The notes under the pieces: generated by a model | What the model was told of the DNA's origin: nothing | The model's input: the letters and a program-made list of their open reading frames with translations, nothing else | Databases searched by the model: none | Assembly: GCA_002633005.1 (NCBI GenBank) | Contig: NMRA01000187.1 | Coordinates: 216,191-280,190 of the forward strand | Direction: 5' to 3' | Source: Phoronis australis | Taxonomy: Eukaryota; Animalia; Phoronida | DNA: 64,000 nt | Position numbers and translations under genes: made by a program | Shown: piece by piece, positions 1-64,000 of the stretch | How positions within the stretch are numbered: position 1 is the stretch's first letter | Layout of the letters: the number at the start of each line of letters is the position of its first letter

Positions 1-3000
1 GAGGTTCGCATATTGGCGCATGCCCCTAAGTTTCACATACTGTATAAGCCCAAGTGCCGTCCCGCTCTATAGTTAAATTCCTTGGCTCAGTTTTCAAGAA
101 AGTTAAATTGAGCAAATATTTTTATAACTGTATTGCCGTGCATTTAAGCCCATGGCTTTATATTCTAAATAACGGCCATTTTTACTATGCAAGAGGTTCG
201 CATACTGGCGCATGCACACTTAGTATTCAGTTTATGCAGTCAGAAGCGTGGTCACGCATACGCTAATACAGCTTCCTATATGTCAACGTTAAAATGCTTG
301 CTGGCTATGAACATGACTTCTGTCCAAGAAACGAACCTTTGATTTCGACCATGCACTACCAGGGCCGTAGGAAGCGGGGGGGGGGGGCGGGGGGGGGTTC
401 ATGTCCCCAAAAAATTCAGGCTTCAGGGTTAAACCATGGCAACCGACATAGGCGTAGGGCCGGGGATAGTCGAGAAAAGAAAGACTAAGAAATACGGATA
501 AGAGGGAAAATTCAAGAGAACATTTAACAACTCTGTATCAGTGCATGGTTTACCTTTTGAGGGCCCTAGCCAGGACATTGTTGTTAGGGTCTCCGCTTTT
601 GCAGCACTGGTCGTCTAAAAGCACTTGAAAACGTGGACGTCATCATTCATACATGTATTTCGAAAAATCGAGAAAATTTGTAAAGCGAGGCTTTTGCAGA
701 GCGTACTAATTCAATTTTGCGAAAGCAAAACTATATTTTCCCAAAGGCCCCTCTCTGGCAAAAGATAACGGAAACAACTTTCGCTGTATGTTTTTTTTTT
801 CTCGAAATTGCATATAATTTGAGAAAAGTTGATGATCTTTCAGATAACATCAATTGCTACGCATTTCCTTATTTTTTGAAAATATAGATGTTTTCATATT
901 TAGGGACCCCGCCCTTTTGAAGGAGGCCATTGATGACTCTCAAGTGGCCACCCTTTTTGTGCTTTTATTGAGAAATTCTTAAGGGGCCACTCACGGAAAG
1001 AGGACACAATGTTGGATTCGATTACCTCTATTTTCCTGTTTTTGTGAAACCGTGCAACCGGCATTCATGTTGAAGAAGGTCACTTCCTGCACCGTCTTGT
1101 GACCACACGACGGTGGAATGCACTGTCACGCCTTTCCAAGCTTAATGATGTTTAGCCTTTCAAGGTGTCCCATTTCAGACAGGACCCTCTCTCGGTGGAG
1201 CAGTTCGGGGGAAATATCCCTTTGTTCGTTTATACACTTAAGTCCGAAACTGCCAAGCGTTCACGAGGGAAGTTGGGATCCCAAATTCATCAAAAAACCC
1301 AAAACATTCGTGCACAGCAAATCAGTATCAGGACATTCGACCCAAACAACTAAAAGTGTGACCACCATCAAAATGGTGGAATTTTGAAGAACGTGAAGAT
1401 CACTATTTGTGAATTACACAAAAGGACTATTTCCGATGGCTACTTATTAAATGATACTTGTTTATTGTTTCCCATAGTATGACAAAAATAGTATCTCGTT
1501 TGAAGATGGTTACTATGTGTTGTTTGTAAGGAATTCACACATGTGAAAAACACTGTTGTCTAAGCTACTATTTGTGGTGCCGTGCAAATGTCGAAAGGGG
1601 GTACTCAAAGAACTGTCGCAGTCATAAACAAAGATTTCGGCGTTTTTTGTAAGTTGAGTTCAAGTTTACCTCGTGAACCGTTATAGGTACCTCTGAAATG
1701 AGCAGAAATACACCTTAATACGAATGCCCAATCTCCCATGTTCCCCCGGTTACCCGTGTTAGAAATCTGCGAGCATGCATGCGGAAATCGCTTGTAACAT
1801 TCCGTTTTGATAAACACATTCGTTGATTTCTGATTTACTTGTTTATGTATCTACGAAAATCGATAGATTCATGGATCTGATGATCTTTGACAATACGTTG
1901 CTAATCTTGTAAAAATTGATGATGTTTCAGTGAATTTAGTTGCAGCTTGAAATTGGAAAAACTCTATAATCCGATCCCCAAATAATAAAGTACACTTAGA
2001 CGATTTTTGCCTATCTAAAATAACTCTCAAAGATATTGATGACTTTCGGAAGCACAAAAGATCGAAAAAAAATTTAAAAGTATTAAAATAACAAAATTAA
2101 ACTCATTGCTTGGAAAAGTTGTCTTTACACTTTCATGGTGTTTTTGGTTTCCAGTAGTATTGCGCAATGAATTTTTGTTCTTCAAAACTTAATTTTTGCT
2201 TGCCCTGATTCCCTTGCCGCACCTACGTTAAAAATAAGAAGTAACAATGCAGTAGGTCCGTGCAGAGTCTCAGTGATCCGCGGGAACTTAACTCTAGGTG
2301 TTGAAGTGAGTACTTTGGGACAAACTCTATCATTTTCCCACAAACCAGAAACTGGACTGTCGGTCGTATTTCAACGAGGTAATTTGAAACAGTGCTAAGG
2401 ACACTATGTACCAGGGACCTCGGGACGTCATCTTTTCAAAAAACTCCTTCAAAGAATGACCGTATTAGAAAAATGGGGGGCATGGCAGAGTATTAGCCAG
2501 GATTTCGTCCGTCAGACATTCGTAACCCGTACTGCCAAAGGGAGTCTGAGAGAATTTTAGAGGGCCATGGCCCCCTTGCCCCCTTCCCCCCCCCCCTTAA
2601 ATTCGCCACTGGCTACAGTTACTTGAGACAGCTCCTCGCTACCCGTCAGTGCACTGCGGGTCCTGGGTGCATTCTTACTCTACGTGTTAGTTCACGGTTT
2701 CTCAAGTCTTGATGGCTACATCCCTGGGATTGCCACCCACCGAGGGGCGGGCGTGGGAGATACGATACAAATATGGTCTGGCATCAGGAGCACGGCGTGC
2801 GGGCGGAGGTGATGGCCATGGGGGGAGGGGCAGTTTGAAAAGTTGCAATGGCTTGTTCCCCACCCCCCACCCAATATTTTTGGGTTCCTGCGGGCCTGAC
2901 TACAACCGTTATAAAATTGGTCCAACATACCCTATGTTCCTAGTGATTGTGCAGACAATTTACAAATTTTTACTCCGTCATGTGACTATGCTCGGCTTTT

Positions 3001-6000
3001 CATACCACATGTCGTCCAAGCCCATATCATCAAGAGCGTTAGTTTCCAACAAAAACTCCCATATCCGATCATATCAACTACTGTTTTGAGGGACCTTTAT
3101 GAGATCACTTTCTAAGCGATAAGTGCTGAAGTCAAATTAAAAGCGTGATGACGTCAGTGATGGTAGTCAGGTTTATCACCGCTTAGAACATACATCACCA
3201 GCTATATTGAAATGGTATGTGTACATGTACCTACCCAAAGGCCAACTAAAAGGACAAACACAAGGTATGCCACCAAAACCAGGATGTCTGCCCAGTGGTC
3301 CAATCCAGCCCGATCTAGAGCCATGTTGCTACAACCAGAATGTGTGTAGAGTCAATTGCGGTAACTGGCGGTCTCTCTCCTACCAAAGCGATATAACTGA
3401 AGATTTCAATAACTTTTACGTTGACCCAACACTCGATCCCAGCCCCAGTTGATCACTTGAACAGTACTAGTGCCATGATATCTGTAGTACACTCAGTTGC
3501 TTCACTCCATACACTGTACGCAGTCGGTTCCAACTCAATTTAATTGTCGCTGAAAAATTACTAATCACGTATGGCTCGAAATTTCAAACTTAAGCAAACT
3601 AAAACAGAGATCGGCCATAGGCGGAGCAACGATGATAACCAGTCATCTATAGCTAGGGCGGCGCGACCCCAAGCAGCAGTCCTTTATCTAATCGCCCATG
3701 TTGTTTTAATCAGAAAAATTTCGCAACATGCGTATCTTATTTGTTTACAACTTAGAACCGCTGGCTAAAGTTATGGGTTTAATAAAACTGTCAGGAGCCC
3801 GGATGTAACATTGCTGCTGTCAGCAGACTGCTGTGTGCACGTTTGTTTCAGCTCGCTGCTGTTATTGCACTTTCCGATTTCAAGATAACGACCATTTCAA
3901 AATGTCAGTTGCCTTTTAACCGAAACCAGCTATTACGTCACTTGAAAGCCCCTTCGTCAGTCTCTCAAAGATCTACAAGAGTGACCTCAATATGATTCCA
4001 GATAATTTAAAAAGTGAGAGCTGGTGGGGCGCTAAAATAAAAACGTGCGAATTTAGCTTTTTTGTACACATCCACTGGCATGACACTCGCTTTCGCTTCA
4101 AATAGAAAGAAGTACCAAAGATAAATATTTAATGATAAAATGCAAAGTATGCGTTCGAAAAATGTCTGGAATTTAATAGTCGTGGTGAAATTGCTTGAAT
4201 TGGAAATGCGTGGGACATGTGCACCTTGACATTCCATCAACTTATGTCCTCAGTATACCCAAAGATACCATATCCCTATTTAGGTCATACGTCGGACATC
4301 TTACGTAACTATAAAATCTTTGGTATACCTGCGCGCCATCCTGTGTGCGAGCTCTTTAGTCAGCCAATTTTGCCGCCAGCGACCGTCACAACGCTGCAAT
4401 TGTCCACGGCAATTTGGCCTATCGCCAGACTTATGACTGACGGCTTAACGGAATATTCAGAACGCGGCATTTTCGACACACCTTCGGAGTCTCCATTTCC
4501 AAGCCGCCATTTTACCCTACAAACAACACGTTGTAGGTGAAGCTCTTTTTAGCCTAGATCTATAGCTAAAAAAATGAGCGATATGAATATGGTGAAACGG
4601 TGTTGATATGGTGTGTGCACTTCTGACAGGCGTTATACAGCTCGAGAATATCCCGTCACTTAATTTTGGGCATTCCATTAGCCGGAAAGTGATGTCGACT
4701 GTGCAAACGATGGAATTAAACTGTGTGGAGCAGCAGATGACGGATTTAGAGGGGGGCCAAGGGAGCCATTTCCCCCAAATTCTCCCAGATTCCATTTGGC
4801 TGTTCGAGGGTGCGAATGTCTGACTGGCAAAATCCTGCATGGCTATTACTCGATCTGCCATGGCCGATCAAAATCCTGGATCCGTCCCTCTAGTGTGGAC
4901 GATCACACGAACAGCCAAACATGGCAATGTTGCTGGATTACTCGAAGGTAAAACACAAATATGTTAATTTGTTCCAAGATATGTACTTTTCAGTTTGGTG
5001 GCTATAGTGTAGGTCTATCTGATTTTGACTCCGGAAGTTCACTCGTCTGGGGCGCCTTTGTCTTGGAACACTAGCAACTAGTCCCCGAAAATTGTTGTTT
5101 TCAGGGCATTTTTAATATTTTTCATTTATTTACACCTATAATTGACATCGCTCTGTTTCGTACGGTAGCAGAGGAATATTTTTGGTTATTCATACATCCG
5201 TATAGGCTGGCGTTCAACAGAACTTCTCACTAAAATTGACAGATTCGATCGGCACTTGCAAGGAGGGGCACTAGATTACTGAACTCAAACCTTGATCGAG
5301 CTGTTGTCACGAAAAAATAAACAGTTGAATTACTTTATGTTGAGAACTTCTAGTATACACTACGCCTTTAGAGTTAGGGAGAGTTCATGTTGTAGCTGTT
5401 CAATCATGATACTTGAATTTATGAAGCTTTAAATAACAGGTTTTGTAAATGCACAATTTTGACCACTACAAATGCAGCCTTGTCATCTTTGTAACCATAC
5501 CACAGCCTAGTGATCATGATACGTTTAAAATTAAACGAAAGCTACCCTTATGCAATGATACTACAAACAATGTGGAGTTCATCAGAGGGTTGACCTAACT
5601 TAAATGTCTTAATGGTGCCCTGAATTAGGCCTATTGCCAACTCCATGCCTTAATTCGACTTAGACACAGCCCTAGACCTATCGGAGCTATAGCTTGTCTA
5701 GGATAAGATGAGTATGTATGTGCCTGAGCCATATGAACCTGATTTTTTAATCAAAATATTTCGCTCAAACAATAAAAAGTATGAACAGTGCTATCGAATC
5801 GGCCTACTTTACTCGCGAAACCCATCAATGGTGACCTACTTTGGCGGAATTTAGCAGACAGCAGATCAAAACTATCGGCAAATCTTCACTGATTTTGTTC
5901 GAAATATCCTGATATCTATGGCAAATAATTCGACTTTAACGTACATACTCAGCTTTACATGAATATATTGCATAAGTGGCTTTGCATAGTTTTCACCCGG

Positions 6001-9000
6001 TGAAGGTGAACCCCCATGAGGGGTTCTTTGATTTTCGCTGTCTCCGAAGTAGGCTACTTTCCTCGAACACTCTTTTTTCATCGTCGTCGATTTGCAAATT
6101 CCCAACTCATGAACGCATGATTCTCAGCTGAAACTGATTATCGCCTGTTGTCTTTGTCGAAGCGTTTTCTGAAGGTGAACACACATGGATTCCATCAGGA
6201 GCGCCGTTTTGCTACAATGTATTTGCCTCTGCCATCTTGTTTGTTTGTCGGGTGTCACGTGACTTTTCCGCAAGGGGGCGTAGCTTGCGATAGGTGAGAG
6301 TGTAGCGTTCGTGGTGGCACGGAGACAGGGTGAAAGGCCTTATTCTTGAGGCCAGTCCAAATTTACCAGCTTTTTAGGTATCGTTGCAAGTAGGTTTTAT
6401 GAATTTGTCTATCTTCATTAAATGGCGGCTCACGTCGGGTGTTTCATGGTTTTTTGCGACAATTTCCGGCGACCTAAAAGCGCCGCGTGGGGCGCTTGTG
6501 GGTGTTGGGTTTCCAGTTCAAGAAACTTGAAATAGTGCCGAAACGTTTTTGTGGCGAAGTGTGCAAAAAGTCAGCCTCAGAGAAACAAGTCTGGGAAAAC
6601 GAGACAAAAGGGAACTACCAAAATTGGGCGAACAAACAATTCACAGCTCTGAAAGTAACAGAATCGCTTTTTACTTTTGGTAAAAGGTCCACATTCCCAA
6701 AAATTCGAGCCAACATATTTTAGGCTGGGTGTGCGCATGCGTTGCGGAGAATATTTTCCTCTAACGTTTTGGCATGATCAGATGTCCCTCTTTTTATTGG
6801 AAAGTCCAGTGTTTCAACCAAATTGTTCTCGTGTATCTTTATCGAGATATTGCCTCTCTAGCTGTGATGAATATTATTAGATTCCGAAGTCCTCTTTCTT
6901 TAGTAAAAAAGAAACATACTACTACGCGCTACAATGACTCTTGTTCAAAGGTTAGCTGACACTACATGAATCAGTGTAAACAGTTTTCACTTTCTGAATG
7001 AACGATTTCTCGACATTTTGTAAGTCCTACAGTGCCACCAATGTGATAAGCCATTCACAGTATATTTAAAAGCACAACAGTTGTGATGCCAAACTGCAAC
7101 ATTACTATAAATGGCATGTATAATATTGGATGCACGAAACTGAGGCATCCGTTTCTCAAAATTTTAGTGCATGTGTAAAGGGTTAGCAATCTTTTGGGTT
7201 ATTGAAATTCTTTTCCTGCTGGTTTAAAAATTAGTCATTCATACCAACTATCTAATTCGTTTCTTTTTATTTACAGTTACACAGTACCCTATATCAATTG
7301 ACTAACTAATTTATCCAACAATGAATTCATGAGATTTTTTGATATTTTCAAAGTTATTTTTCTTTCGCTTTTTGATAACAAACAGTAGTCTTTGGAATTA
7401 AACAAACATTTAAAATCTGTCAAGTATGCGCAATGGCAATTGTTTATCCTTTGCTGGTGGTATAACCATAGCGAGGCTGTATAGTTTGATTGACAGACGA
7501 GTGAAGGAGACACTTACCCCGCTACCTTGTGACAAATAATACATTTTGTTATAATTTGTCGAGTTACACGATTTTGAGCTATAGAGGTGCTACATCTTTT
7601 TGCTTGTGACAGAAAAACGAGGCTATTTACGGGCCAAGTATTGTTGAGAGGTGTACATGTATAGACTATTGAAGCAATGAGGGTGCGGTTGTACTAGACA
7701 AGAGTATTGTTATCCACGGTTTGCGTGATAACATGTTTTGGAACGGTAGTCGCACGCACCTGCTGAAGTCCGGTTGGAGGTCATTTTACGATTGCAATGA
7801 GTTCATTTACAGCCATTCAGGCACAACAGGTTCGAAGATACTATTTGACAATGGTGACATTCTACCACACACTGTAAAAGGTTTCAAGACGCACTCGATC
7901 CCGCAGCAAAGCCCCATGGTGAAAAAGGCACTGTAATGCTCCACACTCACTGGTTTGGTTGAATAAATAATAGGTGTACATTCGTACACACGACCGCGGC
8001 CGGCACAGCTAGCGGGCACAAGGAGCGGGGGCACTCTGCCTCCTATATTTTGCAAGGCTTTACGGCCGAACCTGTCACGACATCGCCTCAAAAGTGTAGT
8101 ACAGACCAAAAAAAAAAAAAAGCACAACGAAAAATACAGGAGAAAATTTAACACGACTTATTTGAAAGCACAGCTGCACTGCTTCTTAACACTGCATGTA
8201 CTCCCTACACACTAAAAACAATGAACGATGACCAGCACTGTGATTGGTTGTCCCGACTTTTCATACACTACGTTTCGACCAAATGCTCGTACCTAGAGAT
8301 CAGCTAACTTGCACGTTTGACGGTTGGTAGACTGGTGCGATCGGTTTCTTGTAGTGATAAAAATTGATGATTTTAAGGACATGAAGGAGTAAAGTGCTGG
8401 GATTCTCGTTTGTTTTGGTGCATGCTTGTAAGGTAAGCCAAAAGAAATCGTATTCAGAAATCTGAATAGATACCGTGAAACAGCGGCTCCCGGTTTTGGC
8501 ATTAAGTCAATTCCCACAGAAGACGTGTGCTGTGATAAAGAAATTTTAGTAAACCACATGTACACAATGACGTCACATATGTCATAAATTTGTCATCTTT
8601 CCAAAACACCTCCACATCGACTGATGACGTACATGTATAAGGTAACTCCCTTAGCATGAGCGGCGCAGCACTGAAATCAGCTCTATCATCCACAGCCTAT
8701 GTTTAGTGATGTGTGACGCCAACTGGTCCATTATATGCTACAGCGGGCCACAGTTACCTCAAATGGTACTTTATGTGCTCCAGCGGGCCACAGATACCTC
8801 AAATGTTCCATTATATGTTGTAGCGGGCCATTCATTTCATAGCGTCATTCGTCACTTAGTTAAATCAATTCAAATCTATAATTCCGTCAGCGAACTCAAG
8901 GATATTATAGGCCCTATATTCGGTCATCTTAACAGGCGTTGTTACGTCTGTAAAATATTCAATTCCAAGTTGTGATATCTGAAACAACGAGACTCCGTGC

Positions 9001-10046
9001 TCTAAATTTTATTTCCTCTGGCGATCATCTCGTTTCACAGGTGTTGCTGTTTGTTTTGTAGCGGATGGCTTTTTACCTCAACAGGGAGAAGGGCCTTAGC
9101 AGGGAATAGTTGGCGGACGAATGGGCGACATGGAGAGTTTGACCTAGTTAATTCTTGGCGGACGAATGGGCCAGAGTTTGACAAAGTTAATAGCGAATGT
9201 TCAAATCTCAATGCACACTTGCCCCACACCAGTTCCTCTCTATTGCATTCTGGGAAAGTATGTATGCCTAGCAACAGCGTGACAGTTTCTATGCGGAAGC
9301 GATTATTATATTTAGCTACAGTTTTCAAGACTAGAAAAATATGTTACAAATTCTCAGTACCTTATAAACATGCTATAAACATTCCCACTAAATAAGATTG
9401 GTCCAAACCCCGCCTGTCAGGATAAACGGTGGGGTTTGGAAAATTGAACTAGACCGTATTTATCCACCTTGGCTGAGTCGCGCTCGGCTCACGATCAAAG
9501 GGATGCCGCCAAGCTGCTCTATTCATCGAGTTACGAGCGAGGATAATTGGCTTCGCTCATGCGGATATGATCAGCTGATTACAATCTAGCTAGCAGACTG
9601 TACTTTTTATGGAGAGAGTTTTACGTAGTTTTTACTGTAATATTTGAAAAGAGGAGCGAAAGCAAATATGAGTACAACTTTGAATATTTCAAATTGGCCC
9701 AGGATAAGAGATTTTGCAACACAGCAACACTCACGATTTCTTTCATTCGGCGCGCACGAATACAAAAATATAAGACCCAAGTTATTTAGATTTTGGAACA
9801 CTTGCATTGCAATATTCAAAATACGTCTATTATGAATCTTACAAGCTGTAAAACGACGTTGTTTAATTTCATTGTGCTCATTCATTGTCATCCGCCAAAT
9901 CGGAAATTTCCGAGATGTGATCTGCGGCGTGCGCGTATGTGTACAAAACACGTGATTGTTATGTTCCGAAGTACGAAAATTAAGAAACTTTAGCATGCCG
10001 TTAATATTGAGTGGGCATAGNGACTTAAACACTGTTCGTATAATAA

Positions 10047-10547
10047 GAGACCTACTTGTTTATGGTTCACAGCGTTTGCGCGCGAAACCTACTTCATTTT
10101 GTAATGCTTATTACATGTTTTATATTTTGTGCAATCGGTTCGTAACAAATTTGTTGTATTTAAAATAGTCTTCAAATGCCCAAAAGATCAAATCCGTTTT
10201 TCGTTTTGGCAATAATGACGGGATTGGTTTGGAAATCATCTTAAGTTAAGGTTTGACAAAGAGAGAATTTTGAGTTTCTGAGTGATTCACTAAGGCTTCG
10301 ATTAAAATTCACATATTACCAGCAGCTTTTGTTTTTTCATCGTCACTCAGGTTCCATTTTCTTTAAAAAATGAAGTAAATTTCCTTCACTGCACAGCGGA
10401 GCAGACGACGGAAAGGGAGTCGTAGTGCGCAGCGCCACTGCCGGTCGCCTGGGATATCGCGAGAGAGCCTATACTTAGCCATAGTTTCGTTACGAATGCG
10501 CCGTGTTCCGAATTTGACACTTGAAATTGGATCTGAGCCCCCCCCCC
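10047..10547 (+). repeat. ~480-bp dispersed repeat, second copy at 12766-13230
   Basis: Colinear diverged copies ending in gagcccccccc. Confidence 0.85.
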
Positions 10548-11422
10548 TAAACACTAAAAATGCACACATTTAAATCTTGTTTCATCCGTATATTTCTAAT
10601 TACAGGGTTAATTAATAAATTCAACATTTCCTTACGCTCTTGCTGTTTTAATTTTTGCGGCAGCCAAGGGGGGGGGGTCATTAATTAGTAGGAGTCTTAA
10701 TAAATAATCGCAGTCTTAAGTCGCATCATTCTAATTTGAGTGGCGAATGAAATAAATTTGATGCTGCACTCAAAATTTTAATTAAAAGGATTATTGGGGT
10801 CCTCTTTTGGACTCCCCAGGGACCAAAACCCAGGATTATGCAAATTAAGATGCTCCTTTCATTAAATGGTAGGTGATTTACAATAGAATTACGCACTCAA
10901 ACCTTCTGTAGTCAAAATTGTGAATTAAGTCCTGCTGGCTCTGCAACTACTATTACATGTAGTCTTTTGGTAGCATCGTTTGTGCTGGAAGTCCTACGTG
11001 TGCTACTCCTGATTAAAGCTTAAAACGAATACTCACTTCTCCAAACATATAACTTAAATGAAAAGTTTAGAGCAATTAGAAAAAAGCAGGAAAAAATAGG
11101 AAATATTAGGAATTTCAAAAAAGGTAGGATAAAGTAGGAACAGGCTAAAAAGTAGGAAAAGTAGGAACGTCTGAAAGCCTTTGCAAGTTGTCTTGAGAGA
11201 TAGAGAACCTGTCTCTGCAACATCAGTTGTCACATGACGTGTCTTCTAGGATGTTAAGTACTGGCCAAGTCCTGTGTGACATTTTTCTTGCTTACAAATT
11301 TGATAATGTCCATTGTTTTGTTTGTCAGACTGGATTGGAAATATCAGTATTGTTCATGAGAACAGCAGTTCTGGCAGTATTTAAAATACTTGTGGGCAAT
11401 GCATTATAGCATAGAGGTTGAA

Positions 11423-12297
11423 AGTACGTACACTACACGGGGTACGTACACTACATTTCAATGACTTGTCAGGTTTATAAAAAAATACTTAGAATCTACT
11501 GAGAGTTAGTTCATTTACCAAATCTATTTAAAGAGAACAAATAATAACTCCTGTATGCAGTGCATATCTGTCTGTCATTATTTGAAAACAGGCACAGGTT
11601 ATATTGTAGGGGTACGTACACTACACAAATGCTAATATTTCACTCGAAACAAATGTACAGGTGTACTTGTAATTAACACCCTTTTAAAGGAGGAAACTTT
11701 CTGTGACAAGTGTTGCTTACTTACCGTGTAATATTTTTGTTTCATGGTATTTGTTCACATCAGGGTACGTACACTACATAGGGGGTACGTACACTACATT
11801 TCAATGAAATGTCAGGTTTGTAACTAAATACCAAGAACCTACTGAGAGTTAAATGATTTACTAAATCAATTCATAGACAAAATAAAAAAACACAGCACTC
11901 ATGTGCATATCTGCCGTACTTTGAAAATAGGCACAAATTAAACTACAGGGATACGTGCATTACACAAATGCTAATATTTCACTCAAAACAAATGTATTTG
12001 CAATAAACACCCTTTTAACCTAACATTTTTAAGAAAGTAAACTGTCTATGACAAGTGTTGCTCACTTACCAAGTGATATTTTAATTTCATGGCAATTGTA
12101 AACATGGGGGTACAAACACTACAAAAGGGGGTACGTACACTACATCACTTTTCTGCATCACATGGTAAAAAATGTTGAATGGCCATTTATTTTTCTTTGA
12201 TGATAATAAGCACCATGTTGTTACTTAAAAGGCAACAATTTCATTTGCAATGACCATTTGTGTTACTGAATTCCACATGGGGGTACGTACACTACAT
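11423..12297 (+). repeat. ~345-bp tandem duplication punctuated by GGGGTACGTACACTACA motifs
   Basis: Motif at ~11423, 11439, 11609, 11763, 11782, 12128, 12279. Confidence 0.75.
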
Positions 12298-12677
12298 TTT
12301 ATTAGCGTTTTTGGCCCATTTTCAACAAAGCAGAACCCAGTCGATATCCAAACTTTTGGTTTGTTTAGATATTGAATAATTTGCTGTGTTGCTTACGCCA
12401 ACATTTTCTGCAGTTCTTTTCAGTGGCGGATCTAGGATATCACAAGGGGGGGCCCAACATTTTGTCCGGCTCCAAGCATTTGCGCAAACTGAACGATTGT
12501 AGATGCGCATAGCACCGAATGGGGGGAGGTCGGGATGGGGGTTTGCCCCCCTCCCGCCCAGGAAATTTTTCTGTTTTTACCTCTAAAAATCAAGCATTTT
12601 CGTTGATTCCTGATATATTATCCAAGATAAAAAGGCAAAAAAACGGAGAACGTATCAGTAAGGAAAAACTGCAAGTA

Positions 12678-12740
12678 CCAAAGACTCGAACCCACAACCT
12701 GGCGGATAGAGCGAGCGTGCGTTACCACTTCACCACCACG
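12678..12740 (-). mobile_element. tRNA-derived SINE head fragment
   Basis: A box TGGTGAAGTGG and B box GGTTCGAGTC at tRNA-like spacing; no intact cloverleaf. Confidence 0.55.
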
Positions 12741-13231
12741 ACTTCACCACTGCTTTCATATTAAAAGACCTACTTGGTTATGGTCCACAGCGTTGTGCAA
12801 TGCTTATTACACTTTTATATTTTGTGCCATCAATTCTTAACAAATTTGTCGTATTTGAAATAGTCTTCAAATGCCCACTAGACCAAACCCATTTTTCACG
12901 TTGGCAATAATAACGGGATTGCTTTGGAAATCGTCTTAAGATAAGGTTTGACAAAGAGAGTTTCTCAGTGATTCACTAAGGCTTGGATTAAAATTCACAT
13001 CTTACCAGCAGCTTCTGTTTTTTCATCGTCACTCAGATTCCATTTTCTTTAAAATTGAAGTAAATTTTCTTCATTGCACAGTGGAGCAGACGACGGAAAC
13101 GGAGTCGTAGTGCGCAGCGCCACTGCCGGTCACCTGGGATATCGCGGGAGAGCCTATACTTAGCCATAGTTCCGTTACCAATGCGCCGTGTTCCGAATTT
13201 GACACTTGAAATTGGATTTGAGCCCCCCCCN

Positions 13232-13330
13232 ATTTTCAGCCGTCAGATTACGACTGAGAGATATGTACTCTGAATTGATGAAGGTCCCTGCGAAACAACG
13301 CCTTAAGAAGGGTTCCATACCGTCGCTGTT
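13232..13330 (+). pseudogene. Frameshifted THAP-domain C-terminal remnant of a DNA transposon (Kolobok/P/Harbinger type)
   Basis: (H)FQPSDY/RDMYSELMKVPAKQRLKKGSIPSL resembles THAP HF...LK.GAVP. Confidence 0.5.
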
Positions 13331-13540
13331 GATTCCCGGCAGTGCCCCGTCGCCACCCCCGAGAAGCCTCGCGAGCTATAGCCACTATAAACAGTGACTG
13401 GGGGCACTTCATCTATTGTCACCCATGCCTCCGAACGTACCCCATAGCGTGCAATTCCAGGAACTAGCAGTGTGCTGTTGTCTCTAGCCCAGAGCCTGTA
13501 AGCAGCCCTGCAGCGATGTTAAGTAGAGGGAGTGAATACA

Positions 13541-13693
13541 GGCGTGCGTTCAGTAGTCGCTAGGATCTACGCTAGGACCTAGCTAAAGCGTAGTCAAAGT
13601 CACGTGTTCTCATTTAAAATGCACGGCAATATTTCACGTAATCTCGCGAAGTTTTGCTTTTTAGCGAGGTCCTAGCGTTACTGAACGGGAGGC
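13541..13693. mobile_element. ~150-bp palindromic MITE; inverted second copy at 26264-26406
   Basis: cgttcagtagtcgctagga ... tcctagcgttactgaacg; dispersed homolog in FUBP intron 9. Confidence 0.65.
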
Positions 13694-14604
13694 AGGCCCA
13701 GCTTGGCACCTAGTGAAAAGGACAGTTCGTCACCCAATGAACAGATCGGTGAGCCTAAGCTAGTTTGATAAGTTTATTGTGGACTTGTATTGGGGCTGTC
13801 TAGAAGGTGCCACGTGTGTGACGAGGGAGTCGCACGGCGGGATGTAAGCAGTTTCGGTGCTCAAGTCACCATCCACTGGGAGTGTGTCGCGGGACACTCG
13901 GGCAAGTGGGACAGTACTTCTCGGTAGGCAGCAACAGCGTGGCATGTTGACTGACTCGTAAACAAAAGCAAACGACCACCGAACTTATCACAACCGAGGT
14001 AGAACAATGACCGACTCGACTGCTCTCACAATCTGTATGAAAAGAAATTGGCGCGAAATTCTTGCCTCCCAAAACGTCACTTCCGGAGTAGACGACGAGT
14101 AATTGATTAAATTACGAAAAGCTGTAAATAAGTGAAAAATATGTCTGGGATAATCAACGAACCCTATTTTTGCTAAAAATGACATGAAAAAGGTTGCCTT
14201 CGCCTTTAACCTTCTTTACAGTACTGTAGGTGAGGGTTTGAAACACAGAATTTACAAATTTCGTAACGAATGCCCGTTTTAAGATGAACCCTACCATTTC
14301 TCAATTATTAAGGACAACTTCATCTAAGTGACTAAAGTTATTCCAGGTCATTTTAAGCAATTGCTTACTTGATAAAATAAATTTCTTTTCCAGTGTTGAC
14401 AATTGCAAATTGTAATTTTTAAGATGTTCACTCGTAACGCTAAAAATGCTTGAAATTCATAGACAAAAACATGAATAAATTTCTTAAACATTGCCCAATT
14501 TTGAGGATTTTTTTAATTTGCACAACTAAATAACTCTTTGCATAGGAGATTCAGTTTGCATTTGGTAAGTGATCAAAAAAAAAAAAATTATTGGAGACCG
14601 TAAC

Positions 14605-14943
14605 CACTGGCGGATTTAGGGGGATAGCATGCCCCCACCCTAAAATTGTACCAGATACCATTTGTCATTCGGTACGAATTGCTGACAAGGACATGCGCGC
14701 AACCAGGTGCGCTCGGGGGTGGCGTGAATAAACAATGCATAGGCCCTGAAAAAAGTTTGTTCAGGGAAAATTCCAAGCCTTGTCAAACCCCGTTTACCGT
14801 TCTTTTTTAGTCGAAAGGTCCGCAAACCCAAACATGCGAGAACCCTGCATCCCTACATTATAGGCTGGGCGCGTCCATCTGCCGGAATTCTGGTTATTCC
14901 TGTGCCCTGCCTCCCCTAACTAAAAATCCTGGATCCGCACCTG
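14605..14943. mobile_element. MITE of the CAG.GGCGGAT family with 5-bp flanking repeat gtaac
   Basis: cactggcggattt ... ggatccgcacctg; related termini at ~4735-4890, 12421, 60388. Confidence 0.6.
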
Positions 14944-17900
14944 GTAACACAGTGAACTCTCGAATACGGACCTAGATTATGTAGCGATAGAGGCATTCAT
15001 TTCCCATAATGTAACCGCGGCCTATTTAGTGGACTTTCGTCTCGTTTCCCTCGGGACTTTTTGCCAAAATGGGGGCGGGTGCGCGCATGGTAAACACCGT
15101 AATAGTCCGCTAGGTGGCAGGGCGATTAAAGCATTGGTTCTCAGCCTTTTGTTGTTCAATGTGACCCAAAAATGTTCAATACGTCTTTCCAAATACTAGA
15201 CAATGTCTCAAAATCAATTGCCCGATGTACACGAAACACTGATCATTGACTTTGAAACAAAACGGTTCAAAACACCATGTCACGAAGTTTCGTCACGTTC
15301 ACAACCCACTAGTTCGGATAATTCATTAACTTTGCTGTATATGCACGCCATCATTTAAATTCTTTAACTTTACTTAGCTGTACATGCACGACATGGTTTA
15401 CATTTAACTTTTTCAAAAAGCAGTTTGTGAAAAATTCACACTTTAAAAAGCCAAAATTTCACGCAGGCAATAACACGAATATTATGAAACGTGCCTTAAC
15501 TAGATTTTAGATAGTTTCTGATATCGACTGTTGTCTCGTCACACCTGTTCATTTACGGTTACTATGGTTACTATGTCTTCTGCAGCCTCAATTCAAAAAG
15601 GTAGTTATCTCAAATTAAGAAAATGGAGAATTTGGTAATGCATAATATATACTAAATCGTGCAAGGTACAGAAGATCAAAATACAATTTCGTTAAGCCAA
15701 TAAATAAACTGAGAAGAATTTGTCCAAGGAGTTTTATTTTCTAGTCATATAAAACACAGAAAAACAGCGAATCTGCCGAGTCCAATTGAAAGAAAACAAC
15801 TAATACATGGTACCAGAACAGGAGGAAATGATTTAACCAGTCAGGTGACACCATATTTCCATGAATACACACAGAGGCACACTTAATAATGCACAGATAC
15901 AAATAACATAAGTTCATACCTGACTAACACTTTAAAATCTAAATAATAGTTTCAATTCTAAATAATTAAGTCTCTTTAGCATCAAACACCTTCAGCTACA
16001 TCGCTATGGCAACACAAGCCAATGACGCAATATGTGCACGTGACACCCTCTGACCTTGATGGGTAGTCCCACACACAGACTACAACACCACAGGAGTTTT
16101 AGTTGCTAACAGCAACTTACCTTGTCAGCTGGTGACCTCGAGTTAACCTCTGGCCTCGACCTCTGGACATGGATATCATAGCAAGACAACAGAAATGACA
16201 AGGGCAAAAATAAACAGTTGAAGTAACAGTTCAGCTTCATAAACATCAGATGTCATAGCAACAAGGTACAGTGAAGTTAATGTCATAGCAACAAGGTACA
16301 GTGAAGTTAATGTCATAGCAACATGGTACAGTGAATTTAATGTCATAAAAACAATGTCATCGCATACAATTTAGCTAAATGCAAATAATAAAAACTTTAC
16401 AGTCAAGAAAAAAACAAGATATTCATCAAATTTCAGGGTAACTGTACACACGTGGACATTTTGAGTTAAATAACAGTGAGCATGGAATAAAAAGATGTGA
16501 CACTGGACTACACAGTAGAAGCATAGTAACATACACAGTGAATAGATTCAAAACAATCAGATGACAATTTGAAATGTATGCAATATTAGAGCTAGCTGTA
16601 CACAGTAAAATGACACATAATAACAGGATCAGTGGCAATGTGAATACTCTTAAACTCATGACATACAAATGGCAAGGAACATACGCTGGTCCACTACATT
16701 AGTATTAGGCAACATCAGTTTAAGTCTACAAAAATAGCAATACAATTACCATACAATAACCATACAATGCATGTTTTACATCAGTGTTTTATAAGAGGGT
16801 CATTATATCTGTTCATACAATAACCATACAATGCATGTTTTACAACAGTGTTTTAAGAGGATCATTATATCTGTTCATATCAATGTTTATACATGGCAAT
16901 TCTTATTCAATAATTTCACACAAAAATAACCAACATTTTGTTAAAACCTACATCATGACCAGAAAACTACAGTTTCAAAAAACAATTCCAATATTCAGCA
17001 TATCAATACTTTCACTGACAGGTAACAATACAATCAATACCATTCATGAAGGATTGGAAACGACAAAATAACTAAACGGTGACTTGGAGTTTGTCACCAT
17101 GGCTCGGACGCAGGTGTCGCAAGGTCCTGAAATGTTCTCAATAGAGACGCATGCACACGCAAACACATGACAACTGAACACGAGAGACCGGATCAATAAT
17201 ATCATTCTCAATTACACAACAAAATGTCACATGGCAACGAAACAACTGATAACCAATGTCACATGACAATGAAACAACTGATAACCAATCACTAAGACTA
17301 AGTGTCAAGACTATTTCCCTTTCACAGATACACAAGAACCCTGTTGTACTTGGTAGTCACATAACGTAAGTCTTGGTCGCAGGGCCAGAAACTCGGTTGC
17401 CAAAATAAAAAATTGCCTAAAATTCCCACTGCACCTTGGATGCAAGGCCATAACTCGAGCACGGCAACTCGATTTAGCCGAGACAAACGAGCATCAAACC
17501 TGTGCCACAAGTAGGGCCATATACACTTAGGGACATGTTGCAAAGCAGATATACTCTTATAATTAGTAAGAAAACTAGCATAAATTGAGAACAACAAAGA
17601 CATAGGACTCTTCATACCACAGTAAACAGCAGAGGTGTCGCCCAACATACAGGTCTGATGGCCATTTGTTCCAGTCTGTGTGAAGCAGGATACAAGTACA
17701 TAAACAACAGTACAACAGTAGCCACTACTGGACAACAGTTTGTGGTCAGCATTTAAAAACAAAACACCTCTATCTACACTTAGTGACAAACAATTAAAAT
17801 AGATTACATCATACGCTTAGCCGGAGAACATAAAACCATATTTGTCAAGATGTTAGCAAAGTAAGCAAGTTAATACTGACATTAACCATGATTCACTAGA

Positions 17901-18487
17901 TTGGAACAAATTGCCATTCAAACCAGCCAGGCTCTTGAGAGGACATCAACTGGACACCGTCAATAGGCCTACAGAGAGACAGAACACAATGTTGTTGCAT
18001 CATTATAGTACAGAGTGGTGAGGTTACCACGCCAACACTGGCTTCATACAATTCTACCTTAAATCTTAAACTAGCCTCGTTTACATCCTGATCCTGAAAC
18101 GAATGTTCAGCATGTAACTACGGCAACCAAAAATCGTACAACTAAATACCTAGGCATTAAAATCAAGCACCCAGGCACTAATTAGGTCACCAGGTCACGC
18201 TGAAATCGCAAGGCTTCAACTCAAATAAATCAAGTTACTGGCAGGGAATCTTTCAGTCGAAGCAATCAAAAAGTGTACTCCATAACGCAGAGGTGTTGCC
18301 CTAGGTAACAAGCAACTCTAACTCACCATAGTTGCCATAGCAACAAACAATACTAACTCACAATAGCAACCAGCAACAGTAACTCACCATAGTTATCAAT
18401 CAAAACAAATGATTTCGTACAGGAACATGACCCAGACCAGTACTTTCAACAGATGGCACTGCGTGGTATCAGACATGGCCTACTTAC

Positions 18488-18590
18488 CGTGGACGGTGAC
18501 CTCTTTGGAGACACTGCTACACGTTAATGAATGTGTCCAAAGAATACCCTACTCATCTGGGTTACCGAACAGGGCACTTAACTGGAGATT
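18488..18590 (-). other. Putative non-coding 3'UTR exon of FUBP
   Basis: ctcctggttttag| acceptor and CACG|gtaagta donor, downstream of the post-stop donor at 20255. Confidence 0.5.
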
Positions 18591-18965
18591 CTAAAACCAG
18601 GAGGCAGTTTTTATGCCATTGATCGCAAAAGTAGATTCGATCACAAAAATGCCTTCACTATTTATGCACACAAGTATAATAAAATTAGAATGTGCATGAA
18701 CTCAAAAAAACACCAATTTCATGGCACTGCCCGCAACTGACATAGTACCACTAACCACTTCCCTTTGTCCATTAAATCACCAATCATATGATAGAGGTGA
18801 TTGTAACAAAGTTGTCAAACAACAGCGTTATTGAAAAAAATACGTTACACTGTTGATGAAGCCTGGCATTGGTCACAGATAAAGAAGCAATCATGTCACT
18901 TTCTTTTGAAACGGTCATTCACAAAGACACTAAGAGCATCTTATCATATCAAGTGTGGTTGAGTG

Positions 18966-19196
18966 CAGGGCTTGGAATGACCAGTGACAAAAAGAGGAAA
19001 ATTTTCCAGGTGATGAATCGTTCCACAAATACGCTCGTGTGAAAGAAATATATTTTGCAACGGAAAGATTTTAGCACAAATAAAGTCAAAATAATGATAA
19101 AAAGAAAACAAAAAGAGGTAACTGGCAATCAAATTAAGAGAAAATTGAAACCAGGAACAGAGGAAATCCTCTTAAAGAGGAAAATTCCAACCGCTG
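18966..19196 (+). mobile_element. Related short MITE (CAGGGCTTGGAATGACC...) with apparent 8-bp TSD gttgagtg/gctgagtg
   Basis: Same left terminus, degenerate right TIR, different interior. Confidence 0.65.
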
Positions 19197-19393
19197 GCTG
19201 AGTGCTAAGTGTAACAGGAGTGTGGACACTGACCAGTACTGCACAGACAGAGTATGTAATATAGGAATGTGCAAACTGTTTAACCACAGGACTCAATAGA
19301 TGGCGCCATTACGGACACACATTATTGCATCCTCCTTAAAACTAAACCCAGTAAAGACATGCACATCAAAGGGTTATGGTCAGAGTAGGTAGA

Positions 19394-19580
19394 CTTACCT
19401 GTAGTGACCTCAGTCAGGCAGTGGACATAGTAACTAGCAATACTTACCTGTAATGACATCACAGTCAGGCAGTGGACATAATAACTAGCAATACATACCT
19501 GTAGTGACATCACAGTCAGGCAGTGGCCATAATAACTAGCAATACATACCTGTAGTGACATCACAGTCAGGCAGTGGCCA
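19394..19580. repeat. 51-bp tandem repeat containing 5' splice-site motifs
   Basis: ~3.6 units; each reads YTACAG|gtaagt or gtatgt on the minus strand. Confidence 0.85.
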
Positions 19581-20256
19581 GAGTATCTTACAGCAGTATT
19601 TAACAAACAATAATTTGTCATAAAAGTTTCAAGGCAAAATTATGATGTTGGGCAAAAACAAAAATTAAACAAGCAACTATGTTGAACACACGCGCGGCAT
19701 GAAATAGTTTATGCGGTCATAAAAAACACGTTCCTAGCGACATGAAACTATACACAACTGGAAATGAGGTTATGATAAGTTGAAAACAACAATGGATACT
19801 CGACATGGAATAATATATGATCCCTGAAAGTCAAAAATCAAATATTAAAACACTGGCATGAAACAGTAGTCAAGCCAGCAGATCGTCCATGCACTACTGC
19901 AAGTTTAACAATGTTGATCCCCTTACTCACCTTACCAAGTATCTGTTGACTCTTCCTGTGTTAAACTTAGTCACATGTGAGCATCACTATGGCAATAGTA
20001 TAGGACAAGACACAAGTATGTATCAACAACACACAATACATGTACCTGTCATCGTTGTAAGCAGTAACTGGCAGTAACAGGTGATGGGCGGACCACTGGC
20101 TCATCAGAATAGCCAACTACTTCACCTTTAACTTCAAGTTGTTACCATTGGCAACAGTCACTCCACTTACTATCCATATGTGAGCTAGAATCACTTTACA
20201 CTTAACAGTTTCCTCAGTACACCTGTCCTTATGGCAACACTACTATCAAACATACC

Positions 20257-20492
20257 TTACTGGCCACCATACTGGGCATACGGATACGCCATCTGTTGGG
20301 GTGCTGGCGCTTGTTGTGGCTGTTGAAGGGGCTGCTGCTGCTGCTGGGCTGCTTGTTGCGCCGCCTGTTGGTTACGGTAGTAGTGAAGGATATTTTCTGC
20401 CTGCTGCGGCTCACCTATTGACCGATAGTATTCGGCCCAGGCCTCACTGTAGTCAGGCTGAACTCCGCCACCTGCCTGACCAGGGACGGCTG
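20257..20492 (-). CDS. FUBP: FUBP last coding exon (QPDYSEAWAEYYR...YGGQ*)
   Basis: DUF1897-type DYS.AWAEYYR motif; TAA at 20259-20257. Confidence 0.95.
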
Positions 20493-23400
20493 CTGCAATA
20501 GACAAAGGAACATCAGGTCACATGCTGCGACTGCTGAGTGGTTGAGGGACAAAAACTACCAACCATATGGAGTCAGCCATATTGGATGTCTGTAACAAAA
20601 CAAATGCTAACAGACAACTGGCAAAAATCAACCAATTTTCACATAAAAGTGGCGCAGTAACGGAGCATAATTATCACAGTTTGCGTACAATGCACAACCA
20701 TAGAGATTGGCATAGTGAAGGCATCCTTGTAAACTTTGGAGACGGCGTTTTGGCAAATATAAGCCGATCACATTTATTGGCTAGTAACTAAAGTGTCACA
20801 GTATGCTTACATGCTGGCTGTGCTTGCTGTCCACCGCCGTTTTGTGGCACCGCCGCTTGGCCCCCTGCTCTCTGCTGCGTCTGTTGTTGAGGGTAATAAG
20901 CATGCCAACCAGCGTAGTTGTTGGGATCTTGAGCTTTAGCTGAAGGAGAAACAAGGAATTAGTAAAGCTACACATCCAGTACACAAACCATCTTCAACTT
21001 GTACACATCCAGTACACAAACCATCTTCAACTTGTACACATCCAGTACACAAACCATCTTCAACTTGCACACATCCAGTACACAAACCATCTTCAACTTG
21101 TACACATCCAGTACACAAACCATCTTCAACTTGTACACATCCAGTACACAAACCATCTTCAACTTGTACACATCCAGTACACAAACCATCTTCAACTTGT
21201 ACACATCCAGTACACAAACCATCTTCAACTTGTACACATCCAGTACACAAACCATCTTCAACTTGTACACATCCAGTACACAAACCATCTTCAACTTGTA
21301 CACATCCAGTACACAAACCATCTTCAACTTGTACACATCCAGTACACAAACCATCTTCAACTTGTACACATCCAGTACACAAACCATCTTCAACTTGTAC
21401 ACATCCAGTACACAAACCATCTTCAACTTGTACACATCCAGTACACAAACCATCTTCAACTTGTACACATCCAGTACACAAACCATCTTCAACTTGGACA
21501 TGGTTTGGAGCAAGAGCAAAAGCGATAAACACTTATTAAAAGTACAAATTCCAGGGTTAATGTTAGTAAAATACACAACTTATTACCTAGCTTACTACTC
21601 TGTATGCCCAGTTGTCAACAATTCACCATGTATGCATGATTCCAGCAGCAATGCAGCACACAACACATGAAGATCATGAAGTGCTTCGTTGCATAAGCAG
21701 TATATCAAACAATGATTGACCAGGGTAATCGTCCACTCTTAACACTCTAGTGGTGTCATAACCAGTGAATCCACTAATGAGTGACCAGGGGAATCGTCCA
21801 ATCTTAACGCCCTTTTGGAGTTGATCATTAGTACAAAATTTCTTCTATCTCTCAGCACACGGAAATTAACAAGAGCAATGTGGAGCATTGCAATGCGGCC
21901 ATGACGGCAAGTTGTGCTAGAATACGGCAAAAACACACAAAGTTATGAAAGCTTCGTCGTCTCTATTACAGGAATGTTTGTGTCAAATTTTATGAAAATC
22001 CACCGAGAAGTTCCAAAGATACGTAAGCAGATGTAAATTCTGTCCATCTGTTGTCAGGTTAATAGGAGTAGACTCATGGGGGTAGATATAGCCTCAGATG
22101 CAAAACTCCTGTCACTAGGGGGCACCACAGTTTCAGTTAACCATCAGATAATCCACACCAGTTGTGCTTGTGTCAGTACTAACAACAAAAGGTACCCGCT
22201 CATCCAAAACCTTTACGGCTAACAGATGGCGCTTTTCATCAATCACGTGTCATTTTATGGCTCAAGTAAGACTGTCTGCCAAAGACGCTCTCTACGGTCT
22301 CTGCTGTCTGCCAAGAACCTTGACCTACATTCTGCTGCTGCTGACTGTAACCACAGGTCACGAGAGTTCATGAACCAGACAGTGTATGTCCTGATGAGTG
22401 GCGAATTTGTGTGGAAAAGAAATCTTTGTGTCCGACATTCCATGTTTAAAACCCCATTTGTAACAACNTGACATGACCTTCTCAACAGTGACATGACCTT
22501 CTCAACAGTGACATGACCTTCTCAACAGTGACATGACCTTCTCAACAGTGACATGACCTTCTCAACAGTGACATGACCTTCTCAACAGTGACATGACCTT
22601 CTCAACAGTGACATGACCACTACTGTAAATAATTATCCTTTGGCACATAGTATAGAACACAAGATAATGAAAATGGCCACTAGGTGACGCAAAATGTGTT
22701 GAGTATGCCCTAAAATGGAAAGGCACGCTCGTTGCTTGAATATAAACCTACTTGACAAATTCCACCTCCAAATGCGTGCGTCTTTTTAGCTCGTCCATCC
22801 ACTCCCACACACATTAGTCAAAGTATTTGTCACCACGGTTTACAATCACACGAGACGCCATTGAAAAAATCCACCACGCTATCCCAGATGCCCGGGCAAT
22901 GTTGACAATTTACATTCCTCCGAAACATAAAGAGCAACTTCTGCTTTTCGAGGTGAAAGTGGTTGGCAACGCCGCGCTAAGAAAGAAATTTGCTGCGAAA
23001 TTTTTATATTAAATGCAATTTTTTTTACGCGGAAATATAATAAAATACGCGGACAGAACATTTCAAAAAAGCGGAAATCCGCATAGCCGCGGAAAATTCC
23101 AAGCCTTGAACAGATCAGCACTCAAGTTCTTCCTAACAATTCAACGTGTACTCCACTGGCAAGTGTAATCACTGCTTATATTGTTACAGGCTCAACAGTG
23201 GGAGCATTCAGCCAAGCAGGGTGCAACACAAACCTTGGCATTTGTACTTCAATTAACAAAGATAAAAACAAGCTGCAACTACAAGGTATTATTAAGTGTT
23301 CAGCCTACATATGAAGAGATTAAGTTGCAAGGGAGACAAAACACCTTGATCAAGTATGTGTAACCACTTATACGTGCACACTAAAGTAGTTTCCTTACCG

Positions 23401-26400
23401 TGACCTGTTATGTCTTGAAACATGACTCACTCGCATACTAGAGTCATCCCCTCACCCTGACCAGACATGTCTAAACATGACTCACTCACATACTAGAGTC
23501 ATTCCCTTACCCTGAACAGACATGTCTAAACATGACTCACTCACATACTGAGTCATTCCCTTACCCTGACCAGACATGTCTAAACATGACCCACTTATAT
23601 CACACGCACCTTGCTCATTGCCCATGCCTCCTTGCCATTGTGGGTACATGTTACCCCATCCCTGCGGTGCGCTGGGGTAGCCCTGTTGTGGAGGCTGCTG
23701 GGGCTGTTGTCCATAGCCCCCACCATAGGGACCGGGGACGCCGGGACCACCAGGTCCCCCAGGCCCTCCTGGACCACCCTGTGGTGGTGGATTCTGAAGA
23801 GTGAACCAACAGTATGACTATTAGAGATGACAACACTCTTTACACTATTAGAGATGACAACACTCTTTACACTATTAGAGATGACAACACTCTTTACACT
23901 ACTAGAGATGACAACATTTTTTACACTAGAAAATTTGAAACTACTTTCTGTGCGAATGATTTCCCATATCAAAACAAGCAACAGACAAATGTTAACATTA
24001 CAAAGTTTAAAGTGAAAGGTTCCCACTAATTCCTTCTCTTTGGCCAAATTAGTTTGAGACACAACAAATGGAGATGACGTGAATATCAAGTAGGTTGCAC
24101 ATTGCCAAATTTAAAACAACGCGTTTTTAGTCAAAAAATGATCCGCTGTACATCAGTGAATCCCGTCCAGATGTGTTGTAGCACTACATGTATGAGCATG
24201 CGAGGTACATCATTAGTGCAAAGGTCACCTATCTGCGGATTTTTGTTTTCACATTTACAAGTTGACAATGAATACAACTGCACTTTGCTAAGGATTATGT
24301 TACAAAGGCAGTTTCGTTTAGTTCCTGCTATACATTGAGCAAAGTTAGGAGCATGCAAATACATGTTTAATCCTCAAATCAAACTGCACAACACTATACA
24401 TCCCTCTACACGATGTTTTATTGAATTGTTTTGTTAAAAACCGATACACAAGAAAATTGTTGTAGAAAACCATCAGGGCTTGGAATGACCAATGACAAAA
24501 AAAGCGGAAATTTTGAAACTTTTATGGCCCAAATCATGCCCGATAACCAGCCTTGAAATGGTCAATGTGAACCTTTCCCCGACAAAAATCGGGAGGACTA
24601 AAAAAACAAACAAAAAACGTTACCACCATCAGTAGCATGCGTCTGCGTCCTTTTAGCTCGTCCACTCCCAACCCACACATTTTTGGCTGCAGAGCGGTAG
24701 TATTTGTCGCCGCGCTTAACAATAACACGAGACGCCATTGAAAATCCCACCACGCTATCCCAGATGCCCCGGCAATGTTGACAATTTACGTTCCTCCGAA
24801 ACATAAAGAGCAACTTCCGCTTTCCGAGGTGAACGTCGTCTGCAACGCCGCGGTAAGAAAGGAATTTGCCGCGGAAATTTTATATCAAATCCAATTTTTT
24901 TACGCGGAAATATTATAAAAAAGCGGAAAGCACATTTGAAAAAAGCGGAAAGCACATTTGAAAAAAGCGGAAATCCGCGTTTCCGCGGAAAATTCCAAGC
25001 CCTGAACCATAACGACTAACAAGGGGTGCCACAGTAGTACAAAAACCGAATGTTATGGGAACATCCACCAATAAAACTTTGTACAAAATGTTCTAATGTT
25101 CATTTAGATAAATGACGGACAAAGGTAATGGCAGGATGCACACCTCCTAACCACCCTCTACCCTGTACCCCACCCTCTACCCTGTACCCCACCCTCTACC
25201 CTGTACCTCACTCCCTCCATACATCACCCTTTCTTCCTACCTTTCCTAACTTCTGATAGATAAAGTTGAGAGCATTCCTCCTCTGTTCCCTGTCGCCCCT
25301 GATGATAAACGTCTTCTCCATAGCATTAGGGGGTGGCCCCTTCGACAGCTCAACATGGGCCCCAGTGGCCACTTTGATTTCACGAATTGTCTCCCCACCT
25401 GCAGAGAAATAAACACCCATCACGATCTAGGTGAATATCTGCACCACATCTTTGGATAATGTTTATGAACCAAAAACAAACAAACAATACAGGATCTACA
25501 TATTGCTTCAGTGACATTAAGCCATGATTACACAACAAACTGTTCAGTGACATTAAGTCCTCAGTATGTATGATGTTCCTCCTGACCACATGTGACGTGT
25601 CCTCATCATCTTACCTCTACCAATAACAAGGCCACACTTGTCAGCAGGCACATTATGATGTTCCTCCTGTCCACTGACCCCGCCCCCGCTCATTGGCCCA
25701 CGACCCCCACCAACACCACCACGACCGCCTCTCATCGCACCTCCACCATTCTGGTTACGCATCTAACAACAAAACATGAAATGCAGGGAATTCCAACAAG
25801 TCACAAAACCTCGTATTATCAAGTTGTCCAACAAGTCAATGACAGCTAAGTATTATCACATTTGTTGCCCAAAAATGAAACGTTGATTTTCAGTAATTAC
25901 GGAAACCAATGGGATTTATGGAATCTGACTTCACCCATCTAATTAGAGAATTTGAATGGAATTTTCATATTTCACCAGAAGTGGCCATAATTCTAATACT
26001 TTTGACTAATTATTATTATGAACAATAATAAAACCCATCTTATTCAACACATCGATTTGCAGCAGACATGTTCAAGTAGTTGTTAACACTTCCTGAAGGT
26101 GGCACTGCTATTTCTGGTTTTGACAAACGATAAGATAGCGTGCAGCAAGTTACTGGTAAAACAGCACCATAAATGCATACATCAGTTGTGTCGTTTTATC
26201 ACTTTCAAACAGTAAAATGTAATATGCCAATTTAAAACGTGGAAAATTACATCTGCTAAAACTGGCCTCCTGTTCAGTAACACTAGGACCTCGCTAAAAA
26301 GCAAGACTCCATGAGATTACGCGAGATATTGTCGTGTAGAGAACACATGACCTTGGCTAGATTTTAGCTAGGCCAGAGCGTAGGTCTAGCGTTACTAAAT

Positions 26401-29400
26401 GCATGACAGGATTTCTGTTTTTGAAAAACGAAGGTGACTATACCAGTCCAGACAATATTGGAAACACCTGAAAGCTGATGGGACAGGATTGTTCGTTCTA
26501 TTTAACTGTGGTTGTCACATCTGTTTTGTGAAGACTAACTAAAATAAAGCAGACTTCATTTAAACAAATATTTATGAGAACACAAAATTTTTTACGACTT
26601 TAAATGTGCCTTGTGAATTGTTACATAGCTCACTCTGCTGGTCCTGCTAGCAACAGCCCCCTATCTCACCTTCACCGTTGACTACATCCCTCTCCTTCCC
26701 ACCTTGCCAGCATCAACCCCTTCTCTCAGCATCAACCCCTTCTCTCAGCATCAACCCCTTCTCTCAGCATCAACCCCTTCTCTCAGCATCAACCCCTTCT
26801 CTCAGCATCACAAATGACTACATGACACCTACCTCTGCCTCCTGGATCAAAGAATTTATCTTCTCCACCACTTGCTGGACATTATGAGGGTTCTTACCAC
26901 TCACATGACATGTACGGACTGGCGTGCCCAGATCTGTAACAGCAATATCAGTCGATGCAGGTAATTAGCAATGAACAAGCGTTATTGGGATACAGGTTGA
27001 TCACAAGTTCCACAATGTGCACTGCATGCAACACAGATAGAGCCATGTGTGCACTGGATGCGGCACAGATACAAGGGATATCATAACTATGGTTTTTAGG
27101 CCCTCACCAATAACTGCAGTTAACCAAACACCTAGAAAACCACAAACGCAGCGTATACCACAGTAACTAGTGTAAGGTCAATACAAAGTGACCAGTGTCC
27201 AGTGATAAGTCAATAGAGGGTTCCACTCACCATCAGTGAACTGTATCTTGCACTTAAACTCTTCTTGAATACATCTGATCATCTCCCCTTTCTTGCCAAT
27301 CACTATGCCAACACAGGAGCGTGGTACCTCCACCTTCAATGCAATTTTGTTTCAAATTAAACACTGTTTGTCGCTGTACTTAAAAAGTGGTAGCCAAACA
27401 TTTTATAAACTTTGAAAGTTTAGAAAAACTATTTTGTTTCAACTATTTAACTGACCCAGAAGCTGATAGTTTCACATCAGACACGGACATATGAAGTTAC
27501 AATTGAAAGCTGTGTGTTGGAAGGTCTACTATCAAACCCCATTCACGGAGCCACAATAGGACTCTAATGGTGTTAGCGAAATCTTCCATTACTGTTGCAC
27601 AATCTGACACCCTGGCAACACTGAGTAATGCACGGGCTCTAATGATGTGCTTACAAGAGTCAGCTGACAATCAAAGCTGCAGTTCCCAGAATTTAGTTCT
27701 GACACCAACAACTCATCAGCCACACACAAACACACTTCAGTGTGTTGGGCTTGGACTACCTTAAACTGTAAATTGAAAACGATGAAACTACACACAGCTT
27801 GTGATTTGAGTTGCAGACACACTCACCAATGACTCAAGACGGGTGTTGTAACATTTTTTAAAAACAAATTCCATTGGTCAATAATTGACCATTGACAACT
27901 TAACAGCGACAAAATGCAGCTTTATGACGACAACTGTATGCCAACAATTCCACTTGATTTAGATCACCCCCAACAGTTTTTCAACCTAATCAACTAATCA
28001 AAAAAGGGTTTTTAAAGCTACCCAACCAAACAAAAACTGCAATTAATTAAGCTCTACGCAGAGATGTCAATGTAAGTTAATTAAACAGAAAAAAGTTGCC
28101 AATCAAAAACCAGCGACCAAAGCAAAGGCTAGGTGACCAGCATACCTCCACAAAGTTACTGCCATCCATAGGGTAGACCAACATACCTCTACAAAGTTGT
28201 TGCCATCCATAGGGTGGCCAGCACCACCACTCCTGTTATCCTTCTCTAACAGTTGGTTTACTAGTGACCTGGCTAGCTCCCGTGCCTCTGGTAAGCCTGT
28301 TATCTCCAGAGGTTTATCTGTGCTGGATGGCATGTTACTATCTTGAATCATCACCATCTTGACACCAGCTTGTTCCTTTATACACAGAATGATACAAGGT
28401 GAGAGATGGAGGGAGACTAGGGGTCAAGGGTCACTTTTATGGAATGACACTCATCAGACACACACACAGAGCATGTATATACAATAGCAGTACACACACA
28501 CAGAGCATGTATATACAATAGCAGTACACACACACAGCATGTATATACAATAGCAGTACAAACCTTGAAAAGCCACCACAATGGCACTCAGATCGTAAAC
28601 TTCAATTGCATCAGCTGATTATTAATTAGTATAATAAACATTGTCACTTGACAACACAAAATATGCCGAGCCCATCCAAAAATGAGAGGGCGTTGCCATC
28701 GCTTTAAAACAATTAAATGCAAACCTGTTAGGAAATCTAGAAGACGCAGCAGTAGTCGCACACGTCCAAGTCATTGTCTGTTGTAATAGCAATACACTTT
28801 GCAAACTACATCAATATGTTGAGCAAACATTTTACTATAATACCACAGTAGTCAGTAGAAATTAACATCCACTAGGTGGAGCAGACTATGTCCAAACATG
28901 GGAAAGTATCAATATGTCAGCCACAATATTCTTTATATCCATTTTGCCGTTTGCTTAAAAGCATGACAAAAGAGATATGTAACAGCAAAAGAAGACATAA
29001 CAACAAAACAAACAATTCATTGAGAAGATCTTTACCTGTAGGTTCTTGATGGTCTCGCCTCCCTTGCCTATAATCAGACCCACTTTGTTGCCAGGAATAG
29101 GCACTTGAATGGTGTCACCAGGGTTACCTTTGTTGACGATGTCGTCAATCAGCATGATCGCATGACTGTCAACATAAACATCACAATGATTGACTATATA
29201 CAGACATGAGAGTGACACGTGACTGAACCACCAATATAAGTATGATTGACTATATACAGACATGAGAGTGACACGTGACTGAACCACCAATAGAAGTATG
29301 ATCGACTATATACAGACATGAGAGTGACATGTGACTGAACCACCAACAGAAGTGCCTCATCTTAGGGATCAGTTCTCTGCATGGCTCTCAGACAGAGGGG

Positions 29401-32400
29401 ATGACTTTAGATAATCACAGGCAAACACATAAACAACTGTGGAGTCTCACAACTATCACAAACGCAACACATCAGTGTTCAAACAAATACAACTTTCATA
29501 GCATTTTAACCCAGTTTCATCATGTTCATTCATTTGACAAGGTGTTTCTTGACATAGAAATAGTAACAACTGGATGAGTGCTTGACTAACTCTGAGTTGA
29601 GACGTCACCAGATGAGGTCGTGCGGAGTGACATAACGGACGAACAGTGAGCCCCCCGCCGGTCAACAACCCGCTCGGTAGCTGAATGACCCCCCTGGTTA
29701 ACAGTTGCCTGGCGCACCTCCTTGGTCCACATCTGTTTGTCCCACCCTGTTGACAGTTACCTAACAGTCCCCACCGATATTTATGTGGCACCCCTCACCT
29801 CCACTTTCCACCTGTTTGGTGCCCCCGAGATGCTATTTGGGGCACTTTCGACTCCCCTTTTCTGGTGGTGCCTCACTTGCTACACCATTGATCAAGTGCG
29901 AGTCAATAAAAGCCTAGTTCACCATACCAACCAGGACACTCACCACCCCTCAAGCTGTTATGGGCTATTCCGTGACGCAAGGGAGCAGGAGCAATTACCA
30001 AGGGTCATCTCCATCAAAAACCATGAAGTGTTAAGTTTGCAAGGGTTGCTAACACCATAAGTCAAGTAGATGGACAGTCAGATAGTTTCATGACGCGAAA
30101 CAACTGGTATCGCCTTTACAGCCAAAAATCCTTCTTAACAAAAACAGTTTCTGAATGAACGTGCAAAGCGAGTTCACTTAACAAAATGAAGATAGTGGCA
30201 ATGATACGTGTCGGAGCAAATGTTTAGACATAAAGTAGCTCCTACACGTTACTTCAAGATAATAGCCTGCACATAAGAGGAGCCACTGTGATACAAGACA
30301 ATGTGTAGACCCTACCATCAACCAACTAGTCCATGTGTAGACCCTACCATCAACCAACTAGTCCATGTGTAGACCCTACCATCAACCAACGAGTCCAATA
30401 TCCAACTTCTTTAGTACTAACTAAAACCAATTTCACGCAAATCATCACAAGCTATACAAAAACGTGTTGGGGATGACAGCCCAAAACATGAGCTACGAGG
30501 AGGCAATTTGGTTAATTGAGTGCATACCCAACATAGTCCATCCTTCTCTATAACTTTGAGAGGTAGAGATCCTCGCCAAGGTCACAAGAACTTAGTTATC
30601 AGCAAGTGGACATTGGGAAAAGTGTCGGCAATATTTTGTCTATCCCAGGGTCACATGTACCTTAAGCTTTACACTAGTCATTACAGACTATTGCCAAAAA
30701 GGAGGTTAAGCAGCAGGGAAGGGTGAAACAATGACTTACTCGATACACTCAGGAGGGCCTGTCACTGTAACACTGCGGTTAGGTGTACCCCCAGAGTCTG
30801 GTGCAATCTGTATCTTACACTTGGACTGTGCAGAGAGCTGGGTAATCTGCTTGCCTCCAGCTCCAATAACTACAAGACAAGAGGATTTATGAGACAAATA
30901 AACAAGCAAGTCACACCATCTACAGGACGACAGATCATGTTTGGAAATTTCACCAGATTTTATTAGCTGCTCTTGTAGGTCCACTCACTCACTTAGTAAT
31001 AACTGGACTGGGCCCAGAGTCATGAACAAACTGGAACACAATGGAAGACAGGCTAGTAACTGAGCATCATGTCTGTCCTTACTGCAGTTAAAAGAGAGTT
31101 AAAGAGAGTTACAATCCACAGCAAGACTACATTTAGCCTTGATCCACAGCAGGACTGCATCAATAAATCAAAGCTTCCAGACACAGACAAAATTAAATTG
31201 AAAGCTGTGTGTTGGAAGGTCTACTATCAAATCCCATTCACAGAGCCACAATAGGACTCTAATGGTGTTAGCGAAATCTTCCATTACTGTTGCACAATCT
31301 GACACCCTGGCAACACTGAGTAATGCACTGGCTCTAATGATGTGCTTACTAGAGTCAGTTGACAATAAATTAATGTTTCTAAGGAGTTGTCATTTTAGAG
31401 CAAGACCATGAAATTTATCTCATTTTTATTCTCTTTTTATTTGTCTAAACTTCTAACAAAAGCTTTTTTGTCTTCTTCAACAGGGACCATCATATTTACT
31501 CATGTTAACGGACATATGTTGGAACCTGAGTACCAACAAAACTGCATTTAAGTACTTTGGATACCAGCTTTGTAGATTTTCGTATGCAGAACCAAACTAC
31601 AAAAAATCAAGCTTTTTTAACATGTTCGCCTCAGGGCTGTTCCAGTAAAATCCGTGTGGGAGGGGGACGGCAGTAGAAATAAAAATTCATAGGTGGTGGT
31701 CTTCAAAAAAAACCTCAAATTATGGGTGGTCGTTCCTGTAAGAAGTGATGCATTAAACATAGGTGGTATTTTTTGACCTGTTAATGTTGACAGGTTGGTT
31801 ACTTCAGCTGTCAAAACTCATAAAAAAATGCAATTGGCACATATCCTAACTTACCCCAATACAAAAAAGCCCATATTGCCAGTGAACACAGTGCAATAAG
31901 TTCACTGAGCCATTAATCAAGTCATGAGCAACTTGATTTGAGCCAACTGTTTGTCTGCAGTCCTATTGAATTGAAAAATTATGCAACACTAAACTGGTGT
32001 TAACACATATAAGAAAATTGATGATTTTTAAATAAAAAGTATGAGGAGTTAGATAAACAAGTTCCAATATTCACTTGACATAGAAGTATAAAATAGTTCG
32101 TGGAGACAGTGTTCATTGAAATTATAGACACATGGTGAACAGAGACACCTGGTGGCTGCCAAAAGTATTGCTCACAGGCTACTTTAGTTTTTGAAAATAT
32201 TGGACAAGACAACTAGTTCTTGTCTGTCAATCATCTAAGTTCTTAACAGGTCCTCCTGGAGGCAATTTGTTTGCAAGTGTTGGATTTTATATTTTGACCT
32301 ATTAAAAATAATTAAAAAATTATGGGTCATGGGTTGGAGAAATAAATGAAAAATATGGGCGGTGGGCACGAAATAAAAGTGCCTGGAACAGCCCTGATTG

Positions 32401-35400
32401 AAACTGTGTTCAGCTGCTGCCTTAGTTAGTGGATCATGCTAGCAATGGTACAAGATTCATTTAATAAATAGATAGGCTCCTTACTAAGGTTACATAATTA
32501 TGTTAATAATTGCTGATAAACATATATTGTGAATTGTGATAACTCATATACACAACAAACAGTTTCTGCCTTCAAAAGTTATGTTCGTTTCTTAAACTAA
32601 AAAGTATCTGTTAAAAAGCGTTGATGAATCTGCATTGGACGTTTTACACGAGGCAATGTTTCTAATTATTCAAAAATAATTATTCATTGCCAGCATCAGT
32701 AATCAAGTATCATCGTACTGCCTGGCAAAAACCACGACCATTGGTGACAGTTCAACGAGGCACTTAGTGCAGTCACCGTGTGTGAAAAACATACACGCTA
32801 TACAGCTTTGCGATTAAAGACACTACAATTCATTGGAATAACATGTAAGCGCAGAGTAATGTTCCTCAGTTTTCTTCAATTTTATTCTTCTTATTCTTCT
32901 TCGGACCAACTTTGACACTTAAAGGAGCCACCCAAAAAACAACCTAATTTGTATCAATTTAGATCAAGTAGTTCTACTCCATGACGGCACGTACGGTTGC
33001 GTTACCTGACACCTGACGGCAGACGGAGGTTTTGAAAATATCCAATGAGGTAATTGGTTTCACACGCAGTCTGTTCAGCAGTTCACAACACGGGTTAGTG
33101 GTGTTCGCTTATCGCTTGAATTCATCGTTTAACAATAAATCATCAAACTTCGATGTAAAACCCTTAAAAATACACCGAGTTCTTATAAAAACGTATTGTT
33201 TTATTTCTCTGTTACGGATTTATTGGTATTTGGACATACCGTAGCCTCCAAAGTTCGGCCTCCCACACAGATTTTACTGGAACAGCCCTGAATTTTGATT
33301 TCTTTTGAGAGGGTATTAAGGCCGTGTTTGGCTGACAATACCCACCTGCAAACATTTAAGGGACAAGACCTACCACCTACTATTAATGATATACCAGCCA
33401 CTATTAATGATATTCTTCCTTCAAGACGAACCAACTAGAATTATCTTCACGACAATCACCCATTCCAACTGCCGTCACCCCCCTCCCATACGCATTTTGC
33501 TGGTACACAGTTCTGACTAAGCATTGTTATATCTCTGAAAGGTATACAGGTCTAAGCATTGTTATACCTCTGAAAGGTATACAGGTCTAAGCATTGTTAT
33601 ATCTGTGTATGGACACAGTTCCACCTAAGCATCGTAACATTGGCCCGAGATCCACATTAACCCCAATACTTCAGTAGAAGTAAACAGGCACAAAGTACCA
33701 TAAGTGTCGAGAAGAACATTTCTGAAACTGTCATGTAGAGATGAACTTACCCAGACCCACGAGCCTGTCCGGAATGAAATGCTCTCTCACTGCACCTCCT
33801 CCCATAGGGATTCCTGCCCCCATAGGTTGACTAAGGGGCTGTCCAAGGGGCTGACTTGCGGGCTTGATTCCCATGCTCTGGTTAATCCTTGCAGCTGCTT
33901 CCTGGGCAGCTTGGGCAGCTTGTTGCCTGCAAAAGATAGCAAAGACAGTGATCAACGTAGACAGTGATCAACGTAGACAGTGATCAGAGTAGACTGTGCC
34001 CAGTGAAGACTGTGCCCAGTGTAGACTGTGACCAGTGTAGACAGTGACCAGTGTAGACAGTGACCAGTGTAGACAGTGACCAGTGAAGACAGTGACCAGT
34101 GTAGACTGTACTGTAACCAGTGAAGACAGTGATCAACGTAGACAGTGATCAGTGTAGACAGTGACCAGTGTAGACTGGGACCAGTGAAGACAGTGACCAG
34201 TGTAGACAGTGACCAGTGTAGACAGTGATCAGTGTAGACTGTGACTAGATTAGTGCAAGAAGGAAATGGGCAGCAGGTTGTATGGAGAAGACAGTGATCA
34301 GTGTAGATAGTATCAGGAGTGAGTCCAGTGTAGATAGCCATCAGTGTAGATAGCCATCAGTGTAGACAGTGATCAGTGTAGATTGTCACCAGTGTAGATA
34401 GTGATCAGTGTAGATAGTATTAGAAGGGAGTCCACTCATTCCAGAGTAGATAGTATTAGGAGGGAGTGTCCAGCCTGACACGAAGCTGCATTTTCACACA
34501 GAGCAAGCACAGATAGCCAAATTCCGCATATTTTTCTAAAATTGTCAACCTGAACATCATTTGGCGATGGAAACTTTAAAATGCCATAGTTTTGGACAGG
34601 TGTATAACACATGAGTGATATTGATAACAAAGAAGCTTGTTTATTTGACTGAACAAAGAATTTATATTTTAATGTGTGGCTGAGAATATGTGGACAATTA
34701 GAATGGTGACGAGATACGCACAATTGACTCTCGAATATTGACCTTGATTGTGATTTAGCCGATAGGCATTTCCACAAAGAGATCAACCTAGAGACAAAAA
34801 ATTTACACGGCGACAAGATTAACAATTTTGGTCTCACCTGAAAGCCCAGTCTATCCAATTTCAGAACTCATATTTGAATTTGATATATTTTTCATTTTTT
34901 CCTAAAGGGATTCACTTTTTTGCAGTCACTCAACCTATAAACTTGCTTCGATTTTTATGTGCATTATAAATTATTTCATCAATAAGCTGATTATGGGGAT
35001 TTCACATCATCAAATGTTTGCAATCACACATTGGACCCATCGCACATCCTCAAACTTTTGGGGTCAAAGGTCAACTACTGGGTATCATGGAGTCGTACAT
35101 CTGGCAAAAAAGTGCTAAAAAGTTTAGTTACATCAAACCTTTATCTATAACAATTCTCTTGCAACTTGTTTCTTCTTTTGGAAAATTTCAGATACACTAA
35201 GTAATCACATGAAATACTTCTATGCTCTGAAGTTTTAATAGCAGGACACCATAAGAAATACACGCCAAGTTTTGTTCTGATGGAATAAGAAATACACTGC
35301 AAGTTTTTGTTCTGATGGAGTCAATTTTATTTCTGCTCTGACTTGCTGTGCTATGTTTTGTGTTGAAAAAGCCGATGCTAAGCATTTTCAAACATTAGCA

Positions 35401-38400
35401 ACCAGTGATCTACTTTTTTAAAGCATTTTGGTTAGTTTTACCGACAGTAGCCACTCTTGTTTTTCAATGTCTTAAGTGGTTTGTATGGAATGATTTCAAA
35501 GCAAATGATTGCATTGCCTCATATTACATATTTTTGGCAAAACAAGAACCTTGACTTCACAATCAGTTTGACCGAAAATTATTTTTTTCTACACACCTTC
35601 GACAGGATTCAAACAAAGTATAGAAACAAAAGATTACCAACATGTGGCAAATACAAAATTATTACCATGTTGCTAAGATACAATGGTAGACTTACCTCTG
35701 CTGTTGCTGCTGCTGCTGATCTGCCATGACACGTACTTGACCATAGGCTGAAACAACACAGTCATCTACAGTACTGTATACAGCTAATAGAGTTGATCAC
35801 AGTAATACAGTACAGTATACAACTAATAGAGTTGATCACAGTAACACAGTACAGTATACAACTAATAGAGTTGATCACAGTAACACAGTACAGTATACAG
35901 CTAATAGAATTAATCACAGTAATACAGTACAATATACAGCTAATAGAGATTATCATAGTAATACAGTACTGTACAACTAATAGAGTTGATCACAGTAATA
36001 CAGTACAGTATACAATAGTCATCATAGTAATACACAGGGCTTGGAATGATCAATGACAAAAACGCGAAAACTTTTACGACCCAAATTATGCGCGCTACCC
36101 AGCCTTGAAATGGTTGATGTGAAAATTTCCCCGACAAAAATCGGGAGGGCTAAAAAAAAAAAGAAAAAAAAAAAAGAAAAAAAAAACGTTACCACCATCA
36201 GTACCATGTGTCTGCGTCCTTTTAGGTCGCCCGTCCACTCCCAATCCACACACTTTTGGCTGCAGAGCCGTAGTATTTGTCGCCGCGGTTTACACGAGAA
36301 GCCATTGAAAATCCCACCACGCTATCCCAGATGCCCCGGCAATGTTGACAATTTACGTTCCTCCGAAACATAAAGAGCAACTTCCGCTTTTCGAGGTGAA
36401 CGTCGTCTGCAACGCCGCGGTAAGAAAGGAATTTGCCGCGGAAAATTTATATCAAATCCGATTTTTTTACGCCGAAATATAATAAAATGCGCGGAAAGAA
36501 CATTTGAAAAAAGCGGAAATCCGCGTTTCCGCGGAAAATTCCAAGCCCTGAATACAGTACGCTCCAATAGAGCTCGACAAATGGCAGAAACATTCCACAA
36601 ATTTATGAAGCTGTGTTCTCCACAACCTCCATTGACTCATCACAGGGTCGATTTTGAATTTTGTTGAGAAGTGTTTGAATTACTTTCATCGAGTTTGAAA
36701 ATCTATGCAACCAGTTTGAAGTACTGATATATTATTCATTTCATAAACAAGTTAAAAATTGTTGAGATTTCTTGACCAGTTCAATGTATTTATTCCAAGC
36801 TCCTCAAAGTATGGACATGGACTTTCGAAAGCGTACAAGAATTTTGTAATTCCATACAGGAATTTTGTAATTCCAGACTAGTTTGAATTTTCTGTTGTAG
36901 AGAACTCTGAGAAGACAACAGGCAAAATCAACTGAAAATCAGTAGGATTTTTGCTTTGGATGGAGCTTCTTTTTGAAACCCGTTGTACATCATTTCCAGA
37001 TGTACAGATAGTCCTCAAGTTCACTTCACCTTTAACCATTGTTACAAAATACTGTTAAGTGAATTTGATATCAGTAGACAACAACATAAATGCAGTAGGT
37101 GAGATTTTTCTTCGATTTTGTTGCTGATCAAAAAATACATACTTGTGCTTTTCAGACTGCATGCAGCGTCATACAAACCAGCTTTGGTTCATATTTGGAT
37201 GTTAGCTATGTTTGCTGCTTCCAATCCAAAGACTTCATTTTTTTAGTTTTAAAGAAAATGTACTACGATATACTTAGATCGTTTGAGCTCTCAAATTACA
37301 TGTAGGACTGGATATATCATTTCAAACTTAATTCACACAAGCGGAAGCACTATATTATCCACAGCACTGTATGCAGGTTCAAATTATTTTAGGAAATCCT
37401 AATGGTTCAATGGAAGGTTTGTAAATAAAACAAGCAGTGAAACAGTAAGAAAACAGGGCATAGTAGGTGACCAGTTGTAGACAGGTTAGCACAAGCAGTC
37501 CTCATAGGGCTGTTCCAGTAAAAAATGTACGGGAAGGGGGAAGGCACTTTCATTTCTTACCCACCGCCCATATTTTTCTTTTTTCTCTCCAACCCACTTC
37601 ACATAACTTTTAATTATGTTGAAATATAAAATGCAGTTGTTGAGAGAATCAACCTGTCTTGAAAACATTAAAATGGCCAACAGGGGGTGCTACGGTAGCC
37701 AAATCTGTCTGAAAACCGATTGGTGCTGGTGCATGCCATCCAGCTATGTCTATGCCAAATGTTTTCATGATCCATAAGCGGTTTCAAGATAACTGACAGA
37801 CAAGCAATGACCTGAGCAATCGAAAACTTAAGGGCGCCAAGGCACAGTAGTTGAATCCGTCCAAAAATTGACTGGTGCAAGCACATTCTTGCCATGTTTC
37901 CGTTTCAAATTTGATCGTGATCCGTCATGCAGTTTTCAAGATAATCGACACACAAGGAGTGGCTTGGCCAACATGGGTTACCAAGGTTACCAAATATGCT
38001 TGAAAATCGACTGGTGCTAGCATGTCTCCATCACGTATCTCTATACCTAATTTCATCGTTATCCGCCAAGTGGTTGTTGAGATAACTGATGGACAAGAAA
38101 TGATAATGACAGACAGACCGACATGATAATGACAGACAGACCGACATGATAATGACAGACAAACCGACCACAAAGTTTCTACGGGTGCATAATTCCTTGC
38201 GAGATCACAACTCACGTCAGTTACCAAAAACTTGCTTTTCAAAAACGCACGTGAGCAATACTTTTGGCAGCCAGTCCACCATGTGCTTCTGTAATTTCAG
38301 TAAGATTTTTTTCAATTTCATGGATCAATGAATCTCAAAGTGTCTCAACCCATGATTTTAGACTGCTATGCCAAGTGAATATTGGAACGTATCTATCTTA

Positions 38401-41400
38401 CTCCTCATACTTTTTATTTAAAAATCACCAATTGTCTTAGATGTGTTAACACCAGTTTAGTGTTGCAGTAATTTTCATTCTAATGTAACTGCAGTACAAC
38501 ATGTGCATGTAATCAAATTGCCCATCACTTGTTTAGCAGCACAGTGTACATATTGCACTCTGTACACTAGCAACAGCGCTCAATTTTATTGTTTTGGGAT
38601 ACTTTTAGATATCTGCCAAGTGAATTTTTGGTGAGTTTTAATTTCTTTTGAGATGTGTTTGGCTGAAAATATCCACCTGTTAACATTTTGAGGTAAAAAA
38701 ATACAACCCAGTTTTAACACTTTACTTCTTACAAGAACGACCACCCATGATTTGAGTTTTCTTCTTAAGACCAAAACGCATCAATTTTTAATTTCAACTG
38801 TCATCCCCCCTTCTCATACATAATTTTGCTGGAACAGCCCTTAATAGAATTATGAATGAACCAATAAATACTTGATAACCTAAGATTAAAATATTCAAAC
38901 ATTCACACATTTTGATGAACATGTATTATATTTCAAAATAGATACAAAGCAATAAGAAAGTGTGAGAAGTGACAATGGGCACACAATGTGAAAAGGCTCT
39001 CACAGATTCCTTGGTGGTTAACCTTCCAACATCCAATGTTTAACGCAGTGTTTACAATCAACAAGTTGAAACAAGACAAGTGATGGTACTCAGATATCAA
39101 AGCATCGCCAACACACACAATGCAAAAGATAGACAAGTCAACAATCAGTCAGTTTGAGCAATATTCTGTAAACTTTATAAAAAGCACAGCATAATGTATA
39201 CATATTATTCACCTAAGTGACCCAATTTGTCATTTTTTCAAACTTCAGTACAATTGTAGTATCCAAAAGTTAATTTGCCCCAAAAGTTGGTCGTCAACAC
39301 AGCGCGAGGTCACAATGTGCCAACTCAGTCAAGCTAGTTCACAGGCCAATGGACTGGCGTGTCAAAAAGTACCAGGATGATCTAGTAGCATGGCTAAGAT
39401 AAACAGTAGTGATACTAGTGAGAGGCAGCATACTGCAGAGGGACCCTGTAAAAAGACGGCAATAGGTGACGGAAACAATTCCTGGCCACGAAGGGATACC
39501 ATTCCCATTTTGTGAAGCCAGGGAATGGAAAAAAGAGGATAACGAGACTGGCAACTGAGCAAGATTGGAAATGAAACTTGAAGTTTAAATGGAGCCGAAT
39601 GTCTTGGCACTTTGGTGAGTTAACCCTAGCTAGACTACCTTGTTGCATTGTAAGTGTTAGGCATTGTTGTATACCATAACCCAGCGTGTTAAACCACCGC
39701 ACCACCTCATATCTACCACTGAAAACCTTTTCGCATTGCGTTACTGACAGATGGCCAGTGCAGTGCTGCGAGGGCGCCAGGAATTGCTTCACTGCACAAT
39801 ACTTACGATCGTTATCTGTGGCTAACTTTTTGGCATCGGGACCACCAGCTGAAAATTGGAGAAGAGAATTAAATTAGAGAGCACAGTGGCTCACAGAGGC
39901 TACAGTATATAGTGAGTTACTAACTCTAGCTATATCTCACTTATCTTCTTACTAACAAGTCACCTAACCAAACCTGCAGACCCACAGACACTGGCCAGTA
40001 TATCCCTTCTTTGTTTCACCAACAGATGTCCATGGTGTCTCCATGTGAGGTGGGTATTACCATTAGCGCAATGCATATACTTACATGAGAAGGACCAGCC
40101 CCCATGACAGTGCAACCAACCTTTTCTAGATGGAAACACAGGTGCTGGGCAACCGTTGTACGCATAGCCACATGATCAGGCGCCTGGCAACCGTTGAACG
40201 CATAGCAACATGACACTGTCCAGGTAATGGAGTCGTGACAGCAAGACACAAGAAACGATTGGCACAAAACAAATCAATGCATAAAACAGTAGAAAAAGAA
40301 AACACAAGGTGGAACAAAAGAGGCGATCCTGGTGAAGACGGGTGTTGTCCGTGTAGCACATGGCCAACTGTGTGGTCTAGGGAACAAAACTGGTTAATAG
40401 AGAAGACAAGAACCGCAGTAAACAATGGATGATTCGAAGGTAACCAAGAAAACGAGCGACCCATTCAACAATCGGTGGAAAAAACATGGGCAATAACTCA
40501 GACACGGTCTGTTTCTGATGTGCCGAAACAGATGAACGAGTACATATGTGTGTACAGTATAACTATCTTTGTTGTACGAGTAGTTATGACAACTGAGGAA
40601 CAACAAACAAACAAACAAACAAACAAACAAACAAAAGAACAGTCCAACATTGGAGACAACATCACCAACAAAGAGAGCCATCACACCAGGGCTGAGTCCA
40701 AGCCAAGTGCTCTGCTAAAGATCTCTGGCCATCTGTAAATGAACCACAGCAGAAAGCAAGCAACATCCGGGCAGTAGACAACTGCAAAGTCACTTAAAGA
40801 GTCGGGCAGACACTATACAGTAACAATAAGCGCCCCCTGTTTCTGGTCAAGACATGGAGAGCATTGAACAAAGATGACTCACCTTCTTGGTCAGGTTGTC
40901 CGCTGCCCCACGGGTACTCACCAGCATCACTACTATCCCAAGTGCGCTTCATTCCTGCACCAGTGTCTCCACCTGCAGTTGGCGGTTTCATTCTAGCCGC
41001 AATCTGAAACAAGTTATTGGACTATTAGTGATCATTTTACAAGGGTTCATTTTCACTAGCGATCATTTTCACTAGCGATCATTTCCACCAGATTTTTGCA
41101 TGGTCGTTCGTTTTCCATCACAAATAGGTGTGTAGCAGTCAATTTGGGCATAATGTATAAGTGGTGGGGCTCTGATGTTTACACGCAGTGTAATCCCAGT
41201 CGTCTGTGCATATTTCTTGTGTTGGTAACTGTAGCTCTGATGATATGATAATCTTCAGAACAGCACTTTGGGATCACCAAAAACAGTGCACTAATCATTC
41301 AATCTGTAATATATCTCTGGTATGTTATTTAGCCGTTTTAGTAAATTTACAGTGTTTTAAGTAAAAAAGCTCACTATATGAGAGCTGTTTTGTAAATTTA

Positions 41401-44400
41401 GATGTTAAAGTCTTGTTCTACACATTTTTGCAAAAAACCTCACCTTGTATGGTGGTGGTGGGGGGGGGGGGGNNNNGGGGGGGGGGGGTCACTACCAGTG
41501 AATGGTGATGGGGGTAACACGTCATTGGAGTCATGCACGTGCCGTTCCGACACGTTTGTTGTAGTTTTTTTCACGTGCGACCCGTTTAGTTTTGTCAGAT
41601 GTGGAGAATACTGCTTGCATGGAAAAAATTCCAATTCACAACAAGGACTAACAACATGCTCTACCTTTGGTGCACACTGGGATATACTTAAGCCACTTGC
41701 ACAGTCACTAATGTGAAGAAAAATGGTGCTGGACAAGTAGAAGTTGATTTGCCGGTCGCCCAGGTGGCGTGCAAATTGTCAGTGCGCAAAAGCACGAAAT
41801 CGTTTTAAAGATGAACATGAATAAACTTTCTCCTCCTGGTGCTGTTTTTATAATGAATTTGTGTGGGACCACTCAGTGTGGCCTTTTATTTAGTCCAATC
41901 TACAAAGCGCTTAAGACCTACTGATTCGGTAGGAGCACACTGCATCAATGGTTTTTAGTGCTGGAACATTGAGACGCCAACCAAACTGAACCATAAATAC
42001 ATAATAAAAACAGCACAGGGAGGAGAAAATTTATCAGTTTTCATCTGGGAAACAATAGTGTTATTTGTGTTCTGAAAATTCAATCACCACCTGGGCGACA
42101 TGCATGTGGACTTCTATGTGCACAGCATCATCTTTACAGCGATTGGTTAAGTATATCCCTGCATTAGCGATTGGTTAAGTATATCCCTGCATTAGCGATT
42201 GATTAAGTATATCCATGTTCTCGAAGAAATAAAAAAAAACAATATGCCCACTTTATTCGCAACTTCATGATTCGCACCCGCAGGAACCAGTTTCCACTAA
42301 ATAACTAATATTGACGTTACTCAGTGGAAACACAGGTGTCCTCAGCTACTGATCGTCCCCAATACACTATATATAGTAGGAAGGACAAACAAAAAGTAGG
42401 TCACTGTGCTCCATATCTGCCTCCATGTAAAACTCCCGGTAAATTACCCGACTTCAGACTTCAAAGTTAACTATAAGACAATTTTGTGTTATAAATCTTT
42501 ACCTTTGTCTGTATTTGAAAGTTTGTGATCTTTTTGTCTCGACATATCGCTGATAAACCATTTTTGTAAGCTTTTTTTAGCACACGATTTTCCGCCATGC
42601 GACCAACTTTCGAAAAAAAGGTCTCCTGTTCCTCCTATTTAAAGGAGCACTATACTCTAGATTACAAACAGGAAATTTGGACAGGATGTAGTTTAGATGC
42701 GTTCGCATCTCCTCAAGTTCTTTTCTCAAAGTCAAAGTCAAGTTTTCATGGCGAGCTTTTGATCGTCCGGAAGGCATAATTTTGATCGGTTAGGAGATTG
42801 ATGACTTTGCAGTTGCGTAAGTTGCCCCGATTTTTAGACAGAATTTATCACTCTTTTAATTGGTAATTATTTCATTATCAGAAATTTTGCGCATTGGCAC
42901 TTTTCAAACAGCAGTCGTTAGTTCACTAAGTCGCCACATGTCAGTGCCACAACCGTCTACCTTGAAGTTCTATGTGCTGAAACTCTTGGGCAGATCCGGG
43001 ATTTTTAGACAGAACGAAGGGGCATGAGCAGAGTATTAGGATATCACCCGTAAGATATTTGCACTCCAGTTTTAGGGGGGCATTGGGCTGCCCCCCTTTG
43101 CCCCAAAATCCACCAACGTTATCTTGTGGTTTGTGGTTTGATGTGAAATTTCCTCTTAACTCAGATGTATTTATTTCTAAGCTGATGTATTGTCTATACT
43201 CTTTTCCTTTTAAGCTGTATTATCCATTGTAGATACAGCTGAGCCTGTTGCATGTGCTAAAAACACACTTAAACAGCAATATCACTGTAGAAATCGATCT
43301 AAATTTTTGTATCATACACACCACTATGTTCGTCTCAATGAGACGAATCTTTTGATATGTAGCACATGTATATTCTTTTATTTTTTAGAGAATCATGCAA
43401 AAAGGCAGACATTTTACGCATAATCTTCGCGTTTCAACGGCCATTTTCTAATTTTTGCATAATTTCATTTCTCACACCAAGGGTTTTCCAAAAATGTATG
43501 ACCCATGGGCATTGTAAAAAAAAAATAAATAAACTTTATCCTCCCTATATACTACAAGGCAAGACACTCCAGACTAGAAATTCCACGGGTGGTTCAACAA
43601 ACCATGAGGAATTGTTCGGCACTAGTTGGATATAATGCACCCTAACTTATTCCAAATAAATCCACTAAATGTAGGTCTCCGGGCTTGGAATGACCAATGA
43701 CAAAAAACGCGGAAACTTTGAAACTTTTACGGCCCAAATCATGCCCGATAACCAGCCTTGAAATGGTCAGTGTGAACCTTTCCCCACAAAAATCGGGAGG
43801 ACTAAAAAAAAACGTTACCACCATCAGTAGCATGCATCTGCGTCCTTTTAGCTCGCCCGTCCACTCCCAACCCACACATTTTTGGCTGCAGAGCGGTAGT
43901 ATTTGTCGCCGCGCTTAACAATAACACGAGACGCCATTGAATATCTCCCACCACGCTATCCCAGATGCCCCGGCAATGTTGACAATTTACGTTCCTCCGA
44001 AACATAAAGAGCAACTTACGCTTTTCGAGGTGAACGTCGTCTGCAACGCCGCGGTACGAAAAGAATTTGCCGCGGAAATTTTATATCAAATCCGATTTTT
44101 TACGCGGAGATATTGTAAAAATAGCGGAAAGCACATTTGAAAAAAGTGGAAATCCGTGTTTCTGCGGAAAATTCCAAGCCCTGAGGTCTAAATGAATTAT
44201 TTTGGTATAGTTGAATTCCTCAGACATCTGGCTATCTGTACAAATCCTTTTCATGGCCCTCAATTACTCTAGTCTATAACTACGCCATTCCGAAGTCGGT
44301 CCACTTTAGCTATGCGCATCGTGAAATCGGCACCCATTTCAGGGAACTTACTATATCTAGCGCCATCTATCGGCGATTTGCTACAACNTTTAGACCTACA

Positions 44401-47223
44401 TTTAGTGCATTTATTTAGACCTACATTTAGTGCATTTATTTAGACCTACATTTAGTGGATTTATTTAGACCTACATTTAGTGCATTTATTTAGACCTACA
44501 TTTAGTGGATTTATTTAGACCTACATTTAGTGCATTTATTTAGACCTACATTTAGTGGATTTATTTAGACCTACATTTAGTGCATTTATTTAGACCTACA
44601 TTTAGTGGATTTATTTAGACCTACATTTAGTGGATTTATTTAGACCTACATTTAGTGGATTTATTTAGACCTACATTTAGTGCATTTATTTAGACCTACA
44701 TTTAGTGGATTTATTTGGAATAAGTTGGGGTCCATTATATCCGACTAGTGCCGAAATTTTGTTTCTGCCAATACTATTTACCATGTCCTGCTCCACCGAG
44801 TTCGCAACAAATATTCTCAAAAAGTCGCTGCATACTAGCAATATGCTTCACACGGTCAAAGTCAAGTAAGGTACGGAATAATCCGATGAGTTATGAATCG
44901 ACGGCAATTGCCGGCACACCAAACCAATATGGCGGAAATTCAACAAGAGCAAACTTTGCCATTTTTCATGATTTTGACAAGGACATATCTGATAGGATAC
45001 TAAATGACATAAAATGAAAAGTGTGCCAACAAAATATTTGAACTTTTCCCTTTCTATTAAATTGGGGCAATGATGAATATTTTTAAGAATTAAAATAATG
45101 CAAGCACTTCGCAAATTTTTCACTTACAGCTAAATTTTGGTGATTTTAAGTGGGGGTCAGACTTTTTGCTGCAGGATGGCCGTTAGTGAACAGATTCCTA
45201 TGATTTTGATATCAAAGGATCCGTGAGAAATTTCTGCATTCAACCCTGAGTGTATACTTTTAATTTTTTTTTGAATAAAAATATAAGAGAAATTAATTTT
45301 TACACTTTGGCACTTCCTAACTTCCAGACCTGAAATGTTTTTATAAGTGTACACTTAATGTCATCATCAATTAATCAGTTAATAATGCATGGTCCATCCA
45401 GGAACACATCTAAAAAGGCAGGTGCAGTGTTTTTTTAAAGATCCATGTTGACCTCTTCAACGTTCAAGCTTACCTGGAACGTGACTGGTCAATTGTAGCT
45501 TGAGAAACCAGTAAATAATTTGTATGAAATACAATTTGGGGCAAATAAAGTTGCTTAAAATAATATTTCTAAAATTAAATTAGACTTCAAAAGTTAAGAT
45601 TGGACTAAGTTTTTAACATTTTATGAAAATATGTTCATTGTTAACACTTTCTCGCCTTAAATCACAGCGAAATCAAGGTGACAGTGCCTTTAATTTCTTT
45701 TGGAAGTGGAAGTTGACCCTTTTGGATGTTCCTAACTACAAAAAAGTTTCCCCTAGGATATTCTTCATGCTGTATAAAATCGATTTGAAATTACATAAAA
45801 TTTTAGGGTTCCGTTAAAATCTGTTTAATTAAAAATTTATCCATTTTTGTGGTATGTTATGTAGTTTATGATCACAGAAGCATATATTGGTTATAAGAAA
45901 AAAGAATATTTCAAATATAATACTCAGTGTTGAAATAAATGACGAAAAGCTTTGAAATGTCATAATTTCCACGTTTTGGCACTTTTTGCACGTATTTGCA
46001 ATCGAAACCTCATTTTTATCAATTTCTTTTAAAATTATTGCAACCTAAATGACTTTTCTGCTAACCATTAGCAATTTCTGATATGTTCTGATGTTTTCAA
46101 AGACATCATTATTTCAGATTTCAAATTATCCTTCAAGTTTTGTTCTGGGTTCAAAGGTACTCAGTCGCAAGCCAAAAAAAAGTCGACTGTGAATTTTGAA
46201 ATCTGGATTATTCCCTCACTTGTTAAATGCAACAGTTCATGACGTGCTTTTATTTTATTTTGTTTACCTGTATGGTAAGTATTAGTCATCTTGTTTTAGA
46301 GCAACAGTGGGCCACAGTTTTTCAATTACAGATCTTCAAACATGCCAACAAATTTGCCTTGAAATTTTCGATTGTTCGTTTGCTGAAAAAAAGCCCATTT
46401 TTGAGGGTCTAAATTTTAAATAACTCCAGAACCGTCCAACGGATTTAAAAAAAATCAAAAAGTAATGCAAATGGCAGTTCAAGATCTATCATTTGAAACC
46501 AAATTCATTTGTTTCTGTTGAAACTGGCATTTTGCTTTGCTCACCCTAGACTTATTGACGTCCGTGACAAACCGGCAACTTTTGTGCATCATATTGCTGG
46601 TATGCAGAGACTTTTTGGAAAGATTTTAGTGCTTTGACTGCAAATTTGTTGCGAACTCGGTGGACCAGGCCACTGTAAATGTAATTGGGAGAAAGAACAA
46701 TTCCTCATGGTTTGTTGAACCTGTATTGGGAACGATAAGAAGCTGAGGACGTCTGTGAGTGTGAGTGGAAACTGGTTCCGGCAGCCATTTTGAAGGGGGA
46801 CCCCGCTACTAGACTTTTACCGCGGCACTCTTCCTTTACATAATCAAAGACAAAGGTTCTAACAAAAATAGACCGCAGACGCATTCTGAAAAAATAAGAC
46901 ACACACACACACTAGTCTAACTTATATTGATATCTTGACCGAAACAACACCTGCTAATCAGGGGAAGTTAACGTCTTGAATTGAGTTTCGCCAAGCCCCG
47001 CACGCTTCGGCGGCAAGCACGAGGTGTCGAGGTCAACGGAGTAACCAATGGAAAATCATGAATTTTAAGGAGACAAAAATAAAAACACTGAAAACTTACA
47101 AAAAATTCAGATCTCTAATGCACAAGGATAAAAAATTACCTGTTTAGCCCTTGCTACGGCATCAGCAAAAGCATTAGGATCGTATTGATTTCCTTGCTGA
47201 ACGGGTTGATCCCAACCTGACAT
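20257..47223 (-). CDS. FUBP: Far upstream element-binding protein (FUBP/KHSRP/PSI family), 14 coding exons, ~633 aa
   Basis: Spliced reconstruction with GT-AG sites and matching phases. N-terminal AFADAVARAKQIAA motif, four KH domains (IGAGG, IGKGG, IGKKG, IGRGG), Gly/Pro-rich linker, Tyr-rich motifs (GWHAYY, DYSEAWAEYYR). Summed exons = 1902 nt. Confidence 0.95.
20811..20939 (-). CDS. FUBP: FUBP exon 13 (AKAQDPNNYAGWHAYYPQQQ...)
   Basis: DPN...W.AYY motif; ttcag| acceptor and T|gtaagc donor. Confidence 0.9.
20970..21497. repeat. 33-bp minisatellite (~16 copies)
   Basis: acacatccagtacacaaaccatcttcaacttgt repeated. Confidence 0.97.
22469..22618. repeat. 20-bp minisatellite next to a gap
   Basis: tgacatgaccttctcaacag x ~7. 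Confidence 0.95.
22771..23108 (+). mobile_element. 5'-truncated, diverged copy of the CAGGGCTTGGAAT MITE
   Basis: Aligns by eye to the right two-thirds of 24474-25004. Confidence 0.75.
23610..23793 (-). CDS. FUBP: FUBP exon 12, Gly/Pro-rich (NPPPQGGPGGPGG...PQGWGNMYPQWQ)
   Basis: PQGWGN.Y..WQ motif conserved in FUBP; phase 0->1. Confidence 0.93.
24474..25004 (+). mobile_element. ~0.5 kb hAT-like MITE, TIR CAGGGCTTGGAAT, 6-bp TSD aaccat
   Basis: TIRs at both ends, flanking direct repeat, multiple copies in the window. Confidence 0.85.
25241..25398 (-). CDS. FUBP: FUBP exon 11, KH4 (GGETIREIKVATGAHVELSKGPPPNAMEKTFIIRG)
   Basis: TGAHVEL and K.FIIRG are FUBP KH4 motifs. Confidence 0.95.
25615..25762 (-). 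CDS. FUBP: FUBP exon 10, RGG linker and KH4 start (VPADKCGLVIGR)
   Basis: VP..KCGLVIG motif; splice sites and phase fit. Confidence 0.95.
26833..26933 (-). CDS. FUBP: FUBP exon 9, KH3 C-terminal half
   Basis: ttacag| acceptor and GAG|gtaggt donor; phase 1->0, open frame. Confidence 0.9.
27231..27333 (-). CDS. FUBP: FUBP exon 8, KH3 (VEVPRSCVGIVIGKKGEMIRCIQEEFKCKIQFTD)
   Basis: VPR..VGIVIG..GEMI motif; G|gtgagt donor. Confidence 0.95.
27512..27651 (-). ncRNA. Intronic box H/ACA snoRNA, copy A (FUBP intron 7), SNORA6/SNORA62-like
   Basis: Hairpin GCACA..UGUGC, H box ACAGUA (27595-27590), hairpin UGGAAG..CUUCCA, ACA (27517-27515); pockets complementary to LSU rRNA. Confidence 0.88.
28187..28375 (-). 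CDS. FUBP: FUBP exon 7, KH2 (EQAGVKMVMIQD...DKPLEITG)
   Basis: AGVKMVMIQD and DKPL.ITG are FUBP signatures; 63 codons. Confidence 0.95.
29036..29165 (-). CDS. FUBP: FUBP exon 6, KH1 end / KH2 start (IPGNKVGLIIGKGGETIKNLQ)
   Basis: Canonical FUBP KH2 motif, phase 2->0. Confidence 0.96.
30740..30869 (-). CDS. FUBP: FUBP exon 5, KH1 (VIGAGGKQITQLSAQSKCKIQIAPDSGGTPNRSVTVTGPPECI)
   Basis: GXXG loop, canonical splice sites, phase 1->2. Confidence 0.95.
31207..31346 (-). ncRNA. Intronic box H/ACA snoRNA, copy B (FUBP intron 4)
   Basis: Near-identical paralog of copy A with identical boxes and guide sequences; H box 31290-31285, ACA 31212-31210. Confidence 0.87.
31632..32396. mobile_element. TIR element AGGGCTGTTCCAG...CTGGAACAGCCCT (PIF/Harbinger-like)
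   Basis: Inverted termini; second member at 37506-38841 and fragments near 33280-33505. Confidence 0.65.
33751..33926 (-). CDS. FUBP: FUBP exon 4 (QQAAQAAQEAAARIN...HFIPDRLVGL), start of KH1
   Basis: ttttgcag| acceptor and G|gtaagt donor; KH start motif IPDRLVGL. Confidence 0.92.
33943..34430. repeat. 15-bp degenerate minisatellite
   Basis: gacagtgaccagtgta-type units. Confidence 0.9.
35696..35747 (-). CDS. FUBP: FUBP exon 3 (AYGQVRVMADQQQQQQQ)
   Basis: tgtttcag| acceptor and AG|gtaag donor; phase 1->2 bridges exons 2 and 4. Confidence 0.8.
35767..36034. repeat. 39-bp minisatellite
   Basis: tacagtacagtatacaactaatagagttgatcacagtaa units. Confidence 0.9.
36035..36550 (+). mobile_element. 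Same MITE family, 6-bp TSD aataca
   Basis: TIRs and TSD; inserted at the edge of a 39-bp minisatellite. Confidence 0.85.
37506..38841. mobile_element. Second AGGGCTGTTCCAG-family element with internal insertion (gacagaca repeats)
   Basis: Same TIR; interior shares sequence with 31632-32396 in the opposite orientation. Confidence 0.6.
40922..41003 (-). CDS. FUBP: FUBP exon 2 (IAARMKPPTAGGDTGAGMKRTWDSSDA); alternative donor at 40883
   Basis: tttcag| acceptor, continues the QIAA motif, G|gtgagt donor, phase 1. Confidence 0.9.
41669..42190. mobile_element. Diverged foldback MITE
   Basis: Inverted blocks: gggatatacttaa/ttaagtatatccc, gtcgcccaggtgg/ccacctgggcgac, tctcctcc..gtgctgtttttat/ataaaaacagcac..ggaggaga. 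Confidence 0.6.
43679..44183 (+). mobile_element. Same MITE family, 6-bp TSD aggtct, nested in another TIR element
   Basis: TIRs and TSD. Confidence 0.85.
44389..44716. repeat. 25-bp tandem array (~13 copies)
   Basis: tttagacctacatttagtg(c/g)attta. Confidence 0.95.
44787..46669. mobile_element. ~1.9 kb non-autonomous TIR element
   Basis: cctgctccaccgagttcgcaacaaat ... atttgttgcgaactcggtggaccagg; AT-rich non-coding interior. Confidence 0.7.
47140..47223 (-). CDS. FUBP: FUBP coding exon 1 (MSGWDQPVQQGNQYDPNAFADAVARAKQ)
   Basis: CACCATG Kozak context, conserved AFADA..RA.Q motif, CAG|gtaatt donor, phase 0. Confidence 0.92.
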
Positions 47224-47227
47224 GGTG

Positions 47228-47280
47228 AAAATGGCGGCGTGTTTCGTTCCCTTTGTGAACTTCTGTGAATCTGATTGGTC
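47228..47280 (-). promoter_or_regulatory. FUBP proximal promoter/5'UTR: CCAAT box and YY1-type motif
   Basis: GACCAATCAG at 47280-47271 and GCCGCCATTTT at 47238-47228, just upstream of the ATG. Confidence 0.6.
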
Positions 47281-48689
47281 AATTTCTGAAGTAATCGATA
47301 ATGACTACCCAAGACAATATTTCTAACCAAAAGAATTCTCATAATACAAGAATTTAAAACAAATTGAACTACTGTAACGAGCAAAATTTTGTTTGTTGTT
47401 TTTTAATGTCAAATACTTTTCGCCTCATCTTGATTAACGAGCCTGTATTTTTTACAAAAGGTTTCTATTTGACCTATTGACCTACATATTTTCGTTCACA
47501 CGAGTTACAATCGCGACTGCTCAATGTCTTGGATTTGCTGCGGAAGGCCTTTGATCTCAGTCCTCAAACGTTGCAACCACAGCGCCAATTGCCGATATTT
47601 CACTTCGGTCTTGCAGTTAACGCAGAAGAGGAACTTGTCACTGGTGAATTTCATTTGACATTACTTGGACATTGTATCATCAGAATTCAGTCCTGATCAA
47701 GTGACTATCATCCGATTATCAGTCGCTACTCAGCATTCAGGAGATTGGAATTGGCATTGATTGATAAATGGCCATTTTGGGGCTTTGGGCCTGGTAGTGG
47801 GTATTCATCGCACACTAGCCTTGGGTAATTGTTAGCCTTGGTACAAAGCTGTATATAAATATACAGCTTTGCACCGATGTGGGTAGCCTTGGTGGCTTGG
47901 TACAAAGCTGTATATTTATAATACAGCTGTATTATAAATATACAGCTTAGCAGTAGCACCGATGCGGGTAAAAAAGTGGTAAGATAAAATCTGACACAAA
48001 ATTAGCGTCATTAAAAACTACAGTCTTCCTTGAGTAATTTAAATTATTTAACGGTGTTGGCAAAAATGGCGTTCTACCGTTATTCTGCTACTAAAGTTGT
48101 GGAGCGATCTTTTGCGACTGCTTTCGGTGCCATGAAATTTTGCGTCACCTATTGGCCAGTTTCTTTTTTCGCCGATTCTTCAATCAACTGTTGTTCTTTC
48201 ACGAGCTTACGTAAACGTCACAACAAATTATCAGAACTGGTTTCACTTCATAAAGTAAGTTTTTAGAATTTTGATACCGAAGAATCGAATTTCAGAAGAA
48301 ATTTTGCTGCTCCCAAGCTCTATCATCATCACCCGAGAGATGTCGAAAAATTTAGGAAATGACGCGTGCGTGTGACACGAGCGTACTGTTTTCAAAACCA
48401 CAAAATACTTTTCATTGTTAGAATAGGCGGAGAGTTGCGCAAGAAAATGACGTTTATTGCATTGTGGCACTTAAACGGCTGTAACGGGAAAGGTGAGTGT
48501 CGGTTGACTCCAAGATTTTGCATGCACACCGTCCGATTTTTAGCTTTACATGTTGATACAAGTTTCACGGCGTGGTGACTAGCAGAACTACCCAGGCTGT
48601 GTGCAATTTCGGGGTCTACGGAAGAAATACACATAGTGGGACCGAGCTGTATTTTGATGACAGTCTTCATACAGCTAGCTGGCTGGCTA

Positions 48690-49467
48690 GGTAATTGTTT
48701 ACAATATGACGACAATCACTTAGACATATGATTTTGGTTTGATTCCTCGCAATATTATCTTTCCAAATATACACAGAAATTTCTCCTACCCCGTTCCCTT
48801 AGTATTTTATCGTGAAATTTCTTCTAGCACTATTTCCTGGTAAGCGGTAGTAATACCCCCATGTTGAATGGAAGGAGTCACCTGGCAGTCAGGAACGTAA
48901 CCAATTTACCGACTTGCAGACAGTCGCTTTTCATAAGTTCAAATTCACCGAGACCCGTCAATCCCCTGCCCGAGTTAAGGAATCAAGGATTCGAATTCGA
49001 TCCTATGGTGACCCTGATATACGCACCTGCTAGCAAGAATCCGCCAAAACAGCGGAGGTTGTTTTTGAGGTCCAAATTTGTGAAAAGAGTACCACTTCAG
49101 ACAATTTTTTGGAAAAATGGTCACAATTTTAAAAAAATGGAAAACTTAAAATGCTTCTACTTGTTCGTCAATATTTATTATGTCAGGAAAACTTTAGCGG
49201 GAATCTCGCGCAGGCAAACACCATTCAGAAATTTAGAATCAATGATGCTGTTTCATTCATTAACAGTAGGTGTCGCTGTAATCTTGTGTTGAGCTGACAT
49301 GGCGGTGTCCACCGGGAAATAGTGCCAACTGAAATTCGATGATAAAATATGGAGGAAACGCAGTAGGGGATCAATTCATATATTTTTGGAAAGATGACGG
49401 CGCGAGGAATCGAACGATACCAAAATCATATGTCTAAGTCATTGTCGTCATATTGTAAACAATTACC
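48690..49467. mobile_element. MITE with long (~85 bp) TIRs GGTAATTGTTTACAATATGACGACAAT, flanked by TA
   Basis: Inverted repeats 48690-48770 vs 49380-49467. Confidence 0.8.
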
Positions 49468-50602
49468 TAAGTTTGAGGTGTCCCTTAACTCCCACTGGCC
49501 TATTGGGGTGTTGTAAACAAATGAAAGTAGCCACTGTGGTTGGCCGCTGGATTAATGGAGTTGTTCAGAGGCCACTTCGCTAGGCAATTACATCGCCCTG
49601 GTCTGGATGCCGCAGCCGCAGGCATAGAGGGGCGACAGTATATCCCCACAAAAAGTTAATCATTTCAAACAACAGGAAATAAAATCAAGTGAAACATGCA
49701 TATATGCACATGGAGTTACACATAGTGTACCTAATTATCGGATGGATCCTAAATATCGGACATTTCATAAAATCTTACTTGAAACATAATCTGAGAATTA
49801 AATGACACCAATTTTCGTTCCGATGTAATGCATTCAATGTATGGCACCGTCTCGCTTTTTACAGTGTTGCCTAGTTTTGATTTAACCGAGAGAGGGTGCA
49901 ATTTAAACCCACAAGTCGGCCTAAAATGGACAATTGCATAAATTTGTTATAAAAGTTGAAAACAAAAACTTTTTCCATAATGAAATCATCCCATTGAACT
50001 GACAGTGTGTCACTGTTTCATTTTTTCATTTTTTTTTTAAATCAAGTCGAACCCTTGCTGTGCACGTGCGTTTGTCATATCAAGAAGACAAGGAGATCTG
50101 CAGCGAGTTTGCACATGCTTAAGTCGTCTGCACTGATTCACCGAAACACTTAGCTTTGTCATCAGACTTCAATTTATGAATAACTTTTTTGCAAATGGAG
50201 CTGTGTTCTAGCTGCATACATGTCAAAACACTTGAGCTGAAATTTGGCTTCAAAGTGCCGGAGGCCATTACGTGGTTAGTCAGTTTTCCGCGGTGTGGCG
50301 TATGGGAATCCTGGTGTCCGATATTTAGGTTCTCCGAAGGTTTGATAGTTGTGCTTTTGAAGATTAGTCAGAACATAAATGTGGCTTTTGGTGACAAGAT
50401 ATAGTAACAGAACAATTCCATAAAGGTAAGTCTTTATTTCAGCAAAGAATTTACAATAATCCGTAGTATTTTCAATTAAATATAATGCAAAGTGTGCCAA
50501 ACGTCCAACAATTAGTTTTCATTTGACTGTATAAACAACTCATACCATAGGTCTGGAGACAATTCAGTCAAGATAATTTGAACAAATCGATGAAAATCTG
50601 TC

Positions 50603-51935
50603 GCGGTTTGCTCCAATTTCTCTTACCGGGTGCCATTTCGAGGAAGTAACGTGTAATCACGCATGTTGACGAATAAAATGTCCAAAAGACACAAATCTTA
50701 CAAATTTCACCAAATACCTTCTCATGCTATTTTGCAAGTGTCGCCCGCTAGCGTCAGGCGCTTCGCTCAGTCTCACGCTATCCTTTGCCTAACTCACGTG
50801 ACTCAGTTGACATATTTTGTGGTTATCGTGCGCGCTATGAAAAAGTTAATGGCAACCAAAAATGTGGAGTTGGAATTCTTCGCCAAAGTCAACTTAATTC
50901 TCACATCTAAGCTTCATCGAAGATATATAAAGAAGTAGAAAGGACCAATGATGACAGTAAGCGCTTTTTAAATGATAGTGTGGAATGTATTTTTTAGGTG
51001 AAAACTCAAAATCGGTAACCCAAATCCGATCACAGCCCGTTTAAAATAAATGTAGCGAAATGAGTACAGAAAGCGAATGGAAGTATTGTAGCCCCTAAAT
51101 GGCCAACCGAGGGGGCTACGTGTTGCCTACCACTTGGCCAGCACTCAGCTCTAGGTAGTTACATGGCCCTCTTCCTGGATGTCTGCTGGGGCGATAGTAC
51201 ATCCCTATAAAAAGTTACGCATTTTAAAATGCAGCAAAGAAAATCAATTGAAGCATGCGTATAGAAAAATGGACTTTTAATTAACACATACCATTGCTGC
51301 GGCTACAATTTAGTCGGCATAACTTGAACATATCCATGAAAATTTTGTTTCGGTGTGGGCACTAGTTGGATATAATGGACCCTGATTTAGAGAACCAGTT
51401 TCATCCACGAAATAACGGCCGCTATCTGTGATTGCCTGGTTCTTTAAATAAGGGTCCATTATATCCGACTAGTGCCGCGGTTTGCTTGAGTTTCTCTTAC
51501 CAGGTGCCATTTTGAGGAAGTTACGTGAAATCACGCATGTTGGCGAATAAAATGTCCAAATCTTACAAATTTCACCTGATACCTTCCCATGTGCTATTTT
51601 GCGTCATGCGCTTTGCTAAAGTCTCGCGCTAGCCTTTGCCTAACTCATGTGACTCTGTTGAAATACTTTGTGGTTATTGCGCGCTTGGTGAAAAAGTTAA
51701 CGGTGACCAAAAAAGCGGAGTTGGAATTCTTCGCCAAAGTCACCTAAGCTCTCGTAGCTAAGCTTCATCGAAGATATGTGTAGATTAGTAAAAAGAACGA
51801 CTGGTGAAAGTAGGCGCTTTTCTAAGGGATAGTTTTAAGTGTGAAATGTGTTTTTGACGAGGTGAAAACTCTTAATCGGTGACCTGATTTGGCCTACTGC
51901 CGGTTCAAAATACATGGGATGAAATTCATACAGAA
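50603..51935 (+). repeat. Diverged direct duplication (50603-51075 vs 51477-51935)
   Basis: Colinear similarity, e.g. ggagttggaattcttcgccaaagtca in both. Confidence 0.8.
51357..51477. mobile_element. 120-bp palindromic mini-MITE of the GGCACTAG family
   Basis: ggcactagttggatataatggaccct ... agggtccattatatccgactagtgcc. Confidence 0.8.
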
Positions 51936-52716
51936 CAGGGCTCGACGCTATTAAAATCGCCAGGTCGCATTTTGCGACCTAGCCAAAATCCCAGGTCGCA
52001 TTTTCAAAATCCAGCTCGCATTCATAAATGCCAGGCTGCAAAATTTTTTACACACCAAAATGGATTTTTAGATCATCGAGAAAATGTTTAGATTATGCTG
52101 TTACCTGCAGCCTTAACTATTCACTAATTTCAGATTGCAAAATTGACTTCGTTCATGCAGGTACGGCGTTACTGTTTTTTACGACCGCCCGTGAAAGGCT
52201 CTAGAGCGCAAGGCAAGTTGCCAACGGGAAAGTTGAATCAGTGCCCGCTAACTGACACGTGCATTCGAGTAGCTAAGTTTTCGATGTGAAAAGGGAGAAA
52301 ATGCCCGTTGAAAAAGTATCCGGGATTTTGCTAGGTCTAACCTGCTACTGGCTGTCATCAAAGTCGTTAAAGATTCAAACTAACTCTGAGTGCAAACTCC
52401 CTCCACTTTTTGTTTGCAGCCCAAATTTTGCAACTTAACTCGACATTTGAAAAACATGTCAAAAAAAACGTGAAACGATACCCTTACCGAATGACATATT
52501 TGGATGCACAGGAAACATTCAGTGCAAATTTCACAACAAAAATGTGATACTTATGCTGTTAACGTGCTCAGCAATTACTTTTCCATGAAATGAATAGCTT
52601 TGAAATAATTCCCGACTTCCTCCGTGCAGGTTTCCATCGGGTAATGGCGAGTTTGTTCCTCAATACCTTCCAAGTATGGGAAAAATAGGTCAATCACAAA
52701 ACGACACGCATGTCAC

Positions 52717-53650
52717 TAGTATTATCTTTCTTTTGGAGGTATAAAACAAAGCCGGGATTTTTTTTTTAATGCGCCCACATATTTGTATGTGGCCGCACAT
52801 TACCGTCGTCTCTGTCTGGGCATCCGTCGTTCGGCGTCCGCAGCTGTATCTCCTAAACCCCTCACAGGATCTTGATGAGATTTGGCAGATGTGTGAAGTT
52901 GACGGCAGGACGACAAATTTCGGAAGTCTCCCAACTACCGGTGTGACCCCTAGTGGTAATTTTATTTTTTTACGCTTACCTCTTTAGATTTGGAGGTCCT
53001 CAACAAATTTTCATAAAATTTGGAAGTTAGACATCTATTAGTGATGTGATGCCATCCTCACGTTTTACATGTAGGACGGATTCCGGGTACTTTGCGCAAC
53101 CTAGTGGCGATTTTTACTGTTTTCTTGTCTTCTTTGTCGTCCACCGTTCTATCATCCAAACCGCTGTAGGGGATGCTTTTGAAAANTAGTATTATCTTTC
53201 TTTTGGAGGTATAAAACAAAGCCGGGATTTTTTTTTTAATGCGCCCACATATTTGTATGTGGTCGCACATTACCGTCGTCTCTGTCTGGGCATCCGTCGT
53301 TCGGCGTCCGCAGCTGTATCTCCTAAACCCCTCACAGGATCTTGATGAGATTTGGCAGATTTGTGAAGTTGACGGCAGGACGACAAATTTCGGAAGTCTC
53401 CAACTACCGGTGTGCCCCCTAGTGGTAATTTTATTTTTTTAAGCTTACCTCTTTAGATTTGGAGGTCCTCAACGAATTTTCATAAAATTTGGCAGTTAGA
53501 CATCTATTAGTGAGGTGATGCCATCCTCACGTTTTAGGACGGATTCCGGGTACTTTGCGCAACCTAGTGGTGATTTTTACTGTTTTCTCGTCTTTTTTGT
53601 CGTCCACCGTTCTATCATCCAAACCGCTGTAGGGGATGCTTTTGAAAATT
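52717..53650 (+). repeat. ~470-bp near-identical tandem duplication across N at 53186
   Basis: Two copies differing by a few substitutions and indels. Confidence 0.9.
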
Positions 53651-55928
53651 GGCATATGTGTTCTTACTGTGAATAGGGCGGCTGACGATCATTTTCTGAT
53701 GACTATGGCAGTTTTGTTCGTTTTTGTGTCCATGGCTGCATCTCCATCTCCTAAATGCTCTACAGGACCTTTATTGAATTTTGCTGTAGTTGTATTTATA
53801 TGAAGTTAACAACAGAGGATGACGACTTTCAGATGATTTTAGTTTTTTACGTTTACCTCTGTATCTTAAAGAGTCGTCAATGGATTTTCAGAAAATTTGG
53901 CAGTTAGGCATCTATTAGTGATGTGACGCTATCAACCGTTTTTCATTGAAATTCACGGCATTTTGCGCTTCCTTATGGCCATTTTTACTGTTTTCACCTC
54001 TTGTTTGGCATCTGCCCCTCTGTCAACCAAACCACTCTAAGGATTGTTGTGGAAATTGGCATTGATATTCCTAATGGGAAGAGGAAGTCTGACGATGATT
54101 TTTCGATTACTTCATCTACTTTGAGGCCTCTTAATGGCAGTTATATTTTTTGCACTTTATGAAATTGGTAAAAAGCTTTCATGACACGTACAAGTTCTCA
54201 GATGGATTCGACATATTTTGCGCCATCTAGTTGCCATTTTTATTTTCCAAATAAACACCCCTAGAAGTACACCGTTATCCGTGCATTCGTGGGTGCATTT
54301 CAACGCTTTTTGTTGCTCTTGTACATATTGAGAAATGACGTTTTTTGAAAACTGAAGTTGTTGAGTAAAATGAGAGTGACACACCATGTAGGGTGCTTGC
54401 CAATTTTAAACCACGCGCGGTCGTTTGTAGTGCGCTATGATGGGCGCTAGCCTGAACTGTGGGCGCTTACTTGGAAATTCTCAAAAGTTGAGGGGGAAGG
54501 CTTAATAGGTCAGTGAGCGCTTATTATGAAACACTTCAAAGGTAGGAAGTAGGCATGTGTGTGAGCATAGTCGTTAACCTGGGTGTTAGTGGTAATAAGA
54601 TATTAAAAGACTACAATGGTAAGAAAAGTTATAATAATACGATTTTGTGAGGCAAACTCCATCTAGTAGGGGTGAGTTTATGGATATTGTTATCACCTAC
54701 ACTGTACCCTTTTTAGCCACTCGGAATAATTTGTTTTTAATTGCCAGCTTCAGCCGGAACAAGAGTGTTTCTATTGGAGTCTGAACATTTTACGGCGACG
54801 GTGGTCCGGGAAGCGAAAAGTTGCTGGGGGGAGGTGTATGAAGGGAAGAATAAAAAGTTCGCTAATCACTATTTCGCATCTTGTACACATTTAGTTGCAA
54901 TAGCTGGCTACGGGCATAGAAGATAGGGTTTTGGGAACATCGACCACTGTAAATATCGGAACACGAAAATATCAGTTCTGGGTTATATCGGTCCCGGGGA
55001 ATATCGTAAAGCGCATCGGGTCTTTTATAACCGCCGGGAATCTATGAGTTCATTTTCAAATAAACCACTGGCACCCGGGTGCTTAACAGACCCAAGCCAG
55101 TATGTTCTTTCATTTAGGACTGCCGCTGTTCTCTTTTGATGTGCAGCTTTAAAGTGTTGCACTTGAATCACTTTAAGTTGGCAACAACGTGTGAAAGACA
55201 AATCATATTTGGCACACGTAGCCCCAGGAACGAGGAAGGGGGTTGGAGAATTTCTTGGCAACTGAGTAAAGACTTGGCCGTCGTTTGGCGATTAATAGGG
55301 TTGTCATTTTCACTTTGGCTTTCTTATGCAATAAAAACGAGACGCACATCTCTAAGTCACGATCGTCTGGCGGGACCGCTTACGCGCTAACAATGGGACT
55401 GACGATATCAGGGTATTGTGGATATTTGGTACATGTAATAAAGACATCTTACGCGAAAAATAAATATATTTGTCCACCACAAAGTTTGGTAAGTTGATCA
55501 CTTAAGAATAAGTAGAAACACCGCTGTTTTGTGACGTTTTATCACGTGTTATGCAGTGGCCCAAAACTTTCTTCGGCAAGTCCGGAAATTTGCAAAAGTG
55601 GCCAAAGATGTTATCCAATTAAACGCGTCAAACACTGAACTCGTAAAAGCATCAGAAACGGTTCCTGATACAAAAAAAATTTAGACCACGTAAATTGAAA
55701 ACTTGTAACTTAAACAAACCTACGTCAGTGATGACTAGGGCGTCGTAGGCCTAATTTTGCCGCCACTGTCATGTTGCTATCGTCCCCCTATTGGCCTCTA
55801 CCAGGTAATTTCTCTGTAGGCAATTCCATTTGTGACGGATGTACAATCAGAGAACATATTGATCAATTGTGAAAAAATGTTCATCCTAGGAAAATAATTA
55901 ATACATCATTTAATAGGTCTCACTGGTA

Positions 55929-57341
55929 CAGTACAGCCACTAAATTTTTAGACTTTTTCCGTGCTACCTCATGCCTGGCCACACCGGAGCGTAACCGGAA
56001 CGCAGGCGTGAGAGAAATCTGTCAAGGCCTTCTCACGCCTATTCTTCGGGTGGTCCTCACACTTACCTCCAGTTTGGTTAACACCTTCCTCACGCCTTCG
56101 TCACGCTTACTTCATGCTTTCTTCACGCCTTTGGTAGCTGTGGTAACCATGGTAGGGCACCGGGCTAATCAGTAAAGTTACATGTAACGTCTTGATCTGC
56201 CTTTCGTTGCGGTGAAGTTGCATAGACATTATTATAGTATATTATAGAGTATCTGTGCAAGCAGTCATCTATCACACTTGGGTTCTGACTAACTCTGTAA
56301 TTCCACGTGTTGTTCAAACAAACGTCTTCCTTCAGCTCGTCTTGTGTTACACTTACATGTATATATTCAATTTACGACTTAAGAGCCAGTCCCATCAACG
56401 ACATACATGTACAGTAACCACGGTTAGTAAATACGAATAAACGCGACCCTGTGCCCAGAGTCATCTTTACATGGCTGTGCACTCCTTGAAACTTGTCACA
56501 GCTGGATATAGTTAATTTGCCCTAAAAATAGCCTTAGCATGTTATGAAAGTATTTTGTCACTCCGTAAATCTTTGCACCGCACTGGCGTACAGAAAATTT
56601 CAATAGGCTGCCCATCTGACATACCCATCCCTTACTGCAAGCAAATGTTTTGACTTAAAAGTCCTCAATCCGTAGTGCAGTTTAATTATTTGGAGCCCCC
56701 TCCCCGTAGTACATGCATTTTGACTGAGTTCACAGTATCCCCGGGGTACTTCTTCACAAAAATAATAATAGCGATCATCTGTTTGACTCGTCATATGCAT
56801 GGGCGCAATCATCCGCATGATGCCAGAACTTGGGATCAATGTGCTCAGAATTCACATGCTATGCTCCTTCTTATTGTGAAGGCAATTGAATAATTCCGTC
56901 ATGTACACGCGTGTTAAAATTCTTTATTAGTTTATACAAAAACAAATAGTTATATATCAGTGAAACGTAAAGTCCACGGGTCTGTTTCCTGAAGTGACTT
57001 AAGATTTGAAACGGAAATTTTGGTCTTTTATTGCACGTGACGATTTCAAAAAAAATTAAACCTCACATGAGCAAAAGTCGATTAGAATACACACATCACT
57101 GCTAGTTACTGATATAATTATAATAAATTACTTTTTTATCTGCGATGCAGGTAAACCCACGCCCGGCTCGCGTTTCGTTCTCGCCTAACTCACGGTAAGG
57201 TCCGGGTACAGTCACGCTTAGGCTCACGCCAGCTGTCACGGTTAATTCACGTCTCACTCTCCGGTCTGTCTCCAGTTACAGTGGCGGGTGGCTAGACCGG
57301 AGAGACACCGGAGAGAGTCTAATAATTCAGTGGCTGTACTG
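55929..57341. mobile_element. Tc1/mariner/pogo-like non-autonomous element, TA|CAGTACAGCCACT...AGTGGCTGTACTG|TA
   Basis: ~26-bp TIR, TA target duplication. Confidence 0.75.
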
Positions 57342-58047
57342 TAGCTCTTGAAGCGTGTATAATTAACTTTCTCTAATCTCTTTATCTGACTGAGAAAAGT
57401 GCCTTTAAATGTGTCACATACATACACAGAGACTTTGATTTTTTTACGCTATTTTTGTTTTATATGATGATTTAGTGGAATATTTGCGAAGTACAACACA
57501 CTAATTTTTTGAAAATTTCTTCTAAGAAATTTTTGTCAGGCAGCTCGGAGAAAAGTGTATACATTGTTNACACATCACTGCTAGTTACTGATTTAATTTT
57601 AATAAATTACTTTTTTACCTGCGATGCAGGTAAACCCACGCCCGGCTCGTGTTTCGTTCTCGCCTAACTCACGGTAAGGTCCGGGTACAGTCACGCTTAG
57701 GCTCACGCCAGCTGTCACGGTTGATTTACGTCTCTCTCTGCGGTCTGTCTCCAGTTACAGTGGCAGGTGGCTAGACCGGAGAGACACCGGAGAGAGTCTA
57801 TTAATTCAGTGGCTGTACTGTAGCTCTTGAAGCGTGTATAATTAACTTTTCTCTAATATCTTTATCTGACTGAGAAAATTGCCTTTAAATGTGTCACATA
57901 CATACACAGAGACTTTGATTTTTTACGCAATTTTTGTTTTATATGATGATTTAGTGGAATATTTGCGAAATACAACACACTAATTTTTTGAAAATTTCTT
58001 CTAAGAAATTTTTGTCAGGCAGCTCGGAGAAAAGTGTATACATTGTT
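57091..58047 (+). repeat. ~478-bp near-identical tandem duplication across N at 57569
   Basis: Two copies differing by a few substitutions. Confidence 0.9.
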
Positions 58048-58190
58048 GGAAAGCTATCAATGAGACTTAACAATTGATGTATTAATTAATATTATCCTGG
58101 GAAGATGTTGTCACAAAATGTTCTCTGATTATATGTCTGTCACAATTAGAATTGCCCTTTAATTACTTCCGAGCCATGTTTCCAGTCAAA

Positions 58191-58640
58191 GATACCCAGA
58201 CTAGCACTAGGCCTAGTTCACCTGATCAGTAAATACAGTCTGTCATGAGATACCCAGTTTAGCCCTAGGCCTAGTTCACCTCATCAGTTAATGCAGTCTG
58301 TCATGAGATACCCAGCCTAGCCCTAGGCCTAGTTCACCTGATCAGTAAATACAGTCTGTCATGTGATACTCAGCCTAGCCCTAGGCCTAGTTCACCTGAT
58401 CAGTAAATACAGTCTGCCATGTGATACCCAGCCTAGCCCTAGGCCTAGTTCACTTGATCAGTAAATACAGTCTGTCGTGATACCCAGCCTAGCCCTAGGC
58501 CTAGTTCACCTGATCAGTAAATACAGTCTGTCATGTGATACCCAGCCTAGCCCTAGGCCTAGTTCACCTGATCAGTAAATACAGTCTGTCATGTGTTATC
58601 CAGCCTAGCCCTAGGCCTAGTTCACCTGATTAATAAATAC
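58191..58640. repeat. ~60-bp minisatellite
   Basis: gatacccagcctagccctaggcctagttcacctgatcagtaaatacagtctgtcatgt x ~7.5. Confidence 0.95.
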
Positions 58641-58816
58641 ACTGAATACACTAGTTGGAGATCATTAAACAAACTTCCACTCAACATTTGCTACTAGTAT
58701 TTCCCTAGGCTGCAGCCACCCACAGATGATAGCGTACTGCCGTACTACAGTAGTATGTTATGAAAATTATCCATTTCAAAATATGTGGAATAATATCGAG
58801 TGAAACATGCAATCTA

Positions 58817-59050
58817 TGTGCAGTGAGTTGTACTTAACACGGGTGTGCAACGAGTTGTACTCAACACATGTGTGCAGTGAGTTGTACTCAACACATGTGT
58901 GCAGTGAGTTGTACTCAACACATGTGTGCAGTGAGTTGTACTCAACACATGTGTGCAGTGAGTTGTACTCAACACATGTGTGCAGTGAGTTGTACTCAAC
59001 ACATGTGTGCAGTGAGTTTTAATTAACAGGTGTATGCAGTGAGTTGTAAT
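58817..59050. repeat. 27-bp minisatellite
   Basis: tgtgcagtgagttgtactcaacacatg units. Confidence 0.95.
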
Positions 59051-59529
59051 TAACTCATACCCTGACTCTTGAGATAATTTAATCAACATGACCATATCCA
59101 TGAAAATCTGCCGAAATTTACTCGAGCTTCCATTGGCGGTTGCCATTTTGAGTAAGTCATGCGAAATCAAGCTGTGTGCAAGAATCTGAGTGTTTATAAA
59201 CACCATGATTATGTGAGAATTGGGCACAAAACTACTACACTGTTGAATTTAGAATGTCCTACGTTACCTTGTGATTGGCTAATGAGTCAGTCAGGAAAAC
59301 CACTTTGCTAATGAGGCAGTGAACACCATGTCTCTGCCTCATGATTGGTCAATTACGCTGGTTGTGATTGGCTAATGAGACAGTCAAGATTATTTCCCCT
59401 TGTTGTGGTTGATTAATGAATCAGTCAGCACTGTTTTGTTATTGTGTTTGGATAATGGATCATTTAAGATTATGTTCCCTAGGTGAGATTAGCTGATGAC
59501 TTTTTGTGTTTTGACAGTCAGTTGCAAGG

Positions 59530-59664
59530 ATGTGCACTCCAAAGAACTTCATATTTGAACCAGTGATGGCTGGTGGTGTGACGGCTCTGCAGGTTGGGGC
59601 TCCAAGCCCAGACATGTTGAGAGAGAGCGCCTTGGTGTTCCAAAAGGCTACCCAGTCTCTAATG
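59530..59664 (+). CDS. PLP-dependent aminotransferase class I/II (YER152C/2-aminoadipate transaminase-like), first visible coding exon
   Basis: MCTPKNFIFEPVMAGGVTALQVGAPSPDML (L..GAP.P motif); acceptor at 59517, ATG|gtgagc donor, phase 0. Confidence 0.75.
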
Positions 59665-60129
59665 GTGAGCACTCCTTCATGCACACTGAAAATGCTTGGA
59701 ACATTGCGCTCAAATTACTTAAAATGTGGTTGATATGCATATCAAGTTGCCCACTTTGTTTTGTGGTCATATATTAAAAAAACAATTGTCAAAACGCATA
59801 AATGGTGGCCTTGAGATATGATGGACTTTTGGTCACGATGTAGATCCATTAATTATTGCGTTAACCTTTCTCATGAATGAATCCTAAAGTAAATCTCCAA
59901 ATTTACTCTTTCAAATGTAGTATGTTAGATTTGGTGTAAAAGATTAATTTGCCGTTAGTGCACCTTAAGAGGCACCCATTTTTCTCTTGAGTGTAGTATA
60001 GTAAACAGAGTTCCTTTTTACCGCCAGTTTTATGATTTTAAGTGAAGTTAGTTTATTTTATATATGCTGTAGTTATCAAAATATGAATACTAATGTTGTA
60101 ATTGCTCCCTGTATTGGTTGAATTTTCAG

Positions 60130-60242
60130 CAAGATTCTAACATGTGGGAACTGTTCCAATATGGCGCCCCTCAAGGGTCATTAGGCTTTAGAGAACAGCT
60201 TGCAGCCTTCTTGAGCAAAGGTTATAATTCTCCTGTGAACAG
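60130..60242 (+). CDS. Aminotransferase exon (QDSNMWELFQYGAPQGSLGFREQLAAFLSKGYNSPVN)
   Basis: QYG...G...FRE.LA.FL motif; ttttcag| acceptor and AG|gtaggt donor, phase 0->2. Confidence 0.88.
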
Positions 60243-61909
60243 GTAGGTAGTATCGCTGTAGAGGGCAATAGTAGTGCAATTTAACAACCTAGCTGCCTGT
60301 AGAGGACGATTGTTGTGCAGTTCAAGTACTCGCCTGTAGAGGGTGATAGTGGTGCAGTTCAACTACTTTCCTGTAGAGGATGATAATCAGGAGCGGATCC
60401 AGGATTTTGATTTAGGGGGGCCAGGGAAGAGTATTAGCTGGGAATTGGATTTTCGCTGTCAGACCATCGACCCCCTCCCCTCCCAGAACTTCCCACGCAA
60501 GGATAACAGGTGGATTCTCTACGCCCCCCCACCCCTCATATAGGAGACTTTAGTATCTTATATTTCCCTTGATTTCTGATTGAGTATAATAAGATCTTGG
60601 GGATACTTTTAGCGTCAAGTCACTCTTTTCATCGAGCGCGAAAAAAATCTCACTGCGGCCCCTCGAACTGAGCTGGAATCTCTTACATCAGAGTCAAACT
60701 TTCCAAGTTAGCTTTGATCAAAACTTTCTTGACTTGCACGTGCCTTTCTGCTGATTGCGTTTAAGAACGTCTCGTGTGAATAGAACTTCGCCAGCTGTTG
60801 CGCCCCAAGGCGCGCTACACATTTGCCTGCTAAACAAGAGGCTGTGGCTGAAAATGCAAAACAAAATTGTAAACTTAATTGTAATTTTCTTACTTAATAT
60901 TAAGTGCATCTGCTGCGAAATAACGTCTGTGCAAAATGCTTTACTGCGCATGCGAAGTTCTACAGGACTATTCTGAACGAAAAAAGGTGAGTGCGACAGA
61001 ATTTAAAACAAGGAATTTTCGAGTAATTAAACAGCATTGGTTTTATTTTGGAAGTGTTTCCAAGGAGACAGTGTAAGATAACAAGTCCGTTGATTGTTTA
61101 ATCTTCACTTATATTACGAGTAGTGCCGCGTATACAGAGTAATTCACTCCTTTTCACACTGAAAATACTAGACGCAGATCAATTGAGCGACACAACAATC
61201 ATGTTGACAAGTTTTGTCCAATCAAATCTTATTTAAAAGCATTCGCCTGGGATGTCTAGCTGCAAACATGTCTATGACACGGTTAACGTCGACCTTAATG
61301 TCCGTTTGCATGAAAAGTATTGTCAATGCATTCATCACCCATTGTGCTTGCAAAGAGTGTTATAACAAATTCAATGTAGAATTTGCTCGCTCAATAGAAG
61401 CAGATTCAACACCTTGGTGATGTTTGGAAATAGCAATGGACGATCCGAGAGTGTACCAGTGATGTTATCCGGTTTGACGTCTGTGTTCATCCATAGTTGC
61501 ACCCACAGCTTAACTTGTGGTGCAAAGTGTGTTGATTTGTCATAGAACCAGATGAAAAGACTAATTGAAAATTCCTAACAGCGTTTTTGAGGTAACTAGT
61601 GAAGTTTTCATTTAAAAAAAGGTTTCATTAAAATCGACCAAGCAGTTATTTTGCTATGAATGTGCCTTTATTAAAAATGGAATGTTGACTTAAAAAGGTT
61701 TTTACGTAAAAATAGTAATGGTTCATAGTTACACAAAGTATTTTGGTATTTCCCGACATTTTTCTTTCATAAGATATATACTTTTACAAGTTGACAAAGC
61801 TTAAAGTTTTTTTGATGTACGAGTTAGAATGGATAGTACTAAATAAGGTTTGAGATAACCATAAGCTGAAGAGTGCTGTGTGTTACCGTTATTGTTGCCG
61901 TTCTTCCAG

Positions 61910-62064
61910 CGACCGCCTGTTCATGACACCAGGTGCCACCACTGGTCTCCATTTTGTGTGCTCACTACTCATGCCTCCCTGTTCCACGGTGTTCATTGAG
62001 GACCCCACCTACTTCCTTGCACTCAACATGTTCAGAGATGACTTTGGTTACAATATTGTTCCAG
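61910..62064 (+). CDS. Aminotransferase exon (DRLFMTPGATTGLHFVCSLLMPPCSTVFIEDPTYFLALNMFRDDFGYNIVP); gene probably continues beyond window
   Basis: T.GA..GL and VFIEDPTYFLA motifs; phase 2->1; G|gtgagt donor. Confidence 0.9.
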
Positions 62065-63687
62065 GTGAGTGTGCAAGACTATGTGTCCTGTGTGATGTTA
62101 ACCAGTCAGTGTGGAGGGATGTGGTCATTGACCTGTTAACCAGTCAGTGTGGAGGCATGTGGTCATTGACATTTCTCATAACTACAGTCTATGTAGAACA
62201 CAAAATAGCCGCATCCCAAAACATCATCTTTTGGTTCTGCGCTGTTAAGTACCCACAATGCAGGTCACTCATGTTTTCACTGTTGTTTTGTCTTATGTTA
62301 TTCCAATCAGTGTTATACTGCAGCGCTATGAGCTGTCTTGGTGACATCAACACATGTAACCATCTCTGTGCTTTGCCATATGCTCATATTTACTTTTCTC
62401 TTTCGCCAGAGAACTGCTCGAGTATGCTGTTCTTTTCTCTCTTGCCACAGAACTGTTCCATCATGTAGTATTTTTACCAGCTGTCAAAGAACAGAGTTGA
62501 GTTTGGGAAATGGCTACAACAGTTTCCAATATTAGCTGCAGTATTAGACAAAATACATTTAGTTTTCTATATTAGCTACAGTACATGACAAAATACAACA
62601 GTTTTCAATATTAGCTGCAGTATTAGACAAAATACATTATGTAGCGTATAGTCACACGCACATTAGATGTCTCTCTTGTTGTTGACCCAGCAGTTTACAC
62701 GCGTATAATAATAATACCGTAACATTGGCTCATAAAACTTTATTTATGATATGATTCAAGTAATAATACGGTATTCAATACGGTGAGATACGATACGATA
62801 AGATACGATATGATTTACTATCTTACGATACGATATGGTTAAACCTGAAACAATTAATAAAGATAATACAATATCTAATACAAATTGAAGTACCAAATAC
62901 ATCATACTAAAATACAGAAAATTGCATATCTAATAATATTATATCAACCCACAGTTTGGCAAACAATAGTTAGCAGAAACTTGTAGTTACAACAATTTCT
63001 ATTACAACACTTTCTATGAGTTAATCAAATAATCAAAGAACTGAAAATAGTTGTTTCTAAAGTGAAAGTTTATAGTAAAACATCAAGAAACAAAGTTGTC
63101 TCTTACCAACGCTGGGTATCTGTGATATTTTTGAAGCAAGCAGCAGCCTCTCTCCAAGCAATATGAATTCTAGAGTAGCTAACAGAATATTTATACTGAA
63201 CACAAGAAAGGTGGGCGAGATAACTCAAAACATGAAAACTCACAAAACTTCCTCTAAATGCTACATCTAGTTCCAAAACAATTCTCTGAACAAGGTCGCT
63301 GGTTCCAAACCAATTCTGTGAATCAATCTGCTGGACTCCAGCAATGAACCCAAGTCATTACCAATTATGGTGCAGGACAATCAAGAGTTGAGTAATTCCG
63401 ATGGACAAATAACAGATTATTGTTGTTGTCGGAAATGCCTCATCCCAAAGCTGACAGGTTTTCAAAGACTTTAAGTTACACAACTTGCAAAACAAGGCAC
63501 AATTGTTATTATAAACATCCCACAACTGGTAACAGACATGTGGTGAATCACTTCCCATGAACTCCTAGGAGGTTACAAATTTTGGTAAACAACCAATATG
63601 TTTGATTAATTATACACTAGCCACTAAAATTGCATAACTTTGCTTTTAATTAGACTAATTATCTACAGCATCAAAAAATGTCACTAA

Positions 63688-64000
63688 CACATTAGTTTTC
63701 TATATTAGCTACAGTACAAGACAAAATACATTAGTTTTCTATATTAGCTACAGTACATGACAAAATACAACGGTTTTCAATATTAGCTGCAGTTATAGAC
63801 AAAATACATTAGTTTTCTATATTAGCTACTGAACAGTATATGAGAAAATACAACAGTTTCCAATATTAGCTGCAGTATTAGACAAAATACTTTAGTTTTC
63901 TATATCAGCTACAGTACATGACAAAATACAGCAGTTTTCAATATTAGCTACAGTACAAGGTAAAGTACAACAGTTTTCAATATTAGCTGCAGTACAAGAC
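63688..64000. repeat. ~39-bp minisatellite (same unit as 62515-62640)
   Basis: agttttctatattagctacagtacatgacaaaataca units. Confidence 0.9.

Follow-up and report, generated by a model that had tools for sequence, protein, structure and literature searches.

SNORA6 (ACA6) and SNORA62 (E2) are human box H/ACA snoRNAs of the Rfam family RF00091, with RPSA as host. In the available passages of Weber 2006 (PMC1687206), both RNAs guide U3832 through the 3' pocket, and the 5' pockets guide U3616 and U3830; ACA6 is traced back to fish and E2 is seen as derived. The same paper assigns U3616 to E2, the opposite of three other sources, and with either assignment one vertebrate RNA therefore holds both U3616 and U3832. 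For human SNORA6, the supplement of Jorjani 2016 (PMC4914119), in its available parts, gives 28S-3616 as the selected target of the 5' pocket and 28S-3832 as the reported target of the 3' pocket; its own computation places the 3' target of both human RNAs at 28S-4438 instead of 3832, and the conservation of the family is given as deuterostomes. Several published tables, as far as available, name U3616 as the sole target of SNORA6 and assign U3830 and U3832 to SNORA62.

Family members have also been described in sponges, where they reside in FAU introns, move between species and have been detected by RT-PCR (PMC4515611). In the available passages of that paper, the 3830/3832 region is the only assigned target, and SNORA6 is derived from SNORA62, the opposite of Weber 2006. 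In yeast 25S rRNA, according to the table available in PMC5699541, position 2347 carries Um/psi (snR65, snR9), 2349 and 2351 are pseudouridylated by snR82, 2129 by snR3 and 2416 by snR11. The yeast snR82 (RF01261) belongs to the same Rfam clan as RF00091, CL00040. The nematode RNA ceN58 (RF01645) stands outside this clan in the Rfam listing; for its host and targets, nothing relevant was found in the literature searched.

In this study, a stretch of 64,000 nucleotides from Phoronis australis (contig NMRA01000187.1; hereafter the window, to whose numbering all positions refer) was analyzed, following an original prediction of a single guide RNA in a FUBP intron. Most probably, this RNA is one of two FUBP-intron copies of a SNORA6-type snoRNA, with the equivalents of U3616 and U3832 as its predicted targets.

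Two snoRNA copies in the introns of a FUBP gene

The host gene, its two relevant introns and the snoRNA copies are located as follows.

20258..41000 (approximate coding span), minus strand: host gene of the FUBP/KSRP family with four KH domains and a FUBP_C motif (Pfam, tblastn; 5' end placed by eye)
27334..28186, minus strand: FUBP intron with copy 1, 853 nt, GT..AG, between the KH2- and KH3-coding exons (spliced RNA reads)
30870..33750, minus strand: FUBP intron with copy 2, interrupting KH1 (ends deduced from GT/AG and the reading frame)
27512..27650, minus strand: SNORA6-type box H/ACA snoRNA, copy 1 (match to RF00091 model positions 1-154; two-hairpin fold)
31207..31345, minus strand: snoRNA copy 2 (RF00091 match; alignment to copy 1)

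Seven host exons were scanned with Pfam, and KH_1 was found in five of them (four above the cutoff), FUBP_C in one and no match in one. Named FUBP proteins match the host exons in collinear order in tblastn, the best matches reaching only ~50-60% identity per exon; a protein search with a single FUBP host exon gave no match. The splice junction of the copy 1 intron is crossed by 112, 85 and 165 reads in three RNA runs. The Pfam, tblastn and spliced-read evidence bears out the original prediction of a FUBP host on the same strand, and both copies are intronic and in host-sense orientation. In the literature searched, which covered few subscription papers, no report of a FUBP-hosted snoRNA was found.

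The picture of a single RNA proved incomplete, since the near-identical copy 2 lies in another intron of the same gene. Over 142 aligned positions the two copies differ by three substitutions, all in the upper stems and none in the pockets or boxes. The copies probably arose by local DNA duplication, because they have ~20 nt of flank in common on the 5' side and ~35 nt on the 3' side, and a poly(A) tail is absent after them.

In a whole-window Rfam scan, copy 1 matches RF00091 over positions 1-154 of the 154-position model (67.4 bits, E 2e-10), and copy 2 also gives a full-length match (65.2 bits, E 6.5e-10). Both score below the curators' cutoff of 80 bits and are therefore termed family homologues here, not formal Rfam members; at curated cutoffs, the scan of the window lists no family. 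The covariance-model check proposed for the prediction thus came out positive in length and E value, but short of the cutoff in bits, and the match agrees with the predicted identity: an intronic H/ACA snoRNA, related to SNORA6/SNORA62, whose two pockets match rRNA and whose host is not RPSA. In the Rfam scan up to E 10, copy 1 has no match to snR82 and none to a scaRNA; ceN58 gives a weak match (E 0.29), far under its cutoff.

Two other readings of copy 1 were considered. A composite C/D-H/ACA scaRNA of the U85 type was suggested by UGAUGA upstream and CUGA downstream, both missing at copy 2, and a likeness of the downstream flank to U18 was considered, with boxes that copy 2 does not keep and with no Rfam match up to E 10. 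Both readings were rejected, because copy 2 lacks the C/D boxes and there is no Rfam match.

Copy 1 is 139 nt long, and its pockets and boxes are as follows.

27638..27643, minus strand: pocket 1, 5' strand AUUAGA (pairing with LSU pieces)
27602..27608, minus strand: pocket 1, 3' strand GUCAGAU (pairing with LSU pieces; H box 13 nt away)
27590..27595, minus strand: H box ACAGUA (from the sequence; aligns with the H box of the Rfam consensus)
27574..27581, minus strand: pocket 2, 5' strand UUUCGCUA (pairing with LSU pieces)
27525..27533, minus strand: pocket 2, 3' strand GAUAGUAGA (pairing with LSU pieces)
27515..27517, minus strand: ACA box (from the sequence; position kept in 30/36 homologues)

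The lower stem of hairpin 1 (GCACA/UGUGC) begins at 27650, the H box fits ANANNA in the hinge, hairpin 2 is closed by UGGAAG/CUUCCA, and the ACA lies 3' of the second hairpin, with 3 nt beyond it up to the end at 27512. Pocket-to-box spacings in H/ACA snoRNAs usually range from 14 to 16 nt. Here, pocket 2 lies 14 or 16 nt from the ACA, and pocket 1, at 13 nt from the H box, is one short of the range. The predicted sequence, boxes, coordinates and spacings of 13-16 nt are all present on the minus strand. In an unconstrained fold, both hairpins form, pocket 1 stays unpaired and pocket 2 is closed in part; the folding energy is unremarkable (z -0.32, equalled by 74 of 200 shuffles).

The FUBP introns hold further features. 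A weak snoU83B-like C/D match, in which a C box is visible and a clear D box is absent, is located at 36574-36651 on the minus strand in an upstream intron (24.4 bits, cutoff 35, E 0.95). A dispersed repeat of up to ~520 nt (families D5, D10, D14 and D19) occurs three times, at ~22760-23110, 24480-25006 and 36040-36552; by eye its ends resemble short inverted repeats, possibly those of a non-autonomous transposon. A second repeat family (I1-I5), in inverted arrangement and with short inverted ends beginning AGGGCTGTTCCAG, is found at 31631-33291 and 37506-38840, one of them ~290 nt upstream of the second snoRNA. Tandem arrays are present at 20969-21496 (33 nt unit), 22469-22618 (20), 26708-26810 (19), 33950-34430 (16) and 35768-35973 (39).

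Predicted rRNA targets of the two pockets

The pockets were compared with four LSU rRNA pieces of other eukaryotes, fetched by pattern, confirmed as RF02543 and at most 841 nt long each, and with a fifth fragment, fetched by a one-site pattern, that spans site 1 only; the two-site LSU pattern had no match in viral contigs. In each of the four pieces, the best site per pocket is the expected uridine, out of 113-245 uridines. Among 300 shuffles of one 834-nt piece, the pocket 1 score was reached twice and the pocket 2 scores never, a lenient control, given that a pocket-derived pattern was used to select the pieces and that these represent part of the rRNA.

The best site of pocket 1 is GAAUCCGAC[U]GU(C/U)UAAU, the equivalent of U3616, in 4/4 pieces; the pairing comprises 3+6 contiguous pairs and, beyond a single A.C mismatch, four more. 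AUUAGA forms the six contiguous pairs 3' of the site in all four pieces (in one piece a pair is G.U), and GUCAGAU forms three pairs with AAUCCGAC, followed by the A.C mismatch and four further pairs, the last with a lower-stem base. The prediction had given the target as AAUCUGAC. This sequence occurs in none of the LSU pieces, and AAUCCGAC occurs in 5/5, although the search patterns permitted either letter; the mismatch therefore stands unless the rRNA of this species differs, and the position is marked variable in the Rfam LSU consensus.

Pocket 2 fits the LSU pieces in two registers. In register A, UCUACUA[U]CUAGCGAAA is matched with 7+8 pairs at 14 nt from the ACA; in register B, UCUACUAUC[U]AGCGAAA is matched with 9+6 pairs at 16 nt. 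The 5' strand contributes eight pairs in register A and six in register B in 4/4 pieces, and the 3' strand 7-8 and 9-10 pairs, respectively. The distance from site 1 to the register A uridine is 216 nt in three of the four pieces and 223 in the fourth, and the human distance from 3616 to 3832 is 216. When the 2347/2349/2351 spacing is aligned with the U-A-U-C-U run, register A would correspond to yeast 2349 and human U3832, register B to yeast 2351, and human U3830 to yeast 2347. The numbering of the prediction was thus shifted, as only 2349 among the two register positions has a human counterpart, and its attribution of yeast 2129 to snR11 differs from the published table, which gives snR3 (PMC5699541, available part). 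The U3830 equivalent did not surface as a site for either pocket among the LSU pieces.

On these foreign LSU pieces, the RNA therefore shows the SNORA6 arrangement, with the U3616 equivalent in the 5' pocket (one mismatch) and the U3832 equivalent in the 3' pocket. The arrangement of SNORA62 (E2), with the U3830 equivalent in the 5' pocket, was not found, the U3616 equivalent being best in 4/4 pieces.

Human SNORA6 resembles the window RNA in its two-hairpin H/ACA layout, its intronic location and its 5' pocket to U3616. By eye, UUUCGCUAACACC and GUUUG..UAGUA recur in its 3' pocket, for which U3832 is the reported target in the available part of PMC4914119. The two differ in host (RPSA against FUBP with two near-identical copies) and in the 5' pocket strands (AUUAAA and GUCGGAA against AUUAGA and GUCAGAU, the latter spaced at 13 nt). 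Human SNORA62 has the same 3' hairpin pocket and a similar left strand in the 5' pocket, UUAGAGC; that pocket is assigned to U3830 in the sources as available, whereas the 5' pocket of the window RNA fits the U3616 site. The sponge SNORA62 homologues are likewise invertebrate and have a host other than RPSA, but the host is FAU and, in the available passages, the 3830/3832 region is their only assigned target (PMC4515611). Yeast snR82 guides 25S 2349 and 2351, the two registers of pocket 2, but its model is 270 long against 139 nt, and its other target in the available sources is 25S 1110 and not 2129/U3616. In the consensus of nematode ceN58, the two motifs of the 3' pocket recur, and a strand of the 5' pocket is similar.

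From the general working of H/ACA RNPs, the RNA would be trimmed out of the FUBP intron, and each hairpin would load dyskerin/Cbf5, NOP10, NHP2 and GAR1. For conversion to pseudouridine, the uridine equivalent to U3616 would then sit in the 5' pocket and that equivalent to U3832 in the 3' pocket, and register B, at 16 nt from the ACA, may serve the yeast 2351 equivalent, two bases on. On the basis of the pairing, we infer guide activity at these LSU sites.

Homologues, RNA reads and alternative explanations

A search with the 3'-pocket pattern returned 48 metagenome loci with 36 distinct sequences, which are not independent, as they come from few lineages and two flank clusters account for 19 and 12 of the 48 loci. 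Fifteen loci were scanned with Rfam: 12 match RF00091 with 33.3-78.5 bits, all under the cutoff, one matches snR82, three have weak matches to ceN58, and L038 and L042 match nothing at E 0.05. The ACA is found at the same distance in 30/36 distinct homologues, though it lies outside the search pattern. The lower stem of hairpin 2 has at least five pairs in 34 of 38 sequences (both window copies included), against 29% of mismatched arm pairs (n=918), and its sequence varies between lineages while the pairing is kept (on average 5.9 pairs with the native partner vs 4.1 with a foreign one). The RNAalifold consensus closed the pockets and missed this stem because the alignment was out of register, and therefore the anchored count was used.

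Hairpin 1 is also outside the search pattern. At least nine contiguous pairs with the U3616 site were scored by script in 29/36 homologues, and pocket 1 was recognized by eye in 29/36; 28 are common to both sets, L032 passing by script alone, at another position, and L049 by eye alone. In a blind pocket search, which is too lenient for picking targets, the U3616 site is top-ranked in only 10/36, and the argument is therefore one of conserved position, not of strength.

An alternative explanation is that the RNA is real and only its 3' pocket works, pocket 1 being in decay and another snoRNA serving the U3616 equivalent. The 13-nt spacing fits such decay, as it is 14 nt in 31/36 homologues (all those with a placeable pocket), and so do the A.C mismatch that every fetched LSU piece gives at the fourth pair and the seven of 36 homologues that fail U3616 pairing, L008 and L040 having a clearly changed 5' pocket. 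However, the pocket is unchanged in both window copies though their upper stems differ, four more bases pair beyond the mismatch, and the same A is found at the mismatch position in 15 homologues, which indicates either tolerance of this base or a matching change in the rRNA. A decaying pocket 1 is accordingly considered unlikely.

The RNA reads bear on the question of which copy supplies the RNA. In the three RNA runs, reads on the copy 1 intron are on the host strand, and depth is near zero outside the snoRNA, with peak bins on copy 1 of 10.8, 18.8 and 2; the bins upstream of copy 1 have no depth, and in X7 a short stretch close to the 5' splice site is covered as well. The three copy-diagnostic bases are not listed as differences in the reads aligned on copy 1. 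Loose read ends occur at 27501 in 12 reads (X6) and 16 reads (X7) and, by eye, run into the downstream flank of copy 2 for a median of 79 (X6) and 51 (X7) bases; none are listed on the 5' side of copy 1. These reads point to molecules beginning inside copy 2 and continuing beyond the ACA. They resemble the 5'-shortened, snoRNA-retaining transcripts known in human cells from the available part of PMC12152556. For copy 2 and its downstream flank (31130-31345), the reads past the ACA suggest a snoRNA-capped, 3'-extended FUBP transcript.

Copy 1 could accordingly be a little-used duplicate, with the RNA supplied by copy 2, whose flank the loose ends enter, while depth into copy 1's own flank is small (0.43 in one X7 bin). 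But the runs are long-RNA libraries, in which the reads show 3'-extended forms and the mature RNA of 140 nt, lost in ordinary RNA-seq, is outside what is seen. In addition, the boxes of copy 1 are intact, two of its stem pairs are missing from copy 2, and it folds slightly better under constraint (-34.5 vs -31.8 kcal/mol). A minor role for copy 1 is thus improbable, and the reading of two FUBP-intron copies of a SNORA6-type guide is preferred.

The original prediction had joined the jobs of both human guides in one unusual RNA. The tables that give SNORA6 only U3616 and SNORA62 both U3830 and U3832 do make the RNA look fused, but in the available parts of the sources both human RNAs share this 3' pocket (PMC1687206; PMC4914119), and the printed sequence and targets of human SNORA6 contradict a fusion (PMC4914119). 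The best sites of pocket 2 are the equivalents of 2349 and 2351, and the SNORA62-specific U3830 is the site of neither pocket, which makes separate jobs in one RNA very improbable. The two-site design is the known SNORA6 design and not a fusion of two guides, because U3616 and U3832 in one RNA have already been published for the vertebrate family. A dispersed repeat or chance look-alike, to which two copies within 64 kb and a fold no better than shuffles might point, can practically be dismissed, since the full-length RF00091 match and the homologues from distant animals with boxes at fixed distances are more than chance, both copies are intronic and host-sense, and RNA depth is confined to the element.

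Hosts and history of the family

The larger flank cluster (19 loci) lies in a BRG1-type gene, for which the best match with a name comes from a stony coral (90% identity). Because this likely-coral cluster carries the U3616 and U3832 two-pocket form, the form is likely older than the coral-bilaterian split, in line with the predicted possibility of an ancestral state.

FUBP exons flank the RNA in nine of the 48 loci, in three flank groups: L038, L032 and the 12-locus cluster. L038 is identical to dust-mite FUBP, and its 5' hairpin is without the site 1 pocket. The FUBP intron that holds the RNA differs among the three groups and from that of the window. Further hosts are also seen; among 150 segments scanned from 18 of the 48 loci, L022 was found near a GTP_EFTU exon. 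The different host, which the prediction pointed out, has a published precedent in the sponge FAU genes (PMC4515611, available passages).

Several homologue loci show features of their own. L008, L019, L027, L040 and L048 represent a paralogue with a changed 5' pocket, with the strands UGUUUCAA and GUACUAG (e.g., L019:1424-1500). Within the BRG1-type gene, ~2.2 kb separate it from a copy of the U3616 type (L018 and L019, on one contig), and it would be a duplication with retargeting of the 5' pocket, parallel to SNORA6 and SNORA62 in RPSA. In L030, C/D snoRNA-like matches (snoZ157 and SNORD53/92; clan CL00063) at 827-911 and 2493-2578 flank the H/ACA homologue, so that this host appears to have several snoRNAs. 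At L025:1486-1713 and L028:1487-1627, the 3' pocket motif is found near other neighbours (ABC transporter, MDM10); L025 has a weak snR82 match, and ceN58, with the same motifs, may belong with clan CL00040.

Tentatively, and with somewhat less than even confidence, a wider history can be proposed, in which the U3616 and U3832 form is ancestral in animals, from before the coral-bilaterian split, and SNORA62 is derived; in several invertebrate lineages the RNA would have stayed in FUBP while hopping between its introns, and the 3' pocket would slide between registers, so that three pseudouridines would be served by a single RNA of 139 nt.

The window RNA is real but ordinary, a homologue of a known family, and the remaining points are modest. 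A known snoRNA family is extended to an invertebrate in which it is overlooked at Rfam's cutoff, which is mostly of annotation value. Neither the direction of ancestry nor the recurrence of FUBP is surprising to a specialist. The homologues favour the direction of Weber 2006, with a SNORA6-like RNA first and SNORA62 derived, over the opposite order put forward for sponges. FUBP recurs as a host, in four lineages and with the RNA in different introns, and makes a case for studying the movement of snoRNAs within a gene.
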